NCBI GenBank assembly: GCA_964453605.1 | Contig: CAYVOI010000001.1 | Span: 310,029-374,028 of the forward strand | Direction: 5' to 3' | Length of the DNA: 64,000 nucleotides | Source of the DNA: an uncultured Gammaproteobacteria bacterium | GTDB lineage: Bacteria; Patescibacteriota; Patescibacteriia; Veblenbacterales; UBA10138 | Shown here: piece by piece, positions 1-64,000 of the stretch | Layout of the letters: each line of letters starts with the position of its first letter | How positions within the stretch are numbered: position 1 is the stretch's first letter | Notes under the pieces: generated by a model | The model's database searches: none | Told to the model about the DNA's origin: nothing | Seen by the model: the letters and a program-made list of their open reading frames with translations, nothing else | Position numbers and translations under genes: made by a program

Positions 1-459
1 GAGAAAACCGAATCAGGTGGTTGGACGTTCACCCACAACCCGTTCTCTGCCCCGAAGCCTGAGCACATGGCTGACCTGCTGGGTAAGCAGAACGTGGGCG
101 ACATACTCACCACACAGTACGACGTAGTGCTCAATGGCTGGGAGATTGGCGGCGGTAGCATCCGCAACCACCAGGCTGCAGCGCTCCAGGCCGTGTTTGA
201 GGTTATGGGTTACAAACCCGACCACATCACGCAGAACTTTGGGCACATGCTGGAGGCGTTTTCCTACGGCGTGCCGCCGCATGGCGGCATCGCCTGGGGT
301 CTAGATCGCTTGCTCATGGTGCTCTGTAACGAGCCCAACATTCGCGAGGTTATAGCCTTTCCCAAAACCGCCGACGCCAAAGACCTGCTCATGGGCGCAC
401 CCGACGCAGTTTCTCGGCAGCAGCTTGAGGAGCTTGGTATTTCCAGTAAGAAAAAGTAG
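1..459 (+). CDS. aspS: Aspartyl-tRNA synthetase, C-terminal fragment (5' end lies outside the window)
   Basis: Frame 1 is open from base 1. Class II aaRS C-terminal motifs are present: GGSIR, GVPPHGGIAWGLDRLLM, AFPK. Confidence 0.85.
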   Translation, partial: EKTESGGWTFTHNPFSAPKPEHMADLLGKQNVGDILTTQYDVVLNGWEIGGGSIRNHQAAALQAVFEVMGYKPDHITQNFGHMLEAFSYGVPPHGGIAWGLDRLLMVLCNEPNIREVIAFPKTADAKDLLMGAPDAVSRQQLEELGISSKKK

Positions 460-465
460 CACGGT

Positions 466-771
466 ATGCGCCTATCTCCTTTGCAAAAATACATTATGCG
501 CACCGCCTATGTAACGCCCGCCCGGGCGGTATCGCGAGGCGGCTTTGCGCGATTCTATGAGAACCAAAAGCAGAAGCCGAAAGATGTGGTGGATATTATT
601 ACCAAAAGTTTGGAATCATTGATAGATAAGGGTTTCATGGTGGGCTATGGAGTCAGGACGCCGCAAAAGTGGTACATTAAAGAGGTTAAGCTCATGCCGG
701 CAGGGCGCAAAGCCGCGCGCAAGCTCCTGGGGGAGCAGCAGGCGTTGCCGTTTCGCCTTAGGGCGGCTTAA
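466..771 (+). CDS. Hypothetical small basic protein (101 aa)
   Basis: ORF directly downstream of aspS. Lys/Arg-rich. No motif recognised. Confidence 0.4.
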   Translation: MRLSPLQKYIMRTAYVTPARAVSRGGFARFYENQKQKPKDVVDIITKSLESLIDKGFMVGYGVRTPQKWYIKEVKLMPAGRKAARKLLGEQQALPFRLRAA

Positions 772-781
772 GGGTTAGCCT

Positions 782-1051
782 ATGACGTTTACCCGTATTG
801 CAGATTTTCTTACCTGGCTCGGCGGTGTGGTTGTCTCCTGGCTTAAGCTGCCAGCTTCGTGGGCTCCGTTCACTAGCGCGCTGCCGCTGTGGGCGTTTGG
901 TTTGGTGGCGGTGATTGTGGCTATTCTCGTTTTTAGATTAGTGACGCACGCCATCTTCAAGTTTTTAATGTGGGCCGCACTCATTATTGCCATACTCATC
1001 CTCGCTTCCTCACTGGGTGTCCCCATTGCCCAATGGCTCTCTGGGTTTTGA
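782..1051 (+). CDS. Small membrane protein (about 3 TM helices)
   Basis: 89-aa hydrophobic ORF. No overlap with other genes. Confidence 0.4.
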   Translation: MTFTRIADFLTWLGGVVVSWLKLPASWAPFTSALPLWAFGLVAVIVAILVFRLVTHAIFKFLMWAALIIAILILASSLGVPIAQWLSGF

Positions 1052-1115
1052 GTATAAAGATAAGACTACTTTCTAATTCGCGCGAATAAGAAAATAGGTA
1101 ACTACTAATCCTTAA

Positions 1116-1604
1116 TTGAGAATATTTATGGCAAAAGTTCCGGCGAAAGTTTTAAACGCACTCAATAAGACCAAGATAAAGTACGACATCCTCGAGCATC
1201 GCACGGTATTCACCGCCTACGACCTGGCACAGACGCTAAGGCGCAAGCTCGGCGAGGTGGTGAAGACTATTGTGGTCAAAGTGGACAAGGGTCACGCTAT
1301 TTTACTCCTACCCGCTTCACACCAGGTGGATTTTAAACTATTCAAAAAAGCGGTGGGGGCCAAACAGGTAGACATCGACCGTGAGAACATGATGACCAAG
1401 TTGTTCAAAGTGAAACCCGGTGCCATTTCCCCGTTCCATGGGCCGCTCCACAAGTTGCCGGTGTATGTGGACAAGGGGGTTATGAAAGTGCAAAAGGCCG
1501 TGGTGCAGGCTGGAAGCTTTGAGCACTCTTTGCACATGAAGACGAAAGACCTGCTTAAGGTGGTAGAGGGTAAGCTTGGAAACTTTGCTAAGAAGAGGAA
1601 GTAG
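1116..1604 (+). CDS. YbaK/ProX-family aminoacyl-tRNA deacylase-like protein
   Basis: About 160 aa. YbaK-like pattern (ILEHRTVFTAYDLAQTL..., Lys-rich C-terminus). An ATG at 1128 is the likely true start. Confidence 0.55.
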   Translation: MRIFMAKVPAKVLNALNKTKIKYDILEHRTVFTAYDLAQTLRRKLGEVVKTIVVKVDKGHAILLLPASHQVDFKLFKKAVGAKQVDIDRENMMTKLFKVKPGAISPFHGPLHKLPVYVDKGVMKVQKAVVQAGSFEHSLHMKTKDLLKVVEGKLGNFAKKRK

Positions 1605-2309
1605 ATGTACGAAATCAAAATCGAAAAATTTCAAGGGCCGCTTAACCTCCTGCTCCAGCTCATAGAGCAGGAAGAGCTTGATATTTCAGAAGTGAGCCTG
1701 GCACAGGTAACTGACCAGTACCTTACGTATTTAAAACAAGTTGAGGAGCTGAACCCCGAGGAAGTGGCAGACTTTTTGGTAGTAGCGGCTAAGCTCTTGC
1801 TCATTAAGTCGCGGCTCCTGTTGCCAAGCCTGAACCTAGGGGGAGAAGAAGAGGCCAAAGACTTAGAAGAGCAGCTTAAGATGTACAAGCAGTACTTGGA
1901 GGCTGGGCGGGGGATTGCTAGAATGTGGCGGCAGGGGCACGTGGCCTGGGTCAGGCCAAAACCCTTGGTGCTTAAAGCTGAAGCTGCTTTTACACCGCCA
2001 GTTGGTGTGACGCGTGAAGTTTTAACCCAGGCTTTTGAGCGAGTGCTTAAAGCGATAGAGCCTATTATTAAGCTACCCGAAGTTACCCTCATCCGCGCTA
2101 TTTCTATTCAAGAGAAAATAGTATCACTGAAAGAATTAATCACAGATAAAGTTCGCTTGAGTTGGCACACGCTGGTTAAGGGCGCACAGGACAAAACCGA
2201 GGTGGTGGTTTCGTTCCTGGCACTGCTCGAGCTTATAAAGCAGCGGCACGTGGTAGTGGAACAGCCCGCGCTCTTTCAGGACATCGCCATCTCGCGCGTT
2301 AGCAAATAA
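1605..2309 (+). CDS. scpA: Segregation and condensation protein A
   Basis: 234 aa. ScpA-like N-terminus (IEKFQGPLNLLLQLIEQEELDISEVSLAQVTDQY). Immediately followed by scpB. Confidence 0.85.
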   Translation: MYEIKIEKFQGPLNLLLQLIEQEELDISEVSLAQVTDQYLTYLKQVEELNPEEVADFLVVAAKLLLIKSRLLLPSLNLGGEEEAKDLEEQLKMYKQYLEAGRGIARMWRQGHVAWVRPKPLVLKAEAAFTPPVGVTREVLTQAFERVLKAIEPIIKLPEVTLIRAISIQEKIVSLKELITDKVRLSWHTLVKGAQDKTEVVVSFLALLELIKQRHVVVEQPALFQDIAISRVSK

Positions 2310-2314
2310 ACTAT

Positions 2315-2881
2315 ATGCCCTCGACTACCGACAAGCTGATTGGAAAACTGGAGAGCGTGCTGTTTGCCGCCGGCAAGCCCTTAAGTTTTAAGAAGCTCGC
2401 TGAGGTAACGGAAGTGACGGTGGGCGATGTGGAACACGCCTTAACCAAGTTGCAAGAGCGCTACCAGGAAGCCGGTCATGGGTTGGAAGTTATCCAGCAC
2501 CAGGGTGAGGCAGTGCTAGCCACCCACCCCGACCACGCCGAGCTGGTGCGGCAGTTCTTGAAAAAAGAGGAGCTGGGGGAGCTGACCCGGCCGCAGCTCG
2601 AAACCCTCTCCGTGGTGGCGTACCGCGGGTCGGTGAGTAAGGCCGAGCTAGAGCAGATACGTGGGGTGAACTGCAGCCTGATTTTGCGCAACCTCATGAT
2701 CCGCGGGCTGGTGGAGACTACCGACGAAGACGCCGCCCTGCCTACGTACCACGTCACGGTTGATTTTTTAAGGTTCCTTGGGCTAAAGTCGGCCACCGAG
2801 CTGCCACACTTTGCAACCCTGTCTCAGCATGCCAACCTTGCCAACATTCTCCAAACTGAAAAACCTAGCGCTACGGCTTAG
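2315..2881 (+). CDS. scpB: Segregation and condensation protein B
   Basis: 188 aa. Two winged-helix repeats (LESVLFAAGKPLSFKKLAEV..., AYRGSVSKAELEQIRGV). Position after scpA. Confidence 0.85.
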   Translation: MPSTTDKLIGKLESVLFAAGKPLSFKKLAEVTEVTVGDVEHALTKLQERYQEAGHGLEVIQHQGEAVLATHPDHAELVRQFLKKEELGELTRPQLETLSVVAYRGSVSKAELEQIRGVNCSLILRNLMIRGLVETTDEDAALPTYHVTVDFLRFLGLKSATELPHFATLSQHANLANILQTEKPSATA

Positions 2882-3821
2882 CCGCACCTTGCCCGTAGTT
2901 GGGTTGGCCGCGTTGTTCAGCGTCTGGCCAGGGAGCCTGCGCTCTGCAGCCGCTGGGGTTGCTCTGTCGCCTCGGTTGCCGAGCTTAGGGGCGCAGGCCA
3001 TGCTGCCAGAGCCGATAGACTGGTCGCAGGTGCCGTCGCTTACGAGCCTTAACCTGTCAGCCTCCTCAGCGGTGGTCGTGCATCTGCCCGACGGCCGCCT
3101 GGTAGGGGCCTTGGACCCTGAGCACGTAAGGCCGCTGGCTTCGCTCACCAAGCTCATGACCGCGGTGGTGGCGATGGAGGTAGGGCCCAAGCTTGATGAG
3201 CTTGTCACGGTAACCCGTGCTGATAACACTGACTCGCTACTGCCGTACATGAACGCAGGGGATAAGATAAGCTACCTCTTTGTAGCTGATGGGCAGACAC
3301 TCCGGCTGCGGGACGCACTTACCGCCGCGCTGGTGGGTTCAGCCAACAACGCAGCAGCTACCTTGGCCCGGGTGAGCGGACTCTCGGCCGATGATTTTGT
3401 AGCCCGCATGAACACGCGGGCTCAAGTGTTGGGCATGTACGCTAGCCACTTTACCGAGAGCACGGGCCTAAGCCCGGCTAACACCAGCACCGCCTACGAC
3501 TACGCTATCCTGGCCCGCTACGCCTGGACCAACCGGACCCTCCGGCAGGTGTCGGGCTTGCCGCGGGCTACCTTTTCCAGTTCAGATGGCAAGGTGCACC
3601 ACATGCGGAACACCAACGCGCTGGTCACTAAGCCGCCCCCAGGGGTAACGCCACTCGCTAGCAAGACCGGCTACCTTACCGAGGCCGGCTACAACCTGGC
3701 GCTGGAGTGGAGGGCGCCAAACGGTAGTGAGTACCTGCTGGTGCTCATGAACGCGCCGTCGCTCACGGCCCGTTCAGCGGATGCGCTCAAGGTTATACGC
3801 TGGCTTCAAGCAAAAACCTGA
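2811..3821 (+). CDS. D-alanyl-D-alanine carboxypeptidase (peptidase S11, PBP5/6-like)
   Basis: Signal-peptide-like N-terminus. SxxK (ASLTK), SxN (GSANN) and KTG (SKTG) motifs. The 5' end overlaps the scpB stop, so the true start may be a downstream ATG (for example 2826). Confidence 0.75.
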   Translation: MQPCLSMPTLPTFSKLKNLALRLSRTLPVVGLAALFSVWPGSLRSAAAGVALSPRLPSLGAQAMLPEPIDWSQVPSLTSLNLSASSAVVVHLPDGRLVGALDPEHVRPLASLTKLMTAVVAMEVGPKLDELVTVTRADNTDSLLPYMNAGDKISYLFVADGQTLRLRDALTAALVGSANNAAATLARVSGLSADDFVARMNTRAQVLGMYASHFTESTGLSPANTSTAYDYAILARYAWTNRTLRQVSGLPRATFSSSDGKVHHMRNTNALVTKPPPGVTPLASKTGYLTEAGYNLALEWRAPNGSEYLLVLMNAPSLTARSADALKVIRWLQAKT

Positions 3822-3838
3822 GCTATGCTGTGTACTAT

Positions 3839-4612
3839 ATGGCCGTAGTAGTCAAGCCCCTCGTCATCGCCAATTGGAAAATGAACCTGTCTATCCGGCA
3901 GAGCGTAAGCTTAGCGCGTGCGCTCGTGACTGGCTTAGCGCCGCGCCGTGGCCACCTGGCTGCTGAGGTGGTGCTCTGCCCGAGTTTTCCAGCCCTGGCG
4001 GCTGTGGCTGGGGTACTTAAGGGTAAGCCACTTACCTTGGGTGCCCAGAACGTGTTCTGGAAAGCCAAGGGGCCATACACCGGTGAGGTTTCCGCTGAAG
4101 TGCTCAAAGAACTTGGTGTGAGGTACGTTATGGTTGGTCACTCGGAGCGGCGCCAGTACCTTAGGGAAACCGACGCCATGGTACAGCAGAAGGTGGCGGC
4201 GGTGCTCCAGGCAGGCTTGACGCCGGTGGTCTGCGTCGGGGAGACGTTTGCTGAGCGACAAATTGGACAAAAAGATGTTGTCATCGACCGCCAGGTGACT
4301 GCCGCGCTCAAGGGTCTTACCCTTGAGCCAGACGACCACCTGGTCGTAGCCTATGAGCCGGTGTGGGTGATTGGTTCTGGGCAAGCCGTAGAGCCCGAGG
4401 AGGCCATGGCTACGGCCAAGGTTATTCGCCAGGCGCTCATAGATGTGTGGCCCGAGCGTGCCTGGCAGTCCCAGGTGCGCATTATCTACGGCGGTAGCGT
4501 GGACTCTAGCAACATCAAGACGTTCTTGGGTGGAGAGCTTACGGGTGTGCTGGTAGGGGGAGCTTCACTCGAGGCCAAGACCTTGCTGGCGCTGGTCAGG
4601 GAGCTCGCGTAA
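3839..4612 (+). CDS. tpiA: Triosephosphate isomerase
   Basis: IANWKMN, VGHSERR and AYEPVWVIGSG motifs. The track start at 3830 is GTG; ATG 3839 is preferred. Confidence 0.9.
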   Translation: MAVVVKPLVIANWKMNLSIRQSVSLARALVTGLAPRRGHLAAEVVLCPSFPALAAVAGVLKGKPLTLGAQNVFWKAKGPYTGEVSAEVLKELGVRYVMVGHSERRQYLRETDAMVQQKVAAVLQAGLTPVVCVGETFAERQIGQKDVVIDRQVTAALKGLTLEPDDHLVVAYEPVWVIGSGQAVEPEEAMATAKVIRQALIDVWPERAWQSQVRIIYGGSVDSSNIKTFLGGELTGVLVGGASLEAKTLLALVRELA

Positions 4613-4616
4613 AGGT

Positions 4617-5477
4617 ATGTTCGTGCACGCCCGTCAGATTATTTTTCCCGCCTACCGGAAGCACCGGGCGGTGGTGGCGTTTAACACCATTAACGCTGAG
4701 ACCAGCCTCGCGATTGCTCGGGCCGCGAGTTCCGTCGGCGTGCCAGCGCTGTTTGAAATCAGCGAGAAAACTATTCACTACCTAGGCCTCACCACCGTAG
4801 TAGCCCTCACCAAAACCGTGGCCAGCGACCCGAGCGTTACGGTGCCCCTGGCCATACACCTTGACCACGGCCACAGCTTTGCCGTGTGCCGAGCTGCTAT
4901 TCAAGCTGGGTTTTCTTCGGTCATGGTAGATGGTTCGGCCTTGCCCTACGCTCAAAACGTCAAGCTGACGCGGCGTGTGGTGGCTTACGCCCACCAGCGC
5001 GGCGTGCTGGTGCAGGGCGAGCTCGGGGCGCTGAAGCCGGTGGTTGGTAAACGGCTCAGGGCCAACACTGACCTCATGACTGACCCTGAGCAGGCCAAAA
5101 CGTTTGTGGCCGCCACAAACGTTGATACCTTAGGTGTAGCAGTTGGCACGCTCCATGGCCCAGCCAAAATTTTTCAGCCTTTACCGAAGATTGATTTTGA
5201 ACGCCTGAAAGCCATTCACCGGTTGGTTAAGGTGCCACTTGTGTTGCATGGAGCTTCAGGCGTGCCCGCGGCCGACCTCAGACAGGCGCGACGCTTAGGA
5301 GTTGGCATTGTTAATATTGATACCGATTTGCGTTTAGCGTACCTGACGAGCCTCCGACGTGAACTTCGAGTACAGCCTAAGGAGTATGACCCCAGGGTTA
5401 TCTTTGGCCCCGTAGTTGAGGCGGTCCGCCGTGTAGCAGAACGGAAGCTCCGAGCGCTCTCCGGGCACCTATGGTAA
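4617..5477 (+). CDS. Class II fructose-bisphosphate/tagatose-bisphosphate aldolase family protein
   Basis: 286 aa. AFN..N.E motif, HLDHG metal site, LHGASG. Confidence 0.8.
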   Translation: MFVHARQIIFPAYRKHRAVVAFNTINAETSLAIARAASSVGVPALFEISEKTIHYLGLTTVVALTKTVASDPSVTVPLAIHLDHGHSFAVCRAAIQAGFSSVMVDGSALPYAQNVKLTRRVVAYAHQRGVLVQGELGALKPVVGKRLRANTDLMTDPEQAKTFVAATNVDTLGVAVGTLHGPAKIFQPLPKIDFERLKAIHRLVKVPLVLHGASGVPAADLRQARRLGVGIVNIDTDLRLAYLTSLRRELRVQPKEYDPRVIFGPVVEAVRRVAERKLRALSGHLW

Positions 5478-6409
5478 TCGACGTGGTGCTGTGGGTAGTC
5501 CTCACCTTAAGCGTGGTGGGGCTTATTGGCTTGGTGGTACGTAAGCTCCCCGTACTCCGGGTGATAGACACAGCTCAGCTCAGCTCCGTAAATCAGAGCC
5601 TGCTCAAGCTGAAGCTCCTCGAGCAGCGCCTGAGGCGTAAGGTGCAGAGCCTCGTGCAACGAGCGAGCCGTAACCTGCCTGCCGCTGGTAAACTTATCGC
5701 CCGCCGTATGGGTAGTGTGCATCAGGTTTTTCAGGACGTGACGAGTCGAATAGAGCGTAAGCTAGAGCGGCACACCGCTGCGTCTGCCAGCGCGGCCGAC
5801 CTCATGGCCCAGGCTGAGGCCGCGCTGAAGAGTGGTGGCTACGAGACGGCTGAGGCTAAGTACCTCGCCGTCCTACGTAGTGATGCTCATAGCCTAGGAG
5901 CTTATGAAGGCTTGGGAGCAGTGTACCTGGATGCACGAGAGTACGAGCAGGCCAGGGAAGTGTTTGAGTACCTGGTGGGGAGGGGCGTGGACAGTGCCCA
6001 CCTGGGGCTGGCGCGCGCTAGCCTAGGGCAAGGCCAGCTCGAGCTGGCGCGCGCCGAGTACCAGCAGGCGCTGGCCCACCTCACGTCACCTCAGCTCCTG
6101 ATAGAACTGGCGCAAGTGCTCCAAGAGCTCGGCAACTCCACTGAGGCCTTTACCTACCTCAAAGAGGCTCGAGCGCTAGAACCCAAGAACCCTAAGCTCC
6201 TTGACTTTTACATCGAACTCAGTATAGTAACTGGGCAACCAATTGAAGCCCAAAGCGCCCTGGACGCTCTCCGCGAGGTAAACCCCGAGAACCAGAAGAT
6301 CCCCGAGCTAGCTCAGGCCGTGCGTAAGCTGGCGGACAAGCTGAAGCTCAAGCGGCCGCGCGCGGCCACGAGCACAACCTTTGGTGTGCCGACCAGGCGC
6401 AAGGCTTAA
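5471..6409 (+). CDS. Membrane-anchored TPR-repeat protein
   Basis: N-terminal TM helix. Repeated TPR-like A/L/Y/E pattern (AEAKYLAVL..., EYQQALAHL...). Confidence 0.55.
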   Translation: MVIDVVLWVVLTLSVVGLIGLVVRKLPVLRVIDTAQLSSVNQSLLKLKLLEQRLRRKVQSLVQRASRNLPAAGKLIARRMGSVHQVFQDVTSRIERKLERHTAASASAADLMAQAEAALKSGGYETAEAKYLAVLRSDAHSLGAYEGLGAVYLDAREYEQAREVFEYLVGRGVDSAHLGLARASLGQGQLELARAEYQQALAHLTSPQLLIELAQVLQELGNSTEAFTYLKEARALEPKNPKLLDFYIELSIVTGQPIEAQSALDALREVNPENQKIPELAQAVRKLADKLKLKRPRAATSTTFGVPTRRKA

Positions 6410-6415
6410 CAGTTC

Positions 6416-6648
6416 CTAGGCCGTTGTAATCGGGCTACAGGCCCTCATACATCGGCATCGTTCGGAAGAAATGAACCTCGGTTCATTTCGTTCCTCACTC
6501 GCCGTTGTAGCTTCCGCCTCCACTCTCGGCTTCGGCGGACAAGCAGCTGGCACGTACTTTGATAACGTTCCTTCACTATGGGGTTGAAGGTTTTCTTGAC
6601 CCGCTGCCTTGTGCCGATGTAGCTGGAGCTGGCCCCACCCCTTCTCTT
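6416..6648 (+). repeat. Degenerate tRNA-Thr 5'-end fragments and hairpins upstream of tRNA-Thr(GGU)
   Basis: gccgttgta / gccgatgta (tRNA-Thr 5' acceptor plus D start) recurs at about 6421, 6511 and 6621. The 6421 copy closes a minihelix (gccgttg..catcggc). A 9-bp hairpin gaaatgaac-ctcg-gttcatttc is also present. Confidence 0.4.
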
Positions 6649-6724
6649 GCCGTTGTAGCTCAGCTGGTAGAGCAACTCCATGGTAAGGAGTAGGTCGCCG
6701 GTTCAATTCCGGCCAACGGCTCCA
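6649..6724 (+). tRNA. tRNA-Thr (anticodon GGU)
   Basis: Cloverleaf: acceptor gccgttg/caacggc, D arm agctcagctggtagagc, anticodon loop atGGTaa, T arm gccggttcaattccggc, encoded CCA. Confidence 0.85.
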
Positions 6725-6792
6725 GAAGGGGTGGGGTAAATGGCGCAACTCCATGCTTGCCCAGTAGGGAATTGCAAAGCGATTCTGCTTCT

Positions 6793-6836
6793 GGGGTAAG
6801 GAGTAGGTCGCCGGTTCAATTCCGGCCATCGGCTCC
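6793..6836 (+). repeat. Partial duplicate of tRNA-Thr(GGU) 3' portion (anticodon-loop 3' side to CCA), 1 mismatch
   Basis: ggtaaggagtaggtcgccggttcaattccggccatcggctcca is near-identical to 6682..6724. No matching 5' acceptor strand upstream. Confidence 0.75.
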
Positions 6837-6928
6837 AGGCAGCGGGCCAAGCCGGCCACGGGCCGTAAAGCCCTCGCGGGCCCACGGCCCTTTACGAGGC
6901 TCCACGTTCCTTTTACGTTTTTGGTCTC

Positions 6929-7014
6929 GGGTGGGTATCGAAGTGGTCAAACGAGACTGACTGTAAATCAGTTGCCTTCGGGCTTCGCAGGTTCGAATCC
7001 TGCCCCACCCACCA
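6929..7014 (+). tRNA. tRNA-Tyr (anticodon GUA), class II long variable arm
   Basis: Acceptor gggtggg/cccaccc, anticodon loop ctGTAaa, long variable arm, T arm gcaggttcgaatcctgc, encoded CCA. Confidence 0.85.
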
Positions 7015-7087
7015 CGTAAAGCTCGCACAGCTCGCCATGTGGTATTAAAATAGTTGTAAGTGGTGCACCCCGTAGAGGTGCGTCAGC

Positions 7088-7123
7088 ACCTTCTTCGGGG
7101 TTCGAATCCTGCCCCACCCACCA
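7088..7123 (+). repeat. Partial duplicate of tRNA-Tyr 3' end (variable-arm remnant, T arm, acceptor, CCA)
   Basis: ggggttcgaatcctgccccacccacca is identical to the 3' 27 nt of the tRNA-Tyr at 6988..7014. Confidence 0.8.
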
Positions 7124-7191
7124 TTCGGCTCGCTTCGCTCGCTCATGGTAAACCAAGCGAGTCGAATGCCCCGAGCCGAGCCGAGGGGTTG
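7123..7191 (+). repeat. Hairpin plus conserved motif (gagtcgaatgcc ccgagccgagccgaggggttg) shared with the tRNA-Pro locus at 31928..32030
   Basis: 13-bp stem attcggctcgctt/aagcgagtcgaat with one G-U pair. The motif gagtcgaatgcc at 7159..7170 matches 31989..32000 exactly. Confidence 0.6.
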
Positions 7192-7206
7192 AAAAACAAG
7201 CGTGCT

Positions 7207-7407
7207 ATGGGTACACTATACTACGTTTATATGATGCGCTGCTCCGACGGTACGTTCTACGTCGGGATGACAGTCAACCTCGCGGCACGAGAAGCTCGTC
7301 ACATTCGAGGTGATGGCGCGAAGTTTACCAAGTCACATGGAGGAGAACGTATAGTATATCGAGAGCCACATGCTACGTATTTAACTGCACGGCGTAGAGA
7401 GATATAG
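7207..7407 (+). CDS. Stand-alone GIY-YIG nuclease domain protein (YhbQ/UPF0213-like)
   Basis: YYVYMMRCSDGTFYVGMTVNLAAREARH is a GIY-YIG motif; an ERIVYRE glutamate is present. About 66 aa from ATG 7207; the track ORF starts further upstream at an alternative codon. Confidence 0.7.
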   Translation: MGTLYYVYMMRCSDGTFYVGMTVNLAAREARHIRGDGAKFTKSHGGERIVYREPHATYLTARRREI

Positions 7408-7464
7408 ATAAAGAACTGGCGCCGCGAGAAGAAAGAACGTTTACTTTTAGGCCTTAAGCCGTAG

Positions 7465-7539
7465 GCCAGCGTAGCTCAGTGGTAGAGCAACTGTTTTGTA
7501 AACAGTAGGTCGTCGGTTCGACCCCGACCGCTGGCTCCA
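7465..7539 (+). tRNA. tRNA-Thr (anticodon UGU)
   Basis: Acceptor gccagcg/cgctggc, D arm gctcagtggtagagc, anticodon stem actgt/acagt with loop ttTGTaa, T arm gtcggttcgaccccgac, CCA. Flanked by gccttaag direct repeats. Confidence 0.85.
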
Positions 7540-7576
7540 GCCTTAAGTCATCTTATCCGTTTTTGTTTGCCCTCGT

Positions 7577-7732
7577 ATGTCGCAAGATAACCTCGTTAAG
7601 CTTGAGTGCAGTGTGTGTCACCGCATTACCTACCACACCTTCCGCAACAAGAAGAAGGTCAAGGCGCGGCTGGAAACCATGAAGCACTGCCCGTGGTGCA
7701 AGAAGCACACGCTCCACAAGGAGACGAAGTAG
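7577..7732 (+). CDS. rpmG: 50S ribosomal protein L33 (zinc-ribbon type)
   Basis: 51-aa ORF not in the ORF track (<60 aa). MSQDNLVKLECSVCHRITYHTFRNKKKVKARLETMKHCPWCKKHTLHKETK matches the L33 pattern (C-x2-C...C-x2-C and KHT.HKE.K). Confidence 0.85.
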   Translation: MSQDNLVKLECSVCHRITYHTFRNKKKVKARLETMKHCPWCKKHTLHKETK

Positions 7733-7757
7733 CTTACTACTGCCACGTCTCCCGTTT

Positions 7758-7831
7758 GGGGGGTTCGTTCAGTGGTAGGACTTCGGTCTCCAAAACCGAT
7801 AACGTGGGTTCGATTCCTACACCCCCTGCCA
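7758..7831 (+). tRNA. tRNA-Trp (anticodon CCA)
   Basis: Acceptor ggggggt/accccct (G1-U72 wobble), anticodon stem tcggt/accga with loop ctCCAaa, T arm gtgggttcgattcctac, encoded CCA. Confidence 0.85.
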
Positions 7832-7868
7832 TGAAAAATTCAGTGGATTGTTCCACTGGATTTTTCAT
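7832..7868. terminator. Perfect 17-bp-stem hairpin immediately 3' of tRNA-Trp
   Basis: atgaaaaattcagtgga-ttgt-tccactggatttttcat. A related hairpin follows the downstream partial tRNA-Trp copy at 7983..8018. Confidence 0.6.
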
Positions 7869-7956
7869 TGTGTGAGTAGGAATCGAAGGGCGCGAGATAG
7901 GCGAGCGAGTTGGCTCGAGCTCGCCTGAGTGTAGCGCCCAGGCCCCGAGTCGGAGC

Positions 7957-7982
7957 GAGGGGGATTCCTACACCCCCTGCCA
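7957..7982 (+). repeat. Partial duplicate of tRNA-Trp 3' end (T-loop 3' side, acceptor, CCA) preceded by gagtcggagcgaggggg
   Basis: attcctacaccccctgcca is identical to 7813..7831. The preceding GGGGG can pair with the CCCCC of the acceptor strand to form a minihelix. Confidence 0.8.
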
Positions 7983-8091
7983 GGAAAAAACAGTTCCACC
8001 TTGGGACTGCTTTTTCCTGATGGCTAACGAGGGATCGAAGGTCATGCCTATAGGTATACACTCTTTCGTTTAGGAGTGCTAGACTAGAGCT

Positions 8092-8508
8092 ATGCGAGCA
8101 GAGGCACTAAAGTATGTAGCTATACTAGGGTTGCTGGCTTTTCTGGCCGTGGGAGTTTTTGCTGCTGCTCATATTATGGAAATGCCGATGAATGAGCACG
8201 GTGTAATGACCGGCTGTTGGTTCACGGGCATGGCTGGCCCCTGCCCCATGACCCTGAGTGAACATGTGGCGTCTTGGCACAGCCTTTTCACTAGCGTTCC
8301 GACTACATCCGACACTTTGTCGCTCGTTGTACTCGTTCTAGCGGTATTGCTGGTAGTCCCGCGTTGGTTCGAACGATACCGCAGGTGGGTGGCGGCACGA
8401 CTGGCACTTCTCCCCAGACTGTACCTGAAGTATCACCCCAACCTGACTCTCGCCACTTCGCTACGGGAAGCATTTTCTCAGGGCATTCTCAATCCTAAAG
8501 TGTACTAG
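8092..8508 (+). CDS. Small membrane protein (138 aa)
   Basis: Two or three TM segments. No recognisable motif. Confidence 0.45.
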   Translation: MRAEALKYVAILGLLAFLAVGVFAAAHIMEMPMNEHGVMTGCWFTGMAGPCPMTLSEHVASWHSLFTSVPTTSDTLSLVVLVLAVLLVVPRWFERYRRWVAARLALLPRLYLKYHPNLTLATSLREAFSQGILNPKVY

Positions 8509-8528
8509 CTGGTAGCCAATCTTTATGC

Positions 8529-8554
8529 TTGCGTCTTCCGACGCAGGTTTTTTC
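8529..8554 (+). terminator. Rho-independent terminator
   Basis: tgcgtc-ttcc-gacgca followed by ggtttttt. Confidence 0.7.
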
Positions 8555-8577
8555 GTGACATTACTTACTAAAATTCT

Positions 8578-9396
8578 ATGGAAACATTTCCTCAAACCCA
8601 ATATTCAGAATCCAATTCCGTTCCTCAAGGTGCTGTACCAAGTATGTTCGCCGGTGCCTCGCCTAAACTCACCTTCATCATGGGTTTGGTGACCGGTATC
8701 GCCGTCGTTAGCCTGGCAGGCTTTGTACTAGCTGCCAGCTACGGCTTATCCGGTCGCGCTAGCAGTGCGCTCGGCTCTGCAACTGTAGCAGTCCAAGGCA
8801 CCACCACACCTACACCCTCTGCCGCACCCTCACCCACTTCGCCACCAGCTGCGCCAGGCAAGGCAAACGTCACCCTTAAGCCCGACGACCACATCCGTGG
8901 TCCCAAGGACGCCAAGGTAGTGCTCGTTGAGTACTCTGACCTTGAGTGCCCCTTCTGCAAACGCTTCCACCCCCAAATGCAGCAGCTCATGCAGGAGTTT
9001 TCCGGTCAGGTGGCCTGGGTGTACCGCCACTTCCCGCTCTCATTCCACCAGAACGCCGAGAAAGAGGCTGAGGCCGCAGAGTGCGTGGGTAAGCTCGGTG
9101 GTAATGATAAGTTTTGGGCTTATGTGAACAAGATATTTGAACGTACGACCTCGAACGGTACTGGCTTTGCTTTAGATAAACTAGGGCCGCTGGCGGCAGA
9201 AGTAGGGGTTTCCCAGGGTAAGTTCCAAAGCTGCCTTGATAGCGGCGAGTTTACGGCCCACGTGCAGCAGGACGAGCAGGAAGGCACGGCCTTTGGTGTG
9301 AACGGCACCCCCACTACGTTCGTGAACGGGCAGCCAGTTGAAGGCGCGGTACCCTATGAGCAGTTGAAGCAGGTGGTGCAGAGCTTACTGAAGTAG
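8578..9396 (+). CDS. Membrane-anchored DsbA-like thiol:disulfide oxidoreductase
   Basis: N-terminal TM helix, a Pro/Thr/Ser linker, and a thioredoxin-fold domain with CPFC active site (LECPFCKRFHP). DsbA-family pattern. Confidence 0.7.
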   Translation: METFPQTQYSESNSVPQGAVPSMFAGASPKLTFIMGLVTGIAVVSLAGFVLAASYGLSGRASSALGSATVAVQGTTTPTPSAAPSPTSPPAAPGKANVTLKPDDHIRGPKDAKVVLVEYSDLECPFCKRFHPQMQQLMQEFSGQVAWVYRHFPLSFHQNAEKEAEAAECVGKLGGNDKFWAYVNKIFERTTSNGTGFALDKLGPLAAEVGVSQGKFQSCLDSGEFTAHVQQDEQEGTAFGVNGTPTTFVNGQPVEGAVPYEQLKQVVQSLLK

Positions 9397-9417
9397 TCTA
9401 AAAGCCACAGAGGTAGT

Positions 9418-9984
9418 ATGTCACCCACTATGAGCACTCCACTAGTCGCCATAGGCCGAGCCCTGGCTACCGTATTTCGCCAGTGGCGGTATATCGTGCT
9501 GACCGTAACAGTAGCCATGCTACTGTTCTTACTCGTGGCTTGGATACGCAACTTCTGGTTCCTGTGGTATGTCTTCACTACGCCCGCCTTCAGTTGGGGC
9601 ACTCGGTTTAGCCTGCTCAGTGGCACATTCGCCATGTTTAGGCTCAACACCACGCTGCCTCGCCTCGTATTGTCCGTAACGCTGGTGGTGCTCGCGGGCA
9701 TTAACGTGAGCCTGCTTGTGTTCTACCTCAAGCGCCGGCTGACCCAAGCAGGTGGGGTGGGCACCAGCCTCCTTGGTACGGTGCTCGGCGTACTTGGCAT
9801 TGGCTGCGCTTCGTGTGGTTCGGTTATTCTCACCTTGCTCATCGGCTTTAGCGCCACCGCGAGCTTCTTAGGGTTACTCCCGCTCAGGGGAGCTGAGTTT
9901 GGCCTGGCGGGAGTAACCCTGCTCTTAGGTTCCATCTACCTTACAGCCAAGAAAATTAACAATCCTGTGCTATGTAAAATTTAA
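9418..9984 (+). CDS. Polytopic membrane protein with an intramembrane G-C-x-x-C-G motif
   Basis: 188 aa, about 5 TM helices. The only internal cysteines are GIGCASCGSV inside a predicted TM segment. A C-terminal Cys is also present. Confidence 0.45.
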   Translation: MSPTMSTPLVAIGRALATVFRQWRYIVLTVTVAMLLFLLVAWIRNFWFLWYVFTTPAFSWGTRFSLLSGTFAMFRLNTTLPRLVLSVTLVVLAGINVSLLVFYLKRRLTQAGGVGTSLLGTVLGVLGIGCASCGSVILTLLIGFSATASFLGLLPLRGAEFGLAGVTLLLGSIYLTAKKINNPVLCKI

Positions 9985-10003
9985 GTGTTATACCTGTACA
10001 CCC

Positions 10004-10702
10004 ATGACTAAGCGTTCCATAACAACATTTATCATTGGCGCCATCATCCTTACGGCAAGTTTGATAGCTGGTTCGTTCTTACTTATCTCTCGTGGCCAAG
10101 GTGACGTAGTGAGTACCGAAGCTTTGGCAGCAGATAAGGCCATCTATGACAGTATCCCAACCGAAGCGGGTAAGGTGAATTTCATGCGGCAGAGCGGGAG
10201 CCTAACCAAAGCCGTTAACCCCGAACTCGTAGACCTCGACAGCCAAGTTATCTCCTGTGACCCGAGCGTGGATGGTTTATTGGGGGGCAACCCCACCACC
10301 GGCGGCAGCTGCGCGGCCGGACCAACGGCACTCAAGAGCACCCAGGGCATGTACCTTAGCGGTCAGTGCTGTAGCACTATAACCGACCCTACCGAGTACC
10401 ATGAGAACCTGGAAAAACTACAAGCCTACAAGAGTATGCCCGATATTGTGCTCGACCCCATGCACACGCCTATTGCTTTAGCGAAACAGTGGATTGACTA
10501 CGACCATGCCACGACCCTCACCGCTGACGAGCAGAAGGTGTATGACCAAGCCTATGCTATCTCCAAAGAGAAACCCTGCTGCTGCAAGTGCTGGCACTAC
10601 TTTGTGAACGAAGGCATTGCCAAGAAGATGATTAAGGACGGTACGTTCAACGCGCAGCAGATTGCCGACTACTGGGACGCCTCGGATATCTGTGGTGCGT
10701 AG
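10004..10702 (+). CDS. Membrane-anchored extracytoplasmic Cys-rich protein (10 Cys, including CC and CCCKC clusters)
   Basis: N-terminal TM anchor, then a soluble domain with GQCCST and KPCCCKCWHYF motifs. Confidence 0.45.
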   Translation: MTKRSITTFIIGAIILTASLIAGSFLLISRGQGDVVSTEALAADKAIYDSIPTEAGKVNFMRQSGSLTKAVNPELVDLDSQVISCDPSVDGLLGGNPTTGGSCAAGPTALKSTQGMYLSGQCCSTITDPTEYHENLEKLQAYKSMPDIVLDPMHTPIALAKQWIDYDHATTLTADEQKVYDQAYAISKEKPCCCKCWHYFVNEGIAKKMIKDGTFNAQQIADYWDASDICGA

Positions 10703-10718
10703 TACTCGCCTCTGAAGC

Positions 10719-10749
10719 AAAAAGCAGCTCCAAGATGGAGCTGCTTTTT
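10719..10749 (+). terminator. Rho-independent terminator
   Basis: aaaaagcagctcc-aagat-ggagctgcttttt. Confidence 0.7.
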
Positions 10750-10825
10750 GCTGATAACGATATAACATTTTCATGTATCTATGATAAACTTTTGGTAGGT
10801 CTAATTCTGGTAAGCATCAGAACAT

Positions 10826-11449
10826 ATGTACATCTGCCCCATGCATCCGGAAGTGCGCCAAGAGGTGCCCGGCCGCTGCCCTAGGTGTGGTATGAAGCTC
10901 GTACCCGCTGAGGCCGTGCCAGTAAGGTCAGCACCAAGCGATGATCGCGGCTTAGGAACGTTAACGTGGAAAAGCTACGTCCCCCTGATTGTTATCATCG
11001 GACTCATTTTGTGCGTGACAATTGTAGTCTCGTGGACTGATTATATGCTCGGCAGGTTCTCCATATTTCAGTCGGTCGCCTACTTTATGACGGGATTCTT
11101 TATCGTGTTTGCCGGCTTCAAGCTCATGGACCTACCTGGTTTTGCTGAAGGCTACTCCACCTACGATCTTTTGGCCCGGGCCTGGTTTGGCTATGGTTAC
11201 GTTTACCCCTTCATCGAGCTTACCTTTGGGCTGCTTATGCTCGCTGGTTTGCATCAGGCTTGGTTACCGTGGACTGAGTTTAGCGTTATGGCACTGAGCG
11301 GCTTGGGTGTGGCTATAAAACTAGCCAAGCGCGAGCCATTTATGTGCGCCTGCCTGGGCACGTTCCTCAAAGTGCCGCTTACCTACGTGACCTTGGTTGA
11401 AGATTTTGGCATGGCGGCCTTAGCGTTGGCGCTGGTGTTATTCCGATAG
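10826..11449 (+). CDS. Heavy-metal-binding domain (CPMHP...CPRCGM) fused to a MauE/DoxX-like 4-TM domain
   Basis: N-terminal MYICPMHPEV...PGRCPRCGMKL matches the HMBD found on Cu/Ag efflux components. The C-terminal hydrophobic domain resembles the MauE/DoxX family. Confidence 0.55.
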   Translation: MYICPMHPEVRQEVPGRCPRCGMKLVPAEAVPVRSAPSDDRGLGTLTWKSYVPLIVIIGLILCVTIVVSWTDYMLGRFSIFQSVAYFMTGFFIVFAGFKLMDLPGFAEGYSTYDLLARAWFGYGYVYPFIELTFGLLMLAGLHQAWLPWTEFSVMALSGLGVAIKLAKREPFMCACLGTFLKVPLTYVTLVEDFGMAALALALVLFR

Positions 11450-11465
11450 GTTACTCGCATTTCGT

Positions 11466-11496
11466 CATGGAACCTTTCGTACGAAAGGTTCCATGG
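11466..11496. terminator. Perfect 14-bp palindromic hairpin
   Basis: ccatggaacctttcg-tac-gaaaggttccatgg. No T-run follows, so terminator function is uncertain. Confidence 0.4.
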
Positions 11497-11524
11497 TTAA
11501 AGTTAGCCATAGTTATGTTATGCT

Positions 11525-11565
11525 ATGTCAAGTAAACTTGACATGGGATTTTTGTACTTTATACT
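11525..11565 (+). promoter_or_regulatory. Sigma70-like promoter (TTGACA-16-TATACT) with an 8-bp inverted repeat (ATGTCAAG-n4-CTTGACAT) overlapping the -35, upstream of msrB
   Basis: ttgaca at 11538..11543, tatact at 11560..11565. The palindrome at 11525..11544 is a likely operator. Confidence 0.55.
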
Positions 11566-11598
11566 CTAAGTAGAGCCTAATTTATAACCAATAAGGCC

Positions 11599-12000
11599 AT
11601 GCCAGACAAAATGGTAAAAACCGAGGAAGAGTGGAAACAGCTCCTCACCCCTGAGCAGTACCGTATTTTGCGGCAGAAGGGGACTGAGGCACCTTTTTCG
11701 GGCGAGTACGCTCAAGACCATAGCCCCGGCATGTTCGCCTGTGCCGCCTGTGGACAGCAGTTGTTTTCGTCCGATGCCAAGTTTGATTCCGGCACAGGCT
11801 GGCCAAGCTTTGACCAAGCTATCCCTGGTACCATAGAAATGTACCCTGATGACAGCCACGGCATGCACCGTGTGGAGGTAACTTGTACTCGCTGTGGTAG
11901 TCACCTAGGACATGTCTTCGAGGATGGTCCACGAGACACCACGGGGCAGCGGTTTTGCATCAACTCAGCCTGCTTAAGGCTCCAACCAAAGAAGTCGTAA
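11599..12000 (+). CDS. msrB: Peptide-methionine (R)-S-oxide reductase
   Basis: SelR/MsrB motifs: two CxxC zinc pairs (CAACGQQLF, CTRCGSHLGHVFEDGP) and GWPSF. Confidence 0.9.
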   Translation: MPDKMVKTEEEWKQLLTPEQYRILRQKGTEAPFSGEYAQDHSPGMFACAACGQQLFSSDAKFDSGTGWPSFDQAIPGTIEMYPDDSHGMHRVEVTCTRCGSHLGHVFEDGPRDTTGQRFCINSACLRLQPKKS

Positions 12001-12006
12001 CGCAGC

Positions 12007-12705
12007 ATGCTCCAAGTTCTCTTTGCACTGCTAGCCGGAATACTAACCATTGCGGCACCGTGTATTCTGCCGCTTTTGCCAGTGCTGCTGGGTACATCAG
12101 TTGGGCACCGCAGCAAGACCCGGCCTGTGTTTATAGTACTGGGGTTTATTATAGTTTTTTCACTGGCTGGGTTGCTGCTGGCAACACTAAGCACGAAATT
12201 AGGACTGAACCCAAACACCCTCAGGTTGGTTGCTATTGTTGTACTGGCTTTGTTTGGGGCGCTGTTGCTGTGGCCACTGCCGTTTGAGCTCATAGCAGGC
12301 CGTCTTAGTGGCACGTTTGCCAAGGTGGGTGCAGAGGCCAACCAAGGACAGGGGAACTTGAGTGGGTTTGTGCTTGGTATGACCTTGGGGTTGGTGTGGA
12401 CGCCCTGTGCTGGGCCAGTCTTAGGGACCGTACTCACGCTGGTGGCGCTGCAGCGTGAGCTTACTACAGCCGGGATACTGCTTACCGCCTATGCTATCGG
12501 GGCTGCTCTGCCTATGCTGGCTATTGCCTACGGCGGTCAGTACCTGACGGCTAAAGTCAGGGTACTGACTCGATATACCGGCGTGTTACAGCGTACGTTC
12601 GGGGTGCTCATCATCACCCTCGCGGTAGCGCTCTACTATAACTACGACACTAAGCTCTACGCCGTCCTCCTCGAACACTACCCAACGTTTAACCCTAAGC
12701 TCTAG
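12007..12705 (+). CDS. ccdA: CcdA/DsbD-family thiol-disulfide transmembrane electron transporter
   Basis: 6-TM protein with a conserved Cys in TM1 (AAPCILP) and TM4 (WTPCAGP). Confidence 0.75.
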   Translation: MLQVLFALLAGILTIAAPCILPLLPVLLGTSVGHRSKTRPVFIVLGFIIVFSLAGLLLATLSTKLGLNPNTLRLVAIVVLALFGALLLWPLPFELIAGRLSGTFAKVGAEANQGQGNLSGFVLGMTLGLVWTPCAGPVLGTVLTLVALQRELTTAGILLTAYAIGAALPMLAIAYGGQYLTAKVRVLTRYTGVLQRTFGVLIITLAVALYYNYDTKLYAVLLEHYPTFNPKL

Positions 12706-12709
12706 CACT

Positions 12710-13762
12710 ATGCCTAACAAAACTATTGTGCTCATTACTGCCGCTGTCGTTATACTACTCGTGGCTGCTGGGTTGTACCTTGACCAAAAGGGCAAACATC
12801 CACTTACCAATACAGCGTCCGTCACCGGAACAGAGCCTTCTGCGTCAGCTACTACCATGGGCAAGGTGGAGTTTCAGGACTACGGCACGGCGCCGGAGTT
12901 TACCGGCATTAGCCACTGGCTAAACACCGAACCACTTACCATGGAGAGCCTCCGGGGTAAGGTAGTCCTCATCGATTTTTGGACGTACTCATGCATTAAC
13001 TGCATCCGCACCCTGCCCCACGTAACCGAGTGGTACAATACGTACCAAGACAAGGGTTTTGTGGTTGTGGGGGTACACACACCAGAGTTTGCTTTTGAGA
13101 AAGAAACCGGCAATGTGCAAGCGGCGATTGATCACTTCGGCATTCACTACCCCGTGGCGCAAGATAATGACTACGCCACCTGGGGAGCCTACAGCAACCA
13201 GTACTGGCCGGCTGAGTACTTGGTGGACAAGCAGGGTAGGGTGAGGTATGTGCACTTTGGTGAGGGGAACTACGACCACACCGAGAACGCTATTCGTGAG
13301 TTGCTTGGCTTAAACGATGAGGCAGAGGCAGCCGCCTCGGCTGACAACCTCACTAACGTGGGCTCGCCTGAAATGTACTTTGGTACTGACCGGCTGCAGA
13401 ACTTGGTACGCACACAAACTGCGAAAGCTGTAGCAACCGCCTATGCCTTCCCTAAAGATCTACCGCTTAATACCTTTGCCCTTGAGGGCAGCTGGCAGTT
13501 CTCGCCACAGAGCCTAACGCTCGCAGGGGAGGGAGGTGAGCTACGGCTAAAGTTTCACGCCGGCAAGGTGCACCTGGTGGCCGCGAGCCCAACTTCACCA
13601 GCCGAAGTTACCATTACCGTTGATGGTAAACCCCAGCCTACGGTTACGGTGAGTCAGGCCGAGCTCTACACCTTGTTTAGCTCAGCTGACTACACCGACC
13701 ACGTAATAGACATCAAAGTTCAGGGCCCGGGGTTTCAAGCCTTCACCCTCACCTTTGGCTAA
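12710..13762 (+). CDS. Membrane-anchored TlpA/ResA-like thioredoxin (redoxin family) with a C-terminal extension domain
   Basis: N-terminal TM helix. Redoxin fold with WTYSCINCIRTLPH (CxxC). About 150 aa of extra C-terminal domain. Confidence 0.7.
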   Translation: MPNKTIVLITAAVVILLVAAGLYLDQKGKHPLTNTASVTGTEPSASATTMGKVEFQDYGTAPEFTGISHWLNTEPLTMESLRGKVVLIDFWTYSCINCIRTLPHVTEWYNTYQDKGFVVVGVHTPEFAFEKETGNVQAAIDHFGIHYPVAQDNDYATWGAYSNQYWPAEYLVDKQGRVRYVHFGEGNYDHTENAIRELLGLNDEAEAAASADNLTNVGSPEMYFGTDRLQNLVRTQTAKAVATAYAFPKDLPLNTFALEGSWQFSPQSLTLAGEGGELRLKFHAGKVHLVAASPTSPAEVTITVDGKPQPTVTVSQAELYTLFSSADYTDHVIDIKVQGPGFQAFTLTFG

Positions 13763-13964
13763 ACCTATGCGCCTCGGGAACCAGGTTAAGCGATTGCGCT
13801 TGGTGAAGAACATCACGCAAGAGCAGTTGGCGCGGGTGGTAGGGGTGTCGCGGCAGACTATCATCGCCATTGAGCAGGGGAACTACACTCCCTCGCTGAC
13901 CCTGGCTCTGCAGCTGGCTCACTTTTTTAAAGTTGCAGTGGAGGAGCTGTTTCGTCTAGAGTAA
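13755..13964 (+). CDS. XRE-family HTH transcriptional regulator (YozG-like, 69 aa)
   Basis: ITQEQLARVVGVSRQTIIAIEQGNYTPSLTLALQLAHFF is a canonical Cro/C1 HTH. Confidence 0.75.
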   Translation: MAKPMRLGNQVKRLRLVKNITQEQLARVVGVSRQTIIAIEQGNYTPSLTLALQLAHFFKVAVEELFRLE

Positions 13965-13968
13965 ACGT

Positions 13969-14328
13969 ATGAAACTCATTAGCTACTACCTGTTCCTGCT
14001 GGTGTTCATTGCCCTGCTCACGGGGTTTCTCCTGCAGCGTGGAGCACAGGCCATGAGCATGGGGCAGGTGCTCTCGGTGTCGGTGCTCTTGGGGCTCTAC
14101 GTGGTTGGTATGTCGTTCCTGGGGGAAGGTAAGCCAACCGATGAACGGGCCGTGTTCCACCGCTACCTGGCCAACCGCTACGCCCTGCTCGCCGGCACCG
14201 TCGTGCTCTCCCTGGGTGTACTGGTGCAGCTGTTCACCGAACAGCTCGACTACTGGTTGCTCACGGGTTTGATCGCTATCAACGTAGTAAAGGTGATGAG
14301 CCTCGTGTACTCGAGCCACAAGAACTAA
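13969..14328 (+). CDS. Small 4-TM membrane protein, partner of the XRE regulator (DUF2975/YoaS-like arrangement)
   Basis: 119 aa, hydrophobic. 5 bp downstream of the HTH gene. Confidence 0.5.
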   Translation: MKLISYYLFLLVFIALLTGFLLQRGAQAMSMGQVLSVSVLLGLYVVGMSFLGEGKPTDERAVFHRYLANRYALLAGTVVLSLGVLVQLFTEQLDYWLLTGLIAINVVKVMSLVYSSHKN

Positions 14329-14469
14329 CTCCAGAGACGGTGATCAGTACATAGATCAGGTACAGATGGAAATTATTTTTGGAGATAAAGTTAAAGCCTA
14401 AAGCCTCATGCCATTTTCAGAAATGTTACCTTATGATTAATTTATCTATAATTATTAACTGCACACGCT

Positions 14470-14862
14470 ATGCCTAGTCGAGTTATACACTTTGAAATCC
14501 AAGCCGACGACGTGGCCCGCGCCACCGCGTTCTACGAGCAAACGTTTGGTTGGCAGGTTCAACAGATGATGTCGAAAGACAAGGGTGGCATGGATTACTG
14601 GGGCTTAACGACCGGTCCAGCTGGTACCCCGGGCATAAACGGTGGCATGTACCAGCGGCCTAAGGAAGGCCAGCTCCACACCTTTGACTGCACCATTATG
14701 GTGGACGATATCGATAAAGCCATAGCGGATGTACAACAGAATGGTGGTACTATTACCAGGAAAAAAGACATGATACCGGGGGTAGGTTGGTTTGCCAGCG
14801 CCAAAGACACGGAGGGGAACAAGCTGGGGCTCATGCAGGCTACTGACTGGAAGCCTGCCTAG
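14470..14862 (+). CDS. VOC/glyoxalase/bleomycin-resistance family protein
   Basis: 130 aa. The HFEIQADDVARATAFYEQTFGW start is typical of the VOC fold. Confidence 0.65.
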   Translation: MPSRVIHFEIQADDVARATAFYEQTFGWQVQQMMSKDKGGMDYWGLTTGPAGTPGINGGMYQRPKEGQLHTFDCTIMVDDIDKAIADVQQNGGTITRKKDMIPGVGWFASAKDTEGNKLGLMQATDWKPA

Positions 14863-14900
14863 GGCACATGGCACGTACGCTCTGGTATCTTCACCGGCAC

Positions 14901-14940
14901 AACCGCGTTTGGACCCCGCCCACCTGAACGCGGTTTTCTT
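14901..14940 (+). terminator. Rho-independent terminator
   Basis: aaccgcgtt...aacgcggtt followed by ttctt. Confidence 0.6.
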
Positions 14941-15096
14941 GTGCCGCGAGTTCGCTCGTGTTCCGGTAGTGGAACATCCATCGCCCCTGAGCGTTACTAG
15001 GAGTAGGGGGAGGTAAGCCAGGGTCGTTGCCTGAAGCCTAGGGAGGGGTTTATAGTATAGGTATAGGGGTTAGCCTTATCATTTACCCTTAATTCT

Positions 15097-15567
15097 ATGG
15101 TTAACCGATCAATAATTACTGCGGGGGTGGTGGGGGTGGTAGTAGTGGCCCTCGGTTGGTACTTCTCCTCGCGCGCCAACCAAGCTACCTCCACCAGTGG
15201 CCAGCAGGCTATGCAGGAAAACCAGAACACCAACACGTCGGGAGCGGCCGCACCACCTACGACTAGTAAAACTCCTACCAGCAGTACCCTGAGGGCTGGT
15301 GAGCGCTACGCCGCGGCCCGCGACGAGTACCAGTACCGCTTTACCTTTCTCCAGTGCCACGGTACGCCGGGGTCTTTGAATGTCGCGGTGGGTTCCAAGA
15401 TCATGCTGGAGAACGGGGATGATGTGAGCCACAAAATCGCGCTGGGCAGCCAAGTGTTTACCATTGGCGGCCATAAGTACGTCATTGCAACTGCCCCCTC
15501 GAAGGCTGCGGGGTACTACATCACCTGCGACGGTGGTGGAGCGGCCCAACTGTTCGTGTACCCGTAA
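15097..15567 (+). CDS. Membrane-anchored protein with a Ser/Thr/Pro linker and a small C-terminal beta-rich domain (possible cupredoxin-like)
   Basis: TM helix, then low-complexity linker, then a domain containing QCHGTPG ... SHKI ... YYITCDGG. Confidence 0.4.
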   Translation: MVNRSIITAGVVGVVVVALGWYFSSRANQATSTSGQQAMQENQNTNTSGAAAPPTTSKTPTSSTLRAGERYAAARDEYQYRFTFLQCHGTPGSLNVAVGSKIMLENGDDVSHKIALGSQVFTIGGHKYVIATAPSKAAGYYITCDGGGAAQLFVYP

Positions 15568-15591
15568 GCTAAGCCCCTGTACGTTCCTGGT

Positions 15592-15619
15592 CAAACCACC
15601 CCTTCGGTGGGGTGGTTTG
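15592..15619 (+). terminator. Hairpin terminator
   Basis: caaaccacccc-ttcg-gtggggtggtttg. Confidence 0.55.
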
Positions 15620-15694
15620 CAGTACCAGCTAGTGCCTGTGTGGTCGAGGTGAGGTGGTTGTGGTACTATTTGTACACTCTCGCTACAAAACTGC

Positions 15695-16417
15695 ATGGTA
15701 ATTATCTCTGCCCTCATCACGTTCCTATCCACCTTAATTGGTGGCTTGCTCGCGCTGCGCTACAAAGGCAAGCTTAAGTTGGTTCTGGGGTTTACTGCTG
15801 GCGTGCTCCTGGCAGTAGTAGCGTTTGATATTCTACCCGAGGTTATTGAGCTCACCGCGAAAACTGGGGTTCAGGCCCATAAACCCATGTTAGCGTTGGT
15901 GTTGGGGTTCCTGATTTTCCACGTCTTAGAGAAAGCCCTCCTCATTCACCATGCCCAAGAGGCGAGCTATGGCAAACACCGCCACCCCTCGGTAGGGTTG
16001 CTCTCGGCTCTAGCCCTGTCGGGGCACTCGTTTCTTGATGGTGTAGGGATAGGGCTTGGGTTCCAGGTTTCTTCAGCGGTGGGCTTACTCGTAGTGGTAG
16101 CGGTAGTTGCTCACGATTTCAGCGACGGTATGAACACCGTGTCGCTGATGTTAGTAAACAAAAACACCGACCGCAGGGCCCTCGGGCTCTTACTACTCGA
16201 CGCTCTCACACCCACCCTGGGAGCTGCTTCGACGTTCTTCTTCACCCTAACTGAGCCTGCACTGCTCTTGTACCTCGGGTTTTTTGCTGGTTTCTTGCTC
16301 TACATAGGCGCCTCGGACATACTCCCTGAGGCACACAGCGAGGATTCTTCCTGGAAAACGATAGCCATGACCGTGCTGGGGGTGGTATTCATTTTTATCG
16401 TTACCCGATTTGTCTAG
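15695..16417 (+). CDS. ZIP-family divalent metal (zinc) transporter
   Basis: 8-TM pattern, a His-rich loop (HHAQEASYGKHRH), and the ZIP signature GHSFLDGVGIGLG / VAHDFSDG. Confidence 0.75.
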   Translation: MVIISALITFLSTLIGGLLALRYKGKLKLVLGFTAGVLLAVVAFDILPEVIELTAKTGVQAHKPMLALVLGFLIFHVLEKALLIHHAQEASYGKHRHPSVGLLSALALSGHSFLDGVGIGLGFQVSSAVGLLVVVAVVAHDFSDGMNTVSLMLVNKNTDRRALGLLLLDALTPTLGAASTFFFTLTEPALLLYLGFFAGFLLYIGASDILPEAHSEDSSWKTIAMTVLGVVFIFIVTRFV

Positions 16418-16985
16418 CTGTATGCTTGTACACTCCACGGCCGCGCATTACTGGCTTCCCCTAGGCTTCGCTGTCACCATGCTCTGTGGTTTGGTGTACG
16501 TGGCAGTACAACAGAGCTTGCGGCAAGGCGGTAACGACCCACAGATTCAGATGGCTGAAGACCTGGCTGCCCGCGCTAGCCGCGGTGAGGCACTGAGCAG
16601 CTTAGTGCCCGTGGAGCACATTGATCTAGGTTCTAGCTTGGCGCCGTTTGTAATTATCTACGACGAGCAGGGCAAGGTTGTGGCAGGTTCAGGTGAGCTT
16701 GAGGGTAAGCTGCCCCAGGTTCCCTGGGGTGTACTACAGTACACTAAAGCTCATGGCGAAAACCGCCTCACCTGGCAACCGCGGTCAGGGGTGCGCATCG
16801 CAACCGTCACGGCCTACTTCAATGCTCCGACCCAATCAGGCTACGTGCTCGTTGGCCGGTCGCTCCGTGAGGTAGAACGCAGGGTTGGTATGCTCGGAAC
16901 CTACGCGCTCGCGGCTTGGTTTACGGCGTTAGTAGGTTCGTACGTAGCTCTGGCACTGTTGCCTAAACCATCGGGTGCTACTTGA
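16410..16985 (+). CDS. Hypothetical membrane-anchored protein
   Basis: 191-aa ORF with N- and C-terminal hydrophobic segments. Confidence 0.4.
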   Translation: MSSCMLVHSTAAHYWLPLGFAVTMLCGLVYVAVQQSLRQGGNDPQIQMAEDLAARASRGEALSSLVPVEHIDLGSSLAPFVIIYDEQGKVVAGSGELEGKLPQVPWGVLQYTKAHGENRLTWQPRSGVRIATVTAYFNAPTQSGYVLVGRSLREVERRVGMLGTYALAAWFTALVGSYVALALLPKPSGAT

Positions 16986-17643
16986 GGTAGGGGAGTACGT
17001 TTATCCACTGAGCGAGGTCGGCGGGTTTTTGTACGTAGCCTCGCAGGTTGAGGTTCACGCCGCGGTGGAGGCCGAGGTGCAGGTGCTTGCGCTCACCGTC
17101 GGTCTCAGTACTGTAGCCCCGGCCTAACACGCCTAAGCTAGCTCCGGCTTTGAGTTCAGTACCCACTAGGGCAGTTATGCTCGTGAGCTTGAGGTGACCG
17201 TACACAACGGTGATGGGTTGGCCTTGGAGCGTACAAGCCTGAACAGCCACACCACCGTAGCCTGAAGCCCACTTTTTTAGCAAGAGTTTCCCGCTGCAGA
17301 TGGCACGGACCTGGATTGCGCTGTCCTGCTCCCCGGGGAATGTTTCAAAATCAACGCCCGTATGGTAGCCCTGGAACCGCTCTGGGCTAACTGGTGAATG
17401 GGTGGGCGAGACATAGAGGCCAAAGGGTTTGAGGCTCACCCGTTCGAGCGCGCGCTCGAACGGCGCGGTGAGCTCAGGTTTGGTTTGAGGTGTGCTGGCT
17501 TGACTGGCCGAGCTGGTGCCGGGGGGTGCAGGTGTGCTCGAGGTAGAACTTGGAGGCCAGCTACAGCCAGCCAGCAACGCACTGAGCCCCAGTGAAACAG
17601 CAAGGTTTAGGAAACGTTTTAGGTAAACAGCGTGAGGTCGCAT
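16978..17643 (-). CDS. M23-family peptidase lipoprotein
   Basis: Lipobox LLAGCS. GYHTGVDFE and VYGHL match M23 HxxxD/HxH zinc motifs. Confidence 0.7.
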   Translation of the reverse strand: MRPHAVYLKRFLNLAVSLGLSALLAGCSWPPSSTSSTPAPPGTSSASQASTPQTKPELTAPFERALERVSLKPFGLYVSPTHSPVSPERFQGYHTGVDFETFPGEQDSAIQVRAICSGKLLLKKWASGYGGVAVQACTLQGQPITVVYGHLKLTSITALVGTELKAGASLGVLGRGYSTETDGERKHLHLGLHRGVNLNLRGYVQKPADLAQWINVLPYLK

Positions 17644-17716
17644 AGCGGTGCAGGTTAGTGAGTACAGTACCGCGGTTGTACGGAGAGCACAGAGGCACTA
17701 TACTACCTTAGTACTT

Positions 17717-18277
17717 ATGAAAACGTACTCAGATGAAGAGCTGGTGCGCCTGAGCGCTGAGGGTAGCCGCGAGGCCTTGGAAACGTTGGTCGCTCGCTAC
17801 CTCCAGCGTATCTATAGCTTTGCCTATGCTCGGGTGCGTTCGCGGGAAGCAGCCGAGGACATTGCCCAAGACGTGTTCGTGAAAGTGTGGCGGAATTTGC
17901 ACAGGTTTGACCAGGCCAGGCTGTTTAGGCCATGGCTCTACGAAATTGCTCGTAATACCGTGCTCGACGCCCTGAAGAAAAAGTCGGCTCTACCGTTTGC
18001 GCACTTTGCCGCGGCCGATGGGACCAACTGGTTGGAGCAGACCCTGGTTGACGAATCGCAGCAGTTGGAAGGAACTGCCGACCAGGCGCTGGTACGTGAT
18101 AAGCTAGCAGCGGCAGTAGGGCAACTTGCACCTAAGTACGCTGAAGTTGTCTCCCTCCACCATACCAAGGGTTTGCGCTTTAGGGAAATTGCCGAGTCCC
18201 TCAGGGAGCCACTCAACACCATCAAGAGCCGCTACCGCAGGGCAGTGCTGGCACTTAAGGGCATCATCAAGCCGTAG
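17717..18277 (+). CDS. ECF (sigma-70 family group 4) RNA polymerase sigma factor
   Basis: Region 2 (AEDIAQDVFVKVWRNLHRFD) and region 4 HTH (KGLRFREIAESLREPLNTIKSRYRRAV). ATG at 17717. Confidence 0.8.
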   Translation: MKTYSDEELVRLSAEGSREALETLVARYLQRIYSFAYARVRSREAAEDIAQDVFVKVWRNLHRFDQARLFRPWLYEIARNTVLDALKKKSALPFAHFAAADGTNWLEQTLVDESQQLEGTADQALVRDKLAAAVGQLAPKYAEVVSLHHTKGLRFREIAESLREPLNTIKSRYRRAVLALKGIIKP

Positions 18278-18422
18278 TGCACCAGGTTCGCTGCATGTGT
18301 CGTACTCATACATGAGGGCTCTTTAGTCAGCCCCTCTACCTTAGGGTGCTACCTCCGTGCCTTAGGGTATAATGTACATAAGGGTGCACCATTGTGCATC
18401 CTTATGTCGTACTAGGTTAGGT

Positions 18423-18833
18423 ATGGCTATGAATCAACCTCCCGTGCGTGTGCCTGAAGCTTCTCCTGATTTACTGGAGCGGGTACTGCTGAGGCTTGAC
18501 GTGGAGCAGCGCCTGCGTCGGGTGCGGCAGCGTTTGGTAGGTGCCTTATGCTTGGGTGCTGGCTTGTTAGTCTCTGCCATTCCGGCTTGGCACTCGTTCC
18601 AAGTGAACATCGCCCAGAGTGGGTTCAGTGACTTTGTGGGCCTGGGGTTCCACGATTTTAACCTGGTGGCTGCCACCTGGCAGGACTACCTCTTGAGCTT
18701 AGTTGAGTCATTACCCTTGCTTAGTACAACGGTACTCTTGGTATTGCTGTTGGGGGTGCTGTTTGCGGCTAAGCGCGTAGCTGAGTACAGCCGCACGCTC
18801 ATGAGTGGGGCCGAGGCACCGCTTTCAATTTAA
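18423..18833 (+). CDS. Putative anti-sigma factor-like membrane protein
   Basis: Downstream of the ECF sigma. Cytoplasmic N-terminus, one central TM helix, extracytoplasmic tail. Sequence is not diagnostic. Confidence 0.35.
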   Translation: MAMNQPPVRVPEASPDLLERVLLRLDVEQRLRRVRQRLVGALCLGAGLLVSAIPAWHSFQVNIAQSGFSDFVGLGFHDFNLVAATWQDYLLSLVESLPLLSTTVLLVLLLGVLFAAKRVAEYSRTLMSGAEAPLSI

Positions 18834-18842
18834 GCAAAATGT

Positions 18843-19352
18843 ATGGATACAGCAGCATTTTTTAGGTCAGTCTGGTTCACCCGCGCTCTCTATGGGCTGG
18901 GTGGCCTGATTGTGCTCCTCACTGTGTTCCAGCTCGGGGTGGTGGTAGGGTTTCACAAGGCAAGGTTTTCCTACCGTTGGGCAGAAAACTACCACCGTAC
19001 GTTCGGTGGCCCCCGCGCGGGCCTGTGGGGTGATGTAGAGGATCATGAGTTTATGGACAGCCATGGTTTGGTCGGTACGGTTATAAAAGTTGATGGGACC
19101 TCGGTAGTTGTGAAAGGCTCCGACGGTCTAGAGAAAGTTATTAGTACCACCCCTGCCACAACCCTGGAGCGCGGGCGACAAGTAGTGCAGCTTAGTGATC
19201 TTAAAGTCGACGATAAAATTGTGGTCCTAGGCTCGCCGCAAGATGACGGCTCGATTGCGGCTAAGTTCATTCGCATTTTTGATCAACTATTCGACCAGGC
19301 GCTGCCGCCACCTCCGCCGAGCGGGTTTCACTTCAAACCGTTGGGGTTTTAG
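18843..19352 (+). CDS. Membrane-anchored protein with a beta-rich domain paralogous to the N-domain of the 23099..23812 protein
   Basis: VIKVDGTSVVVKGSDGLEKV...DDKIVVLGSPQDDGSIAAKFIRI resembles KDDKSITVKMRDGSTKIVFF...GKQVTVMGMANSDGSVTAQSIQL. Confidence 0.4.
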   Translation: MDTAAFFRSVWFTRALYGLGGLIVLLTVFQLGVVVGFHKARFSYRWAENYHRTFGGPRAGLWGDVEDHEFMDSHGLVGTVIKVDGTSVVVKGSDGLEKVISTTPATTLERGRQVVQLSDLKVDDKIVVLGSPQDDGSIAAKFIRIFDQLFDQALPPPPPSGFHFKPLGF

Positions 19353-19373
19353 GACCAGCGGTACTGTACTTCT

Positions 19374-21134
19374 ATGAACATACTTACCCGTTTGTGGCAG
19401 CGTAAAGCTCTTGTGGGGCTTGTCACCGTGGTACTTGTTGGGGCAGGTTACTATGCTTATGCCCGTGGCAAAACTACCAGTGCCGCCCCGCGCTACGTTA
19501 CGGCTCAGGTTACGCGAGGTACATTGAGTGTTTCACTGAGTGGCACGGGGCAGGTAGCAGTTTCGAGCCAGCTTGACCTTAAGCCTAAGGCGTCTGGTGA
19601 CGTGGTTAAGGTGTTCGTTACCCAGGGGCAGAAGGTTACCGCTGGCCAGGTACTGATCCAGCTTAATACCCGAGACGCTGACAAGGCAATTCGCGATGCT
19701 CAAACTAACATTGAGTCGGCTAAGCTCGCTTTGCTCAAACTGCAGCAGCCGGCTGATGACCTCTCACTGCTCCAGGCTCAGAATGCTCTGGTGCAAGCTC
19801 AGGCGGGCAAGCAAAAAGCCACCGACGTCTTAGCTCAAGACTACGAGAGCGGGTTTAACACCGTAACCAGCACCTTCCTTAACCTGCCAACCATTATGGT
19901 GGGGCTACAAGATACGCTCTTGGGCACTTCCCTGGGCACCGCTGGGCAGACAAACAAAGATTACTACATCGACGCTCTTAAGCTGATTGATAACAAAGTC
20001 TACCAGTACGCTGATGATACCAACCAGAGCTACCAAGCAGCGCGTATGGTCTACGATGCCAATTTCCAGCACTACAAGGTAACTGACCGTTCGGCTCCAC
20101 CTGCCACCATCGAGGCGCTACTCACCGAAACGTACACCACTACGCAGGCCATAGCCCAAGCGGTAAAGGATGCTAACAACTTAATTCAGTTCTACAACGA
20201 CACACTTACCCAGCGGAGCCTAAAACCAAACCCCGGTGCTGCTACCTACCTTACAAACCTTACCACTTACGCTAGTCAAACTAACTCGGCGCTCACAAAT
20301 GTACTGAGTGCTAGAACAACACTCCAAACTGATAAAGACGCGTTAGTAGCTGACGACCAGTCGATTGCGGAAAAAACTGCTTCGCTCACGAAGCTCAAAG
20401 CCGGTACTGATCCACTGGACATTCAGTCACAGCAGCTCGCCATCACGCAGCGTGAAAACGCTCTACGTGATGCTGAAGAGGCGCTAGCGAACTACACTGT
20501 GCGGGCACCGTTCGGCGGTGTAGTGGCGGCCGTTACGACCAGAGTCGGGGACACGGTTTCTACCGGCACATCCTTAGGCACACTCATAACTACCGAACGC
20601 CTGGCCGATGTTACCCTGAACGAGGTAGACGTGGCTAAGGTAAAGCTGGGGCTGAAAGCGGTGTTGACGTTTGATGCTATACCAGACCTGAGCCTTAGCG
20701 GCCAGGTGGATGATATTGCGGCTTTAGGCACGGTGAGCCAAGGGGTGGTGTCGTACGATGTTAAAATTGGTTTTGATTCGCAAGACGACAGAATTAAAGA
20801 CGGCATGAGTGTGGCGGCGGCTATTATCACCGATGTTAAACAAGACGTGCTCATGGTGCCAAATGCGGCTGTGAAAACCCAAGGTACAGCCGGTTCCTAC
20901 GTGCAGGTGATGGTGAATGGCGCACCCGAGCGGAGGCCGGTGGAGGTCGGGGCTGCTAACGACACGGAGACCGAGGTGTCGGGGAATATTAGCGAAGGCG
21001 ACGAGGTGGTGACTCAGACTATTACCTCTACCACTACATCAAGCACCACGAACACTCAACAGCGCGGTGGCGTGGGTGGTGGCCTGTTTGGCGGTGGTAC
21101 GTTCCGTATAGGCACTGGCGGCCCTGGCCGCTAG
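19374..21134 (+). CDS. HlyD/MacA-family periplasmic adaptor (membrane fusion protein) with a long coiled-coil insert and Gly-rich tail
   Basis: N-terminal TM helix, biotinyl/lipoyl-like hairpin (VKVFVTQGQKVTAGQVLIQL), beta-barrel domain (YTVRAPFGGVVAAV), C-terminal GGVGGGLFGGG. Confidence 0.7.
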   Translation: MNILTRLWQRKALVGLVTVVLVGAGYYAYARGKTTSAAPRYVTAQVTRGTLSVSLSGTGQVAVSSQLDLKPKASGDVVKVFVTQGQKVTAGQVLIQLNTRDADKAIRDAQTNIESAKLALLKLQQPADDLSLLQAQNALVQAQAGKQKATDVLAQDYESGFNTVTSTFLNLPTIMVGLQDTLLGTSLGTAGQTNKDYYIDALKLIDNKVYQYADDTNQSYQAARMVYDANFQHYKVTDRSAPPATIEALLTETYTTTQAIAQAVKDANNLIQFYNDTLTQRSLKPNPGAATYLTNLTTYASQTNSALTNVLSARTTLQTDKDALVADDQSIAEKTASLTKLKAGTDPLDIQSQQLAITQRENALRDAEEALANYTVRAPFGGVVAAVTTRVGDTVSTGTSLGTLITTERLADVTLNEVDVAKVKLGLKAVLTFDAIPDLSLSGQVDDIAALGTVSQGVVSYDVKIGFDSQDDRIKDGMSVAAAIITDVKQDVLMVPNAAVKTQGTAGSYVQVMVNGAPERRPVEVGAANDTETEVSGNISEGDEVVTQTITSTTTSSTTNTQQRGGVGGGLFGGGTFRIGTGGPGR

Positions 21135-21150
21135 AGCTACTCCCCACACC

Positions 21151-21840
21151 ATGATTGAGTGCAAGAACATAACCAAGGTCTACCAGAGCGGGGGCACTGC
21201 TACCACAGTGCTTAAAGGTGTGTCGTTTACTGTTCGAGACGGCGAGTTTGTGGCTATCATGGGCCCTTCGGGCAGCGGTAAGAGCACCCTCATGCACATT
21301 TTAGGCGGGCTCGACACGCCAACGAGCGGTACCTACGTGCTCGATGACAAGGACGTGTCTACACTTTCGGACGACGATCTGGCGGAAGTGAGAAAGAACA
21401 GCATCGGGTTTGTGTTTCAAGCCTTTAACCTGCTCCCTCGCGCCAGCGTTTTACGGAACGTGAGCTTGCCGCTGGTCTACGCCAACATTCCCCGTGCCGA
21501 GCGCGAGCAGCGTGCCCGTGAGGCTCTGACACAGGCGGGTATGGAGGAGGAGCGGTTCCACCACCTTTCAAACCAGCTCTCCGGTGGGCAGATGCAACGT
21601 GTGGCAATAGCGCGGGCCTTGGTTAATAATCCAAAACTCGTGCTGGCTGATGAACCAACCGGTAACTTGGACACTAAGACTGGCGAGGTGGTGCTGAAAA
21701 CTTTTCAAGAGCTTAACGCCCAAGGCCACACCATTGTGCTCATTACCCACGAGCACGACGTAGCGAGCCACGCGCGGCGGATAGTTTCGATTCGCGATGG
21801 CAACATTGTAGACGACCAAATGGTTACCCAGCATCTATGA
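21151..21840 (+). CDS. ABC transporter ATP-binding protein (MacB/LolD type)
   Basis: Walker [10 protein letters not shown], signature [15 protein letters not shown], Walker [13 protein letters not shown]. Confidence 0.85.
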
Positions 21841-23060
21841 AGTTTGTCGATTTGCTAGAGGAAACTTACGCTGCTATCGCGGTCAATAAGGTGCGCTCTG
21901 GACTTACCATTTTGGGTATTGTGATAGGTATTGGCTCGGTTATCGCCATGGTGGCGATTGGTCAAGGTGCCCAAGGGTCTATTCAAGCCAGCATTCAGTC
22001 CATTGGTTCTAACCTCATTATTGTGGTGCCAGGGTTTCAGCGTGGGGTGGGGAGCCAGGTGAGGACCGGCCGCGGCGGCGCCACCACCTTGACCCAAGAC
22101 GATGCCGACGCTATCGCTGCCCAGGTCACGCTGGCTCGCGCGGTCGCGCCCGAGAACTCACGGCGGTACCAGGTGACCACGCGCGGCCAGAACACCAACA
22201 CCCAGGTGGTGGGGACCGTGCCCCAGTACCCCGAAGTTCGCAACGTTACGGTGGATAGTGGCTCGTTCATAACTCAGGAACAAGTAGTAAGTGGCGCCAA
22301 GGTAGCCGTGCTCGGGCCCACCACCGTGAGCGACCTGTTTGGTGAGGGGGCCGACCCGATTGGTGAAACCGTACGCATCAACCGTATCGATTTCCGGGTT
22401 ATTGGCGTGACGCGGGCTAAGGGCGGTAGTGGGTTTGCGAATCCTGACGACGTGGTATTTGTCCCGCTCACGACCGCCGAGCACTATCTGGCGGGTGACA
22501 GCTATGTCACCACTATAAGCGTCGAGGCACAGGACCAGGGCAGCATGAGCACTATTCAGCAGCAGATAACGGAGCTATTGCTTCAGCGTCACAAGATTTC
22601 AGACCCTACCCAAGCTGATTTCCAAGTGCTGAACCAGTCTGACATTGTGGCTGCTGCATCGAGTGCTACGGGCATCTTTACCATTCTGCTGGCGTCCATC
22701 GCCGGCATTAGCTTGCTGGTGGGGGGCATTGGCATTATGAACATGATGTTAACCACGGTAACCGAGCGCACGCGGGAGATCGGGCTCCGTAAGGCGATTG
22801 GCGCACACCGTGGCGACATCAGTACTCAGTTCTTGCTCGAGGCGGTGATGCTGACGCTGGTTGGCGGTTGTTTAGGTGTATGTTTGGGGTGGCTGTTGGC
22901 GTGGGGTGTAACCAAGTTTGCTGCCATAACCACAACCGTGTCGGCCAGTTCGGTGCTACTGGCGTTTGGTGTTTCGGCTGCTATTGGTATTGTGTTTGGG
23001 TACTACCCAGCGCGGCGAGCGGCACGCTTGAACCCAATTGAGGCACTCAGATACGAGTAG
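21837..23060 (+). CDS. ABC transporter permease (FtsX/MacB-type, with MacB periplasmic domain)
   Basis: N-terminal TM helix, large periplasmic domain, C-terminal FtsX 3-TM bundle. Overlaps the ATPase stop. Confidence 0.8.
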   Translation: MKFVDLLEETYAAIAVNKVRSGLTILGIVIGIGSVIAMVAIGQGAQGSIQASIQSIGSNLIIVVPGFQRGVGSQVRTGRGGATTLTQDDADAIAAQVTLARAVAPENSRRYQVTTRGQNTNTQVVGTVPQYPEVRNVTVDSGSFITQEQVVSGAKVAVLGPTTVSDLFGEGADPIGETVRINRIDFRVIGVTRAKGGSGFANPDDVVFVPLTTAEHYLAGDSYVTTISVEAQDQGSMSTIQQQITELLLQRHKISDPTQADFQVLNQSDIVAAASSATGIFTILLASIAGISLLVGGIGIMNMMLTTVTERTREIGLRKAIGAHRGDISTQFLLEAVMLTLVGGCLGVCLGWLLAWGVTKFAAITTTVSASSVLLAFGVSAAIGIVFGYYPARRAARLNPIEALRYE

Positions 23061-23098
23061 TGTAACTTTACTGTGCTTATTTTTTAGTTAGAGCACGT

Positions 23099-23812
23099 AT
23101 GAACAAAATGATACTAACTGCAGCCGTGGCTGCAGTGGTAGCAGGTGGTGGAGCTTTCTACGCTGGCATGCAGTACGCCAAAGCCCAAGCTCCAAGTAGA
23201 GGAGCCGGTCAGTTTCAACAGTTTGGTGGCGGTCAGGGTGGACGCCGAAACGGGAGCCCCAGCGCCGGTGGGTTTGTGGGTGGTGAAATTTTAAGCAAGG
23301 ACGACAAGAGCATCACGGTTAAAATGCGTGACGGCAGTACCAAGATAGTGTTTTTTTCAAGCTCCACCTCAATCGGGAAGGTGGCAGAGGGTACAGCCGC
23401 CGACCTCGCGGTGGGGAAGCAGGTTACGGTTATGGGTATGGCGAATAGCGACGGCAGTGTCACAGCCCAAAGTATTCAGCTCCGGCCTGCTATGCCCATG
23501 CCGCAGGCGAGTAGCGCGCCAACCACTACCCAAGCAGGCGTAAAACAGTTTACCGTGGTGGCGCAGAACTTTGCCTTCGCCCCAGGCGAAATTCGAGTAA
23601 AGAAAGGGGATACGGTTAAGCTTACGCTCCAGAACCAAGACGGCTTCCACGACCTGGTGATAGACGAGTTCAACGTGCGCACGCCGCGTATTGGCCAAGG
23701 GCAAACCGCTGACGTGCAGTTTGTGGCCGATAAAACCGGCACCTTCCAGTACTACTGCTCGGTCGCGAACCACCGGGCTATGGGCATGTGGGGTAACCTT
23801 GTGGTGGAGTAG
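23099..23812 (+). CDS. Membrane-anchored cupredoxin (type-1 copper, plastocyanin/amicyanin-like) with an N-terminal beta-domain
   Basis: C-terminal FHDLVIDEF ... YYCSVANHRAMGM supplies His, Cys, His and Met copper ligands. Confidence 0.65.
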   Translation: MNKMILTAAVAAVVAGGGAFYAGMQYAKAQAPSRGAGQFQQFGGGQGGRRNGSPSAGGFVGGEILSKDDKSITVKMRDGSTKIVFFSSSTSIGKVAEGTAADLAVGKQVTVMGMANSDGSVTAQSIQLRPAMPMPQASSAPTTTQAGVKQFTVVAQNFAFAPGEIRVKKGDTVKLTLQNQDGFHDLVIDEFNVRTPRIGQGQTADVQFVADKTGTFQYYCSVANHRAMGMWGNLVVE

Positions 23813-23928
23813 CTTGCTCGTGCAAGTTTGGCGAAGCGCGAAGCTTAGCCAAATTTTCCTGTGGATTACGTCTTTTTTTGAGTGGAGTATACTGATGGTA
23901 TCATTTTTAACCACTAAGGAGTCAACCT

Positions 23929-24717
23929 ATGATCAAGTTCCGTGTTATGAAGCGAGTTTTGGCAACCGGCGTGGTGGGGCTCATGAGCACCATTGTTGTG
24001 CCGTCAGCTTCGGCCAACCACTCGTGGAACGGTTACCACTGGGCGCGCCAGAGTAACCCCTTTACCGTAAAGCTCGGTGATAACGTGAGCAGCGGCTGGG
24101 ACAGCTACCTCACCACCGCCTCGTCGCAGTGGAGCCAGTCCGATGTGCTCGACACTACCGTCGTTACCGGCCAAGCCAAGGCCAACTGTCGGCCAACGAG
24201 TGGGCGGGTGGAAGTCTGCAACAAAGCTTACGGTAACAACGGGTGGTTGGGGATTGCACAAATCTGGGTGAGCGGTAGCCACATCACCCAGGGCACGGTG
24301 AAGATGAATGACACCTACTTTGCTAGCTCAAGCTACAACACACAGGGCTGGAAGAGCTTGGTGATGTGTCAGGAAATTGGCCACACTTTTGGGTTGGCGC
24401 ACCAGGATGAGGACTACAACAACCCGCCAATTGTACCGCACACCTGTATGGATTACTTTGTGCCTGGTACCAACGAAACCGTGGGCCCGAACCAGCATGA
24501 CTACGACGAGCTCGACGTTATTTACTCACACCTCGACAGCACCACAACTGTTGGTGCGGCGCTGCCGGGCAACGGTCAGCGCCTCGGCGTGGGGAACGAC
24601 ACGCCGGGCGAGTGGGGTAAAGCTGTGCGCCAAGACGCCAAGGGCCGGAACTCCCTCTACGAGCAGGACTTGGGTGGCGGCAACAAGGCGTTCACCTTCG
24701 TGGTTTGGGCAGAGTAG
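23929..24717 (+). CDS. Secreted protein with a degenerate zincin-like motif (QEIGHTFGLAH)
   Basis: Signal peptide. ExxHxxGxxH resembles metzincin HExxHxxGxxH, but the first His is replaced by Gln. Confidence 0.4.
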   Translation: MIKFRVMKRVLATGVVGLMSTIVVPSASANHSWNGYHWARQSNPFTVKLGDNVSSGWDSYLTTASSQWSQSDVLDTTVVTGQAKANCRPTSGRVEVCNKAYGNNGWLGIAQIWVSGSHITQGTVKMNDTYFASSSYNTQGWKSLVMCQEIGHTFGLAHQDEDYNNPPIVPHTCMDYFVPGTNETVGPNQHDYDELDVIYSHLDSTTTVGAALPGNGQRLGVGNDTPGEWGKAVRQDAKGRNSLYEQDLGGGNKAFTFVVWAE

Positions 24718-24792
24718 CGGATTGTGCTGCGGCGGGGACCTACGGTCCCCGCCGTTTACGTAGTGTGTCAGGTACAGCTACAATAGCTGTAT

Positions 24793-27405
24793 ATGGCTCC
24801 TGAACCCAAGGTAGGCCAAGGTGGCTTGCTCACTCAATTCCCGAGCCTGCAAGACGTAGCCCAGCTCACCCCCGAGCTCGCCGTCAAGGGCCTCGGCAGT
24901 AGTGCCTCAGGCCTCAGTTCCGCCCGAGCGCGGGAACGCTTGGCAACGTATGGCCCCAATACGATTGCGGCTGAGCGACAGACCAGCTGGTTTACTATGC
25001 TGCTTTCGAACCTCAGGGACCCGCTGAGCGGGCTGCTGCTGGTGTTAGCAGTTATTTCATACTTTACTGGTGACCAGCGTTCCACCGTGCTCATTGTGGT
25101 GATGTTGGTCCTGAGCGTAGGCCTCCGCTTCCTGCAAGAGCTTAAGGCCGACCACGCGGCAGAAAAGCTTAAAGCTATGGTGCGGACAACTGCTACGGTG
25201 GTACGGGGTGGTGCTGCGCTTGAGGTGCCTCTCCGCGCGCTGGTACCGGGGGACGTGGTGCAGCTTTCAGCTGGCGATATGGTCCCGGCCGACCTTAGGC
25301 TCATAGAGTCCAGGGATCTGTTCGTAAACCAAGCTACGCTGACTGGTGAGGCACTGCCAGTCGGAAAGCACGCGCCGGCTGTTACCGACAAGTCTTTAGC
25401 TCAGTTCGACATTCCCAACTTATGTTTCATGGGGACTGACGTAGAGAGCGGTACAGCTACAGCGCTGGTGGTGGCCACGGCAGGTGCCACCTACTTTGGT
25501 GGACTTTCCCTAAGTTTACAACGTCGGGACGAGGTTACCGACTTTGACCGCGGCGTGACTCGTTTCACCTGGCTCATGATCCGCTTTATTGCGGTCATGG
25601 TGCCACTGGTGTTCCTCATCAACTGGTTTGGCAAGGGTGACTGGGCCCAAGCCTTCCTCTTTGCCCTGGCTGTGGCGGTTGGGCTGACACCCGAGCTCCT
25701 GCCTATGATTGTGACGGTAAACCTGTCCAAGGGGGCGCTCAACATGTCGAAGCAGAAGGTGATTGTGAAGCGCCTCAACGCTATTCAAAACTTTGGCGCC
25801 ATGGATATTCTCTGCACCGATAAGACCGGCACGCTGACAGAAGGCAAGGTAACACTTATCAAACACGTCGATATCGAGGGCAAGGAGAACAGTGACGTCC
25901 TGACCTACGCCTACCTCAACAGCTTTTACCAAACGGGCTTACGGAACTTGCTTGACCAAGCTGTGCTAGCACACGACACAGCTCAAGCCCAGAGGGTTGA
26001 ACATAGCTACCAGAAGGTCGATGAAGTGCCGTTCGACTTTGTGCGCCGGCGGATGTCGGTAGTGGTGGAAGACGGCAAGGGTAAACACCTCTTGATCTGC
26101 AAAGGTGCGGTTGAGGAAGTGCTAGCCCAGTCCAACGCAGTTCAGGTTGCTGGGCGCACCTTGCCCCTAAGCCAGCTGCACCACCAGAGCAAACAGGACT
26201 TGGTGGGCAAGCTCAACGCCCAGGGGTTTCGTTTGATTGCGTTGGCGATTCGCGAGCTGCCACCTTCGAAGCGTGTCTACTCAGTCGCCGACGAGGTAAA
26301 CCTGACCCTGGTGGGGTTTCTAGCTTTCTTAGATCCAGCCAAGCCAACCGCTGCCCAGGCACTTAAAGATCTGTCACGCCATGGTGTGCAGGTTAAAGTG
26401 CTGACCGGTGACAATGAGGTGGTAACCCGCAAGCTCTGTAGTGAGGTGGGGCTGCCGATTACGCGCATACTTTTGGGCAGTGAGGTGGACAAATTCAGCG
26501 ACGCCGAACTTGAGCAGGCAGCCGAAGAGGCTACCGTGTTTGATAAACTTGAACCCGCGCATAAAGAGCGCGTGATACAGGCGCTTAAACGCCGTGGGCA
26601 CGTGGTAGGGTTTATGGGTGACGGCATCAACGATGCGCCGGCGCTTAAAGCCGCCGACGTTGGCATCTCCGTTGACTCGGCGGTCGACATTGCGAAAGAG
26701 TCGTCAGACATTATTCTGCTCGAGAAGAGCCTCTATGTACTCAAGGACGGGGTCAGGGAGGGCAGGAAGGTGTTCGGCAACATCGATAAGTACATCAAGA
26801 TGACAGCTAGTTCAAACTTTGGCAACATGCTGAGCGTGGTAGGGGCCAGCCTGTTCTTGCCGTTTTTACCTATGCTCCCCATTCAAGTTATCGCCAACAA
26901 CTTGCTCTACGACCTTTCCCAAGTAGCCATTCCTACTGACGGCGTTGATGTGGAGTACCTCAACCGCCCGCGGCCGTGGAACCTCAAGCACCTGGAACGT
27001 TTTATCTTAATTATGGGTTCGGTGAGTTCGGTGTTTGATTTCGCCACCTATGCTATTCTCATTTTCTTGTTTGGTGCTTGGACTGGCGCCCAAGCTTTGT
27101 TCCATACGGGTTGGTTCGTGGAATCGCTCCTCAGCCAAACGCTTATCATCCACATCCTCCGGACTAACCGTCTACCGTTCTTCCAGAGCCGAGCGAGCTG
27201 GCCCCTCACTATAACTACACTGGCCGCTGTGGCGGTAGGCGTGTACCTGCCCTTCTCCCCGCTGGCGCAAACGTTAAGCTTTGTGCCGCTGCCAGGGCGG
27301 TACTGGCTGTTCATGTTGGGGGTGCTGCTGCTCTACGCCGCCGCGGCCCAGCTGGTGAAGCGTTGGTTTGAGCGCTACGTTGAGGCAAAATCTCAACCTG
27401 TATAA
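24793..27405 (+). CDS. mgtA: P-type ATPase, Mg2+-importing MgtA-like (type IIIB)
   Basis: 870 aa. ICTDKTGTLT phosphorylation site, TGDN, GDGINDAPALK, 10-TM architecture, MgtA-like N-terminus. Confidence 0.8.
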   Translation: MAPEPKVGQGGLLTQFPSLQDVAQLTPELAVKGLGSSASGLSSARARERLATYGPNTIAAERQTSWFTMLLSNLRDPLSGLLLVLAVISYFTGDQRSTVLIVVMLVLSVGLRFLQELKADHAAEKLKAMVRTTATVVRGGAALEVPLRALVPGDVVQLSAGDMVPADLRLIESRDLFVNQATLTGEALPVGKHAPAVTDKSLAQFDIPNLCFMGTDVESGTATALVVATAGATYFGGLSLSLQRRDEVTDFDRGVTRFTWLMIRFIAVMVPLVFLINWFGKGDWAQAFLFALAVAVGLTPELLPMIVTVNLSKGALNMSKQKVIVKRLNAIQNFGAMDILCTDKTGTLTEGKVTLIKHVDIEGKENSDVLTYAYLNSFYQTGLRNLLDQAVLAHDTAQAQRVEHSYQKVDEVPFDFVRRRMSVVVEDGKGKHLLICKGAVEEVLAQSNAVQVAGRTLPLSQLHHQSKQDLVGKLNAQGFRLIALAIRELPPSKRVYSVADEVNLTLVGFLAFLDPAKPTAAQALKDLSRHGVQVKVLTGDNEVVTRKLCSEVGLPITRILLGSEVDKFSDAELEQAAEEATVFDKLEPAHKERVIQALKRRGHVVGFMGDGINDAPALKAADVGISVDSAVDIAKESSDIILLEKSLYVLKDGVREGRKVFGNIDKYIKMTASSNFGNMLSVVGASLFLPFLPMLPIQVIANNLLYDLSQVAIPTDGVDVEYLNRPRPWNLKHLERFILIMGSVSSVFDFATYAILIFLFGAWTGAQALFHTGWFVESLLSQTLIIHILRTNRLPFFQSRASWPLTITTLAAVAVGVYLPFSPLAQTLSFVPLPGRYWLFMLGVLLLYAAAAQLVKRWFERYVEAKSQPV

Positions 27406-27552
27406 GTCAGGTAAGCGCCGTCTTCACCCATTAGCAGAGTTAGGCTTAATGGTTGCTTCACGCTGGTCAGGAACAGTTTGACCTGTGGATTGTGCGGTTT
27501 TCTTAGGGTTTGCTATACTGAGGAGTACTAATTCGTTAACCAGCCACAACCT

Positions 27553-27837
27553 ATGGCTAAAGGTATGACCAAGTCACAGGTGCTCGCCGCTCTGGCTGAA
27601 GCTACCGGCCACAGCCGGAAAGAGGCTTCGGCTTGGGTAGAGGCTATGGTGATGCTCGCCTACAAAGAGACCAAGCGCTCCGGCGAGTTCACCATTCCAG
27701 GCCTCGGCAAGCTCGTTAAGAAGCAGCGCGCCGCCCGCATGGGCCGCAACCCCGCCACTGGCCAGGAGATCAAAATTCCGGCTAAGACGGTAGTTAAGTT
27801 CCGGGTAGCCAAGGCTGCCAAGGACAGTATTCTCTAA
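27553..27837 (+). CDS. HU/IHF-family nucleoid-associated DNA-binding protein
   Basis: 94 aa. Beta-arm with RMGRNPATGQEIKIPAKTVVKFR. Confidence 0.85.
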   Translation: MAKGMTKSQVLAALAEATGHSRKEASAWVEAMVMLAYKETKRSGEFTIPGLGKLVKKQRAARMGRNPATGQEIKIPAKTVVKFRVAKAAKDSIL

Positions 27838-28021
27838 GTTAAACTCGCTCTCCGCAGTCGCCCACTGCCTGAGTGTTCATACGGCCCTCCGATTGGTATC
27901 GGAGGGCCGTATGTTGTCTTTTTACGATTAAGAGGTTGACATTTTAGCTCCACTAGATTAAGGTTTTACCACAGCAGACAGTTAAACAAACCAATGTATA
28001 AACTACACAAGGAGATTTACC

Positions 28022-28564
28022 TTGAAAACTAAACAGCAGATATTCTTGATTCATGGGATTTATTTCTATGAAGGTGCTATGCCTGGTATAGGTCATGAGC
28101 CAGGTATCGGTGAAATCGTGGTCACGCGCCATACTGGAGCGTACTCCCTCTTTAGTGGGGTAATTGCCCCGCACAAGGATGATGGAACCACGTACGGTGG
28201 TGAATTGTCAGACTATTTCGGTGAGTCCACGCTTAGTGAAGTTGAAATCTCTGACAATACGCTGTCGTTCCTCAAGACCTACAAGGTGAGTGGCTACACT
28301 AGTCTCTATACTTTCAAAAGAGCCGGTCCGTTATGGTTCGGGTCATGGGGTTCACGCAGTGGCTCAGACAATGGTTGCGCCAGGTGCATCGTCCATTCGG
28401 TTACTGAGAGCTTCTTCCATGTTGAGGATCCGAAAGTTCTGGATGTGCCGACGGAGGTTGCCGAGAAAGTACAACCCCCCTGCGATCAATGCGGTAGCAT
28501 CATGATTCGCAAAGGAAGCGAGTGCAAGTGCCCTAACTGCGAGGAAACAAAATCAGACTCTTAG
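28022..28564 (+). CDS. Hypothetical protein with a C-terminal zinc ribbon (TTG start)
   Basis: TTG at 28022 with aaggag 7 nt upstream. C-terminal CDQCGS...CKCPNCEE. Flanked by AT-rich DNA. Confidence 0.4.
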   Translation: MKTKQQIFLIHGIYFYEGAMPGIGHEPGIGEIVVTRHTGAYSLFSGVIAPHKDDGTTYGGELSDYFGESTLSEVEISDNTLSFLKTYKVSGYTSLYTFKRAGPLWFGSWGSRSGSDNGCARCIVHSVTESFFHVEDPKVLDVPTEVAEKVQPPCDQCGSIMIRKGSECKCPNCEETKSDS

Positions 28565-28714
28565 ATTTTGGGCTCGAAAAAAGGCCTCTACAAGAACTGC
28601 TTTGCGCAAGCCAGATGGGGTGTGGTGCGTAAAATCCTGGAATGATGGCGAGGGCTTAGACATCCACCCTAGTAATGGGTTGAGTAACCAAAGACACTTC
28701 CAGTTAGAGAAAAA

Positions 28715-28756
28715 GGGCGGTGATGATAGACCATCTAACCGCCCTCCCTTTTTATT
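28715..28756 (+). terminator. Rho-independent terminator
   Basis: gggcggt...accgccc followed by tccctttttatt. Confidence 0.65.
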
Positions 28757-28807
28757 CATGGCCCTGTCAAAGAATACATTCAGCTACCCTGTGGTATACT
28801 GCAGGGT

Positions 28808-29701
28808 ATGAGTTGGCTCTGGTGGGTTACCCTCGGGTACCTGTTGAACGCCCTAACCTTGGTGGTTGATAAGGCGCTCCTTGCGCGCAAGGAGATTAAG
28901 GACCCTGCCGTGTACACGTTGTCTATTTCTCTACTCGGCGCGCTGGTGCTGGTACTTGCCCCTTGGGGACTCACCTGGCCAAGTGCCCAAGTGCTCGCCT
29001 TAGGGTTTACCTCAGGCTTTTGTTTTAGCCTAGCACTCTGGCTCATGTTCATGGTGCTGAAGGTGGGTGAGGCCTCACGCGTGCCGGCTTTTATTGGCAG
29101 TTTAAGCCCCATGTTTGTTTTTCTCTTTTCCGCTGTACTCTCGGGCGAGCGTCTTAGTGCGCTAGAGGTAGTGGCGTTCGCGTTTCTAGTTTTTGGTGGA
29201 TTGTTAATGGTCGGTGGTCACGGCGGGCTCAAGCACCGTCCACTCCTACTGGCCGCACTGTCAGCCGCCATTTTTGCCTTGGCCTATGTTACGTTAAAAC
29301 TCACCTTTGAGCACACTAATTTTATCTCCGGGCTCATCTGGTCCAGGCTTGGGGCGCTACTGGCAAGTTTGCTGCTCCTGGCTATTCCAGGGACTTACCG
29401 GCGTTGGCGACAGAGCATGGGCCAGAGTACCAATGGTTTGAAGCTCGTGTTTCTCGGCGGTCAAATTTCAGCGGCGCTGTCGGGGCTTTTTATTACCTAC
29501 GCTATTACCAAGCAGAGCGTAACGTTGGTGAACGCGCTCCAGGGTTTGCAGTACGTTTTTCTACTCGGGCTAGCGGTGCTAGTGTCCTGGCGGTATCCTG
29601 AGTTTTTCCGCGACGAGTTCAGTGGCCGAACCTTGGCGCGTAAGGTGCTAGGTACTGTGGCCATTGGAGTTGGGCTGTGGCTGGTAGCGGCTGTAGCGTG
29701 A
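28808..29701 (+). CDS. EamA/DMT-superfamily transporter
   Basis: 10-TM protein with two EamA-like repeats. Confidence 0.55.
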   Translation: MSWLWWVTLGYLLNALTLVVDKALLARKEIKDPAVYTLSISLLGALVLVLAPWGLTWPSAQVLALGFTSGFCFSLALWLMFMVLKVGEASRVPAFIGSLSPMFVFLFSAVLSGERLSALEVVAFAFLVFGGLLMVGGHGGLKHRPLLLAALSAAIFALAYVTLKLTFEHTNFISGLIWSRLGALLASLLLLAIPGTYRRWRQSMGQSTNGLKLVFLGGQISAALSGLFITYAITKQSVTLVNALQGLQYVFLLGLAVLVSWRYPEFFRDEFSGRTLARKVLGTVAIGVGLWLVAAVA

Positions 29702-29705
29702 GCGT

Positions 29706-30680
29706 ATGAAGTACCTGTGGGCCTTCTTAGGGTTTCTTGCCCTCTTAGTCGCCGTTGGGCTAACGCTCCAACGTAGCTTGCCGTTCGTACCTGAGCCCCG
29801 GTTCGTAGTGACGTTTTCTAGCGAGCAAGCTCGCTACCTAGGGTTAGACCCGGCTGAAACCTACCAAGCGATACTCACCGAGCTCAAACCGGCTCACGTT
29901 AGGCTGCAGGCGAACTGGCGCGACGTTGAACCTGAACCGGGTCAGTTCACGTTTGCTGAAGTTGATGCGCTGGTGGCAGGGGCTCAGGCACATGGTGCCA
30001 CGGTGACATTGGCGGTGGGGAGAAAACTTCCCCACTGGCCCGAGTGCCACGACCCACTGTGGGCTAAGAGTTTAAAACCATGGGAGCTTGATGAGCGTAT
30101 TTTGGGTATGCTCTCCACCGTGGTGAAGCACTACCGTGGTAACGCCACGATTGTTCGTTGGCAGCTTGAGAACGAGCCCATGTTCGGCTATGGCGACTGC
30201 CCACCGCCATCGTGGCACCGGCTGGTGGCCGAGCGAGACCTGCTGCGCTCTCTAGACCCTACGCGGCCAATCTTGCTAACTGATTCCGGTGAACTATCAC
30301 CGTGGTTTGAAACCGCCGCCCTGGCCGATGAACAGGGTGCTACCATGTATCGGGTAACCTGGAACCCAATTTTGGGGTACTTTACCTACCCGTGGCCGCC
30401 ACTCTACTACCGTATTAAGGCTGGTTTGGTTAGCCTGTTTGTGAAGAAGGTAATAGTAAGCGAGCTGCAGATGGAACCGTGGGCACCGGCCGGGCTAGCG
30501 CAGCTTTCGCTTGAGGAAGCGCGCAAGTCGTTTGACCTCGATCGGTTTCACGCTAACGTAAATTTTTTCCGGCGCACGGGTTTGCCGGAGGCTATGGTTT
30601 GGGGTACGGAGTGGTGGTATAGCGCGCTGAAGCACGGCGACCCTAGCTACTGGCAGGCTGGTGGGCAGCTGTTCCACTAA
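29706..30680 (+). CDS. Membrane-anchored TIM-barrel glycoside-hydrolase-like protein (GH5-like NEP motif)
   Basis: WQLENEPMFGYG contains the GH5 catalytic N-E-P. N-terminal TM helix. Confidence 0.4.
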   Translation: MKYLWAFLGFLALLVAVGLTLQRSLPFVPEPRFVVTFSSEQARYLGLDPAETYQAILTELKPAHVRLQANWRDVEPEPGQFTFAEVDALVAGAQAHGATVTLAVGRKLPHWPECHDPLWAKSLKPWELDERILGMLSTVVKHYRGNATIVRWQLENEPMFGYGDCPPPSWHRLVAERDLLRSLDPTRPILLTDSGELSPWFETAALADEQGATMYRVTWNPILGYFTYPWPPLYYRIKAGLVSLFVKKVIVSELQMEPWAPAGLAQLSLEEARKSFDLDRFHANVNFFRRTGLPEAMVWGTEWWYSALKHGDPSYWQAGGQLFH

Positions 30681-30722
30681 AAATACCCTGGCCTAAGGCC
30701 AGGGTATTTGGTAGACCGGAGG

Positions 30723-31154
30723 TTACGGCGTGACGGTTACCTTGCCGAAGTGGCTGGCGTTGAGGTGGTCGTGGAATCCCCAGGCGCCGGACTTGGTGAA
30801 GGTAAATGTCCAGCTTTGCCCAGGTGCAATACCCCGCCGCGGGTCAAATTCCGGGTAGTTGGTGTGGGTGGGGTGAGGAGCTGAGGCGGGCCAGTGGGGG
30901 AGTGCGCCGTTGTTCATAAACCTCACCGTATCGCCAACGGTAATGCTAAGCTGCGATGGAGTGAAGCCATCGTCGGTCATGCTGATGACGACCGTTTTTG
31001 GCTGATGAGCGGGAGGGGTAACCGTTGCCGGAGCATTGGTGTTGGTGACTGGCGTGGTGGTAGGTGGTGTAGCTGCCGGTGTTCCGCTGCAGGCGGCACC
31101 AACCAAGCTTAGCGTAGCCAGAGCACCTACGGTTACTAGGGAACGTTTGAACAT
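30723..31154 (-). CDS. Cupredoxin-like lipoprotein without Cys ligand (EfeO/cupredoxin-like)
   Basis: Lipobox LVGAACS, Thr/Pro linker, His-rich beta-domain (HWPASAPHPTH, FHDHL...HFGKVTV). Confidence 0.45.
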   Translation of the reverse strand: MFKRSLVTVGALATLSLVGAACSGTPAATPPTTTPVTNTNAPATVTPPAHQPKTVVISMTDDGFTPSQLSITVGDTVRFMNNGALPHWPASAPHPTHTNYPEFDPRRGIAPGQSWTFTFTKSGAWGFHDHLNASHFGKVTVTP

Positions 31155-31276
31155 ACGTTTCTGTTTAAGGATTAGCTTACCCAGTGTACCCTACGATTCA
31201 TAGGTGAGGCAATTATGATTATCGTCGGGTGGGCGTTGCCAGAGCACCGAGCTTTGGCTATACTACGCCTGTTGTA

Positions 31277-31301
31277 CGGGGTATGGCCTAACCCCGACGC
31301 C
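31277..31301 (+). repeat. Internally deleted tRNA-Pro remnant (5' acceptor/D start cggggtatggcctaa joined to 3' acceptor ccccgacgcc)
   Basis: The first 15 nt are identical to tRNA-Pro 31670..31684. The tail matches the 3' acceptor strand. Lies upstream of the GIY-YIG gene. Confidence 0.6.
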
Positions 31302-31386
31302 TGGGCGCCGACGCTGCGGTCGGCGTTCCGCACCAGAAGCGTCGGAATCGGGGCTCCGACAGCGGAGCTCGTCGGAGTTGGTTTAT

Positions 31387-31647
31387 ATGATAGGATATTT
31401 GTATATTTTGAAGAGCTCGCAAACGGGACGTTATTACGTCGGTAGTACGAATGATTTACGTCGGCGACTGGTTCAACATCACCAGGGCCAGACTGCAACA
31501 ACTAAACGTCTCGGCAAGTTTGAGTTAGTTTTTTCTCAGGAGTTTAGTTCGCTAGCAGAAGCGAGGCTAGCCGAACGCCGAGTAAAGGAGTGGAAACGAC
31601 GAGATTTTATTGAAAAAATTATCCGTGATGGTAGAATTAAAACTTAA
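31387..31647 (+). CDS. Stand-alone GIY-YIG nuclease domain protein (YhbQ/UPF0213-like)
   Basis: GYLYILKSSQTGRYYVGSTNDLRRRLVQHHQG plus a downstream ...ERRVKEW glutamate. ATG at 31387; the track start at 31378 is TTG. Confidence 0.7.
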   Translation: MIGYLYILKSSQTGRYYVGSTNDLRRRLVQHHQGQTATTKRLGKFELVFSQEFSSLAEARLAERRVKEWKRRDFIEKIIRDGRIKT

Positions 31648-31669
31648 CATGTGATGTTGAGGTAATTAT

Positions 31670-31745
31670 CGGGGTATGGCCTAATTGGTAAGGCGCACGC
31701 TTCGGGTGCGTGAGATTCTGGGTTCGAGTCCCAGTACCCCGACCA
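31670..31745 (+). tRNA. tRNA-Pro (anticodon CGG)
   Basis: Acceptor cggggta/taccccg, D arm gcctaattggtaaggc, anticodon stem cacgc/gcgtg with loop ttCGGgt, T arm ctgggttcgagtcccag, CCA. Confidence 0.8.
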
Positions 31746-31784
31746 GACAAATGCGCCGGTAGCGTTACTGGCGCATTTGTCTGC
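31746..31784 (+). terminator. 12-bp-stem hairpin immediately 3' of tRNA-Pro
   Basis: gacaaatgcgcc-ggtagcgttact-ggcgcatttgtc. Confidence 0.55.
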
Positions 31785-31795
31785 TGATTGGTAGT

Positions 31796-31812
31796 ATGGG
31801 ACTCGAAGGGTA
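31796..31812 (+). repeat. Inverted partial copy of the tRNA-Pro T-arm (gggactcgaa = reverse complement of ttcgagtccc)
   Basis: Same arrangement as the inverted T-arm copy gtaggaatcgaa (about 7873) after tRNA-Trp. Confidence 0.5.
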
Positions 31813-31908
31813 CTTTAGAAACGTAAACAGTTTTACGTTGCTAAAGACCCAGGCTTTGGCGGAGCGGTGAGTGTTGTGCTGTAAGCACCACGAGCCGCGG
31901 GGGAGAAG

Positions 31909-31928
31909 GAGTCCCAGTACCCCGACCA
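31909..31928 (+). repeat. Partial duplicate of tRNA-Pro 3' end (copy 1), preceded by gagccgcggggg
   Basis: gagtcccagtaccccgacca is identical to 31726..31745. Confidence 0.8.
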
Positions 31929-32030
31929 TTCGACTCGGCCTTCGACAAGCTCAGGCCTTGCCCATGGTCTACGACCTATAGATGAGCCGAGTCGAATGCC
32001 CTGAGCGAACGAAGTGAGTCGAGGGGCGCT
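31928..32030 (+). repeat. Long hairpin (attcgactcggc...gccgagtcgaat) plus motif gagtcgaatgccctgagc...gagtcgagggg
   Basis: 12-bp stem with a loop of about 46 nt. gagtcgaatgcc at 31989..32000 matches 7159..7170. Confidence 0.6.
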
Positions 32031-32047
32031 GCCCAATACCCCGACCA
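32031..32047 (+). repeat. Diverged partial duplicate of tRNA-Pro 3' end (copy 2)
   Basis: gcccaataccccgacca versus tcccagtaccccgacca. Confidence 0.6.
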
Positions 32048-32081
32048 GCTCCCTATTTTTATTGGTTGTCCTGTATCCCTG

Positions 32082-32786
32082 ATGAATTCCGCTGATCCAA
32101 AAATGTCACAACCTAAGCACGTAGCGGTGATTGTTGATGGCAACCGCCGCTGGGCGAAAGCAAAAAATCTTCCGAGTTTGGAGGGGCACCGGGCTGGCTA
32201 TACAAGGGTAAAAGAGCTTGCCCGCTGGCTGTTTGCTCGTGGGGTTAAGTTTGCCAGCTTCTACCTGTTCTCGCGCGAGAACTGGAATCGTTCGGCTGAG
32301 GAGGTGGCCTACCTGTTCAATTTACTGGACGATGGGTTAGAGCGCGATGTTAAAGATTTTGTGCGCGATGGCATTAGATTGCGGTTTGCTGGTAGCCGCA
32401 CTGAGCTGAAACCCCGTACCCAGAAGCTCATGCGCCAGGCCGAAGCTGAGACCGCGGCTGGCACCAAGGGCACTATTGTGGCCTGCATCAACTACGGCGG
32501 GCAGCAGGAGATTGTAGAGGGCGTGCGCAAACTTGCGGCCGAGGGAACGAATTTAGCCGAGCTCACACCCGAAGGCCTCAAAGCCGGGCTCACGACGGCC
32601 CAGGTGCCGCCGGTTGACTTAATGATTCGCACCTCGGGTGAGCAACGTATTTCGAATTTTCTGTTGTGGGAGCTGGCGTATGCTGAGCTCTATTTTACCC
32701 CCGTGCTGTTTCCTGATTTTTCTGAGAAAAATTTAGACGAGGCTTTAGTTTGGTACCACAGCCGCGAGCGGCGCTTCGGCAGTTGA
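32082..32786 (+). CDS. uppS: Undecaprenyl-diphosphate synthase (cis-prenyltransferase)
   Basis: HVAVIVDGNRRWA, FSRENWNR, and C-terminal RFG. The true start may be ATG 32103. Confidence 0.85.
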   Translation: MNSADPKMSQPKHVAVIVDGNRRWAKAKNLPSLEGHRAGYTRVKELARWLFARGVKFASFYLFSRENWNRSAEEVAYLFNLLDDGLERDVKDFVRDGIRLRFAGSRTELKPRTQKLMRQAEAETAAGTKGTIVACINYGGQQEIVEGVRKLAAEGTNLAELTPEGLKAGLTTAQVPPVDLMIRTSGEQRISNFLLWELAYAELYFTPVLFPDFSEKNLDEALVWYHSRERRFGS

Positions 32787-32846
32787 GGCATACTGAGCAA
32801 ACAAAACATTCCTCGGCACGAGGAATGTTTTGTTTGCAGTAAAGCA

Positions 32847-33173
32847 TTAGGCTGTTTGGAGCAAACCTCGGCAGCTCGCTTCTATAGTACGAATCAGCTC
32901 GTCTTTCGCTGGCTGAGGCGCTTCTAGCCGGTTAATACGGCCAATGAGTTCAATGGCCAGGGCATTCATGTTGTCAACGCCCATTTCCTCAGTGCGGGCG
33001 AGCTTTAGCGCTTCTGTCAAGGCTGCTTGCACTGCAGCAATTTCGCCATTACGAATAGCATCAATACTATGCTCAATAAGTTCTTGGGCTGTTTGCCCGC
33101 GAGCGAGTTCGGCCGTTTCATTGCGCACCTCATCTGTGTCGGCACCGTAAATTGATTGCTCGTTCTGTCTCAT
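32847..33173 (-). CDS. Hypothetical acidic helical protein (108 aa)
   Basis: Only ORF explaining this interval. Convergent with uppS. Confidence 0.35.
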   Translation of the reverse strand: MRQNEQSIYGADTDEVRNETAELARGQTAQELIEHSIDAIRNGEIAAVQAALTEALKLARTEEMGVDNMNALAIELIGRINRLEAPQPAKDELIRTIEASCRGLLQTA

Positions 33174-33269
33174 ATGATGTATACGCTTAATAGTAGTACA
33201 TTCAGATTAGCATGCGATTGTGTAGTTGTTGAGCTTTTTGTCAAGGCCTCTTCGGTGTAAACTAAGCTT

Positions 33270-34547
33270 ATGCCTAAATCCAAATCAGGCCCGCCGCAGC
33301 GTGATTTATTCGATAGCGGTCTCGAGCAACACCTCCGTGCCGAGGCGCCTTTGGCTGAGCGCTTACGTCCAGAAACCTGGACAGATTTTGTTGGCCAAGA
33401 ATCTGTTATTGGGCTTGGCACGCCCCTCCGGCAGCTTATTGAGCGCGACCAGGTGCCCTCGCTCATTTTTTGGGGCCCGCCCGGGAGCGGCAAAACCACG
33501 CTCGCCAGGCTGATCGCCCGGTTGACTAAATCCGTATTTGTGCAGCTGTCGGCGGTGCAAGCCGGGCTGGCAGAACTCAGGCAGATTGTGGCTGAAGCGC
33601 TTGAGCGGCGTAAGCTCCACCACACACGTACCATTCTCTTTATCGACGAAATTCACCGCTGGAACAAAGCACAGCAAGATGCGCTCTTACCCTATGTAGA
33701 GAACGGCACGGTGACGTTGATTGGCGCCACCACCGAAAACCCGTCGTTCGAGGTGGTGTCGGCCTTACTTTCTCGTTGTCGGGTGGTGGTGCTGCGGCCG
33801 CTCGCACCTGAGAACATCACCAGCATTCTAGAGCGGGCACTGCAAAGTCCTGCCGCTGGGTTTGGCACCGTTCGCGTCGAGGGTGCCGCGGCTGCCATTG
33901 CCCATCTCTCCGTAATGGCGAACGGCGATGCGCGCGTGGCGCTAAACGCGTTAGAGCTCGCGATAAAGTCGCAGGTGAAGGATGGTGTGGCGCGCCTGAC
34001 AGATGAGGTTTTAAAACAAAGCCTGCAGCGCACGCACCTGATGTATGATAAAGCCGGTGAGGAGCACTACAACATTATTTCCGCGTTGCACAAATCCATG
34101 CGGGGTTCTGATGCCGACGCTGCACTGTATTGGTTGGGGAGAATGCTCGAAGCAGGCGAGGATCCCTTGTACGTTGCCCGCCGGCTCATTCGTTTTGCTA
34201 GCGAAGACATTGGCCTGGCTGACCCGCAGGCGCTGGTGCAGGCGGTGGCCGCTTACCAAGCCGCACACGATATTGGCATGCCTGAATGTAATCTAGCGCT
34301 TGCCCAGGCTACCGTGTATCTGGCCCGCGCGCCCAAATCTAACGCACTCTACACCGCTTATGGTAAAGTAAAGGAAGATATAGAGAAGACTATCAACGAG
34401 GGCGTACCGCTGCACCTCAGGAACGCGCCCACCAAGCTCATGAAAGATCTACAGTACGGCAAGGGGTACAAGTATAACCCAGATTTTAGTGAGCCGGTGG
34501 AACAGGACTATTTACCACCGAGCTTGAAAGGAAAAAAGTACCTATGA
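33270..34547 (+). CDS. rarA: Replication-associated recombination protein A (MgsA/RarA AAA+ ATPase)
   Basis: Walker A GPPGSGKTT, Walker B ILFIDEIHRWNK, sensor and arginine-finger regions. C-terminal MgsA helical domain (HYNIISALHKSMRGSD). Confidence 0.85.
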   Translation: MPKSKSGPPQRDLFDSGLEQHLRAEAPLAERLRPETWTDFVGQESVIGLGTPLRQLIERDQVPSLIFWGPPGSGKTTLARLIARLTKSVFVQLSAVQAGLAELRQIVAEALERRKLHHTRTILFIDEIHRWNKAQQDALLPYVENGTVTLIGATTENPSFEVVSALLSRCRVVVLRPLAPENITSILERALQSPAAGFGTVRVEGAAAAIAHLSVMANGDARVALNALELAIKSQVKDGVARLTDEVLKQSLQRTHLMYDKAGEEHYNIISALHKSMRGSDADAALYWLGRMLEAGEDPLYVARRLIRFASEDIGLADPQALVQAVAAYQAAHDIGMPECNLALAQATVYLARAPKSNALYTAYGKVKEDIEKTINEGVPLHLRNAPTKLMKDLQYGKGYKYNPDFSEPVEQDYLPPSLKGKKYL

Positions 34548-34876
34548 CCTACGAACGTTGGCAAACCTTGCGTGAGAGCCTAAAGGGTAAGTTCCAAGTT
34601 TCCGCCGAGGGCACGGAGGAACTTAACCCCGGCCCTGGGCACGTGGAGTTTCTGGAGTGCACCACGCCGATGGGTCAGGTTCGGCTTGAGCTTGAGGTCA
34701 GGCCCAGGGTGTTGGAAAAGAAAACTTACTACTCCAAGCGCGCAGGCTCTCAGACTACCGTGGAATATAAGTACGACGAAAACGAACACACCTTAACCCT
34801 CAAGGCCTATCGCTTAGACCAGGGAAGTGGTGATTGGCTAGAGGTAAAGCCCGAAGCGTTTGCCGGGCATGTATAG
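34544..34876 (+). CDS. Hypothetical protein (110 aa)
   Basis: ORF overlapping the rarA stop by 4 nt. Confidence 0.4.
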   Translation: MTYERWQTLRESLKGKFQVSAEGTEELNPGPGHVEFLECTTPMGQVRLELEVRPRVLEKKTYYSKRAGSQTTVEYKYDENEHTLTLKAYRLDQGSGDWLEVKPEAFAGHV

Positions 34877-34928
34877 ACTTGCGAAAGTGCGCTATACTAA
34901 AAGGGTACTTAGTTGCTAGCCGTAGAGT

Positions 34929-35132
34929 ATGTTTTTAGGAACTGTTCTTATTGTGCTGGGTGTGCTCCTACTCCTCAAGAACCTGGGGGTAATTCAGGCT
35001 GCCACCTGGGACGTGCTCTGGCCGGTGCTACTCATCATTTTTGGTTTTGTGTTGCTAAAACGCAAGCGCGGCCGGGCCAGCTGGTGGGAATCGCGCCAGA
35101 ACGGTAACCGCGTACCACCGCCTACGCCGTAA
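34929..35132 (+). CDS. Small 2-TM membrane protein
   Basis: 67 aa: two hydrophobic helices and a basic tail. Confidence 0.35.
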   Translation: MFLGTVLIVLGVLLLLKNLGVIQAATWDVLWPVLLIIFGFVLLKRKRGRASWWESRQNGNRVPPPTP

Positions 35133-35138
35133 GGTGCT

Positions 35139-35594
35139 ATGCTGCCGCGCCTCCAGGTTGCCGCCGTCGTTGGTACCGCCGCCATACTCCTGGTAGTTGG
35201 GGGTGTGGTGGTGTACGTGGGCACGAGGAGTTACTCTCGTGGACCTGCCTCCACCTCTAGCTCAGCCGAAACAGTAGCTACACCGGCTCAGGTAGCCGAG
35301 CAGTACCAGGTAGGCTTGCGCGCTGCGGTGGCTGAGCTCGAACCACTCTTAGATCACAAGCTCTCTAGCCAGGACCAGGCAGCCCTAGCTTCCATACGTA
35401 ACACGTTGTTGGGTTTGAGTGTGCCACCCGAGGACCAGGCCTTCCACCTTAAGCTCGTGCTCAAGGTGTCACTGCTCCATGAGCTTCTCACCCCAGGTAC
35501 GGTGACCGCCGCCTCGCGCGGTGTGCCGACCGTGGCCTCTACCCAGGCTGAGCTTAAGCGCCTACTGGTGAGTTCGCCAGTGCTGGTTCGGTGA
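35139..35594 (+). CDS. Membrane-anchored hypothetical protein
   Basis: 151 aa. TM helix, then an Ala/Leu-rich domain. Confidence 0.4.
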   Translation: MLPRLQVAAVVGTAAILLVVGGVVVYVGTRSYSRGPASTSSSAETVATPAQVAEQYQVGLRAAVAELEPLLDHKLSSQDQAALASIRNTLLGLSVPPEDQAFHLKLVLKVSLLHELLTPGTVTAASRGVPTVASTQAELKRLLVSSPVLVR

Positions 35595-35597
35595 GCT

Positions 35598-36440
35598 ATG
35601 GTTGTCGCCGTACCTCATCCCGGTCGACCTCGGCTGTGGCACAAGGTGAGCCTGATGTGGCGTGCGCCGCGCCGCGGTGAGTGGTTTAGTCGGTGGTTGA
35701 TACGCGCCCTGGCGCTGGCAGTGCTGCTCCCCCTGGTCGCCACGTGGTACGAACCCTTGCTCTTACCCTACGCCATCGGTGTTCTTTTCTTCACCATTGG
35801 TTTAGCGGTCTGGTGGCAGTGGTTGGGGCTTGAGCACGTGGGAGCTTGGCTGGCAGGCGCGGCCACCCTGGCACTGTTCTGGTCGAGTAGTTTTGCGTTC
35901 TGGTTGTTCCTGGAGAACCCACGCTACCGGGTAGTCTGGCTCCTCGTGCTGGCGGTGTTTTCGTGGTGGTACCTTACGGAGTGGCAACGGCTCAGGCAGA
36001 AGTTATTCATTGGTGAGCCGCTGGTAGCAAGTTCCCCCAACCTGGCCCTGGGGTTTCTCACCACCTTAAGCTTGGGGGTGTCGGCCGAGGGCTTTCTGGT
36101 GTACCTCAATACGCCGCTGCCCTGGCTGTGGCTACTGTGCTACGGGCCGCTCGTGGTATCGTTCCTCGGCCTCTGTCAACTCAGCGGCTGGTCACCGTTC
36201 TCTCGTCCACTCTACCCCCTCACGGCGGCGGTGGTACTAGCCGAGGTGTTCGCGGTGGTAACTTGGTGGCCAACCAGCTTGTATGTTACGGGTTTTACAC
36301 TTGGTGCTACCTACCTAGTGGTGGCAGTAGTAGTGCGGCAAGAGGCGCAAGGCTTTGTGAACCGCCGGTCCTTGGGCCGTGAACTTGGGGTTCTGCTGGG
36401 CTCGCTGGTGTTGGTTCTCCTCTTAGCGCGTTGGGTGTAG
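35598..36440 (+). CDS. Polytopic Trp-rich membrane protein
   Basis: 280 aa, at least 7 hydrophobic segments. Start codon uncertain. Confidence 0.4.
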   Translation: MVVAVPHPGRPRLWHKVSLMWRAPRRGEWFSRWLIRALALAVLLPLVATWYEPLLLPYAIGVLFFTIGLAVWWQWLGLEHVGAWLAGAATLALFWSSSFAFWLFLENPRYRVVWLLVLAVFSWWYLTEWQRLRQKLFIGEPLVASSPNLALGFLTTLSLGVSAEGFLVYLNTPLPWLWLLCYGPLVVSFLGLCQLSGWSPFSRPLYPLTAAVVLAEVFAVVTWWPTSLYVTGFTLGATYLVVAVVVRQEAQGFVNRRSLGRELGVLLGSLVLVLLLARWV

Positions 36441-36443
36441 CCT

Positions 36444-37685
36444 ATGCCAGATCGCGACACCAGAGAAGTTCCGCCTCAGGTGCGGAACGACCAAGAGCTC
36501 AGGGCCCTCTACCAAGAGCGTAATGCCCGGAGCAGCTTCCGTACGCCCACCACTCACCTGGCGCCGCGCCGCGGGTGGTACCTCCAGCTCTTTCTCTTGG
36601 TTGTAGTAGCAGCCTCCGTGAGCCTGCTGACCGCTTTGAGTGTGTTCAACGCCGTACCCTTGTCGCTATTCCTGCCGTTTGAGCGTACCCTGCGGCCAGC
36701 CCAGCCCGCCCTTGAGCTCTCGGAAGATCTCCAGCATCGGCTGGCTTCGTCGGTTGTTGCCATGCTGCCGGCCAAAGCTGGCTCGGGCAGCACGGGCCAA
36801 CCGTACCTGGTGCAGGACAGTGTGGGACAGGGCTTGGCGCTCTCGAGCGATGGCTGGTTGGTTACTACCCAGGGCGTGGTGGCTCAGACTGGCCGTACCT
36901 ACCAGGTGGCGTCAGGGAGTGGCCACCTCTACCCCAGCGAGCTACTCCTGGTTGATCCGGTAGCCCCCCTGACGTTCATTAAAACCTCTGCCGTGGGGCT
37001 CACCGCTACGCCGTTTGCGGATGCCGTAAGTTTAGTGGTGAATCAGCCAGTGGCAGTGGCAGTGCTCGGCACGCAGTCCGCCGACCCAGCGTTCTACCTG
37101 AGACACCTGGCGCACCTTTCGGCCCACCTGGTACGCTCGAGTGCCGAGGTGCCGGTGAGCTCAGAAACTCTGCCCGACCGCTACCTGCTCGACAGTCCGC
37201 TGCCGCCGGGGAGCCAAGGTGCACCAGTAACCACACTCCGTGGCGACGTTATTGGTTTAGTGGCTGACTATGGCGGTGAGCTGAGGGCTGTGGTGCCGCT
37301 GGACTCTCTCGGCAGCGTAATTGACCGCCTGTTCGCCGACCATGAGGTGCACCGGTCTGCCTTGGGTATCACCTACGTGCAGTCAGCCTGGCTGGCGCCA
37401 TTTGTGACCTCCGGTGTGCCCACTGACGGCGCCCTGGTTACAGCCGTAAGAACGCCGGCACCAAAAACGGCTGCTCCTGGCGGCGGGCTCCAGGTGGGAG
37501 ATCGCATAGTGGCCGTGGCCGGCGAGCGCGTTGCTGAACGGAGCCTTTCGAGTTTGCTCCAACAGTACCGACCCGGCACACGCTTGAACCTAAGCGTCAA
37601 CCGAGGGGGCAATGAGCTTACCGTCACCGTTACCTTGGGCGAGCTAGTAGGTAAGCAAGCAGCATCAGCTAAACCAACTAGCTAG
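36444..37685 (+). CDS. Membrane-anchored trypsin-like (S1C/HtrA-like) domain plus PDZ protein, catalytic motif degenerate
   Basis: TM helix. The trypsin-fold region has GSQGAPV in place of GNSGGP. C-terminal PDZ (GLQVGDRIVAVAGERV). Confidence 0.45.
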   Translation: MPDRDTREVPPQVRNDQELRALYQERNARSSFRTPTTHLAPRRGWYLQLFLLVVVAASVSLLTALSVFNAVPLSLFLPFERTLRPAQPALELSEDLQHRLASSVVAMLPAKAGSGSTGQPYLVQDSVGQGLALSSDGWLVTTQGVVAQTGRTYQVASGSGHLYPSELLLVDPVAPLTFIKTSAVGLTATPFADAVSLVVNQPVAVAVLGTQSADPAFYLRHLAHLSAHLVRSSAEVPVSSETLPDRYLLDSPLPPGSQGAPVTTLRGDVIGLVADYGGELRAVVPLDSLGSVIDRLFADHEVHRSALGITYVQSAWLAPFVTSGVPTDGALVTAVRTPAPKTAAPGGGLQVGDRIVAVAGERVAERSLSSLLQQYRPGTRLNLSVNRGGNELTVTVTLGELVGKQAASAKPTS

Positions 37686-37829
37686 GGCTTAGGTCGGAAG
37701 GCATTGCAGCTGAAACGTAGAGTGCCCAAGTAGCTTTGGGGTTTTTGCTCTTGACAAAATTATAGTTTTGTACTAGCATAGTATGTTACATAAAAATCAA
37801 AACCACAACTTTTAGGAAAGGGTTCCACA

Positions 37830-38399
37830 GTGAAAACATCGTTCTTTATATTACTCATCGTACTCGTATTATTCGCCGCTACCGCTTCGGCACAAACCAC
37901 CACCGTCGACTACATTAACCAGCCCTATTTGCAGTTCGGGCTTGGGCTGGGAAATTACTCCGGACCCGAGGGAAGCTACCGGTTGGCTCAGTTCAACATT
38001 GTCCAATACTCAAGCTATCACCTGGGGTTTGTTGTTGAGCCTACTATTGGGCTAGCGGGTACTTACCCCCACCAGGTTGCTGGCAGCCCCGTGTACGCTC
38101 TGTTTTTTGGGCTGCAGTGGACGGTGTGGCACCGTTCGGCCATTGTCGGTGGCTATGCGTGGGTTGCCAAGTACGATGGCATCCAATTAAGTGATGCCAT
38201 TAACCGCCGTTCCCACGGACCGAGCATTGGAGTCCGCTATAACTGTACAGATGGGCTCTGGGTTCCCCACGGAAACGTGTCGGTGGAGGTTAGGGCGCTC
38301 TTCTTAAACACAGAAGATCGCACGACTGGCTGGCAACCTGAGTACAACAAGAGTTTCCTAGTGATAGTAGGGTACAATTTCGACCTCTCTAGTCATTAG
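37830..38399 (+). CDS. Outer-membrane beta-barrel protein (OmpW/OmpA-like 8-strand barrel)
   Basis: Cleavable signal peptide (..ATASA|QTT). Alternating amphipathic beta-strand pattern. Aromatic-rich C-terminal strand. Confidence 0.5.
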   Translation: MKTSFFILLIVLVLFAATASAQTTTVDYINQPYLQFGLGLGNYSGPEGSYRLAQFNIVQYSSYHLGFVVEPTIGLAGTYPHQVAGSPVYALFFGLQWTVWHRSAIVGGYAWVAKYDGIQLSDAINRRSHGPSIGVRYNCTDGLWVPHGNVSVEVRALFLNTEDRTTGWQPEYNKSFLVIVGYNFDLSSH

Positions 38400-38556
38400 T
38401 CATTGAGTTCCAAAACAAGCCCCACCCAAGCAACATCAGGTGGGGTTTTGCTATACCTAGAGCTAACCCTTGCACTTCGGGTTTCTTTGTGGTAGGCTAT
38501 CTACAGATCAAGGCCCCCGACGGGCCTTTTAAAAGACCCTAAATTCCTTAAAGGTT

Positions 38557-38748
38557 ATGCCTAACGTTCTCACTAATTACCTAAAACAGGCTACCGAAGA
38601 GCTTAAGAAGGTAGTTTGGCCCACACGCCAAGAAACTACCACCCACACCCTCATAGTCGTGGGCCTTTCGCTTGGGCTGGCGCTCTTCTTAGGAGCTATT
38701 GACTACGCCCTGAACTACGGGCTGCAGTCACTACTTTTGAACCGTTAA
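38557..38748 (+). CDS. secE: Preprotein translocase subunit SecE
   Basis: 63 aa: amphipathic N-terminus (ELKKVVWPTRQE) plus a single TM helix. Immediately upstream of nusG. Confidence 0.8.
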   Translation: MPNVLTNYLKQATEELKKVVWPTRQETTTHTLIVVGLSLGLALFLGAIDYALNYGLQSLLLNR

Positions 38749-38752
38749 GCTT

Positions 38753-39298
38753 ATGTCCAGGCAAGCTACACAACTTGGCCGTCGCTGGTACGCTATTCAC
38801 ACCTACTCAGGTTACGAGGAGAACGTTACTCGGAACTTACGGCAGCGTATTGAGTCCATGGATATGGGCGATAAGATTTTTAACGTGCTCATTCCCACCG
38901 AAAAGAAAATCCGCATTAAGAACGGTAAGCGTCGCGTAATCGAGGAAAAAATATTCCCGGGCTACGTGCTGGTGGAAATGCTGGTGACGGACGACAGCTG
39001 GTACGTGGTGCGCAACACCCCTAACGTCACGGGGTTCATCGGCACTGGCACCACGCCGACTCCAGTTTCCGAAGAGGAGATAAAGTCTATTCAGAAGCGC
39101 ATGGGTATCGAAGAGCCTAAGTACCAAATCGACGTTACCCCCGGTACACCAGTGCGCATCACCGACGGCCCGTTCAAAGAGTTTGAGGGTAAGGTGTCAG
39201 AAGTTGACGAAGGCCGTGGCAAAATTAAGGTCTTGGTTTCCATGTTCGGCCGCGAAACTCCGGTTGAACTCGACAGCTTGCAGATTCAAAAACTCTAG
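38753..39298 (+). CDS. nusG: Transcription termination/antitermination factor NusG
   Basis: NGN domain (WYAIHTYSGYEENV) and KOW domain (GTPVRITDGPFKEFEGKV). Confidence 0.9.
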   Translation: MSRQATQLGRRWYAIHTYSGYEENVTRNLRQRIESMDMGDKIFNVLIPTEKKIRIKNGKRRVIEEKIFPGYVLVEMLVTDDSWYVVRNTPNVTGFIGTGTTPTPVSEEEIKSIQKRMGIEEPKYQIDVTPGTPVRITDGPFKEFEGKVSEVDEGRGKIKVLVSMFGRETPVELDSLQIQKL

Positions 39299-39369
39299 CA
39301 CCAGTTCATAGTTCTTAGTCGTTAGTTCATAGTACTAAGAACTGTTGACTAATAACTATTAACTATTTT

Positions 39370-39795
39370 ATGGCTAAGAAAGTAAAAACAGTTATCAAGC
39401 TCCAAATTCCAGCTGGCAAGGCGAACCCCGCCCCGCCAGTAGGTCCGGCCTTGGGACAGCACGGCCTTAACATTCAGGAGTTCTGTACCAAGTTTAACGC
39501 CGCCACTAAGGACAAGGGTGGCGACATTACCCCAGTGGAAATTACGGTCTACGAAGACCGTACTTACACCTTTATTTTGAAGACCCCGCCCGCGGCTGAG
39601 CTGTTGAAGAAGGCCGCTGGCGTTCAGAAGGGGAGCGGTAAGCCGCTGCAGGAAAAGGTTGGCAAGGTTACACGTGCGCAGATTGAGGAAATCGCCAAGA
39701 TAAAACTACCCGACCTCAACGCTAACGACATCCCGGCTGCCATGAAGATTATCGAGGGTACGGCCCGCCAGATGGGCTTAGTGGTTGAAGGCTAA
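39370..39795 (+). CDS. rplK: 50S ribosomal protein L11
   Basis: [30 protein letters not shown] is the L11 signature. Confidence 0.9.
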
Positions 39796-39996
39796 AGCCT
39801 TCAGCGAGCCAATAGTTTGGCTCGCGTAACCACTAAGCGGGCATTGCGATGCGGCTCCGCCGCAATGCCCAGGGACCGTTCCTGAAGAGCCCACGAACGT
39901 CTAGCGAATTTATCAACTAAACTTACTTATTATTTTGTGGGACCTGAGTCCGCCAGCTGGCGGACAAAGGGTTTGCACCACGAAAGGAACCACGTT
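39796..39996 (+). promoter_or_regulatory. Structured rplK-rplA intergenic leader (possible L1 autoregulatory site)
   Basis: 200-nt spacer with three strong hairpins (cagcgagccaa..ttggctcgcg; gggcattgcg..cgcaatgccc; gtccgccagctggcggac) ahead of the rplA RBS gaaagga. Confidence 0.35.
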
Positions 39997-40686
39997 ATGT
40001 CACAGCGCAGTAAGCGGTACAAAGCCGCCAAAGCCGCCGTCACGCCAGGTAAGGCTTACGAGCCTAAAGAGGCGGTAGACATTATTAAGGCTGAACCAGC
40101 AGCTAAGTTCGACGCCTCAGTGGAGGTGCACCTGCACCTCGGGGTCGATGTTAAACAGGCTAACCAGCAGGTGCGGGGCAGTGTCGTGCTCCCAAACGGC
40201 ATAGGGAAGACTAAGCGCGTGGCTGTGTTCTGCGCCGAGGACAAGCAGAAGGCGGCCAAGGCCGCTGGCGCCACCCTGGTCGGTGGTGAAGAACTCATTA
40301 AGGAAATTCAAACCACGGGCAAGTGCGATTTTGATGTCGCGGTGGCAACTCCTGACATGATGAAGCTCCTGGCCCCCATTGCCAAAATTTTAGGGCAGAA
40401 GGGCCTCATGCCTAACCCTAAAACTGAGACCATTACGCCAGACGTAGCCAAGGCAGTTGAGAACTTGAACAAGGGCAAGGTAAGTTTTAAGGCCGACGAC
40501 ACCGGCAACGTGCACCAAATGATCGGCAAGCTCTCGTTTGAGGCAGCCAAACTCCTGGAGAACCTCACCACCTTTATTGAGGCGGTAAAGCGCGCCAAAC
40601 CCTCGGGCGCTAAGGGCACCTACGTTATGAGTGCTACGCTTACCACCACCATGGGCCCGGCAGTCAAGGTACACGTGAGTGCCTAA
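39997..40686 (+). CDS. rplA: 50S ribosomal protein L1
   Basis: MSQRSKRYKAAK..., FDASVEVHLHLGVDVKQANQQVRGSVVLPNG. ATG at 39997 with RBS. Confidence 0.9.
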   Translation: MSQRSKRYKAAKAAVTPGKAYEPKEAVDIIKAEPAAKFDASVEVHLHLGVDVKQANQQVRGSVVLPNGIGKTKRVAVFCAEDKQKAAKAAGATLVGGEELIKEIQTTGKCDFDVAVATPDMMKLLAPIAKILGQKGLMPNPKTETITPDVAKAVENLNKGKVSFKADDTGNVHQMIGKLSFEAAKLLENLTTFIEAVKRAKPSGAKGTYVMSATLTTTMGPAVKVHVSA

Positions 40687-40807
40687 GGTTAGCCCTGTTT
40701 TGTTAATAGTGCTACTGTTATCTTAGATTTTTAGTTACTGTTAATTAACTTTATCTTCTCTTAAAGCGGTTCTCGTTAGCTAGCCGTATAAGGGAGAGGA
40801 CAACCAT

Positions 40808-41698
40808 ATGCCTGAAAAGTCTATGGGAGCTGACTTGAGTGAGCAAATATACCAGGAGCATCGCGACGCTTCTTGGAAACTGGATTCTAGTAAACAGAAA
40901 AAAGAGTTTTTGGACGAATCAGACTTTGTTAGTAAGTTTATTGCGGCTATTAGTGGTAAAAGACGAGAAGTTGAACAGAGAGTACAAGAAAGTCGGAAAA
41001 CTTATGAGGAAAATTTACGCCTCGCGCAAGAGCATATAGACGAAATGCATGAGCAAGCAAATGAGTATGTAAAAAGTTATGAGGTTTACGAACGAGAGCT
41101 GCAAAGGCTTACACAAGAGCTTGGGGCACAGTATAGTGAACGAGTAGAGGCGCTTCCTTGGCCAGCTTCGACAGCTGATATCAATGGCTATATTGATGAG
41201 ATGGTGGGGCTGAAAGTCGAACGTGGGATATCTTTGGAAGATCGGGCGCGGATAGTCGCCGCTATTGATATTTTTAAGCCTAAAATGGATAACCCAGGTT
41301 TTGCTGGTGAATCTTTTGTGATTGGCGAAGGAACCGATAGCGTAGAAGTCGGAATTTATAACGGCTCCCGTTTTCCAAGGTGGGAACTAGGTCAAGATAA
41401 CATCGCATCGGCCTCTGAAGTAGCGCACAGCAAAGGCTGGAAGGACATTTTGGAGGTGTCAACAGCTGTTACCTATCCGAGGAGGTATGATTCTCCTAAG
41501 GACCCTTCTGTTGAGGCTGAAAAGAAAGTTTATATTGCCCTAAGTGATGAAACAGCTAACCTGCTAAAGCAAGCTGGGCCCGATAATCTGAATTCTAGCT
41601 CCACCTTAACTTCGAAATTTGGTCGAGGTCTAGACTTGAGCACGCTCCATAATAGCTTTAATGTCATTGAGCTAGAGCGGGTGCGACAGAACAATTAG
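40808..41698 (+). CDS. Hypothetical protein (296 aa), coiled-coil N-terminal half, in an AT-rich segment
   Basis: Visibly lower GC than flanking genes. AT-rich 120-nt upstream region. No recognisable motif. Confidence 0.45.
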   Translation: MPEKSMGADLSEQIYQEHRDASWKLDSSKQKKEFLDESDFVSKFIAAISGKRREVEQRVQESRKTYEENLRLAQEHIDEMHEQANEYVKSYEVYERELQRLTQELGAQYSERVEALPWPASTADINGYIDEMVGLKVERGISLEDRARIVAAIDIFKPKMDNPGFAGESFVIGEGTDSVEVGIYNGSRFPRWELGQDNIASASEVAHSKGWKDILEVSTAVTYPRRYDSPKDPSVEAEKKVYIALSDETANLLKQAGPDNLNSSSTLTSKFGRGLDLSTLHNSFNVIELERVRQNN

Positions 41699-41718
41699 CT
41701 CACTTTGGTTGCAGTAAC

Positions 41719-42297
41719 ATGATACTCTCTGACCGTGACATCAAAGCAGCTCTCAAGGAGGGCAAGATCGGCGTGGAGCCGCTCTATGAGGGCGCTCTGC
41801 AGCCCGCCTCGGTGGATTTGCACCTCGACAAAAAGTTCCTCATTTTTCGGAACACCGAACACGCGTTCATAGACGTTAAGCAACCCATTGCTGACCTCAT
41901 GGAGGAGGTTGTCATTGCCGAGGACCGGCCGTTCATCATCCACCCTGGTGAGTTTGCGCTTGGGGTAACCGTTGAGAAGATAACCCTAGCTGACGATATG
42001 GTGGCCAGGCTCGAGGGCAAATCTTCCTTAGGTCGTATTGGTATCATCATCCACGCCACCGCCGGCTTTATTGACCCTGGAAATTCACTCAAGCCCACGC
42101 TCGAGCTCCACAACATTGGTAACTTGCCGGTGAAGCTCTACTACAACATGCCCATAGCGCAGATAGCTTTTATGCCGCTCTCGAGCCCTGCCGAGCACCC
42201 CTACGACAAGAGCCACAAGTACTTTGGCGCCTCAGAGCCGCAAGCCTCTAAGATGCACGAGAACTTTACCCCGCACCACCCAACTCCACGCACGTAA
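41719..42297 (+). CDS. dcd: dCTP deaminase
   Basis: MILSDRDIK...ASVDLHLD...IIHPGEFALGVT...EGKSSLGRIGI. Confidence 0.85.
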   Translation: MILSDRDIKAALKEGKIGVEPLYEGALQPASVDLHLDKKFLIFRNTEHAFIDVKQPIADLMEEVVIAEDRPFIIHPGEFALGVTVEKITLADDMVARLEGKSSLGRIGIIIHATAGFIDPGNSLKPTLELHNIGNLPVKLYYNMPIAQIAFMPLSSPAEHPYDKSHKYFGASEPQASKMHENFTPHHPTPRT

Positions 42298-42476
42298 GTG
42301 AGAACGGGTATGACCATATTGATAGTACCTAATCTTCAGGCGACCTTAGTCGTGTTAAGGGTTGGTGCTGGGTTTAAGGGCCAGAGTTAGCCTAACTCTG
42401 GTACTGAGCTTCCGGATATAAGCAGACCTACCACAGTGTTGTAGTAGGTCCGTTTCTGCTCGGGGAACCTCGGTTT

Positions 42477-42770
42477 TTAACCGTTCGCTGCTTCCATCAG
42501 TTCATTGGCATGAATGGGTGAGCCGTATCTGAACTGTGGTTCCTTTTGATGCTTGGGGCAGTACATATGGAACACGGTACGTGTGCCCGAGCCGGCGCAT
42601 GGCCCAGGACCATCTTCCCATATCGTGTGGGTTGCCTGCACCATGATAATGCCAGCGCCGGTTTTCTTACAAACCCATTTGTTCCTTTTATACACAGCAT
42701 GCCGCCCAAGCCACTCGCGTTCTTTTTTCACTATGGTAACTTGGCCAGGAGCAGTTTGTATGCCGCTCAT
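42477..42770 (-). CDS. Hypothetical small basic Cys/His-containing protein (97 aa)
   Basis: Only ORF in a 600-nt gap. Antisense to the flanking operon. Function unknown. Confidence 0.3.
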   Translation of the reverse strand: MSGIQTAPGQVTIVKKEREWLGRHAVYKRNKWVCKKTGAGIIMVQATHTIWEDGPGPCAGSGTRTVFHMYCPKHQKEPQFRYGSPIHANELMEAANG

Positions 42771-42902
42771 AGTAATCTCCTTGTTGGTTGTGGAATATTT
42801 ACCTCCCGTTTTTTGAATTTTTGTAAATCAACCTTAGCGCTGACCTGCCTGAAAGTCAATAGCGCCCCCTTGAGCTTTAGGGTGTAATTTTTTATACTAC
42901 CC

Positions 42903-43481
42903 ATGCCTATGCCCAAACGCAGGAACCCAAAACCCATGGTAGTCGTCTTTGTCGGTGAGAAGCTGGCAGGGAAAGAGGTGGCCTCTCACTACCTACAGCG
43001 GCGCCATGGTTTTGTGAGCTACCGCTTTTCTAAAATTTTGGTAGACATTCTAGACAGGCTCCACCTGCCCGTAAGCCGGGTGAATGAGGTGGCACTGGTG
43101 GGGGGCCTCAGGGAGCGGTTTGGTGGCGGGGTGTTGGCGCAGGTGATTGCCGCGGAAATTAAGATGCGTAAGCAGAAGAGGGTAGTGCTCGACGGTATGC
43201 GCCACCCCGCAGAGTTTGAGGCCTTAAAAAAGCTGCCAGGGTTTTTACTGGTCTACCTTACTGCGCCCCTAGAGCTCAGGTTCAAGCGCGCCAGGGCACG
43301 TGGGGAAAAGGTAGGGGAGCGTAACTTTACACTTGCCGAGTTCAAGCGTGAGGAGAGTCTGCCGACTGAGGTGTTTATCCGCGGTTTAGGGCGTAAGGCT
43401 AAGGTAAAGCTCGTGAACAGTAGCACACTGCCTGAGCTCTACCAGCAGATTGAAGACAAGGTAATTAAGCCTTACCTATGA
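42903..43481 (+). CDS. NMP-kinase-fold P-loop protein (adenylate/cytidylate-kinase-like; putative (d)NMP kinase)
   Basis: Atypical Walker A VVFVGEKLAGKEV (GxxxxGK-E, as in AK GxPGxGKGT). DG-R NMP-binding motif (VLDGMRHPAEF). LID-like LVYLTAPLELRFKRARARGE. Confidence 0.45.
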   Translation: MPMPKRRNPKPMVVVFVGEKLAGKEVASHYLQRRHGFVSYRFSKILVDILDRLHLPVSRVNEVALVGGLRERFGGGVLAQVIAAEIKMRKQKRVVLDGMRHPAEFEALKKLPGFLLVYLTAPLELRFKRARARGEKVGERNFTLAEFKREESLPTEVFIRGLGRKAKVKLVNSSTLPELYQQIEDKVIKPYL

Positions 43482-43903
43482 AGCTTGAGGTGAAAAAGTT
43501 AGACCCCAGGGCCAAGCTGCCTTCCTACGTGCACCCAGGGGACGCGGGGTTGGACTTTTTTGCGCTGGAGGACACCGTGGTTCGGGCAGGGGAGCGGCAA
43601 GCCGACATTCGCACTGGCGTGGCCATCGCTATACCCCAGGGTTACGTAGGGTTGTTTTGGGATAAGTCGGGCCTGGCTGCTAAGTACGGGCTTAAAGTTA
43701 TGGCGGGGGTTATAGATTCTGGCTACCGCGGCGAGCTTTTACTCACGCTCTTCAACACCAGTGATAAGGATTACCACTTTAAGGCAGGGGACAAAGTTAT
43801 GCAGCTTGTGGTGCAGCCCGTTGAACAGGCAGAAATTATGGAGGTGCAAGAGCTGTCTGAAACACCCCGCGGCTCGAGCGGGTTTGGGAGTACGGGGAAG
43901 TAG
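43478..43903 (+). CDS. dut: dUTP diphosphatase
   Basis: dUTPase motifs AGLDF, IDSGYRGEL, and C-terminal RGSSGFGSTG. Confidence 0.85.
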   Translation: MKLEVKKLDPRAKLPSYVHPGDAGLDFFALEDTVVRAGERQADIRTGVAIAIPQGYVGLFWDKSGLAAKYGLKVMAGVIDSGYRGELLLTLFNTSDKDYHFKAGDKVMQLVVQPVEQAEIMEVQELSETPRGSSGFGSTGK

Positions 43904-43967
43904 GTAAAATAAAGACGACCAGTTAGAATCAACTGGTCGTCTTTTTGTTGAGCGATGTCGTAGCGCG

Positions 43968-44684
43968 CTACCCGCCGTTTTTGCCCTTCAATAGGGCGAG
44001 CATTTTGGGGCGGTAGGGAGCGTAGAGCACCTTTATTGAAATGAACTCCTCAGCGTAGCAATCGAGTTCATCGTGGTGCAGGGGTAAGTCAGAGGCGTAC
44101 TTCTGGTGCCCGGCCTCAAGCTCTTCGAACATGTGCATAACGTAGCCGATGCGTTCCAGGGCGTTGAAGAACCTACCTTCACGTGTATTTTCATACTGGA
44201 TTTCGTACAGGGTTTGGTAGGCACTCACCACCGCACTCTTGTAGGGTTCCTCGAGGGGGAGCTGGCTCAGCCAGTGGCGGAAGCGCTTGCGCTCCAGCTC
44301 GTCGTAGTAGGCTTTCTTGTCACCCAGTTTTTCCGTCCAGGGTACATCGAAGTGTCCCTCGCCATTGTGGTTTGGTTCCCCCTCTTCACCTAGGTCGTGT
44401 ATACCCGCTGCGATGATGAGTGAAGCCATGTTCAGAGGTTCCCCAGAGCCAAACTGTGCTTCAATAAAGAGAGCAACTTCAGTTAGGCGCACCTGTTCAA
44501 ACAGGTGTTGGAGCACGTTCTGAACGCGGTAGCGTTCGTCAAGTTTGAACCTGCCCCACCGCTTGGTACGCTGGGCTTGCGCTGCGGCGTAGAGTATGTG
44601 CTGCTGTAAGGTAACGATTTGTTTGGATACTGGTATGGCATCTTCCGGTACAACTGCCGGCGCGGTATCTATTTTTTGCTCCAT
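43968..44684 (-). CDS. HD-domain phosphohydrolase (YfbR-like 5'-deoxynucleotidase candidate)
   Basis: His...HDLGE...D pattern (IAAGIHDLGEEGEP). Confidence 0.5.
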   Translation of the reverse strand: MEQKIDTAPAVVPEDAIPVSKQIVTLQQHILYAAAQAQRTKRWGRFKLDERYRVQNVLQHLFEQVRLTEVALFIEAQFGSGEPLNMASLIIAAGIHDLGEEGEPNHNGEGHFDVPWTEKLGDKKAYYDELERKRFRHWLSQLPLEEPYKSAVVSAYQTLYEIQYENTREGRFFNALERIGYVMHMFEELEAGHQKYASDLPLHHDELDCYAEEFISIKVLYAPYRPKMLALLKGKNGG

Positions 44685-44838
44685 GGCAATACCTCATGAT
44701 TGTTGGTTTTATAGTTGATTTGTTATTGTTGTTATATGGCGCTATAGTACTAGCGAGCGGTTTTTTGGTCAAGCTCTATCACCCTATGCAACAGTACCTA
44801 AGCTTAGTTCAGGAAATACTAGAAAAGGAGAGGTAACT

Positions 44839-45711
44839 ATGAAGGCTTACTTAGATATAGTCAGAAAGGTTTTGGAAACTGGTCAGTTGAAATCAACTCG
44901 CCAGGGTACCGATGCTTATACGATTGCTGGTGAGAAGTTTGAGCACGACATGGCCAACGGTTTTCCATTGTTGACAACGAAAAAAGTTCCGCTTCGGCTG
45001 GTGGCTTCAGAACTGGAATTTTTTATAAAAGGCATTACTGATAAAAAATGGTTACAAGATAGGAATAATCACATTTGGGATGAGTGGGCCAACCCCCGCC
45101 AGGCACCCTATGGTCATGACCAGGCTGCTAAGGAACGCATGCTTAATGAGCGCGACCTAGGCGCAGTGTATGGTTACCAGTGGCGTCATTTCAACTATCC
45201 CTACGAGAGCTATGGTACTGACTATGCTGGCAAGGGCTACGACCAGCTGCAAAAGGTTATAGATACGCTAAAATCAAACCCAAATGATCGGCGCATGATC
45301 GTTAGTGCCTGGAACCCGTTGATGCTCGACAGCATGGCGCTGCCGCCGTGCCACTATGGATTTCAGGTGACAGTGATTCGTGGTCGGTTGAATTTATTAT
45401 GGAATCAGCGCTCCGTTGATATTATATTGGGTTTGCCTTTTAATATCGCAAGCTACGCTTTGTTATTGCATTTACTAGCTAAAGAGACTGGGCTCCAAGA
45501 AGGAAAACTAATTGGGTTTTTGGCTGATATACATTTATTTCTTAATCACGTTGATGGGGCTAAAGAGCAATTATCTAGAGACCCGGATAAATATAAATTA
45601 CCCAAAATAGAAACCGAGAATTTCACCTCCATATTTAATTGGCAGTACACTGACAGTAAGCTGGTTGGCTACGAGAGCTATCCAGCTATTAAATTTGATA
45701 TCGCGGTTTAG
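44839..45711 (+). CDS. thyA: Thymidylate synthase (ThyA type)
   Basis: FPLLTTKKV, R..E..WF..G, active-site LPPCH, and SYALLLHLLA motifs. Confidence 0.9.
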   Translation: MKAYLDIVRKVLETGQLKSTRQGTDAYTIAGEKFEHDMANGFPLLTTKKVPLRLVASELEFFIKGITDKKWLQDRNNHIWDEWANPRQAPYGHDQAAKERMLNERDLGAVYGYQWRHFNYPYESYGTDYAGKGYDQLQKVIDTLKSNPNDRRMIVSAWNPLMLDSMALPPCHYGFQVTVIRGRLNLLWNQRSVDIILGLPFNIASYALLLHLLAKETGLQEGKLIGFLADIHLFLNHVDGAKEQLSRDPDKYKLPKIETENFTSIFNWQYTDSKLVGYESYPAIKFDIAV

Positions 45712-45713
45712 CT

Positions 45714-46238
45714 ATGGGTTTCGCAATTATCGCGGCGCTGGATAAAAACCGCGGCATAGGCCAGGGAGGTAAACTGCCCTGGAACCTGAGAGGCGATATG
45801 AAGCACTTTAAAGAGGTCACGGTAGGGGCCCAAGAGGCTACAGCAGGGCAGAACGCGGTTATTATGGGTCGGACCACTTGGGACTCAATACCGGCCCGTT
45901 TTAGGCCTCTGGAAGGCCGTATAAACGTAGTTTTAAGCCGTAAGCCCTTGGTGGAGCTCCCCCAGGGGGTTTTGCAGGCGGGGTCGCTTGATGAGGCCCT
46001 AGCCCAAACCAAGGCCCAAGGCGGCCGCGAGGTTTTTATTATAGGTGGGGCTAGTGTGTACGCTCAAGCTATAAACCACCCCGACTGCCAAACACTTTAC
46101 CTAACAGAGATCGAAAGTGAATTTCCGTGTGATACGTTTTTCCCCGAGGTTCCCGCTAACTTTCACCGCACCGAGACTGCGGACCCGGCGGCCGAGCAAG
46201 GGGTGAACTATAGATTTGTTACCTATAAGCGGAGGTAG
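45714..46238 (+). CDS. folA: Dihydrofolate reductase
   Basis: IIAALDKNRGIG..GKLPW, VIMGRTTWDSIP, FIIGGASVY. Confidence 0.85.
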   Translation: MGFAIIAALDKNRGIGQGGKLPWNLRGDMKHFKEVTVGAQEATAGQNAVIMGRTTWDSIPARFRPLEGRINVVLSRKPLVELPQGVLQAGSLDEALAQTKAQGGREVFIIGGASVYAQAINHPDCQTLYLTEIESEFPCDTFFPEVPANFHRTETADPAAEQGVNYRFVTYKRR

Positions 46239-46244
46239 ATTTTT

Positions 46245-46922
46245 ATGAAACAACGCGGCAGGTTTATTGTTATCGAAGGTACCGATGGCTCGGGCAAGGC
46301 CACGCAGGTTAAGCTGTTGGTGCGAGCGTTAAAAAAAGCTGGGTATAAAATTAAGTATGTTGACTTTCCGCAGTACGGTAAGCCGTCAGCCCGATTAGTT
46401 GAGCGGTACCTAAATGGCGCCATGGGACTAGCCAGCAGCATTAGCCCGTACGACGCGTCGCTGTTTTACGCCGTGGATAGGTTTGCCAGCGGCCACAAGC
46501 TGCGCCAGTGGTTTGCCCAAGGCTACACGGTGGTGGCGAACCGTTTTACCTGGAGCAATGCCGCCCACCAGGGCGGCAAGCTTAACTCACTGGCAGCCAG
46601 AAAAAAGTTTTGGAAGTGGCTCTTTCGCCTGGAGTACCACCTGCTCGATATCCCCTGGCCGAATATAACGGTCGTGCTGCACGTGCCCGCTGCCCAAGCC
46701 CAGCAGCTAGTTGATAAAAAAGGCCGGCGTGCCCACCTCGGCGGAGCTCGGCGCGACGCCCATGAGGCAGACCTCGCGCACCTTAAAGCTGCTGAGCAGG
46801 CTTACCTTACTCTAGCCAAGACACACCGGGCCCCGGTTATTGAATGTGTGGAGAAGGGACGGCTCTTGACCCCAGCCGAAATTCATAAAAAAGTACTCGC
46901 CGTAGTTCTGCGACGAATGTAG
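46245..46922 (+). CDS. tmk: Thymidylate kinase
   Basis: GRFIVIEGTDGSGKATQ P-loop, DRF..S motif, LID region. Confidence 0.85.
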   Translation: MKQRGRFIVIEGTDGSGKATQVKLLVRALKKAGYKIKYVDFPQYGKPSARLVERYLNGAMGLASSISPYDASLFYAVDRFASGHKLRQWFAQGYTVVANRFTWSNAAHQGGKLNSLAARKKFWKWLFRLEYHLLDIPWPNITVVLHVPAAQAQQLVDKKGRRAHLGGARRDAHEADLAHLKAAEQAYLTLAKTHRAPVIECVEKGRLLTPAEIHKKVLAVVLRRM

Positions 46923-47042
46923 CCACGCCTACACATAGGCTCTTGACAACTGCAGCAGTACGTGCCAAAGTTTGGAAAATTATCATTTCACAACAGATAA
47001 CGTTTCATTCAAATTATTCAAAACCACAAGAAAGGAGTGAGC

Positions 47043-47846
47043 GTGAAGAAAAAAGTATTGGTAGTAGGAGTCACCGGCGTCGGTGGTATGGCAGCGGCCG
47101 CCGCTGCCGCAGCCGCAGGCTACCGCGTAGTAGGAACACGGAAGAAAGCAGTCGACGCGTTCAGCAGGCCATGCCCCCATGTCGATGTACTGGTTGGCGG
47201 TGTGGACGTCACCACATCAAACTGGCTTGACAGCGTACTCTCAGCCGAGCCCGGGGTTTATGAGTTTGGGTTTCTGGCTTTTGCTCAAGGCGAGGTTGGG
47301 TTCCCCGCCGACGAGGCTACTCATGAGCAGCAGGCGCGAGCTTTGCGGGCTAGCCTCCAACCCCTGCTCGATATGGAAGCCAGTGGCCGTTTTAAAAACC
47401 TGGTTGGGTTTAGCTCGTTCCACGAGCTTGACATTTCTCAGCTGGTGTACGGCAGTATGGTTCAGGGCAAGGTTCAGATTGACCACTGGCCGCAAACTGC
47501 CACCAAGGCAGTGGGGCGGTACGTCATAAAATCCGGCGGCTTCGATAGTAAGTCGCTGCGGGGTGTGAAGCTAGCAACGTTCAGGCAGCTTAGCCGTCGT
47601 CAAGGAAATGTAGACGACCGGCTGGTGAAAGCGTTTGGTAACCCAGACGTAGCCACACTCGAGCAAATGCTCCGCCAGCGCCTCCTCATGGAGGAGAACG
47701 CGCGGTTTGGCAATACCAGGCTAACGACGGGTGATGATCTGGTTCCTGCCGTAGCGGCTGTGCTCAGGGGCGCCGCCGATGATGCTATTGGCCCCATTAC
47801 CTGTGTGGTCGCTGATGAGGTGTTTTACCTTGAGTGTTTGATATAA
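47043..47846 (+). CDS. NAD(P)-binding Rossmann-fold protein (atypical SDR/NmrA-like)
   Basis: GxTGxxG (VVGVTGVGG) at the N-terminus. GTG 47043 lies 6 nt after aaaggag; the track start at 47037 is too close to the RBS. Confidence 0.45.
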   Translation: MKKKVLVVGVTGVGGMAAAAAAAAAGYRVVGTRKKAVDAFSRPCPHVDVLVGGVDVTTSNWLDSVLSAEPGVYEFGFLAFAQGEVGFPADEATHEQQARALRASLQPLLDMEASGRFKNLVGFSSFHELDISQLVYGSMVQGKVQIDHWPQTATKAVGRYVIKSGGFDSKSLRGVKLATFRQLSRRQGNVDDRLVKAFGNPDVATLEQMLRQRLLMEENARFGNTRLTTGDDLVPAVAAVLRGAADDAIGPITCVVADEVFYLECLI

Positions 47847-47918
47847 GCTGCAGTTCTGTCAGTCCCAGCATCTATAATCAGGTGCTGTGCCGATTTTATT
47901 ATGGTAGAATGTGCTGGT

Positions 47919-49373
47919 ATGAACCTGGAACCAGTTATCGGTCTGGAAATTCACGTCCAGCTAAAAACCAAGTCTAAAATGTTCTGCTCGTGCGACAACA
48001 CGGGTGAGCTGCAACCTGCCAACACCACCATTTGCCCCATCTGCCTAGGGCACCCAGGCACCCTGCCGGTGCCAAACGCCGAGGCTATTCGTTTGAGTGC
48101 ACTGGCGGCGCTGGCGCTAAACCTCCACGTCAACAACCACTCAAAGTTCGACCGCAAGAACTATTTTTACCCCGATCTGCCGAAAGGGTACCAAATTTCT
48201 CAGTACGACGAGCCACTCGCGAGCGACGGCTACCTAGAGGTTGAGGTGGGTGGTGAGGTGCGCAAAGTCGGTATTGAGCGGCTGCATTTGGAAGAAGACA
48301 CGGCCAAACTCATGCACGTTAAAGCAAGCTCGCTCCTCGATTACAACCGCGCGGGCACGCCGCTGATGGAAATTGTGACCAAGCCGGAAATCAAGAGCCC
48401 GGCTGAAGCCAAAGCATTCCTGCAAGAGCTTAGGCTTACCATGCGCTACCTGGGGGTGTCGGACGCGGATATGGAAAAGGGGCACCTACGGTGTGACGCC
48501 AACATCTCTTTGCGGCCGGTCGGTGACAGTAAGCTCTACCCTAAGACCGAGGTAAAGAACCTGAACTCATTCCGCGCCGTTGAGCGGGCGCTGGCCTACG
48601 AGGTGGAACGGCAGGGTAAGCTCTGGGAGCAGGGTAAGGCACCGACCGTGGGCTCCACCCGCGGCTGGGACGAAAAGAAAGGCGAGACCGTGGCGCAACG
48701 CGAGAAAGAAGCGGTGCACGACTACCGCTATTTCCCCGAGCCCGATATTCCGCCGCTGGAGCTGGCTAAGAAGCAGATCGATGAGTGGCGCGCCTCGTTA
48801 CCAGAGCTGCCGGCAGCACGGCGCAGGCACTACCGCGAAGACTGGCAGCTTGCATCGAAAGTCGCTGAGTTTTTACTTGAGAATCAGAACTTCGGCACAT
48901 TTGCTGAGCAGGTGATTGATGAAATTTTGCCCGCCGTTGAGGGCGATGCCGCTACCGCAGCTAAGCTTGCGACCAACTGGATAGTGAACAAGTACCCCAG
49001 CGTTTTGGAAGAGGTGGGCAAGGCTTTTGTCGACGCACCACTCAACGCCGTTCAGTTTGGAAACTTTTTGCAGGTTGTAGCTGGTGGAAAGGTCAATTCC
49101 ACCAATGCGCAAGTGCTGCTCAAGCGCATGGTGGAAACCGGTAAGGATCCGCAGGCCGTATTGGCAGAAGAAGACTTGGCCCAGGGTGGGGGAGAGGAGC
49201 TGGCAGAGGTAGTAGCGCGTGTGCTCGCGGCTAACCCTGCGCCAGCGGCCGAACTTAAGGCCGGTAAGCAGGCTCTGCTCAAGTTCTTTGTCGGACTAGT
49301 GATGAAAGAAACCAAGGGTAAGGTTAACCCCATAGAGGCTGAGGCTCAACTTAAACGTAGCTCAGGTTTGTAG
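47919..49373 (+). CDS. gatB: Asp-tRNA(Asn)/Glu-tRNA(Gln) amidotransferase subunit B
   Basis: MNLEPVIGLEIHVQLKTKSKMFCSC..., C-terminal GatB/YqeY domain. ATG 47919 fits the GatB N-terminus. Confidence 0.9.
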   Translation: MNLEPVIGLEIHVQLKTKSKMFCSCDNTGELQPANTTICPICLGHPGTLPVPNAEAIRLSALAALALNLHVNNHSKFDRKNYFYPDLPKGYQISQYDEPLASDGYLEVEVGGEVRKVGIERLHLEEDTAKLMHVKASSLLDYNRAGTPLMEIVTKPEIKSPAEAKAFLQELRLTMRYLGVSDADMEKGHLRCDANISLRPVGDSKLYPKTEVKNLNSFRAVERALAYEVERQGKLWEQGKAPTVGSTRGWDEKKGETVAQREKEAVHDYRYFPEPDIPPLELAKKQIDEWRASLPELPAARRRHYREDWQLASKVAEFLLENQNFGTFAEQVIDEILPAVEGDAATAAKLATNWIVNKYPSVLEEVGKAFVDAPLNAVQFGNFLQVVAGGKVNSTNAQVLLKRMVETGKDPQAVLAEEDLAQGGGEELAEVVARVLAANPAPAAELKAGKQALLKFFVGLVMKETKGKVNPIEAEAQLKRSSGL

Positions 49374-49418
49374 TAGTTCACTCGTCGCGCTGCACCTACT
49401 GATGCAGGGTGTTTAGTA

Positions 49419-49447
49419 TTGACGTGCCGTTTGCTGTAGGTTATAAT
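49419..49447 (+). promoter_or_regulatory. Sigma70-like promoter TTGACG-17-TATAAT
   Basis: ttgacg at 49419..49424, tataat at 49442..49447. RBS aaaggaac ahead of ATG 49491. Confidence 0.6.
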
Positions 49448-49490
49448 TGCTCGGCAGTACAGTGCTCTTTGTCAAACAGAAAGGAACGTT

Positions 49491-50006
49491 ATGCCTAAGA
49501 GAACGTCGTGTGCAGTTTGCGGAAAACCGAGAGGGAAGTTTCAGCTGGTGACGTTCATAGATGCCGATGGTAGTGCGCATGAAGGGCAGTCACTCTGTGG
49601 TACATGCAGCGCCGGTCGTTCATTCATTTGTGAACGCAGGCACCCCTGTGTCGTCTTTATCGACGCTACGTCTATCTGCCCCGTGTGCGCCGAACGGCAC
49701 GCTAACCACCTGTGCAAACGTGACTTCGCACTGCTCCGCAGGGAGTGGCAAGCCATTACTCAGTGCATCCCGGCTGAAGATGTGGCCGAGTTCTTGAAGC
49801 TCGTTAGGACTGCTATCAATAACGATAGCGCCTCGCCCGAGCTTTGCTTGATCTCTGCCGTGGTTGCTGCCGCTCAGCGTTTTGGTACTACCGTTTCTCG
49901 GGTAGAGCAGCAGCTCCGGCGCGAAACCATGGCTACGAAATCTATCGTTACGGCACTACTTCCCAGCCGTAACCCCGCCAAACGATACAAACCTAAACAA
50001 CCCTAG
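49491..50006 (+). CDS. Hypothetical protein with an N-terminal multi-Cys zinc-ribbon region
   Basis: CAVCGKP...CGTCSAG...CPVCAERH. Confidence 0.4.
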   Translation: MPKRTSCAVCGKPRGKFQLVTFIDADGSAHEGQSLCGTCSAGRSFICERRHPCVVFIDATSICPVCAERHANHLCKRDFALLRREWQAITQCIPAEDVAEFLKLVRTAINNDSASPELCLISAVVAAAQRFGTTVSRVEQQLRRETMATKSIVTALLPSRNPAKRYKPKQP

Positions 50007-50013
50007 CCCACTA

Positions 50014-50940
50014 CTATTTGAAGCTAGGGTTGTTTTCTTTGTTGAGGAATTGGGCGGTTTGCTTTTGTGCTTGTGCGCTCGTACGCACCCACTCTACGTT
50101 CGGCCTGTTCCTAAACCACGTCATCTGCCGCCGGGCGAACTGCCAAATTTTGGTAGCCAGCTGCTGCTCAAGCTCGGCTTTTGTAATTTTACCTTGAAGG
50201 TAGTAGCTCACGTAGCGGTACTCAAGCCCCAAGCTCGCTAGCCTGTCCCACGAGAGGCCGCTGTGGTGTAGCGTGCGAACTTCGGCAATGAGCCCTTGGT
50301 GCAGGCGGCTTTTGAGGCGTTTGGTTATGAGCCGACGGAGCGTAGAAGCTCTGGGCTTAAGGCTTAGGATAAGAACGTTGGTCGTCGGCGGATGATAGCT
50401 TACTGTTTTTACCTTTCCAGTGGCGGTGGCGATTTCGATGGCCCGTACTAAGCGGCGGCGATTATGGATGTCTATACCCTTGGCGCGTTTTGAGTCTAGC
50501 CGCCGCAGCATTTTTACCAACTCGGCGGTGGTTTTGTGTTCAAGTGTTTGGCGGAGCGCTAGGTTCGGTTTTACATTTGGCAGAGCAGTGCCCTTGAGAA
50601 CCGAGTCAATGTAGAACCCGGTGCCCCCGCAGAGTATGGGCAGCTTGCCGCGCTGCCAAATCCCCTTGAGTGCTTTGAGCGCCAGGCGTTGGTACTGCGC
50701 TACGCTGAACGTACGCCGGGGGCTCGCTACGTTGAGCAGGTGGTGGGGTACACCCTGCATGGCGCGACGCGTGATTTTGCCACTGCCAATATCAAGCCCG
50801 CGGTACACCTGGCGCGAGTCAGCCGAAATAACCTCCCCATTGAACCGTTTGGCTAAGCTTACCGCCAGCCTACTCTTGCCGCTGGCGGTAGGGCCGACAA
50901 TAGCTAGCAGCGGCCGCAGCTTGACAGTTTTAGTAGGCAT
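50014..50940 (-). CDS. miaA: tRNA dimethylallyltransferase
   Basis: P-loop GPTASGKS, ISADSRQVYRGLDIGSGK, FARRQMTWFR. Confidence 0.85.
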   Translation of the reverse strand: MPTKTVKLRPLLAIVGPTASGKSRLAVSLAKRFNGEVISADSRQVYRGLDIGSGKITRRAMQGVPHHLLNVASPRRTFSVAQYQRLALKALKGIWQRGKLPILCGGTGFYIDSVLKGTALPNVKPNLALRQTLEHKTTAELVKMLRRLDSKRAKGIDIHNRRRLVRAIEIATATGKVKTVSYHPPTTNVLILSLKPRASTLRRLITKRLKSRLHQGLIAEVRTLHHSGLSWDRLASLGLEYRYVSYYLQGKITKAELEQQLATKIWQFARRQMTWFRNRPNVEWVRTSAQAQKQTAQFLNKENNPSFK

Positions 50941-51024
50941 TGCTATAGTGTAACGTTACAATAAAAAAAAGGAAATCAATAAACAAACTAGCAAAAAACC
51001 AAGAATAAAGAAAGGAGTTTACCA

Positions 51025-51435
51025 ATGAAATGTATGGTTGTGAGCGGACAGCTGGAATTGCAGCTGGTTGTTAAAAACGCCCTGCGCAAAGTGTTCCCGG
51101 GCAAAACGACCACTACGGTGGAGGCTCAGTGTGTCGCCGAGGCGCTGCAAAAATTCCCAAGTTTTCCTATGGACGTCATATTCTTGGATCGCGAGGCAGA
51201 AAGTGATATCATTCACGCTATCCACGAAGCCTACAACAACCTGCGCGACGTTAGCCATGGCCGGGTGATTGTTATATGCAATTACCAGCCCTCACTGGCC
51301 ATGTTGCACAAGCTGGTAGACGCGGGAGTTAACAACATACTCATTAACCCCGCGCCGCAAGACTTTGAGCGAGAGATTCAGATTACGGCAGCTGCCAGCC
51401 AAGTGGCAGCTGCATCCCCAACCAACCATCATTGA
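51025..51435 (+). CDS. Receiver-like (pseudo-receiver) domain protein
   Basis: CheY-like alpha/beta pattern with a candidate Asp (DVIFLDRE) but no N-terminal acidic pair. Confidence 0.45.
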   Translation: MKCMVVSGQLELQLVVKNALRKVFPGKTTTTVEAQCVAEALQKFPSFPMDVIFLDREAESDIIHAIHEAYNNLRDVSHGRVIVICNYQPSLAMLHKLVDAGVNNILINPAPQDFEREIQITAAASQVAAASPTNHH

Positions 51436-51580
51436 GTGCTTGTGCCGCTAGCCGTGGCGCTAGTACTAGCTATGAGTAGGCCTCTCTTGACTTTTTCTTG
51501 AGGCATTGCTATGGTTGGTTGAAATAAAAAGTAAGGATATTCAATAATCACAGTAACACAAACAACAAAGGAGTTATACA

Positions 51581-51967
51581 ATGGAACAGCGAATATTACT
51601 CGTCGACGATGAAGAGTCAATTCGTTTTTTAACGGCGAATACCCTTCGCGACGAAGGGTATAATGTGATCGAAGCTTCCGATGGTCAAGAGGCGCTGGAC
51701 AAAATTCTGGCTCAGCCAGAGCCGTTCAACCTCATCGTCACCGATCTCCGGATGCCGCGCATGGACGGCAAGGGCTTGCTCGATCACTTGCAGGGGAGCA
51801 TTCCCACCATTGTTACGTCAGGTACCTTTGCGGAAGGTGGTGATGCAAGCACCGACGAGGTGGTACACCTTGGCGCCGTGGCTACCTTACGGAAGCCGTA
51901 CGACGCCGAAGACCTCCTGACCTGTGTCAGGAAATACCTGCCTCGGGCCGTGCCACAAACGTTATAG
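51581..51967 (+). CDS. Single-domain response regulator (CheY-like receiver)
   Basis: ILLVDDEESIR, phospho-Asp LIVTDLRMPRMDG, downstream Thr/Ser and Lys. Confidence 0.75.
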   Translation: MEQRILLVDDEESIRFLTANTLRDEGYNVIEASDGQEALDKILAQPEPFNLIVTDLRMPRMDGKGLLDHLQGSIPTIVTSGTFAEGGDASTDEVVHLGAVATLRKPYDAEDLLTCVRKYLPRAVPQTL

Positions 51968-52030
51968 TGCGCTCCTGCGCACCAAAGATTCACCCCGTTG
52001 CTGCTGATACTAGCGGCAACGGGTTTTTTA

Positions 52031-53794
52031 TTAGCTCTGGCGAGTGGTAATTTCCTGCTCGAGCTTTTCCAAGAATGCTTTTTTGTTTAGCGCAAGCAAA
52101 TCTTTCTGCCCGCGCTGGCGCACGGCGAGCTGGCCAGAAGCAATTTCTTTATCGCCGATAACTAGGGCGTAGGGTATTTTCTCTTTTTCAGCTTGGCGGA
52201 TTTTCTTGCCAATGGTTTCGTTAGCATCGTCCACCTCCACGCGGACCATCTGGTCTCTAAGCTCTCCAGCAAACTTGTGGCAGAAGTCGCGATGTGCCTC
52301 GCCAACTGGTAGGAGCTTTACCTGCACAGGCGCCAGCCAGGTGGGGAAGTTGCCTGCGTAGTGCTCAATCAAGAAGCCAATAAACCGTTCATGGGTACCC
52401 AAAGGGGCCCGGTGGATAATGAGTGGGGTTTTGGCAGCACCGCCCTTGTCTACATACGTTAGGCCGAAGCGTTTGGGCTGAGCAAAGTCCACCTGGTTGG
52501 TAGCGAGCGTGAACTCGCGGCCAATTGAGCTCCATACCTGTACGTCGATTTTGGGACCATAGAAGGCAGCCTCGTTCGGCACCTCCACAAAGTTAATGCC
52601 GCTCTCTTGCATTACTTTGCGCACCATGTCCTCGGTCTGCTTCCAGAGCGCCGGTTCATCCACGTACTTTTTACCGAGCTCTTTAGGGTCATGAGTTGAA
52701 AAGCGCATGACGTACTTGGCTATGCCAAAGAGCTTAAAGTATTTTAGATATATTTCATTGACCGCCAGAAATTCGTTGGCAAATTGTTCAGGGGTTAAGT
52801 AGAGGTGGGCGTCGTTCATAGAGAGCTGTCGCGTGCGCATGAGGCCAAACAGCTCGCCCGATTTTTCGTAGCGGTAGCACGTGCCGTACTCGGCGAGCCT
52901 TAAGGGCAGGTCGCGGTAGCTCCTAGGCTCGGCGGCGTAAATTTGGTGGTGGTGAGGGCAGTTCATAGCCTTGAGGTAGTAGGTGGTTTTGGTGCCCTCT
53001 TCGTCCATCACCATAGGCGGGAACATGCTCTCGGCGTAGTAGGGGAGGTGGCCCGAGGTTTTGTACATGCTCTCTTTGGCAATGTGCGGTGTGCGCACGT
53101 GAAGGTAGCCGACCTTGAACTCGGTTTCCTGAGCTAGCTTTTCAAGCTCGTCGGCAATTACCGTGCCATTTGGTAACCACAGGGGCAGCCCTGGGCCCAC
53201 GTAGTCGGAAAAGGTGAAGAGCTTGAGCTCTTTCCCAAGTTTGCGGTGGTCGCGCTTTAGGCCCTCCTCGCGCTGGGTTAGGTACTCGTCGAGCTCTTTC
53301 TTACTATCAAACGCCAGACCATAGATGCGCGTTAACATTTTATTCTTCTCGTCGCCACGCCAGTAGGCGCCGGCGAGCCGGTCGAGTTTCCACGAGTTGC
53401 CCTGCGCATCACCCATGCTCTCAACGTGGCCGCCGCGACACAGGTCAGTAAACTCGCCCGAGGTGTAGCAGGTGAGCTGTTCGCCGTCTTTAGAAAATTC
53501 CTCAATCAGTTCGAGCTTGTAGGGGTTGGCCTTGAAGGTTTTTTTAAGCTCGGCAGCTGAGTGCTCGCTCCGGGCGAAGCCTTTCCAGGAGGGGGCGAGT
53601 TCGCGCATTTTTGACTCGATAGCAGCTAGGGCACTTTCGGTGATTTTCTCCTTACCGAAATCAAAGTCGTAGTAAAAGCCATCATCAACCGCTGGGCCGA
53701 TGGTGCGTAGGGCTTTGGGGTAAAGTTCGGCCACAGCAGCCGCCAGCAGGTGTGCTAGCGAGTGGCGTTTTGCTTCGATAGAGGATTGCGACAT
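52031..53794 (-). CDS. thrS: Threonyl-tRNA synthetase (lacks the N-terminal TGS/editing extension)
   Basis: Class II motifs (FRLAEYGTCYRYE, HRAPLGTHERFIGFLIEHYAGNFP) and the anticodon-binding domain. Confidence 0.9.
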   Translation of the reverse strand: MSQSSIEAKRHSLAHLLAAAVAELYPKALRTIGPAVDDGFYYDFDFGKEKITESALAAIESKMRELAPSWKGFARSEHSAAELKKTFKANPYKLELIEEFSKDGEQLTCYTSGEFTDLCRGGHVESMGDAQGNSWKLDRLAGAYWRGDEKNKMLTRIYGLAFDSKKELDEYLTQREEGLKRDHRKLGKELKLFTFSDYVGPGLPLWLPNGTVIADELEKLAQETEFKVGYLHVRTPHIAKESMYKTSGHLPYYAESMFPPMVMDEEGTKTTYYLKAMNCPHHHQIYAAEPRSYRDLPLRLAEYGTCYRYEKSGELFGLMRTRQLSMNDAHLYLTPEQFANEFLAVNEIYLKYFKLFGIAKYVMRFSTHDPKELGKKYVDEPALWKQTEDMVRKVMQESGINFVEVPNEAAFYGPKIDVQVWSSIGREFTLATNQVDFAQPKRFGLTYVDKGGAAKTPLIIHRAPLGTHERFIGFLIEHYAGNFPTWLAPVQVKLLPVGEAHRDFCHKFAGELRDQMVRVEVDDANETIGKKIRQAEKEKIPYALVIGDKEIASGQLAVRQRGQKDLLALNKKAFLEKLEQEITTRQS

Positions 53795-54020
53795 AGTGTT
53801 AGCTTAATTAACAAACAACCCAAACGATACGTGTCGTTTGGGTCCCGTAAAATTTGCTTTAGCTCACCACGGGAGGTTCCACCCATATTCCCCGTGGCCG
53901 TAAGGCTTTACGGGGCACTCTCAAGTTGTCTGTACGCTTAGTTCCGCCTAGACGGGAGCCCCTCGACAAGCTCGGGGCAAGCAGGTGGTAGCTGCCGCAA
54001 TCGCGTACAGGTGTAGCCTA
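53795..54020 (-). promoter_or_regulatory. T-box-like leader upstream of thrS
   Basis: On the - strand, AAUAUGGGUGGAACCUCCCGUGG (reverse complement of 53867..53891) resembles the T-box consensus AAUUAGGGUGGUACCGCGG. It is followed by a terminator hairpin cccaaacgacacgtatcgtttggg plus a U-run, immediately before the start codon. Confidence 0.5.
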
Positions 54021-54140
54021 CCAACGCTTGACAAGTTTGTCAATCTGGCGTACAGTGAATGGTTACTGTTGTTGAGTAGGTACATTACTAACCCCGAATA
54101 ACGGGGAAAATCATACACACATAAAAGGAAAGGAACACCC

Positions 54141-54821
54141 ATGTCTAAACATGGCACACCCTTGACTACCCAGTTCGTGAAGCTGCTGAATGCGGTTACG
54201 ACCGCGGTAGCAACGGCCGTGGAGGGTTTCTCCATTGCCGACCTCTTAAACGTCGTCACCCAAAAGGGTGAAACGTTGACCCGGTTTCTTCGCCTCGTGT
54301 TCACCGGCCTCCTAAACGACCAGGAAATCATGCTCGTGGAAACACAAGCAGCCGTGCAGCGCTTGCTCGAACCAATCAGTGTCACTACAGTCAATGCCGT
54401 CAAGGAGTTCATTGCCAAAAACTGTTTTCAGGTCGGCAACTCCACTGGTGTGACCGTCGCTTCCGTTAGGGATAATTTCAAGCAGCACTTCCTAAATAAG
54501 GTCGAGCGTGACGTTGCCAGCGCTACCTTGAAATCGTTTAGGCTGAAAAAAGCTTCGCTCGATCCGCCCATTATTACTGAGCTCGGAAGCGGGCACGAAA
54601 CAGCCCTGGCCCACCTCTGGGAGCTGCTTACCAAGCAGCCGAATGGCGAAGTTGGACCCTTACGCACGAGTTGGTGGATAAACATTTTCTATATTCGGGA
54701 TACGGAAGGCACTCTCTGGGCCGTGGGGGTCGACTGGCACGACGGTGGTTGGAACGTGAATGCGTTCTCGGTTGAGCACCCGTTCAGGTGGCACCCTGTC
54801 TGCCAGATGTTCGGTCGCTGA
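54141..54821 (+). CDS. Hypothetical protein (226 aa)
   Basis: ORF with RBS aaaggaaagga. Divergent from thrS. Confidence 0.4.
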   Translation: MSKHGTPLTTQFVKLLNAVTTAVATAVEGFSIADLLNVVTQKGETLTRFLRLVFTGLLNDQEIMLVETQAAVQRLLEPISVTTVNAVKEFIAKNCFQVGNSTGVTVASVRDNFKQHFLNKVERDVASATLKSFRLKKASLDPPIITELGSGHETALAHLWELLTKQPNGEVGPLRTSWWINIFYIRDTEGTLWAVGVDWHDGGWNVNAFSVEHPFRWHPVCQMFGR

Positions 54822-55026
54822 TTCTTTGGCCCTTGCTTAAAAAATTGTACCTTTGAACTTTAGACCCTTTGAACTTTCACACCATGTGGAACGAAGAAGG
54901 GTCTTTTTATTTTCAAACGCCGACAGAGGAATCTGCCAGCGTTGTTTTATAGCTAAATAACTTTAGGAACCTTTCGCGCGAAAGGTTCCTAAGCAATTAT
55001 AGAACATGTGCCGCGCTGCCCGCGCC

Positions 55027-56184
55027 TTACTGCTTCAGGACTATGGTGATGTGGCTCTCGATGGTGGGCACGGTCTTGACCCAGAACGGGGACAGCACAA
55101 CGGTGGCGTTCACTACCCCCGGCACGTTACTGAAGTAGTTCTTAACTTCGGCCGGCGTGCGGCCTACGAGGGCAGCTTTGCTAAACGCTAGGTCGGGGTC
55201 GGTAATAGTTTCCTGGGTTAACAGCTTCACCTTAAGACTGGCCGTTGTAAGGTCTTGGCTTACGCTGTCGAGTGAAGTAGCAATGCTTTGGTCCTCTAGG
55301 CTAACAATTTTGTGGCCGGTTGAGGTGTCCCCCTGCAGGGTAGCGAGCAGTGCCGCGTGCAGCGTAGCGGGGTCGTAGAACACCGCGGTAACTTTGGCTT
55401 TGAGGGTGTAGGCAAAGTTGGGTTGCGCGGTACCAGCCGGCACCGACGGGCTGCCCTGGGCAGTGTCGCTCTGGTAGACTACTGACCAGGCGCGCTTGGC
55501 CGGTGGTAGCTGCTCCCTGAGCTTGGCTAGAGCTTGCGGTATGAGGAGGTCAGCCAGAGCTTTGCGGGCTTGTTCGAAGTCAAGCGAGGTTACCTTGTTG
55601 CCCGGCTTCTCGGCTCGCCGCATAGGCTCGCTTGATTCAGCGTAGATTTTGTCCTGTAGGTTGGGGCGAAGCCCCGGGAAGGTGAACTTGGTTGGGCCAA
55701 TTTCGCTGCCATCACCTGGCTTGTCGGCTACTACGGGGATGTTCGCGACCTTGCCGCGTGCTGGCACATTCACTGTTTCCTTCAGACGAAACAGTGCGTT
55801 CTGCGGACTAAGGAGCCTGGTGGTAGCGATTAACGTTTGGCCAGCACCCGTAGTGTTGGTGATGGTGACCACGCCCGAGGCCTTGTCCTCTTTCTCGCCT
55901 GAGGCCGAAGCCGTGAACGTTTTAGTTTGCTCAACCTCGGTTTGGGTAATAGCGCCCGCGACCGCACCACCTTCACCCGAGCCGGTTACCCCTACGGTAG
56001 TTTCCCGGACGGCTTGCGAGGTACCGGTTTCTAAGGTGATGGTAGCTTGCGCCAGGCTGTAGTAGAGCACCAGGCTGACAATGGCAACTACAGCCACCAA
56101 GAAGCTTATGACAATGCGCTTGTACTGGTAGCGCTCAGGTTCTGGCCGCGCGGTACCAGCGGCGGAGTGAGTGCGACGAGGCAT
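55027..56184 (-). CDS. Membrane-anchored extracytoplasmic hypothetical protein (385 aa)
   Basis: Basic cytoplasmic N-terminus, one TM helix, large Thr/Ser/Ala-rich ectodomain. Confidence 0.4.
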   Translation of the reverse strand: MPRRTHSAAGTARPEPERYQYKRIVISFLVAVVAIVSLVLYYSLAQATITLETGTSQAVRETTVGVTGSGEGGAVAGAITQTEVEQTKTFTASASGEKEDKASGVVTITNTTGAGQTLIATTRLLSPQNALFRLKETVNVPARGKVANIPVVADKPGDGSEIGPTKFTFPGLRPNLQDKIYAESSEPMRRAEKPGNKVTSLDFEQARKALADLLIPQALAKLREQLPPAKRAWSVVYQSDTAQGSPSVPAGTAQPNFAYTLKAKVTAVFYDPATLHAALLATLQGDTSTGHKIVSLEDQSIATSLDSVSQDLTTASLKVKLLTQETITDPDLAFSKAALVGRTPAEVKNYFSNVPGVVNATVVLSPFWVKTVPTIESHITIVLKQ

Positions 56185-56247
56185 ATATAGAGGATAGAGG
56201 GTTACGAGATAGGTTTATGTTGCCTCTACTATACCAGAAGTGGGAAC

Positions 56248-59200
56248 TCAGGTCGAGTACTGGACCTGGCCCCTTGGGCCTATGATGCTCCGACAGGCAG
56301 CTTCGAAGTCGGGGGTACAGTTGACCCGGTACGGGGTGGTGATACGTTTTGGGGTCGAACCTTCGGTAACCATGAGCCGTACCGCGGCGTCACCGGGTGA
56401 GCGTTCGAGCAGCGCCTTGAGCGCGGCCATGGTTTGGGCAGTGGTGTGGGGTGGCAGCGTTATGGTGACCTCGCGCTTACTCGAACTCGTTGGCGGCTGG
56501 CCGCGTTCTCCGGCCGGTAGTTTGCCGGTGGCCCAGGCGGCTACCACCTGAGCGGCGGTAGCCGCGGCGGACAGCCGGACAACGCTTTGAGCAATGAGCT
56601 TGCGCTCGCCGTTTTTTTCTGATAGCCGCCCGCGCAGGGCTACCAGCGCGTCGGGCACAAGTTCCCCGCGGAACTGCCGGAAGGTTTCAGGAAACACCAC
56701 CACCTCAGTGCTGCCACCAACATCTTCCAGGGTGACAAAGGCCATGGGCTCCCCCTTCTTAGTCGTAATTGGTTTAACGTTGGTAACAAGCCCCGCGCTG
56801 GTGACCAAGGGTTCGCCAGCGAGCTGGCCCAGGTCCTTGAGCGGCACCACCGCGCCTTGGAGGGTGGTGGCGTAGTCAGCGAAGGGGTGCTCGGTAACGT
56901 AGAGCCCTAAGAGCTCGCGCTCCCAGGCCAGGCGCTCGGTTTTACTAGCTGGTGCGGTAGGGGGTAGCCTAAGCTGGCTTAAGGCGGTGGCCTCGCTACC
57001 AAATAGGCTGGACTGCTGGGCGGCTTTAGCTTGGGCGGCGCTGCGGGCAAAGCCGAGCAGGGTATCCATACCGCCAAGCAGCTGCCCGCGTTCCATACTG
57101 AAACTGTCGAGCGCGCCTGATTTGATGAGGCTCTCTAGCGATTTCTTGTTGAGCTCGCGGCCAGCGGTACGCTGCAGGAAGCTGTCTAGTCCCAGGAACG
57201 GGCCGCTGGTCTTACGCTCCGCGATAATGCTCTCTATAACCTGTTCACCTAAGTTCTTAATAGCGCTGAGGCCGAACCGTATCTTGGTGTCGTCGACTAC
57301 GGTAAAGGTTGCCAGCGATTCGTTAACGTCGGGCGGCAGCACGGTTATACCCATGCGTGAACACTCGCCCACAGCCTGGGCAATAGTGTCGAGGTCGCCA
57401 GCTTCGGCCGTCATGAGCGCGGCCATGAACTCGGTGGGGTAGTTGGCCTTGAGGTAGGCAGTTTGGTAGGCCACAATGCCGTAGGAAGCGGCGTGGGCTT
57501 TGTTGAAGCCGTAGGCGGCAAACGGTTCGATGAGCTCCCACAGCTTGAGGGCTTTGTCTTCCTTCAAGCCACCGTGGGTGATGCACCCAGACACAAACTT
57601 TTCTTTCTGCCGGCCCATTTCTTTAGGGATCTTCTTCCCCATAGCCTTGCGCAGCTTGTCCGCTTCTTCCCAGGTGTAGCCGGCGATGTCAATGGCTATA
57701 AGGAGCACATCGTCTTGGTAGGTAATAATGCCGTAGGAATCTTTGAGAATATCTTTGAGCCTGGGGTCGAGGTAGGCTACACTCTGCGGGTTGTGCTTAC
57801 GCTTGATAAAGTCAGGGATAGAGTTCATGGGCCCAGGCCTAAACAGCGCTACCATAGCCATGATGTCGGTAATGCTTGAGGGTTTGAGCTCTTTGAGGTA
57901 GCGGGTCATGCCGCTGCCGCCGAGCTGGAACATGCCCATGGTTTCACCCTTGGCCATGAGGGCGAAGGTTTTCTGGTCAGTAAGGGGCAGGTTCTCGAGG
58001 TCAACCTCTAGGCCCTTGGTTTTCTTGATAATGTTGACCGTGCTCCCCATGATGGAGAGGTTGCGGATCCCGAGGAAATCCATTTTGACTAAGCCAACAT
58101 CCTCACAGGCCCACATGTCGTACTGGGTTATGACGTGCTTGCCATCTACGTCGTACTGCAGGGGCAGGTAGTTGGTTAGGGCGTCGGGCGCTATCACCAC
58201 ACCCGCAGCGTGCACCGAGGCGTGCCGCGCGCAACCCTCGAGCCGTTCGGCTAAACTAAGGAGCCTCATAACCTGCGGGTCAGCTTGGTACAGCGCTTTG
58301 AGCTCCGGCGTTTCTTTGAGCGCGCGCTCAATAGTCATGTGGAAGCCTTGGCTCCCAAACGGTATGAGCTTCGCCACCTGGTCGCAGAGGCTGTAGGGGA
58401 GTCCTAGGGCACGGCCAACGTCTCGTACCGCAGCCCGGGCCGCCATGGTGCCGAAGGTTACAATTTGCGCTACTTGGTCCACGCCGTACTTGGCCGTGAC
58501 GTAGGCTATTACCTCGTCGCGGCGGTTATCGGCAAAGTCCATATCAATATCAGGTGGGGTGGGCCGGAAGTCGTTGAGGAACCGCTCGAACGGCAGACGG
58601 TAGGTGAGTGGGTTTACCGTAGTGACGCCAATAAGGTAGGAGACCAAGCTACCGGCCGCACTCCCGCGCGTAGTGGCGATGATGCCGTTGGAACGGGCCC
58701 AGTTCACAAAGTCAGCCACTACCAAGAAGTAGCTCGCAAAACCTTTTTTCATAATAATGCCGAGTTCGTACTCAAGGCGCTTCCTCACTTCTTCGCCGAC
58801 CTCTTGGCTGTAGTGTTCTACTAGCCCCTGCTCGGCCTGGAGCCTCAAGTAGGCCTCCGGCGTTTCACCCCGTGGGGTAGGAAAGCGCGGGAAGTGGCGT
58901 TCCGCAAGGGGGAGCTCGGTCGTAAGTTCGTCGGCTAGCTGGCCGGCCCGGTCGATAGCGTCGCCAAAGTCAGGCAGGTCTTGCCGCATGGTGGGCTCGT
59001 TCTTTAACGACGTGTTTACCCCGCGCATGTCGAGCCGTTTTTCGTCGGTTACCTTTTTGCCGGTTTGAATGCAGACTAAAATGTCTTGCACCTCTTGGTC
59101 AGCGGGCTCTAGGTAGTGGCTGTCGTTGGTAGCAACCAGCGGGACCGAGCGCTCGCTAGAGAGGCGCCGGAGGCGCTGGTTGAGTTCAACTTGCTCCGGC

Positions 59201-59742
59201 AGCTCAGGGTGTGCTTGAACTTCCAAAAAGAAGTTACCTTCGCCAAACGTGCGCAGGTAAAAGTCAGTAAGTTCCCCGGCCCCTGCCTGGTCGCCCTGCA
59301 TCAGGGCCTGTGGAATTTCGCCTTTCAGGCAGGCTGACAGTGCCACCAGGCCCTCGTGGTACCGTTCCAGCGCCTCGTGGTCGATTCTCGGTTTGTAGTA
59401 GAACCCCTGCAGGTGGGCGAGCGTGGTAAGCTTCAGGAGGTTCTGGTAGCCGGCGAGGTTCCGCGCCAAGAGCACGAGGTGGGCGGCTGAGTCGTCGAGC
59501 CGCGCCTGCTTGTCCGTAAGCTTCCGTGGGGCCACGTACGCCTCCACCCCCAAAATTGGTTTGAGGCCAGCCGCCACCGCCGCCTTGTAAAACTCCACGG
59601 TGCCGTACATGACGCCGTGGTCGGTGAGCGCTAGGCTGCCGAAGCCCTGTGCTTTAGCAAAACTAACCAGGTCCGGAATTTTCGGTAACCCGTCGAGCAG
59701 GGAGTAGTGCGAGTGGACGTGGAGGTGTGCAAATTTTGACAT
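56248..59742 (-). CDS. dnaE: DNA polymerase III alpha subunit
   Basis: 1164 aa. PHP domain (HLHVHSHYSLLDG), palm, fingers and OB-fold regions. Confidence 0.9.
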   Translation of the reverse strand: MSKFAHLHVHSHYSLLDGLPKIPDLVSFAKAQGFGSLALTDHGVMYGTVEFYKAAVAAGLKPILGVEAYVAPRKLTDKQARLDDSAAHLVLLARNLAGYQNLLKLTTLAHLQGFYYKPRIDHEALERYHEGLVALSACLKGEIPQALMQGDQAGAGELTDFYLRTFGEGNFFLEVQAHPELPEQVELNQRLRRLSSERSVPLVATNDSHYLEPADQEVQDILVCIQTGKKVTDEKRLDMRGVNTSLKNEPTMRQDLPDFGDAIDRAGQLADELTTELPLAERHFPRFPTPRGETPEAYLRLQAEQGLVEHYSQEVGEEVRKRLEYELGIIMKKGFASYFLVVADFVNWARSNGIIATTRGSAAGSLVSYLIGVTTVNPLTYRLPFERFLNDFRPTPPDIDMDFADNRRDEVIAYVTAKYGVDQVAQIVTFGTMAARAAVRDVGRALGLPYSLCDQVAKLIPFGSQGFHMTIERALKETPELKALYQADPQVMRLLSLAERLEGCARHASVHAAGVVIAPDALTNYLPLQYDVDGKHVITQYDMWACEDVGLVKMDFLGIRNLSIMGSTVNIIKKTKGLEVDLENLPLTDQKTFALMAKGETMGMFQLGGSGMTRYLKELKPSSITDIMAMVALFRPGPMNSIPDFIKRKHNPQSVAYLDPRLKDILKDSYGIITYQDDVLLIAIDIAGYTWEEADKLRKAMGKKIPKEMGRQKEKFVSGCITHGGLKEDKALKLWELIEPFAAYGFNKAHAASYGIVAYQTAYLKANYPTEFMAALMTAEAGDLDTIAQAVGECSRMGITVLPPDVNESLATFTVVDDTKIRFGLSAIKNLGEQVIESIIAERKTSGPFLGLDSFLQRTAGRELNKKSLESLIKSGALDSFSMERGQLLGGMDTLLGFARSAAQAKAAQQSSLFGSEATALSQLRLPPTAPASKTERLAWERELLGLYVTEHPFADYATTLQGAVVPLKDLGQLAGEPLVTSAGLVTNVKPITTKKGEPMAFVTLEDVGGSTEVVVFPETFRQFRGELVPDALVALRGRLSEKNGERKLIAQSVVRLSAAATAAQVVAAWATGKLPAGERGQPPTSSSKREVTITLPPHTTAQTMAALKALLERSPGDAAVRLMVTEGSTPKRITTPYRVNCTPDFEAACRSIIGPRGQVQYST

Positions 59743-59877
59743 AGAAGTGGAGGCTTGCCCTACACCATTAGGTAGTAGAGCGTTGCCTGATAGAGTTGGG
59801 CACGGAACACGCTGCCCTGTTTAGGTTAACTCTAGCATGCCCATCCTCGAGATGGAAGTTGTTCCCTGGATTTAAAA

Positions 59878-59899
59878 CAGCCCGCCGAAAGGCGGGCTG
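59878..59899 (-). terminator. Hairpin terminator (U-run on - strand)
   Basis: cagcccgcc-gaaa-ggcgggctg. The - strand continues ttttaaatcc. Confidence 0.55.
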
Positions 59900-59925
59900 T
59901 GAGAAGTCTTCAGTGATAGCTTAAA

Positions 59926-60294
59926 CTACAGTTCCATGCTCTTCTTTTTCCTGGCCCCAGTGCCGCTCGCGCGTTTGGCCATGAAATAGGCAAGGAGTTC
60001 CTTAGCACCAGTTGCTAGTATCGAAAGGTACGAGCTTGAGTGCTCAAGTTTTTCCCGAGCCGCGGCCATAAAACTCTCTACCTTTTGCAGGCTCTCTTCT
60101 ACGCGGCTGAATATGCGGACTAGCCTGCGGACCGTGATAATAACATACACCAGTATCCACCCCAGGAGGAACGCCAGGCCAAAAACTGACAGGGCTAAAG
60201 CCAGGTTCAGAATATCTTTGCTGGTTTCGAGGTACATAGGAGAGGTAGGCCAGTAGCTAGTGGTAGCATAGCACGGCCCCCTAGCCCTTGACAA
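59926..60294 (-). CDS. Small membrane protein (122 aa)
   Basis: One central TM helix. Confidence 0.4.
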   Translation of the reverse strand: MSRARGPCYATTSYWPTSPMYLETSKDILNLALALSVFGLAFLLGWILVYVIITVRRLVRIFSRVEESLQKVESFMAAAREKLEHSSSYLSILATGAKELLAYFMAKRASGTGARKKKSMEL

Positions 60295-60406
60295 AATAGC
60301 CAGCTTGCCCCATAACTAGCTTGTTACTGTATCAGTTACGTACATTACCAATCAACCCGCCAAGTAAGGCGGAAAACACTCACACAATAAAGTAAAGGAG
60401 CTGACC

Positions 60407-60997
60407 ATGTCAGATAATGACACACTCGGCAGATCAGGAGAGGACAACCTCGGCCTGGTCATCGACTTCGCAAATAAGCTACGGACTGGGAACATTTCCC
60501 GTGGAGAAGCCAAACGCTTCCTCCAGAGGCAAAACCCCTGGCCTACCGACATCATTCACGCCGTCCCGTTCGACCCCGTTGCCTTCTTAGGTCAAGGCTG
60601 GTCTATCGAAAAGGAAGAGCAGGACGAGCGCTCCCTGGCCCTCACCGAAGTTGACCTTAGTAAGGTCAAGCTCAAAACCTACCTTCGGAAAGGTGAAGTC
60701 AGCATCACGGGCGAAGAAAAGCTCAACCGCGCAAAAGCAAGCGGTGACATCCGCCTTGATGCCAGGTTCCTTATGGCTCTTTGGAATAACAAAAAGCTTA
60801 TCCCCGAAAGCTGGAAGGAGAAAACGAACGGTAATACTACGTACATCTACTTCGACGGCACTGTTCTGGGCAGCCCGGGCGGTTACCCCCGCGTCCTTGG
60901 CCTGTGCTGGCGCGATGGCGAGTGGATCTGGGACTACGGCTGGCTTGAGCGCGGCTGGAGCTCCCGCAGGCCCTCCGCTGTTCTCGCCGCCGCATAA
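60407..60997 (+). CDS. Hypothetical protein (196 aa)
   Basis: RBS aaaggag upstream. No recognised motif. Confidence 0.4.
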   Translation: MSDNDTLGRSGEDNLGLVIDFANKLRTGNISRGEAKRFLQRQNPWPTDIIHAVPFDPVAFLGQGWSIEKEEQDERSLALTEVDLSKVKLKTYLRKGEVSITGEEKLNRAKASGDIRLDARFLMALWNNKKLIPESWKEKTNGNTTYIYFDGTVLGSPGGYPRVLGLCWRDGEWIWDYGWLERGWSSRRPSAVLAAA

Positions 60998-61246
60998 TGC
61001 GGGGCAGGCAAGTTAGTTCTTTGAACTTTGGTCTTTGGTTTTTTGCCTTAGACACTAAGTCCTCAGAGCTTTCGTAGTTTTACACCCGTGTCCACAGTAG
61101 TGGGCATGGGTGTTCTTTTGCTACACTAAAATGTAGTAATAGCTGAATATGTCTCGACGTACTACCAGAGCTGCCTATGGCTCGATGGCGATGCTGGGTT
61201 ATGTGCTGAGGCGTTGAGCTGTGCTACACTACCACCAGGTAAAGCT

Positions 61247-62080
61247 ATGCCCGAGCTCTCGGACCAACAACTTAAATTTGGCTACTGGTACTTCCTGCAC
61301 CGTGCCACCCTACGGCGAGCACTGATTGGTTTGTTCGTGGTAGCTATCGCGGCTCTGTGGGGGTATGCTGGTTGGCAGCTCGTGGATTGGCTAGCAGGTA
61401 AGCGCGCTGATGATGAGTTGGTGCAGCAGCTAACCTCGACCACGGTGAATAGCCAAGACTACCTCAAGCGCCACCAACCCCTACCCCTGGAGGTTGGCAC
61501 TGCCACCGCCGTGCCGAGCGGTAACGGCCGGTACGATCTGCTAGCTGAGGTTAGGAACCCCAACCCCACCTGGGGGCTGAAAGCCTTGAGCTATACCCTT
61601 ACCGCCGATGGCCAGGTGTTTAGCGGCTCTGGGTTCCTGCTGCCGCTCGAGGATAGCTACCTCGTGAGCTTAGGTGCTAAGCTGGCGGCGCAGCCTGCCC
61701 AGGTGAGTTTTGCCGCCGCTGGCCTGGCGTGGCAGCGCGTCAGGAACGTGACTGATTTTACGGTACCAACGTTTACGGTGGCGAACCAAAAACTGGAGCA
61801 GCTCTCACCGCTGACGCCCGGGGGCAGTCCGGTGGCCCGCCTGCGCTTTGACCTCACCAACGACAGCGCGCTGAGCTTCTGGCGTATGAACGTGGTGGTG
61901 GTGCTCATGAACGGTAACGTGCCTCAGGCGGTGGGACAGCAGCAGCTTACCAACATCGAGAGTGCGCGCACGTACCCGGTTGAGTTTTCCTGGCCGCGAG
62001 GGCTCCCGCCGGTGGACCACGTGGTGGTGAAGCCAGAGGTAAACGTGTTTGACCCTGAGGTGCTGAAGCCGGTGCAGTAA
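61247..62080 (+). CDS. Membrane-anchored hypothetical protein
   Basis: ATG 61247 (MPELSDQQ...). One TM helix, then a beta-rich ectodomain. Confidence 0.4.
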   Translation: MPELSDQQLKFGYWYFLHRATLRRALIGLFVVAIAALWGYAGWQLVDWLAGKRADDELVQQLTSTTVNSQDYLKRHQPLPLEVGTATAVPSGNGRYDLLAEVRNPNPTWGLKALSYTLTADGQVFSGSGFLLPLEDSYLVSLGAKLAAQPAQVSFAAAGLAWQRVRNVTDFTVPTFTVANQKLEQLSPLTPGGSPVARLRFDLTNDSALSFWRMNVVVVLMNGNVPQAVGQQQLTNIESARTYPVEFSWPRGLPPVDHVVVKPEVNVFDPEVLKPVQ

Positions 62081-62219
62081 GTTTATGCCCGAGCTAACAA
62101 CTTCGCTAGCGCTCGCTTCAACCACCACAACCCTATGCTTCGTACACAGACTTTATTGACTAACCATTCGCTTACTCCTACTCGCGCTCGGGTGGTTGAG
62201 CGAAGTTGGCAGCTCGGGC

Positions 62220-63368
62220 ATGTGGCGTAAGCTCATTGAGCTGTGGCGTAGCCTGGACGGCACGCTCTTAGCCCTCACCGCCTCGCTCCTGGCCTTGGGG
62301 CTAGCCGCCATTTACTCCAGCTCACTGTCGCAGCCTGAGCTCTCTAGCCTCTTGGCCCGCCAGCTCGTGGGTGTGGCGGTGGGGGTGGTAGCTCTGGTGG
62401 CGTGCGCCAGCTTTGACTACCGCCACTACCGTGCTTGGTCGAGGCTCATCTACGTGGTGGCGCTCGGGCTCTTGGTAGTAGTGCTGCTGTTGGGGCACAC
62501 GGTTCGTGGCACCACCGGCTGGCTGCGGGTTGGCGCGTTCGGCTTGCAACCAGTGGAGGTGGTGAAGCTGTTGTGGGTTATGAGCTTGGGCAGCTACCTG
62601 GCGCACGTTGGCCCACCGCTGACCTGGCGGAAAACCTTGGTCAGCGGCCTACTCTTAGCGCCGCTCTTTATCCTCGTGCTGCTGCAACCCGATTTTGGTT
62701 CGGCTGCGGTACTGGCTATGGCCGGTTTTGCTATGCTCGTCGCTATGCCTAAGCCCAAGCGCTGGTGGTTGGGGATGGCAGTGCTCCTCGTGCTGGCCGC
62801 CGGCGCCGGCAGTGTTTTCCTGAAAGACTACCAGCGCGCGCGCCTGCGCACGTTCTTTAACCCCAGGGCCGACGTCTTAGGCAGCGGCTACAACGTCACC
62901 CAGTCGGTAGTGGCAGTGGGCGCCGGTGGTTTCTGGGGGAGGGGCCTGGGGCTTGGCACCCAGAGCCAGCTCCACTTTTTGCCGGAGCAGCAGACTGACT
63001 TTATTTTTGCTTCCCTGGCTGAGGAACTTGGGTTTTTAGGTGCTGGCCTGGTGATTGCCCTGTGGCTAGCGTTCTTCCTGCGCCTCACCTGGCTCATCCG
63101 CCGCCTCCGGGACGACTACGCCGTGTTCATAGCCATTGGCATTTTTACTACCTTGGCGGTACAGGTAGCCTTGAACATTGGCATGAACTTAGGCGTGGCT
63201 CCAGTGGTAGGGTTAACCTTGCCGTTTTTAAGCTTTGGCAGCTCGTCTCTCGTGGTGAGTCTGGCCGCCGTAGGCGTGCTCGAGAACCTGGCGCGTACCT
63301 ATGGCCGCATGGCACCTCAGGAAGCGGTCGGGAGTATTGACAGGGGAGCGGAAGTGGTGCTACACTAG
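62220..63368 (+). CDS. SEDS-family peptidoglycan glycosyltransferase (FtsW/RodA/SpoVE)
   Basis: 10-TM pattern. Conserved SEDS segments (QPVEVVKL, LLQPDFGSA, ...GGFWGRGLG..Q...LPE..TDFIF). Confidence 0.75.
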   Translation: MWRKLIELWRSLDGTLLALTASLLALGLAAIYSSSLSQPELSSLLARQLVGVAVGVVALVACASFDYRHYRAWSRLIYVVALGLLVVVLLLGHTVRGTTGWLRVGAFGLQPVEVVKLLWVMSLGSYLAHVGPPLTWRKTLVSGLLLAPLFILVLLQPDFGSAAVLAMAGFAMLVAMPKPKRWWLGMAVLLVLAAGAGSVFLKDYQRARLRTFFNPRADVLGSGYNVTQSVVAVGAGGFWGRGLGLGTQSQLHFLPEQQTDFIFASLAEELGFLGAGLVIALWLAFFLRLTWLIRRLRDDYAVFIAIGIFTTLAVQVALNIGMNLGVAPVVGLTLPFLSFGSSSLVVSLAAVGVLENLARTYGRMAPQEAVGSIDRGAEVVLH

Positions 63369-63392
63369 CGCGGTAGGTTAAGGCACATTCCT

Positions 63393-63704
63393 ATGCAGCC
63401 CAGGCGAAAACCACACCACTTTTCAGGCGACGGCTTGCGGCTTATTTCATACTGTCCACTGTGCGAGCGGTCCTACAACCCGCTCAAGGCCAGGGTCTTA
63501 GAGGAGCGCGATGACGCCCACCTCGTACACATGCAGTGCGCCGCCTGCGGGAGCTCTATTGTGGCCCTTATTTTGAGCTCCAGTGTAGGCCTAACCTCGG
63601 TCGGGCTTATTACCGACCTCACCGGTGACGACGTGCTCCACTTTAAAGACGTTGGTCAGGTGAGCGCCGATGAAGTTTTAGAACTCCACAACCTCTTGTC
63701 GTAA
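63393..63704 (+). CDS. Hypothetical zinc-ribbon protein (103 aa)
   Basis: CPLCER...CAACGS pairs. Confidence 0.35.
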   Translation: MQPRRKPHHFSGDGLRLISYCPLCERSYNPLKARVLEERDDAHLVHMQCAACGSSIVALILSSSVGLTSVGLITDLTGDDVLHFKDVGQVSADEVLELHNLLS

Positions 63705-63723
63705 CCGTTTTTTATTTTATCCT

Positions 63724-64000
63724 ATGACTACGCTGGCTGTTACCTCACGCTCTATCACCGGAAAGCTGGTGCGTTCACTCAGGCACCGGGGCGCTATTCC
63801 CGGTGTTATCTACGGCCACGGTGTTAAGCCCTCGGCCGTTACCATTAACCGTTCTGAGTTTGAAAAGGTGTACCGCCAGGTGGGTGAGAGCACGCTGGTT
63901 GATTTAGTGCTTGACGATAGCAAACCCGTTAAGGTGCTGGTGCAGGAAGTGCAGCACAACCCGACGAGCGGGGCACCAGTGCACGTTGATTTTCACCAGG
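63724..64000 (+). CDS. rplY: 50S ribosomal protein L25/general stress protein Ctc, N-terminal part (runs off window)
   Basis: SRSITGKLVRSLRHRGAIPGVIYGHG... Confidence 0.8.
   Translation, partial: MTTLAVTSRSITGKLVRSLRHRGAIPGVIYGHGVKPSAVTINRSEFEKVYRQVGESTLVDLVLDDSKPVKVLVQEVQHNPTSGAPVHVDFHQ

Follow-up and report, generated by a model that had tools for sequence, protein, structure and literature searches.

The window analysed here, a DNA stretch of 64 kb, carries on its plus strand an intact and presumably functional tRNA-Thr(GGU) gene at positions 6649-6724, called by ARAGORN and matched by Rfam model RF00005 with a score of 70.5 bits. The gene is identical over 76 of 76 nucleotides to tRNAs of three relatives, L086, L087 and L091. 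The first-pass annotation had described it as embedded in decayed copies of its own 5′ and 3′ ends, and these copies are real. The 3′ copy, at 6795-6837, begins 70 nt past the tRNA and reproduces gene positions 34-76 over 43 nt with 1 mismatch (97.7% identity, E=1.6e-17 in a BLAST search against the whole window), so that its earlier description as a 44-nt copy with one mismatch at 6793..6836 was essentially right. The 12-mer GCCGTTGTAGCT, with at most 1 mismatch, was found 4 times on both strands of the 64 kb versus 0.56 expected, a count reached in 0 of 100 shuffles; three of the four occurrences are on the plus strand at 6501, 6613 and 6649. Three upstream recurrences of the 5′ start had been reported. 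The fragments at 6501 and 6613 account for two of them, which had been placed about 10 nt off, at 6511 and 6621; the third lies in the leader.

The pieces are strictly nested: 5′ halves lie upstream of the intact gene, 3′ halves lie downstream, and a separate helix closes each shell. The locus probably consists of three shells, the active gene lying within two earlier, disrupted copies of the same tRNA. The first-pass proposal of repeated recombination or insertion at this tRNA is thereby supported: the halves derive from two former tRNA-Thr(GGU) genes whose D-loops were each interrupted by a whole cassette bearing a replacement tRNA, and they are not the loose fragments it had envisaged. All features described below are on the plus strand unless stated otherwise.

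The leader of the locus (6410-6500) is orthologous to and nearly identical with that of L086, in which a clean tRNA follows immediately. At 6420..6456 it contains a sequence that folds as a hairpin, GCCGTTGTA...TACATCGGC, in which the 9-mer at 6420 equals tRNA positions 1-9 and the partner TACATCGGC occupies 6448-6456. By itself the 9-mer is near chance (4 found window-wide versus 0.71 expected). Since both the 9-mer and its partner are conserved in the L086 leader, the minihelix gccgttg...catcggc, reported earlier from the copy at 6421, is a real feature; it is an older part of the leader and not a product of the recent events. It predates the nesting and is possibly an ancient tRNA relic. 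A second leader hairpin of 10 bp, GAAATGAACC tc GGTTCATTTC, is predicted by folding at 6468..6489 and is likewise conserved in L086.

The outermost copy, shell 1, begins with an exact 12-mer at 6501..6512 (gene positions 1-12), which is also present in L087. This is the original 5′ end of the gene, because the clean tRNA of L086 starts there, after the same leader. Between positions 12 and 13 the copy is interrupted by a hairpin insert, h (TCCGCC...GGCGGA; 6513..6544; −10.4 kcal/mol), which has an orthologue at the same place in L087 and a position analogous to that of the H hairpins, described below, at 12|13 of tRNA-Lys loci. The D-loop appears to continue, as read from the sequence, with AGCTGG at 6545..6550 (positions 14-19); in L087, too, AGCTGG comes after the hairpin, and there it abuts the inner cassette. 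A 44-nt filler at 6551..6594, absent in L087 and L086, separates shell 1 from shell 2, and no remnant of a GIY-YIG open reading frame (ORF) was detected in it. The putative 3′ remnant of shell 1, the weakest of the assignments, would occupy 6852..6904 and comprise CCGGCCA (positions 61-67), a 39-nt hairpin insert (6859-6897; −21.8 kcal/mol) and GGCTCCA (positions 70-76; 6898-6904). The sequence CGTT... comes after 6904, just as it does in L087 at the point where the tRNA region ends on its 3′ side.

Shell 2, the middle copy, opens with a leader arm, CTTGACCCGCTGCC, followed by the 4-nt loop TTGT (6595..6612). The arm belongs to inverted repeat I1, which spans 25 nt and is 88% complementary to 6827-6851; it is recovered in the minimum free energy (MFE) fold and stands in register with the arms of the other cassettes. 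The 5′ part of the copy (positions 1-19; 6613..6632) differs from the gene by T5→A and C13→GG. The middle part (positions 20-34; 6737..6755), TAAATGGCGCAACTCCATG, includes an 11-nt exact repeat of 6672-6682 and is orthologous to TAAATGCCGCAACTCC in L087. It is followed by a 40-nt hairpin inserted in the anticodon loop, between positions 33/34 or 34/35 (6756..6795; −16.8 kcal/mol); a related hairpin, CCCAGTA...GCAAAGC...CTGGG, is found in the outer copy of L089. The 3′ part (positions 35-76; 6796..6837), identified by the BLAST match, carries A68→T, and the trailer arm GGCAGCGGGCCAAG follows at 6838..6851, supported by the inverted repeat, the register and the MFE fold. A5 in the 5′ part and T68 in the 3′ copy can pair, i.e., the single acceptor mismatches of the two fragments are complementary. 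Such a compensated change indicates that shell 2 was once an independent working allele. To make a canonical tRNA from it, two deletions are required, and even then the D-arm is aberrant; a reconstruction retaining one extra anticodon-loop G was called by ARAGORN, at a lowered threshold, as a tRNA of the wrong isotype.

The active gene forms the core of shell 3. Its leader arm, CCCCACCCCTTC with the loop TCTT (6633..6648), belongs to inverted repeat I2 and forms 12 Watson-Crick pairs with the trailer arm GAAGGGGTGGGG at 6725..6736, which is likewise defined by the inverted repeat, the register and the MFE fold. The two inverted-repeat pairs of the locus thus extend over 6595-6619/6827-6851 and 6633-6655/6714-6736. 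Besides these pairs, the parts not seen in the first-pass annotation are the collinear middle piece at 6737-6755, the hairpin at 6756-6795 and the paired A68→T/T5→A changes. The minus-strand ORF reported across the tRNA pieces (6416..6859; 147 aa) does exist. No protein evidence was found for it and it is not a gene, a point of relevance to annotation.

The locus was compared with its counterparts in the syntenic cluster ScpB-DacA-TIM-FBA-TPR-tRNAs of four relatives. L086 and L091 have a clean, compact tRNA, whereas L087 and L089 are nested, so the same site is polymorphic for presence and absence of the nested state. The nesting, then, is common to the window, L087 and L089, and the tRNA matches within it are far above chance; the first-pass annotation had named absence from all relatives and chance-level similarity as grounds for giving up its claim. 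The nested state persists through ~30% protein divergence in a ~0.9-Mb genome. The window has one shell more than L087, but its shell 2 is partly orthologous to the outer copy of L087, which makes the order of events ambiguous. The inserts are unlike among the window, L087 and L089. A metagenome scan with the inner-cassette motif GGCCAACGGCTCCA-N11-13-TAAATG returned the L087 genome again and two unrelated coding matches, and no more orthologues.

Since the window comes from a metagenome-assembled genome, a mis-joining of repeats during assembly has to be considered. Repeats do break some assemblies, and the NCBI assembly of L087 is split inside the nested region. However, an orthologous and yet diverged architecture was recovered from independent samples and assemblers (L087 from ENA, L089 from JGI and Logan), the nested region of L089 is identical in L090, and a Logan assembly matches the tRNA-Pro locus of the window without a difference over 6261 nt. 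The chance that the nesting is an assembly artefact is negligible.

The MFE fold of 6591-6857 recovers both closing helices together with the cloverleaf (z = −7.84 versus shuffles). In each, the leader from position −5 onward pairs with the trailer right after the CCA, so that a 4×4 internal loop separates the 7-bp acceptor stem from a helix of at least 12 bp. In six nested Thr(GGU) cassettes an uninterrupted run of at least 12 Watson-Crick pairs occupies an identical register, each position showing 2-4 types of pair; clean tRNAs have no such helix. Between the window and L087 the arms differ at 3 positions, and 3 of 3 are compensated. The closing helix is probably kept by selection, most likely to ensure correct folding and processing of the inner pre-tRNA among competing half-copies. 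An "insulator" role of the arms found little backing in a partition-function model, in which scrambling them had a weak effect, lowering the probability of the inner acceptor stem only from 0.99 to 0.94; the value was 0.07 when the arms were deleted.

A helix maintained by compensatory changes is also what would be expected of an RNA-level design, in which the inner tRNA would excise itself via RNase P and 3′ processing and the helix would join the outer halves as a two-piece tRNA-like or regulatory RNA. The D-loop is precisely where the helix would bridge these halves, the region has a far better fold than its shuffles, and persistence of the nesting through the divergence noted above fits such a design as well. 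We nevertheless regard it as improbable. The outer copies contain further inserts, in the anticodon loop and elsewhere, that differ from one nested genome to another; large parts of shell 1 are missing; neither ARAGORN nor Rfam calls the outer copies, and L086 and L091 do without them.

The helices bear as well on another explanation of the locus, local duplication that involves no dedicated mobile element. Slippage or unequal, out-of-register recombination between tRNA copies, followed by decay, would have produced the fragments, and the GIY-YIG proteins described below would be host factors that lie beside tRNAs by chance (for example, owing to shared promoters). Half-copies can indeed arise by out-of-register repair, short direct repeats (AGCTGG and GGCTCCA) bound the segments that set the window apart from L087, and the Thr(GGU) locus has no ORF. 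On the other hand, slippage would duplicate existing sequence, while the complementary arms, in exact register throughout, are unrelated from one shell to the next; the compensated acceptor pair of shell 2 points to an independent working allele, and presence or absence varies at orthologous sites. Together with the distribution of the nuclease genes considered next, these observations make local duplication unlikely.

Two genes for GIY-YIG proteins are present in the 64-kb window, adjoining tRNA-Pro and tRNA-Thr(UGU); the one before tRNA-Thr(UGU) is also present in L089 and is absent in L086, L087 and L091. They belong to a family of chromosomal proteins of ~86 aa of the UPF0213/Slx1 type; one 86-aa member is encoded at 31387-31644 of the window. 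The residues Y6, Y17, R27, H31 and E63 of the catalytic site are invariant. The fold is that of the UPF0213/Slx1 domain, with a profile match to 1zg2 (E=1e-10) and Foldseek matches to 1zg2, 1ywl and Slx1, and no separate DNA-binding domain was found in the ~86-aa protein. The nuclease scores 22 bits with TIGR01453, versus a cutoff of 56, and its architecture is not that of SegB/I-TevI, in which a DNA-binding domain follows the GIY-YIG module at the C-terminus.

The family is tightly linked to tRNA genes. A same-strand tRNA lies beside the ORF in 79 of 80 genome loci, and in 76 of the 80 it starts at most 230 nt, and mostly no more than 30 nt, past the end of the ORF. Upstream of the ORF, 35 of 77 loci have an exact 5′ prefix of the linked tRNA, at least 10 nt long (control 0.16), and 12 of 77 have a 3′ suffix downstream (control 0.13); the prefix and suffix counts were also done in a BLAST version. 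At one locus (L033) perfectly complementary halves, [1-15] and [16-74], surround the ORF and the tRNA. Upstream of 68 of the 77 ORFs, versus 3 of 77 control windows, is a conserved double hairpin, H, consisting of CYCCGAC...GTCGGRG and CCGAC...GTCGG. The hairpins of the Thr locus (TCCGCC...GGCGGA and CCCAG...CTGGG), considered as candidate palindromic mini-elements (REP/MITE/RPE-like, short hairpins whose conserved termini recur at many sites), are few and are unlike the H hairpins in sequence. Co-occurrence of the ORF, the H hairpins and a split cognate tRNA across many lineages and tRNA species is not accounted for by local duplication. For 42 of 77 nucleases the nearest neighbour is linked to the same tRNA isotype (8.3 when shuffled); that nuclease lineages mostly keep one isotype is also compatible with vertical inheritance, as local duplication would have it.

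The Thr(GGU) locus itself has no such gene: tblastn with 84 family proteins found neither an ORF nor a remnant in 6400-6950 (noise only, E > 0.03), and no remnants were found in 7830-8100 and 31740-32090. Its link to the nuclease therefore rests on orthologous and analogous loci. At three such loci (L004 and L061, both with a TPR gene upstream, and L062) a nuclease ORF lies directly 5′ of a helix-bounded tRNA-Thr(GGU), and the outer tRNA pieces are full of hairpins. A closing helix of at least 7 bp was found in just 6 of 75 loci with ORF-linked tRNAs (control 0.73). The idea that it is general to such tRNAs was thus rejected; the helix is lineage-specific and common only in the Thr(GGU) lineage.

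Genomic islands and prophages that integrate at tRNA genes duplicate the 3′ part of the tRNA as att sites. The locus resembles such islands in having a direct repeat of the 3′ portion after the intact tRNA, the essential gene being preserved by an insert-borne segment, and scars of integrase-mediated integration and excision might be suspected. The 3′ fragment at 6795-6837, downstream of the intact gene, is the classical signature, and the 3′ copies of tRNA-Tyr, tRNA-Trp and tRNA-Pro begin within or close to the T-loop, where crossovers are known to occur. This explanation is nevertheless very unlikely, still more so than an RNA-level design. There is no integrase or transposase near either tRNA locus, the flanking ORFs being TPR, thioredoxin/DsbA, DsbD, cupredoxin and UppS; the bounded "elements" are just 70-200 nt long and inserts range from tens to hundreds of nucleotides; a whole tRNA is supplied; duplication extends to the 5′ side (6501 and 6613); and strict nesting in helix-closed shells is not a product of att recombination.

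The reading that we prefer is that self-replacing insertions into tRNA genes, driven by a nuclease, left this locus as a relic that has no ORF, and this is probably correct. It appears to belong to an apparently undescribed family of small-nuclease cassettes in tRNA genes across Patescibacteria. Complete members consist, in this order, of a 5′ piece of the target tRNA, the H double hairpin, the ~86-aa GIY-YIG gene and, right after it, that tRNA again as an intact copy. In the proposed mechanism the nuclease would break a tRNA gene, and the cassette would be copied in through recombinational repair, by homing or by segmental duplication as for phage SegB. The host would survive because the cassette supplies a working tRNA, and since the new tRNA would again be a target, shells could accumulate. 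The D-loop of the original chromosomal gene, shell 1, would have been split by a complete tRNA-Thr cassette, shell 2, and shell 3, the tRNA now in use, would subsequently have entered shell 2 at the same point of the D-loop, after G19, each cassette being a full tRNA bounded by a helix of at least 12 bp. The displaced halves would be dead and would have gathered short hairpin insertions since, and the nuclease gene would have been lost from the Thr(GGU) locus. The anatomy, the clean and nested sites, the linkage of ORF and tRNA and the helix covariation are observed, whereas the targeting of tRNA genes by the nuclease, the repair pathway and the role of the helix are what we infer. As proposed, it gives no account of how a cassette would acquire the right tRNA on a change of target or spare its own tRNA, and type-B loci, in which an intact tRNA is followed by the ORF and a hairpin-bearing copy, do not fit a simple picture of insertion into the D-loop.

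The closest precedent comes from phage. In the passages of PMC2330249 and PMC13096335 considered here, SegB of phages T4/T6 is described as a free-standing GIY-YIG homing endonuclease encoded in a tRNA gene cluster, which cleaves within tRNA genes at a TpsiC stem-loop motif; segB is inherited together with flanking tRNAs, a full tRNA + segB segment is duplicated in a nuclease- and recombination-dependent manner, and many tRNA isotypes are associated with it. As there described, SegB shares with the Patescibacteria family a GIY-YIG gene among tRNA genes and an association with many isotypes. Its N-terminal GIY-YIG domain is of the intron-endonuclease type, in contrast to the chromosomal ~86-aa proteins of UPF0213/Slx1 type, and the tRNA copy inside split halves of the same tRNA and the double hairpin before the ORF set the Patescibacteria loci apart from the SegB system so described. 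The best sequence and fold matches of the family are UPF0213 proteins (BH0048 and EF2693) and the Slx1 domain. The substrates of Slx1 are branched and hairpin DNA, as would suit an enzyme found alongside conserved hairpins; Slx1 has a partner, Slx4, and a RING domain. Viral contigs contained only distant homologues of the family, none in the tRNA arrangement. Literature searches found nothing on GIY-YIG or UPF0213 proteins with tRNA genes in CPR, no published description of a nested tRNA/nuclease cassette family, and no papers on a function or tRNA linkage of UPF0213 proteins.

A bolder version of the preferred reading, which we hold only tentatively, is that the cassettes constitute an undescribed class of selfish elements made of a minimal Slx1/UPF0213-like nuclease, the double hairpin as its cis site and a complete tRNA gene as cargo, which would enter the D-loop (or anticodon arm) of the resident gene for the same tRNA, take its place and so give rise to nested tRNA loci; the covarying helix would then mark a processed and selected RNA, not just debris. 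In Patescibacteria genomes of ~1 Mb, tRNA genes are single-copy and essential, and yet a selfish cassette seems to reside in them by preference, persisting because it carries a substitute tRNA. If so, the family would be a cellular, chromosomal counterpart of phage SegB and would provide a biological function for the mini GIY-YIG proteins of UPF0213 type, which are widespread but uncharacterised. It would also account for odd tRNA fragments, spurious ORFs and contig breaks near tRNAs in CPR bins, and would offer a natural system in which a tRNA gene acts as an insertion element and a helix may control pre-tRNA processing.

Tolerance of Patescibacteria to insertions in tRNA genes is already known from group I introns, which occur at 35/36 (bioRxiv 10.1101/2025.07.03.662931); the endonucleases reported in that preprint are HNH and not GIY-YIG enzymes, and it describes no nested copies. 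With these genes and with the multi-intron, split and permuted tRNAs of archaea, the Thr locus shares interruption of the D-loop or anticodon loop by structured inserts with pairing ends. In disrupted tRNAs, however, the interrupted gene is functional and the insert is removed from the RNA, whereas at the Thr locus it is the insert that is intact, and the interrupted copies seem to be dead. A bulge-helix-bulge (BHB) motif is absent from the junctions, and a scan of 6380-7220 with Rfam (gathering threshold and E<=1) detected no families other than the two tRNAs and no covariance-model match to group I introns.

Two further candidate features emerged at the other tRNAs. An inverted T-arm copy after the tRNA, seen here at tRNA-Trp and tRNA-Pro, was rejected as a general feature (2 of 77 loci versus 1.4 in the control). 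The sequence ACCCCGAC after the 5′ fragment of tRNA-Pro, considered as a "minihelix", proved to be the start of an H hairpin; such hairpins (CCGAY...RTCGG) cluster at 31294-31375 of the window.

The window is bacterial (GC content 55%), and its gene order ScpA-ScpB-DacA-TIM-FBA-TPR is followed by a plus-strand tRNA cluster. The cluster comprises an intact tRNA-Thr(GGU) (6649-6724), tRNA-Tyr (6929-7014), a small GIY-YIG ORF (7207-7407) 58 nt upstream of tRNA-Thr(UGU) (7465-7539), the L33 gene and tRNA-Trp (7758-7831). Another GIY-YIG ORF (31378-31647) lies 22 nt upstream of tRNA-Pro(CGG). The first-pass annotation had placed tRNA-Thr(GGU) among decayed copies of its own ends. The 3′ copy claimed downstream was confirmed: 6795-6837 match gene positions 34-76 at all but one nucleotide (E=1.6e-17). 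The recurring 5′ starts are also present, the 12-mer GCCGTTGTAGCT being found on the plus strand at 6501, 6613 and 6649; with at most one mismatch it occurs four times in the window (0.56 expected), and three of these occurrences are the sites named. The 9-mer of the further 5′ copy proposed at 6420 is near chance when taken alone. The minihelix noted there is a conserved, older feature of the leader. The minus-strand ORF 6416-6859 (147 aa) proved, as suggested, to result from translating pieces of tRNA together with hairpins, and its annotation as a gene is not warranted.

The copies form three nested shells, all on the plus strand. In the innermost, shell 3, the leader arm CCCCACCCCTTC (6633-6644) and TCTT precede the intact tRNA, which ends in TCCA and is directly followed by the trailer arm GAAGGGGTGGGG (6725-6736). 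Shell 2 begins with a leader arm (6595-6608), TTGT and gene positions 1-19 (6613-6632), is interrupted by shell 3, and continues with gene positions 20-34 (6737-6755), a 40-nt hairpin in the anticodon loop (6756-6795), gene positions 35-76 (6796-6837) and the closing trailer arm (6838-6851). Shell 1, the original outer gene, is represented upstream of shell 2 by gene positions 1-12 (6501-6512), a hairpin (6513-6544), AGCTGG (6545-6550) and 44 nt of filler, and downstream by CCGGCCA (6852-6858), a 39-nt hairpin and GGCTCCA (6898-6904). The sole mismatch of the 3′ copy (A68 to T) is complementary to the sole acceptor-stem mismatch of the 6613 fragment (T5 to A), which indicates that shell 2 was formerly a functional tRNA-Thr whose acceptor stem contained an A5:U68 pair. 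The RNA fold computed for 6591-6857 (−146.3 kcal/mol, z = −7.84) consists of exactly both nested helices and the cloverleaf; an Rfam search over 6380-7220 revealed nothing beyond the two intact tRNAs. Scars of integrase action at the tRNA are a very unlikely source of this arrangement, given the 5′ fragments and the nesting, and no recombinase was found near the locus.

Four syntenic loci (L086, L087, L089 and L091) were obtained through homologues of the TPR protein. Judged by TIM, FBA and TPR identity, L086 groups with the window, followed by L087, L089 and L091. L091 is fully compact, with abutting tRNA-Thr and tRNA-Tyr. In L086 a clean tRNA-Thr stands right behind a leader orthologous to window 6410-6500, so window 6501-6512 is the gene's original 5′ end. 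An RNA-level function of the outer tRNA halves is improbable, since they are dispensable in L086 and L091 and are further disrupted. L087 is nested likewise (gene positions 1-12, a hairpin, AGCTGG, a shell of CCCCGCCACCTC, tcag, tRNA, tcca and GAGGTGGCGGGG, then TAAATGCCGCAACTCC, an insert and positions 52-76), the window having one shell more; L089 is also nested and carries additional hairpin inserts. Independent assemblies are concordant, which makes an assembly artefact next to inconceivable. The NCBI assembly of the L087 genome (GCA_900218045.1; L088/L093) splits into two contigs inside the nested tRNA-Thr region, through which the ENA assembly runs unbroken; nested tRNA copies can cause contig ends in CPR bins.

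In six nested Thr(GGU) cassettes leader positions −5 to −16 pair with trailer positions +1 to +12 in identical register, with arms unrelated in sequence and 2-4 pair types per position. Arms of the window and L087 differ at three positions, all three compensated. The closing helices of L061 and L062, tRNA-Thr(GGU) cassettes with an ORF, are 20 and 16 bp long, respectively. The clean tRNAs of L086 and L091 have no leader/trailer pairing of this type. The covariation argues for selection on pairing; the role we favour is to help the inner pre-tRNA fold and be processed correctly amid competing half-copies, and a thermodynamic test of the helix in folding was weakly supportive.

Homologues of the 31378-31647 ORF in other CPR genomes each lie directly upstream of a tRNA; one (L004), flanked by a TPR gene and tRNA-Thr(GGU), is syntenic with the nested locus of the window. 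A scan of species-representative genomes for the ORF yielded 80 loci, nearly all in Patescibacteria. A same-strand tRNA was present beside the ORF in 79 of 80 loci and started 0-230 nt past it (mostly <30 nt) in 76 of 80, with 12 isotypes represented. Exact copies (at least 10 nt) of the linked tRNA's 5′ end were found 57-134 nt upstream of the ORF in 35/77 loci (control 0.16), and 3′ end copies downstream in 12/77 (control 0.13). Position 15 is where most of the 5′ pieces break off, interrupted by a conserved double hairpin, H ([CCCCGAC..GTCGGGG] AG[CCGAC tgaaac GTCGG]CT); variants are inserted between positions 10 and 11, between 12 and 13, or at 27-29. The tRNA sequence picks up again after H (TTGGTAGAGC), just before the ATG of the ORF. 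H was present upstream of the ORF in 68/77 loci versus 3/77 control windows, and its conserved sequence suggests a putative protein site. In the cleanest case, L033, positions 1-15, H and TTGGTA are followed by the ORF, intact tRNA-Phe, CTCAG, H′ and positions 16-74 (100% identical).

The order is reversed in L030, L031 and L055 (ORF at ~2501-2755 in each), where an intact tRNA precedes the ORF and a 5′-truncated copy of the same tRNA follows, with H hairpins in the D-arm but its 3′ part otherwise complete; these type-B loci do not fit a simple single-insertion model. The nuclease ORF crosses the leader arm in L062 (2740-2780), L061 (2740-2775) and L002/L007 (ORF 3001-3297, tRNA 3254-3329), its stop codon lying immediately before tRNA +1 or the ORF even overlapping the tRNA. 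Cleavage by RNase P would hence sever the mRNA at its stop codon or upstream of it, and tRNA processing and nuclease expression may be coupled there.

The ~86-aa protein has a Pfam GIY-YIG match and the family invariant residues Y6, Y17, R27, H31 and E63. By profile and by predicted fold (pLDDT 88.5) its nearest solved relatives are two UPF0213 proteins, BH0048 and EF2693, together with the nuclease domain of Slx1. It is not an enzyme of the SegB or I-TevI type. In 42 of 77 cases a protein and its nearest neighbour are linked to the same tRNA isotype (8.3 after shuffling, maximum 22), and therefore lineages mostly keep one tRNA but do switch.

The best-supported interpretation is that the nested locus is the product of a selfish cassette carrying a working tRNA. 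Repair of a nuclease-induced break in the tRNA gene would copy in the cassette and, with it, a working tRNA; the displaced halves would decay and gather hairpins, and repeated events would pile up shells. Loss of the ORF would come easily, with this locus and L087 as examples; in L087 the upstream element alone remains before Thr(UGU). Duplication without any element is rather unlikely, as it leaves unexplained both the unrelated complementary arms of each shell and the joint occurrence of ORF, H and tRNA across lineages. A precedent for the cassette mechanism comes from a phage GIY-YIG enzyme, SegB, whose gene is interspersed with those for tRNAs. SegB recognises the TpsiC motif in tRNA genes and drives the duplication, in a nuclease- and recombination-dependent manner, of a segment that comprises an entire tRNA together with the SegB gene (PMC2330249; PMC13096335). 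Our literature search turned up SegB as well as a 2025 preprint describing group I introns located at 35/36 of Patescibacteria tRNAs, with HNH enzymes and no nested copies (bioRxiv 10.1101/2025.07.03.662931). It returned nothing on a link between GIY-YIG/UPF0213 and tRNA genes in CPR, nor on tRNA genes enclosed by their own copies. The cassettes resemble known elements of the free-standing homing-endonuclease type found at tRNA genes, and there is a real possibility that they constitute a distinct class.

The complete syndrome is seen at the tRNA-Pro(CGG) locus (31277-32047), identical in an independent Logan assembly. It consists of tRNA-Pro positions 1-15 (31277-31291), H hairpins (31292-31375), TTGG, the intact 89-aa ORF (31378-31647), tRNA-Pro(CGG) (31670-31745), a terminator hairpin, a copy of the T-arm in inverted orientation (31797-31807), a 3′ fragment of positions 57-76 (31909-31928, 100%), a relic of ~100 nt and another 3′ fragment, with one mismatch (32032-32047). 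Inverted T-arm copies occur at 2/77 GIY-YIG loci and are no general feature.

The 7207-7407 GIY-YIG gene (region 7124-7461) is more divergent, being 33% identical to the other in alignment. An in-frame TAG (7405-7407) occupies the position of a CAG (Gln) codon in the L089 orthologue, and the conserved C-terminus IKNWRREKKERLL carries on past it, so the gene is probably a recent pseudogene or encodes a truncated protein. A structured element unlike H, U (7124-7190), precedes it; U is also found behind tRNA-Tyr in L087 (ORF lost) and L089, with another copy at window 31929-32028. Behind tRNA-Tyr (region 7015-7123) an 84-nt insert, missing from L086, L087 and L089, is followed by an exact 25-nt copy of the 3′ end from the T-stem on (7099-7123); this breakpoint in the T-arm falls in the region recognised by SegB in phage tRNA genes. 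The tRNA-Trp module (7832-8019) contains a terminator hairpin, an inverted T-arm copy (7876-7887, GTAGGAATCGAA+GGG), ~75 nt of hairpins rich in GC, a 3′ fragment of tRNA-Trp positions 55-74 (7963-7982) and another terminator. It is kept in L087 and L089, partly kept in L086 and missing from L091, and part of it (…tttagaaacgtaaac…) is common to the window's Pro module and the Trp module of L086.

Follow-up and report, generated by a model that had tools for sequence, protein, structure and literature searches.

In the window, the whole 64,000-nt stretch of DNA that was analysed, an intact tRNA-Tyr gene is followed by a copy of its own 3' end, a hairpin, a conserved stem-loop and a small GIY-YIG nuclease gene that runs up to the next tRNA gene. 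The features of this locus are:

6929..7014, + strand: intact tRNA-Tyr(GUA), CCA encoded (ARAGORN; Rfam RF00005 (tRNA), 63 bits)
7015..7098, + strand: E1, spacer of 84 nt between tRNA-Tyr and the 3' copy (fold z = -2.1)
7099..7123, + strand: exact repeat of the last 25 nt of tRNA-Tyr, bounding the GIY-YIG unit on its left (repeat family D3, 25/25)
7122..7168, + strand: hairpin of module M, directly after CCA, TTCGGCTCG...CGAGTCGAA (14-bp stem, -21.7 kcal/mol)
7165..7192, + strand: stem-loop SL-B, GCCCC-GAGCCGAGCCGA-GGGGT (alignment A3, pair counts, covariance model 30.9 bits)
7207..7464, + strand: GIY1, family-B (UPF0213/YhbQ-type) GIY-YIG gene (Pfam PF01541), in-frame TAG at 7405-7407
7465..7539, + strand: intact tRNA-Thr(UGU), right boundary of the unit (ARAGORN; Rfam; compared with relatives)

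An earlier note on this DNA had described the tRNA-Tyr 3' end as exactly duplicated downstream, which is the case: positions 6990-7014, within tRNA-Tyr, are identical to 7099-7123 at 25 of 25 nt. The two preceding bases are CA in tRNA-Tyr and GG in the copy, so that the repeat spans 25 nt rather than the 27 nt given there; the gap to the copy is 84 nt (7015-7098). The chance expectation for a 25-nt exact repeat within a 1.8-kb region is ~1e-9. The copy covers the T-loop, the 3' strands of the T-stem and the acceptor stem, and CCA. Between the unit and the functional tRNA-Tyr now lies the spacer E1, with a GGTGC/GCACC hairpin and TTCTTC after it; E1 has no significant similarity to module M, the other units, the spacer of relatives or the rest of tRNA-Tyr. 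A decayed family-B unit and a diverged tRNA-Tyr 3' half were considered as its origin and rejected (z <= 2.1; 397 of 500 shuffles reach as high a score).

Folding of 7121-7170 confirmed the near-perfect hairpin reported after the copy, with 7122-7135 paired to 7155-7168 through a stem that includes one G-U (z = -4.6 vs shuffles). Copies homologous to module M are found elsewhere in the window (31929-31999) and in two other loci, L089 (8237-8329) and L126 (53-143). The 'motif' of the earlier note corresponds to SL-B, the hairpin conserved in the leaders of family-B GIY-YIG genes; in L076, L077, L126, L056, L067 and L069 it immediately precedes the ATG. In alignment A3, 85% of its cells are paired vs 66% in shuffles, none of 500 reaching as high, and the four inner pairs switch between CG and UA, i.e. 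the stem covaries around an invariant loop. The motif is also repeated within the window, with exact matches to GAGTCGAATGCC at 7159 and 31989, and the GCCCCGAG..CGAGGGG part is found again at 7942 and 31998.

The GIY-YIG gene and its protein family

The ORF at 7207-7407, previously read as a stand-alone GIY-YIG gene of about 66 aa, does contain the domain (Pfam PF01541, 36.5 bits) but is cut short by a TAG. Read through to the second TAG (7462-7464), which immediately precedes tRNA-Thr(UGU) at 7465, the gene encodes a full domain of 85 aa, the score rises to 45.9 bits and the conserved C-terminal helix IKNWRREKKERL is restored. Homologues, which are 75-130 aa long, have Q, E, A or K at the position of the in-frame TAG. 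All 15 invariant family residues are retained, four of them beyond the TAG, as are the conserved residues Y8, Y18, G20, R28, H32 and E65 of the catalytic domain. GIY1 is probably a pseudogene.

The HMM comparison with YhbQ suggested in the earlier note yielded a UPF0213/YhbQ-type assignment. Profile A4 of family B, with GIY1 as its first row, matched PDB entries 1zg2 (E = 4.6e-27) and 1ywl (4.1e-23), which family A, described below, matches at E = 3e-16; UPF0213 was the best match, with SLX1 next and the catalytic domain of I-TevI after it. Like UPF0213/YhbQ proteins, the product is a single domain of ~80-100 aa with an RRRExxIKxWxRxKK C-terminal helix and similarity to BH0048/EF2693. It consists of the catalytic domain alone and lacks a C-terminal sequence-specific DNA-binding domain with linker. 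The group I intron endonuclease model TIGR01453 scores 22 bits, below its cutoff of 56. Among PADLOC defence models there was no match to GIY1, and GIY2 matched only at E > 0.002 over the GIY motif. An NCBIfam search gave no informative match, an exact-protein look-up of the 66-aa and 115-aa forms of GIY1 returned no record, and a phage origin was considered and rejected, as IMG/VR yielded no close relative of family A.

Seg proteins are ~200 aa or longer and include a DNA-binding domain. The comparison with T4 homing enzymes such as segB, drawn in the earlier note, therefore remains only a loose analogy, because GIY1 has no Seg-type DNA-binding domain and is a UPF0213/YhbQ catalytic domain instead. 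Common to both are a GIY-YIG gene among tRNA genes, SegB being encoded within the T4 tRNA cluster (PMC2330249), and a presumed mode of spread in which the element-free allele is cut and then repaired by recombination. T4 Seg enzymes, however, are phage-borne and unaccompanied by tRNA fragment duplications, whereas the proteins of the units described here are catalytic-domain-only members of UPF0213. The UPF0213/YhbQ (COG2827) and Slx1 structure-specific nucleases belong to the same sequence family; in the literature searched, no tRNA linkage, hairpin modules or mobility were described for them.

Related units in the window and in other genomes

Of the window's five tRNA genes, all but one, namely Tyr, Thr(GGU), Trp and Pro, are accompanied by fragment copies, and the copies after these four genes are separated from them by spacers of only 70-165 nt. 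Those after tRNA-Thr(GGU), tRNA-Trp and tRNA-Pro had been overlooked in the earlier note:

6613..6838, + strand: nested tRNA-Thr(GGU) (repeats D1, I1 and I2; 1 of 500 shuffles reached the score)
7832..8045, + strand: two ORF-less family-B-like units after tRNA-Trp (7758-7831) (D2, D8, I3 and I4; 24.7 bits)
31277..32047, + strand: tRNA-Pro(CGG) locus, including a family-A GIY-YIG gene and an ORF-less module M/SL-B

A leader/trailer helix of 13 bp, in which 6633-6645 pair with 6724-6736, flanks the intact tRNA-Thr(GGU) (6649-6724), which is enclosed by the halves of another allele, a 5' fragment at 6613-6632 and a 3' part at 6744-6757 plus 6795-6838. Fragment and intact-gene alleles differ by compensating changes in the acceptor stem (gccgAtg / caTcggc), and in the nest of the relatives L079 and L095 the two alleles have changed places and the helix covaries. 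Such differences between fragments and intact gene are not expected of local tandem duplication or replication slippage within the tRNA cluster, a process that requires no element and would fit direct repeats that are short and near each other. Between the repeats, moreover, lies sequence that is unrelated to tRNA and contains conserved modules known from other phyla, so that slippage is hardly credible as an explanation.

The units after tRNA-Trp comprise hairpins at 7831-7868 and 7981-8019, SL-B at 7939-7966 and a 3' fragment at 7963-7986, and carry AGGRATCGAAGG at 7878 and 8030. At the tRNA-Pro locus, a 5' fragment (tRNA positions 1-15; 31277-31291) is followed by a CCGAC/GTCGG double hairpin (HP, 31292-31375), the TTGGT remainder of the D-loop, a family-A GIY-YIG gene (31387-31647, P0001) and the intact tRNA (31670-31745). 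On its 3' side are a 3' fragment (31909-31928, 20/20), an ORF-less module M with SL-B (31929-32027) and a second 3' fragment (32028-32047, 16/20). 'Anti-T-arm' sequences after tRNA-Trp and tRNA-Pro, initially considered as T-arm complements, are better explained as degenerate SL-B copies. The Rfam search gave no family matching HP, M or SL-B, and no group I ribozyme (RF00028) was detected at E <= 1 in window positions 5500-9000 or 31000-32300, the positive control L006 scoring 41.9 bits.

Five other unrelated loci have the same layout as the tRNA-Tyr locus: tRNA 3' end, hairpin, stem-loop with the GAGCGAAGTCGA loop and UPF0213-type GIY-YIG ORF; complete units also have the stem-loop in inverted orientation and another tRNA 3' fragment, beginning in the T-loop. 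In L126 the tRNA 3' end is followed by CTCGACTCG..CGAGTCGAGTG, SL-B CCCCGAGCGAAGTCGAGGGG and, after 8 nt, the ATG; L125 has tRNA-Ser, hairpin, SL-B, ORF, inverted motif and a 17-nt 3' fragment (16/17); L124 includes a unit with a 14/14 fragment; and L077 contains two units in tandem, with a 17/17 fragment. The fragment copies in these four loci (L077, L124, L125 and L126) extend from the T-loop to the 3' end, and the duplicated tRNA segments of different units are 14-54 nt long. In L089, an ORF-less module M stands right after the CCA of both tRNA-Tyr and tRNA-Thr.

The recurrence of the order copy, hairpin, motif and GIY-YIG gene in unrelated genomes, like the presence of closely spaced copies at most of the window's tRNA genes, argues against the copy being a scar of an integrase-borne island or prophage at the tRNA-Tyr 3' end, nearly all of which has been deleted and to which the GIY-YIG gene is an unrelated neighbour. 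Integrase elements regenerate the intact tRNA and leave a partial 3' (rarely 5') copy at their other end, and a partial 3' copy is their classic attR footprint (PMC9897764, citing Reiter 1989 and Williams 2002). The likeness extends to junctions in the T-loop or the anticodon/D region, and the repeat at tRNA-Tyr begins in the T-loop, a known integrase sublocation. The flanking tRNA 3' repeat typical of such elements is present as the pair 6990-7014/7099-7123, of which the GIY1 unit itself has only the left repeat. However, no tyrosine or serine recombinase gene was found in the 450-bp interval between tRNA-Tyr and tRNA-Thr(UGU), which is too small for one and where the only ORF with a domain match is that of the GIY-YIG nuclease. 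Integrase elements measure 9-23 kb and more, whereas the cassettes are 0.1-0.6 kb, with an 85-aa GIY-YIG domain as their sole gene, conserved hairpin modules and, in some cases, a replacement tRNA. We consider an integrase scar very unlikely.

The Thr-Tyr-Thr-L33-Trp tRNA cluster of the window is also present in L079 and L095, where the gap between tRNA-Tyr and tRNA-Thr(UGU) is 83 nt vs 450 nt in the window and contains none of the copy, hairpin, motif and GIY-YIG gene; the comparison is thus one with distant relatives (FBA, a glycolytic enzyme, is 66-69% identical). A tRNA-Tyr without a downstream copy, the empty site sought by the earlier note, thus exists in relatives. In both, the window's tRNA-Thr(UGU) allele is left only as split fragments flanking another allele. 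Logan contigs break off inside tRNA-Thr. According to the earlier note, its reading would fall if the copy were fixed at orthologous sites and the GIY-YIG gene never linked to tRNA fragments elsewhere; neither is the case, because the layout recurs elsewhere, with the gene linked to tRNA fragments in L077, L124, L125 and L126, and because L079 and L095 lack the parts. The footprint of an integrating element at a tRNA 3' end, as originally described, therefore stands with respect to recurrence and relatives lacking the parts, but no integrase is present.

The absence of these parts from relatives with the same tRNA cluster also bears on a possible host function, whereby M, SL-B and the tRNA mini-helix copy would be signals for RNA processing or termination, or decoys, and the GIY-YIG protein a housekeeping repair nuclease expressed from tRNA operons. 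Every part is co-oriented with the tRNAs, M is joined exactly to CCA, one helix position stays G-U, which suits RNA, and M and SL-B are kept between genomes whose FBA is only 42% identical. Yet both orientations occur, the ORFs are often lost or broken, the identity of the tRNA is widely variable and alleles are replaced in nested fashion, which makes this explanation quite improbable.

Family A comprises 2,296 clusters at 50% identity (E <= 1e-10), all of short proteins. Its ORFs abut a tRNA in 45 of 54 loci, involving at least 20 anticodon types, with tRNA halves on both sides. In 41 of the 54 loci, the start of a same-strand tRNA lies between -39 and +32 nt relative to the stop codon, which in 13 of those 41 is formed by U8-A9-G10 of the tRNA itself; another four or five loci show the mirror, 3'-type arrangement. 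Of 45 loci, 26 contain an exact 5' fragment, 11 nt or longer, with the hairpin module after it, and 16 of 41 have a downstream 3' fragment as well. The module is placed exactly between the D-loop sequences GCTCAG and TTGGT. Nearest-neighbour ORFs mostly have the same tRNA type; the cassette in L006 stands before an intron-bearing tRNA. GIY1 was also considered as such a 5'-type cassette belonging to tRNA-Thr(UGU), a reading rejected because neither a tRNA-Thr 5' fragment nor a CCGAC hairpin lies upstream and because every family-B unit at other loci comes after a tRNA 3' end.

Possible nature and spread of the units

The copy, hairpin, motif and ORF form a single unit. That such units are insertions is well supported, and that the GIY-YIG gene belongs to the element inserted at the tRNA 3' end is supported. 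Cassettes of this kind are common in ultra-small (CPR) bacteria, the window unit being one example of a habit seen both in its own genome and across CPR bacteria. We interpret 7099-7464 as a probable decaying copy of a tiny selfish tRNA-targeting GIY-YIG cassette of family B (rough probability 0.68). This interpretation starts from direct observations, namely how the unit is built, that it is found again in other genomes, that the orthologous site is empty in relatives and that ORF and tRNA are tightly fused. Signs of decay are the nonsense codon in GIY1 and the ORF-less units at tRNA-Trp and tRNA-Pro. Counting against the cassette interpretation are the right-hand inverted SL-B and second 3' fragment, both missing from the GIY1 unit, the spacer E1, which resembles none of the sequences compared with it, and the make-up of the proteins, which have no recognisable DNA-binding domain to confer site specificity.

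In a complete family-B cassette, a stretch of tRNA 3' end from the T-loop to CCA is followed by module M, SL-B with its conserved loop, a gene for a UPF0213/YhbQ-Slx1 GIY-YIG protein of ~85 aa, and finally an inverted SL-B with a second tRNA 3' segment. Its insertion point would be the T-loop (TTC|GA), with the duplicated 3' segment marking the junction and the tRNA therefore remaining whole. In family A, the double hairpin and ORF would enter the D-loop between GCTCAG and TTGGT, at times bringing a whole replacement tRNA, so that halves of the old gene remain on both sides. The nuclease may cut or nick conserved tRNA-gene DNA or the hairpins, and recombinational repair from a filled copy might then spread the cassette in a homing-like manner, with tRNA segments as homology arms and the tRNA promoter driving the ORF. 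This specific route, nuclease-triggered recombination, is possible but rather doubtful; the indirect evidence for homing consists of the empty orthologous site in relatives and of ORF lineages whose grouping follows the tRNA type.

Alternatively, the hairpins could be transposon ends, the GIY-YIG protein acting on folded single-stranded DNA like a transposase or a REP-associated nuclease. The forward and reverse-complement SL-B pair, or the HP module, would then mark the element ends, and the duplicated tRNA segments would have arisen as long target-site duplications or through repair; the D- and T-loops would be favoured as targets for their likeness to these sites, SL-B containing TCGAA and the T-loop TTCGAA. 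Forward and inverted SL-B copies flank the ORF of complete units in L076, L077, L124 and L125 (the window unit has the forward copy only), arrays of alternating forward and reverse-complement hairpins occur near non-CPR family-B genes (L056 and L059), tRNA-Ser 3'-fragment units lie remote from any tRNA (L076 and L124 unit 1), and hairpin stems covary while loops and cores are conserved. However, GIY-YIG enzymes are not known to carry out strand transfer, duplicated segments of such variable length are unlike fixed target duplications, no transposase family is present, and transposition would not easily yield whole replacement tRNAs that represent a different allele. A transposon of this type is thus unlikely, although less so than the other alternatives. 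REP/BIME elements with RAYT, and MITEs, are similar in their small GC-rich palindromes of alternating orientation, their single small nuclease-type gene and the excess of ORF-less derivatives over autonomous copies (PMC3733652, PMC3184786), but REP/RAYT depend on an HUH/Y1 transposase, whereas the cassettes have a GIY-YIG nuclease, repeats at tRNA segments and tRNA duplications.

A further point against the cassette interpretation is that family-B genes outside CPR are often located away from tRNAs (L056, L059, L067, L069 and L070); because this applies to many of them, tRNA targeting is a property of some lineages only. Returning to the cassettes, we propose, at slightly below even odds, that they represent an undescribed, widespread class in which a UPF0213-type GIY-YIG protein of ~85 aa and hairpins home into the D-loop (family A) or T-loop (family B) of tRNA genes, the host being kept alive by a replacement tRNA part or whole tRNA, while foreign alleles overwrite tRNA genes and leave nested, 'Russian-doll' tRNA halves. 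Searches of full-text literature available without subscription turned up no account of GIY-YIG cassettes sited at tRNA genes.

Relation to other tRNA-gene insertions and significance

Group I introns, which occur in tRNA genes of Patescibacteria (PMC13011429), are likewise selfish insertions into CPR tRNA genes that preserve tRNA function, but they do so by splicing, whereas the cassettes lack a ribozyme and would act through DNA-level duplication or replacement. In gene-dense eukaryotic genomes, tRNA genes serve as safe, conserved landing sites for the retrotransposons Ty3 and TRE5-A (PMC5006619); unlike the cassettes, these rely on reverse transcription, insert up- or downstream leaving the gene untouched, and are targeted by Pol III factors.

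If confirmed, the cassettes, of about 0.3-0.45 kb and encoding a nuclease of 85 aa, would rank with the smallest known autonomous mobile elements and would represent a new way for homing-type elements to occupy an essential gene, by gene replacement at the DNA level instead of RNA or protein splicing. They would also account for the tRNA fragments that surround CPR tRNA genes, for the breaking of assemblies at these genes and for spurious or missing genes from tRNA predictors. The nucleases may recognise the D-loop and T-loop DNA common to nearly all tRNA genes, a specificity that, in a protein of this small size, would be of interest for enzymology and for the design of tools. For the biology of the bacteria themselves, the cassettes suggest that tRNA alleles are replaced laterally in strongly reduced genomes.

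tRNA fragment copies and GIY-YIG genes in the window

tRNA-Tyr is not the only tRNA gene in the window with fragment copies: four of the five carry them. The main features are as follows.

6649-6724: intact tRNA-Thr(GGU), with half of another allele on either side
6929-7014: tRNA-Tyr(GUA), predicted by ARAGORN and Rfam
7099-7123: exact copy of the last 25 nt of tRNA-Tyr, GGTTCGAATCCTGCCCCACCCACCA
7963-7986: copy of the tRNA-Trp 3' end, downstream of tRNA-Trp
31277: 15-nt copy of the tRNA-Pro(CGG) 5' end
31387-31647: second GIY-YIG gene (P0001), between the tRNA-Pro 5' fragment and intact tRNA-Pro(CGG)
31909 and 32028: copies of the tRNA-Pro(CGG) 3' end (20/20 and 16/20, respectively)

The earlier note had reported, next to tRNA-Tyr, a 27-nt exact repeat of the tRNA 3' end, a hairpin, a conserved motif and a GIY-YIG nuclease gene. 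The repeat is real but spans 25 nt, being preceded by CA in the tRNA and by GG in the copy. In the hairpin, 7122-7135 pairs with 7155-7168 over 14 bp (-21.7 kcal/mol, z = -4.6); it is followed by the motif GAGTCGAATGCC-CCGAGCCGAGCCGAGGGG, parts of which recur in the window at 31989, 31998 and 7942. The 84-nt spacer between tRNA-Tyr and the copy (7015-7098) had no match among the sequences compared.

The ORF assigned to 7207-7407 (GIY1) does encode a GIY-YIG domain (Pfam, 36.5 bits), but its presumed end in this assembly is an in-frame TAG. Reading through to the next TAG (7462-7464), which directly abuts tRNA-Thr(UGU) starting at 7465, restores the C-terminal helix of the family and brings the Pfam score to 45.9 bits. 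None of the 15 invariant residues of the family alignment is lost in GIY1, and four of them lie beyond the first TAG. Where this TAG stands, homologs carry Q, E, A or K (P0064, for instance, reads RRREIQIKNWRREKKENL). Given the in-frame TAG and the retention of the helix and invariant residues past it, the sequence indicates that GIY1 is most likely a recent pseudogene.

GIY1 and P0001 are the only GIY-YIG genes in the 64 kb; because they are only 31% identical, they were treated as two families, A (tRNA-Pro) and B (tRNA-Tyr). Both families match UPF0213 structures, including BH0048 (1zg2; E = 4.6e-27 for family B and 3e-16 for family A), with SLX1 and the I-TevI catalytic domain as the next-best structure matches. 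No DNA-binding domain was found in proteins of either family, a PADLOC defence-system search returned no match, and an NCBIfam search returned nothing specific.

The P0001 cassette (31277-32047) sits in the D-loop of tRNA-Pro(CGG) and includes a CCGAC/GTCGG double hairpin; the same locus also holds an ORF-less copy of the tRNA-Tyr hairpin-plus-motif module. At tRNA-Thr(GGU), the acceptor stem of the two halves has a compensating pair that the intact gene does not share (gccgAtg in the 5' fragment at 6613, caTcggc in the 3' part at 6795-6838), and the intact gene is bracketed by a 13-bp leader/trailer helix. Both tRNA-Trp 3' ends have their own terminator-like hairpin (7831-7868 and 7981-8019), different in sequence and alike in structure.

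Several other observations concern the same stretch. Further 5' fragments of the tRNA-Thr(GGU) nest (6420-6851) lie at 6501-6512 and about 6421, and two ORF-less units occupy 7832-8045, 3' of tRNA-Trp. A reverse-orientation hairpin resembling the family B motif, CCCC-TCGACAAGCTCG-GGGG, is located at 53960-53978, in a 345-nt intergenic region that contains no tRNA and matches no Rfam family. Each of two independent Logan assemblies of the window genome stops inside tRNA-Thr(GGU), at ~6675, probably due to the repeated tRNA segments.

Family B units and their stem-loop

The motif described in the earlier note is a stem-loop, denoted SL-B, with an almost invariant loop, GAGC(g/t)(a/t)(a/g)GTCGA, and compensating stem substitutions (CCCC/GGGG, CCCT/AGGG, CACTTT/AAAGTG, ATCTC/GAGAT). 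When 12 copies were aligned by hand, 85% of the cells were paired, compared to 66% in shuffles (0 of 500 as high) and at most 54% in slid controls; each of the four inner pairs has switched from CG to UA in 3-6 sequences.

Family B loci in other genomes were identified through homologs of GIY1. In L126, CTCGACTCG...CGAGTCGAGTG and then CCCCGAGCGAAGTCGAGGGG come after the tRNA 3' end (...GGGTCCA), and the ATG lies 8 nt further on. In L125, tRNA-Ser(UGA) is followed by a hairpin, CCCTGAGCGAAGCGAATGG and the ORF, which holds the inverted motif in its last codons and is separated by 9 nt from a tRNA 3' fragment of 17 nt (16/17). In L124, the order is tRNA-Ser(GCU), the motif, the ORF, the inverted motif and a fragment matching 14/14; L124 also contains another unit, with a tRNA-Ser-like fragment and no adjoining tRNA. 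L076 carries the inverted motif pair on both sides of the ORF, plus a tRNA-Ser-like fragment, and L077 (Zixibacteria) has two tandem units 3' of tRNA-Ser, with a 17/17 fragment between them. The tRNA fragments usually start inside the T-loop, at TTC|GA. The same layout thus recurs across genomes, and the 3' copy, hairpin, motif and gene at tRNA-Tyr are parts of one family B unit, which resembles the second of the two L077 units and lacks the right-hand inverted SL-B and the second tRNA fragment.

An ORF-less version, TTCGACTC...CTCATGGTCT...GAGTCGAATGCCCTGAGCGAAC.GAGTGAG.CGAAGGG, follows the CCA of tRNA-Tyr and tRNA-Thr in L089. Its right part matches window positions 31989-32027 at 36 of 39 positions (counted by hand); FBA, the aldolase neighbouring the window tRNA cluster, is only 42% identical between the two genomes.

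SL-B is also found just 5' of family B ORFs in Ignavibacteria, Bacteroidota and others. Family B genes outside the CPR (L056 2370-2920, L059, L067, L069) are accompanied by SL-B arrays of alternating orientation, with no nearby tRNA, and in this respect resemble REP/BIME arrays.

Family A cassettes

Family A comprises 2,296 clusters at 50% identity (E <= 1e-10), with short proteins throughout; no close relatives were found in IMG/VR. A scan of one genome per species yielded 62 loci, mostly from Saccharibacteria, Paceibacterota and other CPR, with a few from Omnitrophota, Planctomycetales, Acidobacteriota and Chitinophagaceae. Ten were family-B-like and had no nearby tRNA; removing these and adding L004 and L006 gave 54 family A loci, spanning at least 20 anticodon types. 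The nearest relative of a family A ORF is usually found at the same tRNA type.

In 41 of the 54 loci, the start of a tRNA on the same strand lies at -39 to +32 nt relative to the ORF stop codon. The stop is the tRNA's own U8-A9-G10 (TAG) in 13 loci (for example, L004 3261-3270, L011, L022, L024, L025), so that RNase P cleavage of a co-transcript would yield an mRNA without a stop codon. Four or five loci show the mirror arrangement, in which the tRNA immediately precedes the ORF and its CCA overlaps the ATG; the remaining loci, two excepted, either lie within 330 nt of a tRNA or are degenerate.

An exact copy of the tRNA 5' end (at least 11 nt) is present 50-110 nt 5' of the ATG in 26 of 45 loci, directly followed by a double hairpin whose cores are CCGAC/GTCGG, whose flanks covary and whose inner hairpins vary; 16 of 41 loci also have a tRNA 3' fragment 60-180 nt downstream. 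In L009, L014 and L018, the upstream copy reads tRNA positions 1-16, hairpins, TTGGTA...ATG, and the downstream pseudo-copy reads GCTCAG, hairpins, TTGGT, AGAGC...3' end. These junctions place the hairpin module exactly in the D-loop and make its two copies direct repeats around the ORF and intact tRNA. In the mirror-type L020, the order is tRNA, ORF, hairpins and a 35-nt 3' fragment; in both types, the ORF adjoins the intact tRNA and the hairpins adjoin the leftover fragment. This layout is exactly what Campbell-type recombination, or repair from a filled donor, would give.

Two further observations were made at these loci. In L006 (3001-3575), the ORF runs into a tRNA, missed by ARAGORN, that resembles tRNA-His(GUG) and carries a group I intron in the anticodon loop (3294-3531; Rfam RF00028, 41.9 bits). 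Pseudo-tRNA copies in L034 and L050 have a CCGAYG hairpin in place of the anticodon arm.

The orthologous site and the proposed origin of the cassettes

A metagenome scan with FBA identified contigs of relatives (L079 and L095) whose FBA is 66-69% identical to that of the window and which share the order tRNA-Thr(GGU), tRNA-Tyr, tRNA-Thr(UGU), L33, tRNA-Trp. The gap between tRNA-Tyr and tRNA-Thr(UGU) is 83 nt in these relatives compared to 450 nt in the window and contains no tRNA-Tyr copy, hairpin, SL-B or GIY-YIG gene; the empty site that the earlier note proposed to look for therefore exists. Of the window allele of tRNA-Thr(UGU) (GCCAGCG...), these relatives retain only 23 nt of the 5' end and a remnant of the 3' end, which together with a small hairpin surround a different intact allele (GCCGTCC...). 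In the tRNA-Thr(GGU) nest, the acceptor alleles are swapped relative to the window, and the flanking helix covaries (CCCCGCCACCTC/GAGGTGGCGGGG against CCCCACCCCTTCT/AGAAGGGGTGGGG). A window-like tRNA-Trp 3' part, broken up by small palindromes, lies 3' of the relatives' tRNA-Trp. This debris is consistent with tRNA genes having been replaced repeatedly by incoming alleles.

L079 and L095 are near-identical across the locus, but at L079 7440-7470 (L095 1815-1845) the hairpin TCCCGCGTTCGCGGGA takes the place of the T-arm of the pseudo tRNA-Thr(GGU) 3' part in L079. The pseudo tRNA-Trp 3' part of L095 (2500-2640) contains three small palindromes, such as CTGCCTGCCGGCAGGCAGG.

What is observed is the anatomy and recurrence of the units, the empty site, a tight fusion of ORF and tRNA, covarying hairpins, swapped alleles and decay. 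Beyond this, we infer that the nuclease may cut either its own hairpins or conserved tRNA-gene DNA, in the D-loop for family A and in the T-loop for family B. Repair off a filled copy would then bring the cassette in, with the tRNA segments serving as homology. The repeat chosen by each broken end for pairing would decide whether the outcome is a full cassette, a form with the 5' part only, or one without the ORF that consists of tRNA, spacer and 3' fragment. All three forms are observed. Location next to or inside a tRNA gene would give the ORF the tRNA promoter. The main rival to such repair is a transposon-like mechanism acting at hairpin ends; a host RNA device or simple slippage fits poorly.

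An integrase scar also fits poorly. Integrase-type insertions at tRNA genes (PMC9897764) are among the closest known systems, together with T4 SegB (PMC2330249), REP/RAYT-type repeats (PMC3733652) and tRNA group I introns of Patescibacteria (PMC13011429); for each of these, at least one defining feature that was tested is absent. The UPF0213/Slx1 family is likewise among the closest, and membership in the UPF0213 protein family is the only one supported. No description of such cassettes at tRNA genes was found in full-text searches of non-subscription literature, and the class itself appears to be undescribed. It is counted among selfish elements using tRNA genes, and the tRNA-Tyr unit is an ordinary, decayed member of the class.

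Follow-up and report, generated by a model that had tools for sequence, protein, structure and literature searches.

A 12-nucleotide sequence (GAGTCGAATGCC) recurs beside two tRNA loci lying 24 kb apart on a contig of an uncultured Patescibacteria genome (CAYVOI010000001.1), within the 64,000-nt stretch analysed here (positions 310,029 to 374,028; hereafter the window). This raises the question of what the two sites share, as the original prediction regarded them as a small structured repeat associated with tRNA acceptor/T-arm halves, which could be a non-autonomous mobile element, an integration (att) scar or an RNA-processing signal.

The shared 12-mer and its palindromic element family

The 12-mer is exact at 7159-7170 and 31989-32000, as originally reported, and the similarity around it reaches 18 of 19 bases (7158-7176 versus 31988-32006). 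By itself, the 12-mer is not above chance in 64 kb, with three matches at no more than two mismatches versus 3.5 expected, and the two sites are non-random because of their sequence context rather than the repeated 12-mer alone. At both sites it supplies one side of a hairpin, its 3' arm; the opposite arm (TTCGRCTCG) lies directly 3' of the CCA in a copy of a tRNA 3' end, just as had been proposed, and in copy 2 the arms (31927-31939 and 31986-31998) are complementary at 13 of 13 positions. The folding z-scores of the two sites are -3.1 and -2.5. The motif TTCG[AG]CTCG and the expected following element GAG[CT]CG[AG]GGGG are each found at these two loci and nowhere else in the window.

A metagenome scan with the 19-mer around the 12-mer (CGAGTCGAATGCCCYGAGC) as query gave matches in at least 120 contigs, and the 114 distinct contexts among the matches listed are the basis of the family counts. 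About 80 of the 114 distinct copies listed contain both outer blocks and the whole architecture CCA-TTCGACTCG, variable hairpin, CTCGCTCATGG, second hairpin, CGAGTCGAATG, CCCTGAGC...GAGTCGAAGGGC, where GAGTCGAAGGGC is the 3' terminus of an imperfect palindrome of 70-100 nt. Three boxes in the element (one TTCGACTC and two GAGTCGAA) resemble the tRNA T loop or its complement. Model R1, a covariance model trained on 40 metagenomic copies and on no window copy, recovers both window copies at full length (Table 1), while its scan of the window gave nothing significant beyond them. A chance repeat is thus ruled out by the at least 120 contigs and by the R1 matches at both sites. The motif is not confined to the two places, and its reading as a family of small structured repeats associated with tRNA ends is supported. 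At gathering thresholds, Rfam 15 finds only five tRNAs in the window, and at E<=0.1 it finds only tRNA, tmRNA and chance matches in twelve canonical metagenomic loci. The consensus element has no blastn match in plasmids, and a literature search on the element and its sequence gave no matching description, with phage SegB as the only related case. The shared motif is the core of a widespread and apparently undescribed palindromic element.

Table 1. Positions of the features discussed, in window coordinates
Feature	Position	Strand	Evidence
tRNA-Tyr(GTA), intact; source of the 3' fragment ahead of copy 1	6929..7014	+	ARAGORN; Rfam tRNA 63 bits
84-nt spacer from tRNA-Tyr to its fragment copy; forms a small acceptor-like hairpin together with the fragment	7015..7098	+	sequence; fold of 7015-7123 z=-2.1
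tRNA-Tyr 3'-end copy, T loop to CCA (GGTTCGAATCCTGCCCCACCCACCA); CCA common to copy 1	7099..7123	+	25/25 identical to 6990-7014
Element copy 1, short form	7121..7189	+	cmsearch R1 54.2 bits, E=2.5e-9, model positions 1-90
Stand-alone GIY-YIG gene, type 1, UPF0213-like; 18 nt 3' of copy 1	7207..7464	+	Pfam GIY-YIG E=5.9e-9; translation
Trp-locus module and tRNA-Trp 3' fragment (7963-7982)	7832..7982	+	repeats D2, D4, I7; fold z=-6.3; no significant R1 match
Companion system at the Pro locus	31277..31647	+	related loci with the same layout
tRNA-Pro(CGG), intact	31670..31745	+	ARAGORN; Rfam tRNA 66 bits
3' module from tRNA-Pro to fragment 1; not element family by model	31746..31908	+	inverted repeats I1, I2, I6; fold z=-4.65; no R1 match
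tRNA-Pro 3' fragment 1 (GAGTCCCAGTACCCCGACCA); CCA common to copy 2	31909..31928	+	20/20 identical to 31726-31745
Element copy 2, solo, long form	31926..32027	+	cmsearch R1 78.3 bits, E=2.7e-14, model positions 1-90
tRNA-Pro 3' fragment 2 (GCTGCCCAATACCCCGACCA)	32028..32047	+	sequence comparison

Copy 1 comprises CCA-TTCGGCTCG (7121-7132), CTTCG, CTCGCTCATGG (7138-7148), a short hairpin, CGAGTCGAATG (7158-7168) and CCCC-GAGCCGAGCCGA-GGGG (7169-7188). Copy 2 begins with CCA-TTCGACTCG and a hairpin GGCC..GGCC enclosing the inverted short unit CCTTCGACAAGCTCAGG, followed by TTGCCCATGG, a hairpin GGTC-TAC-GACC, CGAGTCGAATG and CCCT-GAGCGAACGAAGTGAGTCGA-GGGG, and ends upstream of uppS (start at 32082). 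The minus-strand ORF 31833-32036, which contains PELVEG, is read through the repeats and is regarded as spurious. Related elements had also been proposed ahead of further tRNA fragments, at the Trp locus and at 31891-31902; the sequences there are similar and do precede tRNA 3' fragments, but model R1 does not detect them. The Trp-locus module contains, besides a terminator hairpin, the T loop in inverted form (GTAGGAATCGAA, 7876-7887), GAAGGG, hairpins and CCCCGAGTCGGAGCGAGGGG (7943-7962). Its segment 7942-7962 shares 81% identity with 7168-7188 of copy 1, and the module is related to the element in sequence but is not a model-detected member. The module 3' of tRNA-Pro comprises a hairpin resembling a terminator (31744-31783), the T loop in inverted form (TGGGACTCGAA, 31797-31807), GAAGGG and two hairpins, and has an orthologous counterpart in a relative (L052).

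The internal hairpins of the family covary, contradicting the lack of covariation that was named as an objection to the family. Compensatory changes occur in four of the five pairs of hairpin 1 and also in pairs of hairpin 2, and pairing holds in 94% of cells versus 89% in shuffles (observed value reached in 0 of 500 shuffles), with slid controls at 25-48%. All 40 aligned copies contain an 11-bp perfect helix CATTCGACTCG/CGAGTCGAATG, while helix P1 consists of TTCGACTCG with CGAGTCGAA and includes the CA of CCA; the invariance of P1 and P3 is due solely to the search pattern, in which both were fixed. The 5' half of the element is the reverse complement of its 3' part (R1 minus-strand match at 7175-7120), with terminal inverted repeats of about 28 nt, CCATTCGACTCG-CTTCG-CTCGCTCATGG versus CCCTGAGCGAG-CGAAG-CGAGTCGAAGGG. 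The sequence GCTCATGGTAAACC in copy 1 was considered as a decayed tRNA D arm but corresponds to the family's conserved CTCGCTCATGG block, and a hammerhead-like core at CUGAGCGAG...CGAAG was rejected by inspection, since it lacks G8 and A9, both of which CUGANGA requires.

Junctions with tRNA and tmRNA genes and linkage to GIY-YIG genes

At least 47 copies have a tRNA or tmRNA directly upstream, and among the matches listed the upstream gene is a tRNA in 42 contexts of many isotypes, where TTCGACTCG begins at the tRNA 3' end. The CCA of the element is common to the last CCA of the host tRNA or tmRNA gene, and the tmRNA host at one locus (L058) was confirmed with Rfam. Of the 47 loci where a tRNA or tmRNA is followed by no less than 300 nt of sequence, 45 lack a downstream repeat of the tRNA tail and 2 have one. 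The general association with tRNA halves or minihelices is thus not borne out, as elsewhere the element adjoins intact tRNA or tmRNA genes, and the copied tRNA fragments are peculiar to this genome. In the window, the CCA at which each element copy starts belongs to a tRNA 3'-end fragment, not to an intact gene, and copy 2 is surrounded by a 16-nt direct repeat of the tRNA-Pro 3' end (32032-32047 versus 31913-31928, 15/16). These fragments belong to more extensive debris of tRNA genes in the Patescibacteria genome, in which a second type of GIY-YIG gene, nested in split tRNA genes, is also involved.

The anticipated co-occurrence with GIY-YIG genes is seen in 40 of the 114 distinct metagenomic copies among the matches listed, which have a GIY-YIG ORF 27-210 nt downstream, on the element strand and beyond the whole palindrome, and in window copy 1 (Table 1). 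The linked proteins belong to the UPF0213 (Slx1-like) family, are 85-101 aa long and consist of the catalytic domain only, with no separate DNA-binding domain. Among solved structures, 1zg2 and 1ywl, both of them UPF0213 minimal domains, are nearest to these proteins, and the two window proteins match Pfam PF01541 with E=2.6e-16 and E=5.9e-9, the latter being that of 7207-7464. The gene downstream of copy 1 contains an in-frame TAG (7405-7407) where relatives carry Q, and its product shares 44% identity over 79 aa with the element-linked GIY-YIG protein of L137, the stop being aligned to Q; its frame closes 1 nt before tRNA-Thr(TGT), which starts at 7465. Copy 1 thus heads a GIY-YIG gene which, judged from its reading frame, is presumably disabled by one nonsense codon, whereas copy 2 is solo. 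In 11 loci with a delimited ORF there is no conserved sequence 3' of the GIY-YIG stop, U-like pieces being present only in L079 and L110. As the palindrome arms do not enclose the GIY-YIG gene, the arrangement is not that of a classical autonomous element and a miniature derivative matching it.

The companion system at the Pro locus consists of tRNA-Pro nt 1-15 (31277-31291), a double hairpin on CCGAC/GTCGG (31292-31377), TTGGT and the type-2 GIY-YIG gene (31378-31647), which stops 22 nt 5' of the intact tRNA-Pro. This layout recurs in L002 and in the locus set of a genome-collection scan. The R1 scan of type-2 loci gave no copy, so that the two GIY-YIG types use different cis elements. An archaeal-type bulge-helix-bulge intron was considered for the D-loop inserts and rejected, as inspection found no such motif at the junctions.

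Probable mobility, proposed mechanism and rival explanations

The matches listed include 21 solo copies that end sharply and whose flanks are unrelated; some of these lie at a distance from any tRNA or GIY-YIG gene, such as between divergent genes. These gene-less copies behave like miniature non-autonomous elements, and of the three options initially offered a non-autonomous mobile element fits best. Target-site duplication gives a weak signal (mean best 8-mer match of 4.78/8 versus 4.54 +/- 0.08 in controls), with clear 8/8 flanking direct repeats in two distinct loci only. The GIY-YIG gene and the element are polymorphic for presence at the same locus among relatives, as tRNA-Pro lies 19 nt from uppS in L055 with neither a GIY-YIG gene nor an element, while L004 has a GIY-YIG gene between tRNA-Thr and a TPR gene, a position at which the window lacks one. 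Copy 2 is also absent in L052. For the Thr-Tyr-Thr-Trp locus, no relatives are on record by exact match of the L33 protein.

Both sites are probably copies of a palindromic cis partner of stand-alone UPF0213 GIY-YIG genes, the two together forming a selfish module that seeks tRNA ends. By analogy with the action of phage SegB at tRNA genes, the nuclease may cut T-loop-like DNA within or beside tRNA genes, and repair of the break from an element-bearing template would install the module; in this genome the same repair would also duplicate the tRNA 3' end from the T loop on. As the nuclease gene lies on the same strand 3' of the element, read-through from the tRNA promoter could express it. UPF0213 genes without a nearby tRNA also exist (L043 and L051), which counts against the module.

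The element may instead act as a structured RNA, which would be both a 3' trailer in the precursor of the tRNA or tmRNA and a 5' leader in the mRNA for the GIY-YIG protein, and whose alternative helices would control tRNA 3'-end processing or nuclease translation; this is rather unlikely, though compatible with a selfish module. The element always lies on the tRNA strand with the tRNA on one side and the ORF on the other, the CA of CCA lies in P1 and the variable hairpins covary, all of which agree with an RNA role, as do the conserved blocks allowing two mutually exclusive folds, in which arm TTCGACTCG can pair with either of the two GAGTCGAA boxes and CTCGCTCATGGC with GCCCTGAGCGAG in an alternative long helix. 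The ORF also appears to start within the element in L115 and L153, and between the tRNA and the GIY-YIG gene at 7207 a promoter search found no strong candidate but a single 9/12 match (7189-7217). However, solo copies occur remote from any tRNA or GIY-YIG gene, window copy 2 lies behind a terminator-like hairpin and a tRNA fragment without an ORF of its own, and the hairpin mismatches (9 G.T versus 20 A.C) have no strand-specific wobble bias, with G.U on the + strand not in excess over A.C. The near-invariant CGAGTCGAATG box in the would-be loop suggests protein or DNA recognition, and the CCA of the element is sometimes tRNA nt 71-73 rather than the CCA tail (L070, L135 and tmRNA cases), which argues against a fixed processing role.

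Two further explanations concern the tRNA fragments. The direct repeats of tRNA 3' ends begin in the T loop (Tyr, Trp and Pro) or the anticodon loop (Thr-GGT, 6795-6838), which are the classic crossover sublocations of tyrosine integrases, and could accordingly be att sites of decayed integrase-borne islands targeting these loops. Such scars are very improbable, as neither the genes called in the 10 kb on either side of the Pro locus nor the ORF lists include an integrase, the supposed islands are only 84-163 nt long, the same element is kept beside many different tRNAs and tmRNAs and across many unrelated contexts without a tail repeat, and tRNA 5' fragments, which integrase integration does not yield, occur upstream too. 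It is equally hard to credit that the fragments are functional minihelices or pieces of split or multi-intron tRNAs, acting as decoys, primers or trans-spliced tRNA parts. The Pro 3' fragment is kept at 21 of 21 positions in L052, where the surrounding module has diverged and the locus lacks an intact tRNA-Pro, and compensatory stem pairs occur in outer tRNA copies (the Thr-GGT acceptor of the window and Ile in L029); however, almost every fragment set has an intact tRNA of the same anticodon beside it, outer copies decay between the sister genomes L017 and L018, Rfam matches to disrupted outer copies are weak or partial (34 and 31 bits versus 67-72 for intact genes) and Rfam finds nothing tRNA-like in L052, while most family members elsewhere lack the fragments.

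Relation to known systems and biological meaning

The selfish module has its closest parallel in SegB, a free-standing GIY-YIG homing endonuclease within phage tRNA clusters that recognises a conserved T-psi-C stem-loop motif (PMC2330249). SegB has RAWTSGAAC as its cleavage motif and brings about the amplification of tRNA segments (PMC13096335); it promotes its own inheritance and duplicates tRNA segments (PMC2330249, PMC13096335). As in phages T4 and T6, a GIY-YIG gene lies among or beside tRNA genes of many isotypes, and the motif RAWTSGAAC resembles the GAGTCGAA, GGAATCGAA and GGACTCGAA boxes of the element. However, the consulted passages of both papers describe neither a conserved palindromic companion element nor solo miniature copies. 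SegB is a phage protein of another GIY-YIG lineage, whereas the proteins here are stand-alone UPF0213 domains of 85-101 aa in cellular genomes; SegB includes a part that binds DNA as well.

Bacterial miniature inverted-repeat elements and REP-type palindromes are likewise short and non-coding, with long imperfect terminal inverted repeats and many sharp-ended copies in unrelated intergenic contexts. The present element differs in its partner, a GIY-YIG nuclease outside the repeat instead of a DDE or HUH transposase, in its strong preference for the base after the tRNA or tmRNA CCA, and in having no consistent target-site duplication; no autonomous partner with the same ends around a transposase gene was found, the GIY-YIG ORF lying beyond the palindrome. 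Tyrosine-integrase islands also insert at tRNA or tmRNA 3' ends, and the window contains tRNA 3'-end repeats from the T or anticodon loop, but here there is no integrase, the inserts are 84-163 nt, 45 of 47 loci have no tail repeat and the junction in most family members follows the CCA rather than lying inside the loop. The arrangement may also be compared with the OMEGA guide RNAs of IscB and TnpB, where a conserved, structured non-coding segment adjoins the gene of a small nuclease at the edge of a mobile unit, with the flanking sequence (here tRNA-derived) directly 5'; however, a GIY-YIG domain of about 90 aa is by analogy far too small, there is no HUH transposase, and nothing in the element points to an RNA guide.

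A broader and more tentative proposal is that UPF0213 GIY-YIG genes and their flanking hairpin elements constitute an unrecognised class of selfish elements spanning phyla and homing to tRNA and tmRNA genes. Branch 1 would insert after the CCA with the palindrome, and branch 2 (Patescibacteria, Omnitrophota and Planctomycetes bins) in the D loop, mostly after nt 15, behind the CCGAC/GTCGG double hairpin, bringing or regenerating an intact copy of the split tRNA. In its boldest version the element, as folded DNA or RNA, would be the recognition module guiding a nuclease of about 90 aa without a DNA-binding domain to T-loop-like or D-loop-like targets.

The structures of UPF0213 (bacterial Slx1-like) GIY-YIG proteins have been solved, yet these proteins have no established function, and a superfamily survey of 2006 took them as vertically inherited, repair-type enzymes (PMC1564403). 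Model R1 can be used for annotating the element. If the selfish module is real, many UPF0213 proteins would be recast as its nucleases, and the recurrent odd sequence beside tRNA genes in many metagenomic bacteria would be explained, including spurious ORFs through the repeats (31833-32036). The module would also be a cellular parallel to the tRNA segment duplication by phage SegB, and would imply that single-copy tRNA genes are still being broken, repaired and replaced in Patescibacteria with their reduced genomes.

The repeat element and its hosts

The original prediction held that a 12-mer (GAGTCGAATGCC) shared by two tRNA loci forms the 3' arm of a hairpin that follows a copy of a tRNA 3' end. 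The 12-mer is exact at both sites, and the match between them stretches to 18 of 19 bases; alone, such a repeat is unremarkable in 64 kb, and its context is the distinguishing part. At both sites the 5' arm, TTCGRCTCG, directly follows the CCA that closes a duplicated tRNA 3' end (25/25 bases identical to the tRNA-Tyr gene, 20/20 to the tRNA-Pro gene), and within the window this arm and the downstream GAGYCGRGGGG box are confined to these two loci; the shared 12-mer and its hairpin context are borne out.

Features of the window around the two element copies, including its five tRNA genes, all on the + strand
Feature	Position	Strand	Basis or remark
Nested tRNA-Thr(GGT) arrangement	6595-6851		
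Outer tRNA-Thr(GGT) pieces	6613-6632, 6737-6755, 6795-6838		6795-6838, copy of 3' part
tRNA-Thr(GGT)	6649-6724	+	ARAGORN, Rfam
tRNA-Tyr(GTA)	6929-7014	+	ARAGORN, Rfam
Tyr 3'-end duplicate	7099-7123		
Element copy 1 (Tyr locus)	7121-7189		R1, 54.2 bits
GAGTCGAATGCC	7159-7170		
GIY-YIG ORF, type 1	7207-7464	+	Pfam; starts 18 nt after copy 1
In-frame TAG	7405-7407		
tRNA-Thr(TGT)	7465-7539	+	ARAGORN, Rfam
tRNA-Trp(CCA)	7758-7831	+	ARAGORN, Rfam
AGGGATCGAAGG box, third	8030-8041		92% identical to 7878-7889
tRNA prefix and double hairpin	31277-31377		
GIY-YIG gene, type 2	31378-31647		
tRNA-Pro(CGG)	31670-31745	+	ARAGORN, Rfam
67-aa ORF	31833-32036	-	
Pro 3'-end duplicate	31909-31928		
CCCAGTACCCCGACCA	31913-31928		flanks copy 2
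Element copy 2 (Pro locus)	31926-32027		R1, 78.3 bits
GAGTCGAATGCC	31989-32000		
CCCAATACCCCGACCA	32032-32047		flanks copy 2

A scan of public metagenome contigs with the 19-mer CGAGTCGAATGCCCYGAGC returned at least 120 stretches. Among the matches listed, 123 19-mer matches represent 114 distinct contexts; the complete layout is present in about 80, running (CCA)TTCGACTCG, a GC-rich hairpin whose sequence varies, CTCGCTCATGGC, hairpin 2, CGAGTCGAATG and CCCTGAGC-(GAGCGAAGC)-GAGTCGAAGGGC, where hairpin 2 is small (GGYY-TNC-RRCC) or gives way to direct continuation. A same-strand tRNA (Val, Ala, Leu, Gln, Arg, Gly, Pro, Ser, Trp, Tyr or Asn) lies directly upstream in 42 of the 114 contexts listed (ARAGORN), its 3' end being the start of TTCGACTCG, while tmRNA genes also act as hosts among these matches (contig loci L058, L059, L072, L073, L086, L101, L121, L149, L155 and L172). 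At several tmRNA loci and at tRNA-Ala (L070, L135), the CCA before the element is not an encoded tail but consists of the last bases of the acceptor strand and the discriminator base. The proposed co-occurrence with GIY-YIG genes is found in 40/114 listed contexts, where such an ORF begins 27-210 nt downstream, and at copy 1. When 21 solo copies were lined up, their ends proved exact (CCATTCGACTCG ... GAGTCGAAGGGC) and their flanks unrelated. The window motif is confirmed and turns out to be a local instance of a conserved element that is widespread. Rfam has no family matching the element in the window, nor in 12 canonical loci at E<=0.1, and no description was found in the literature, sequence strings included; we group the element with two known kinds, selfish elements of the homing-endonuclease type and miniature palindromic elements.

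Several arrangements accompany these copies. Other contigs contain two or three units in tandem (L059, L121, L149, L095), and in the compact copies L115 and L153 the GIY-YIG frame, whose sole start codon around the 19-mer lies upstream of it, passes through the element 3' half (..RVECPE..VEG..). The 67-aa ORF read through copy 2 includes the peptide PELVEGRVE, and ORFs of this sort are probably repeat artefacts. The third AGGGATCGAAGG box, which no tRNA fragment follows, lies between the second Trp terminator hairpin and an ORF at 8092, close to the latter.

Structure of the element and its GIY-YIG partner

A covariance model (R1) was built from 40 aligned metagenomic copies. In an unfiltered search of the whole window it matched both copies at full length and nothing else significantly; with the covariation of the variable hairpins, this upholds the proposal of a small structured repeat family. 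The 3' part of R1 also matches the minus strand at 7175-7120, which makes the element a long imperfect palindrome: its 5' half is the 3' part in reverse complement, and it holds one more CGAGTCGAATG box internally. Compensatory changes occur in four of the five pairs of hairpin 1 and also in pairs of hairpin 2, and 94.3% of cells are paired, against 89.2% in shuffles (0/500 as high) and 25-48% with slid partners. The invariance of the outer helix and of the CCCT/AGGG helix is uninformative, as the search pattern fixed both. On the + strand, G.U is not favoured over A.C among the hairpin mismatches.

The GIY-YIG frame after copy 1 shares 44% identity over 79 residues with the element-linked protein of metagenomic locus L137 and is interrupted by an in-frame TAG. 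Beyond this codon the frame resumes, contains the conserved IKNWRREKKERLL and stops 1 nt short of tRNA-Thr(TGT). The TAG aligns with a Q of the L137 protein, is one base change from CAG and shows no sign of recoding; either a recent nonsense mutation or an error in sequencing may account for it. Element-linked GIY-YIG proteins are minimal UPF0213 (Slx1-like) domains, a group that a 2006 superfamily survey took to be repair-type enzymes, standing alone and inherited mostly vertically; the survey recorded a fusion to tRNA G18 methyltransferase and no adjacency to tRNA genes (PMC1564403). A Peribacteria UPF0213 gene (L043, 1501-3246) has no tRNA within 1.5 kb and adjoins a SPOUT methyltransferase gene and a tRNA U5-methyltransferase-family gene. 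The type-2 gene of the window encodes another subtype (32% identical to type 1), with 1zg2 and 1ywl as nearest solved structures.

tRNA fragments and split tRNA genes

The predicted association with tRNA pieces holds for the window, where both copies sit after tRNA fragment copies, and fails at 45 of the 47 metagenomic loci listed, where the tRNA or tmRNA directly next to the element is intact and its tail is not repeated downstream. Behind four of the five window tRNAs the 3' part of the gene is present a second time; the Tyr, Trp and Pro copies begin in the T loop, and the Thr-GGT copy (43/44 identical) begins in the anticodon loop. The gene-to-fragment stretches of Trp and Pro comprise a terminator-like hairpin, an inverted local T-loop copy followed by GAAGGG, and hairpins (fold z-scores -6.3 and -4.65, respectively). 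Related elements had been proposed there; the stretches do use element vocabulary (..TCGAAGGG, GAGCGAG, CCCCGAG..GAGGGG), but R1 does not detect them in the whole-window search.

The host has a Patescibacteria-type genome, its closest UppS relatives being named Patescibacteria, Magasanikbacteria and Uhrbacteria, and the Pro locus of relatives occurs in occupied and unoccupied arrangements. Locus L055 (74% UppS identity) has a plain tRNA-Pro(CGG), 19 nt and uppS. Locus L052 (80% UppS identity; 1440-1615) keeps the Pro 3' module, with a tRNA-Pro 3' fragment that is 21/21 identical and far better conserved than its surroundings, and has neither an intact tRNA-Pro nor copy 2. All five window tRNA genes encode CCA; the orthologous tRNA-Pro(CGG) of L055 (2411-2481) does not.

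Relatives of the type-2 gene were found at 36 loci in a genome collection, in bins of Saccharibacteria, other Patescibacteria, Omnitrophota and Planctomycetes. The fetched flanks of all 36 contain a same-strand tRNA, of many isotypes, which starts within 60 nt after the ORF in 31. At 20 of 37 loci (these and the window), an exact 5' prefix of the same tRNA, most often nt 1-15, lies upstream of the ORF, directly followed by a CCGAC/GTCGG-based double hairpin; since this 5' piece belongs to that tRNA, the type-2 gene lies within an older, split copy of the tRNA that comes next. At about a dozen loci the intact inner tRNA is followed by the remainder of the outer one. In L029 compensatory stem changes distinguish the two tRNA-Ile copies, outer and inner, and of the sister genomes L017 and L018 one has the outer tRNA intact and the other has it largely deleted. 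tRNA-Thr(GGT) is nested likewise in the window, with compensatory acceptor pairs (outer GCCGATG/CATCGGC, inner GCCGTTG/CAACGGC) and leader/trailer helices of 12-18 bp for each copy. L004 (3280-3740) has the same nested tRNA-Thr design in unrelated sequence.

Possible mechanism of spread

We infer that three boxes (TTCGACTC once, GAGTCGAA twice) would mimic the T loop and its complement, and that the small nuclease, expressed by read-through from the tRNA promoter, may cut T-loop-like sites within or beside tRNA genes, whereupon repair off an element-bearing template would put the module after CCA. Phage SegB offers a precedent: it is a GIY-YIG homing endonuclease within tRNA clusters, whose recognition site includes the T-psi-C stem-loop motif (PMC2330249), and it cuts at RAWTSGAAC and drives recombination-dependent segmental amplification of tRNA segments (PMC13096335). 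The T-loop-starting duplications in the window would be expected remains of SegB-like cutting and repair. Against such a mechanism, the element-linked proteins have no DNA-binding domain, the nuclease gene lies outside the palindrome, and the target-site duplication signal is weak.

Much of the data also fits an RNA trailer or leader whose helices can switch, a reading that would still allow mobility, but solo copies distant from tRNAs and ORFs and the near-invariant "loop" box argue that it explains only part of the picture. The suggestion of integration (att) scars fails, as no integrase is among the called genes near the Pro locus, the inserts are tiny, and the conserved element stands beside many different tRNAs without repeating their tails. 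The perfect conservation of the Pro fragment in L052 would suit functional minihelices or split tRNAs, which are nevertheless unlikely, because an intact tRNA of the same anticodon lies beside almost every fragment set and outer copies decay. The nested loci show that tRNA genes of this lineage have repeatedly been broken and regenerated beside GIY-YIG genes.
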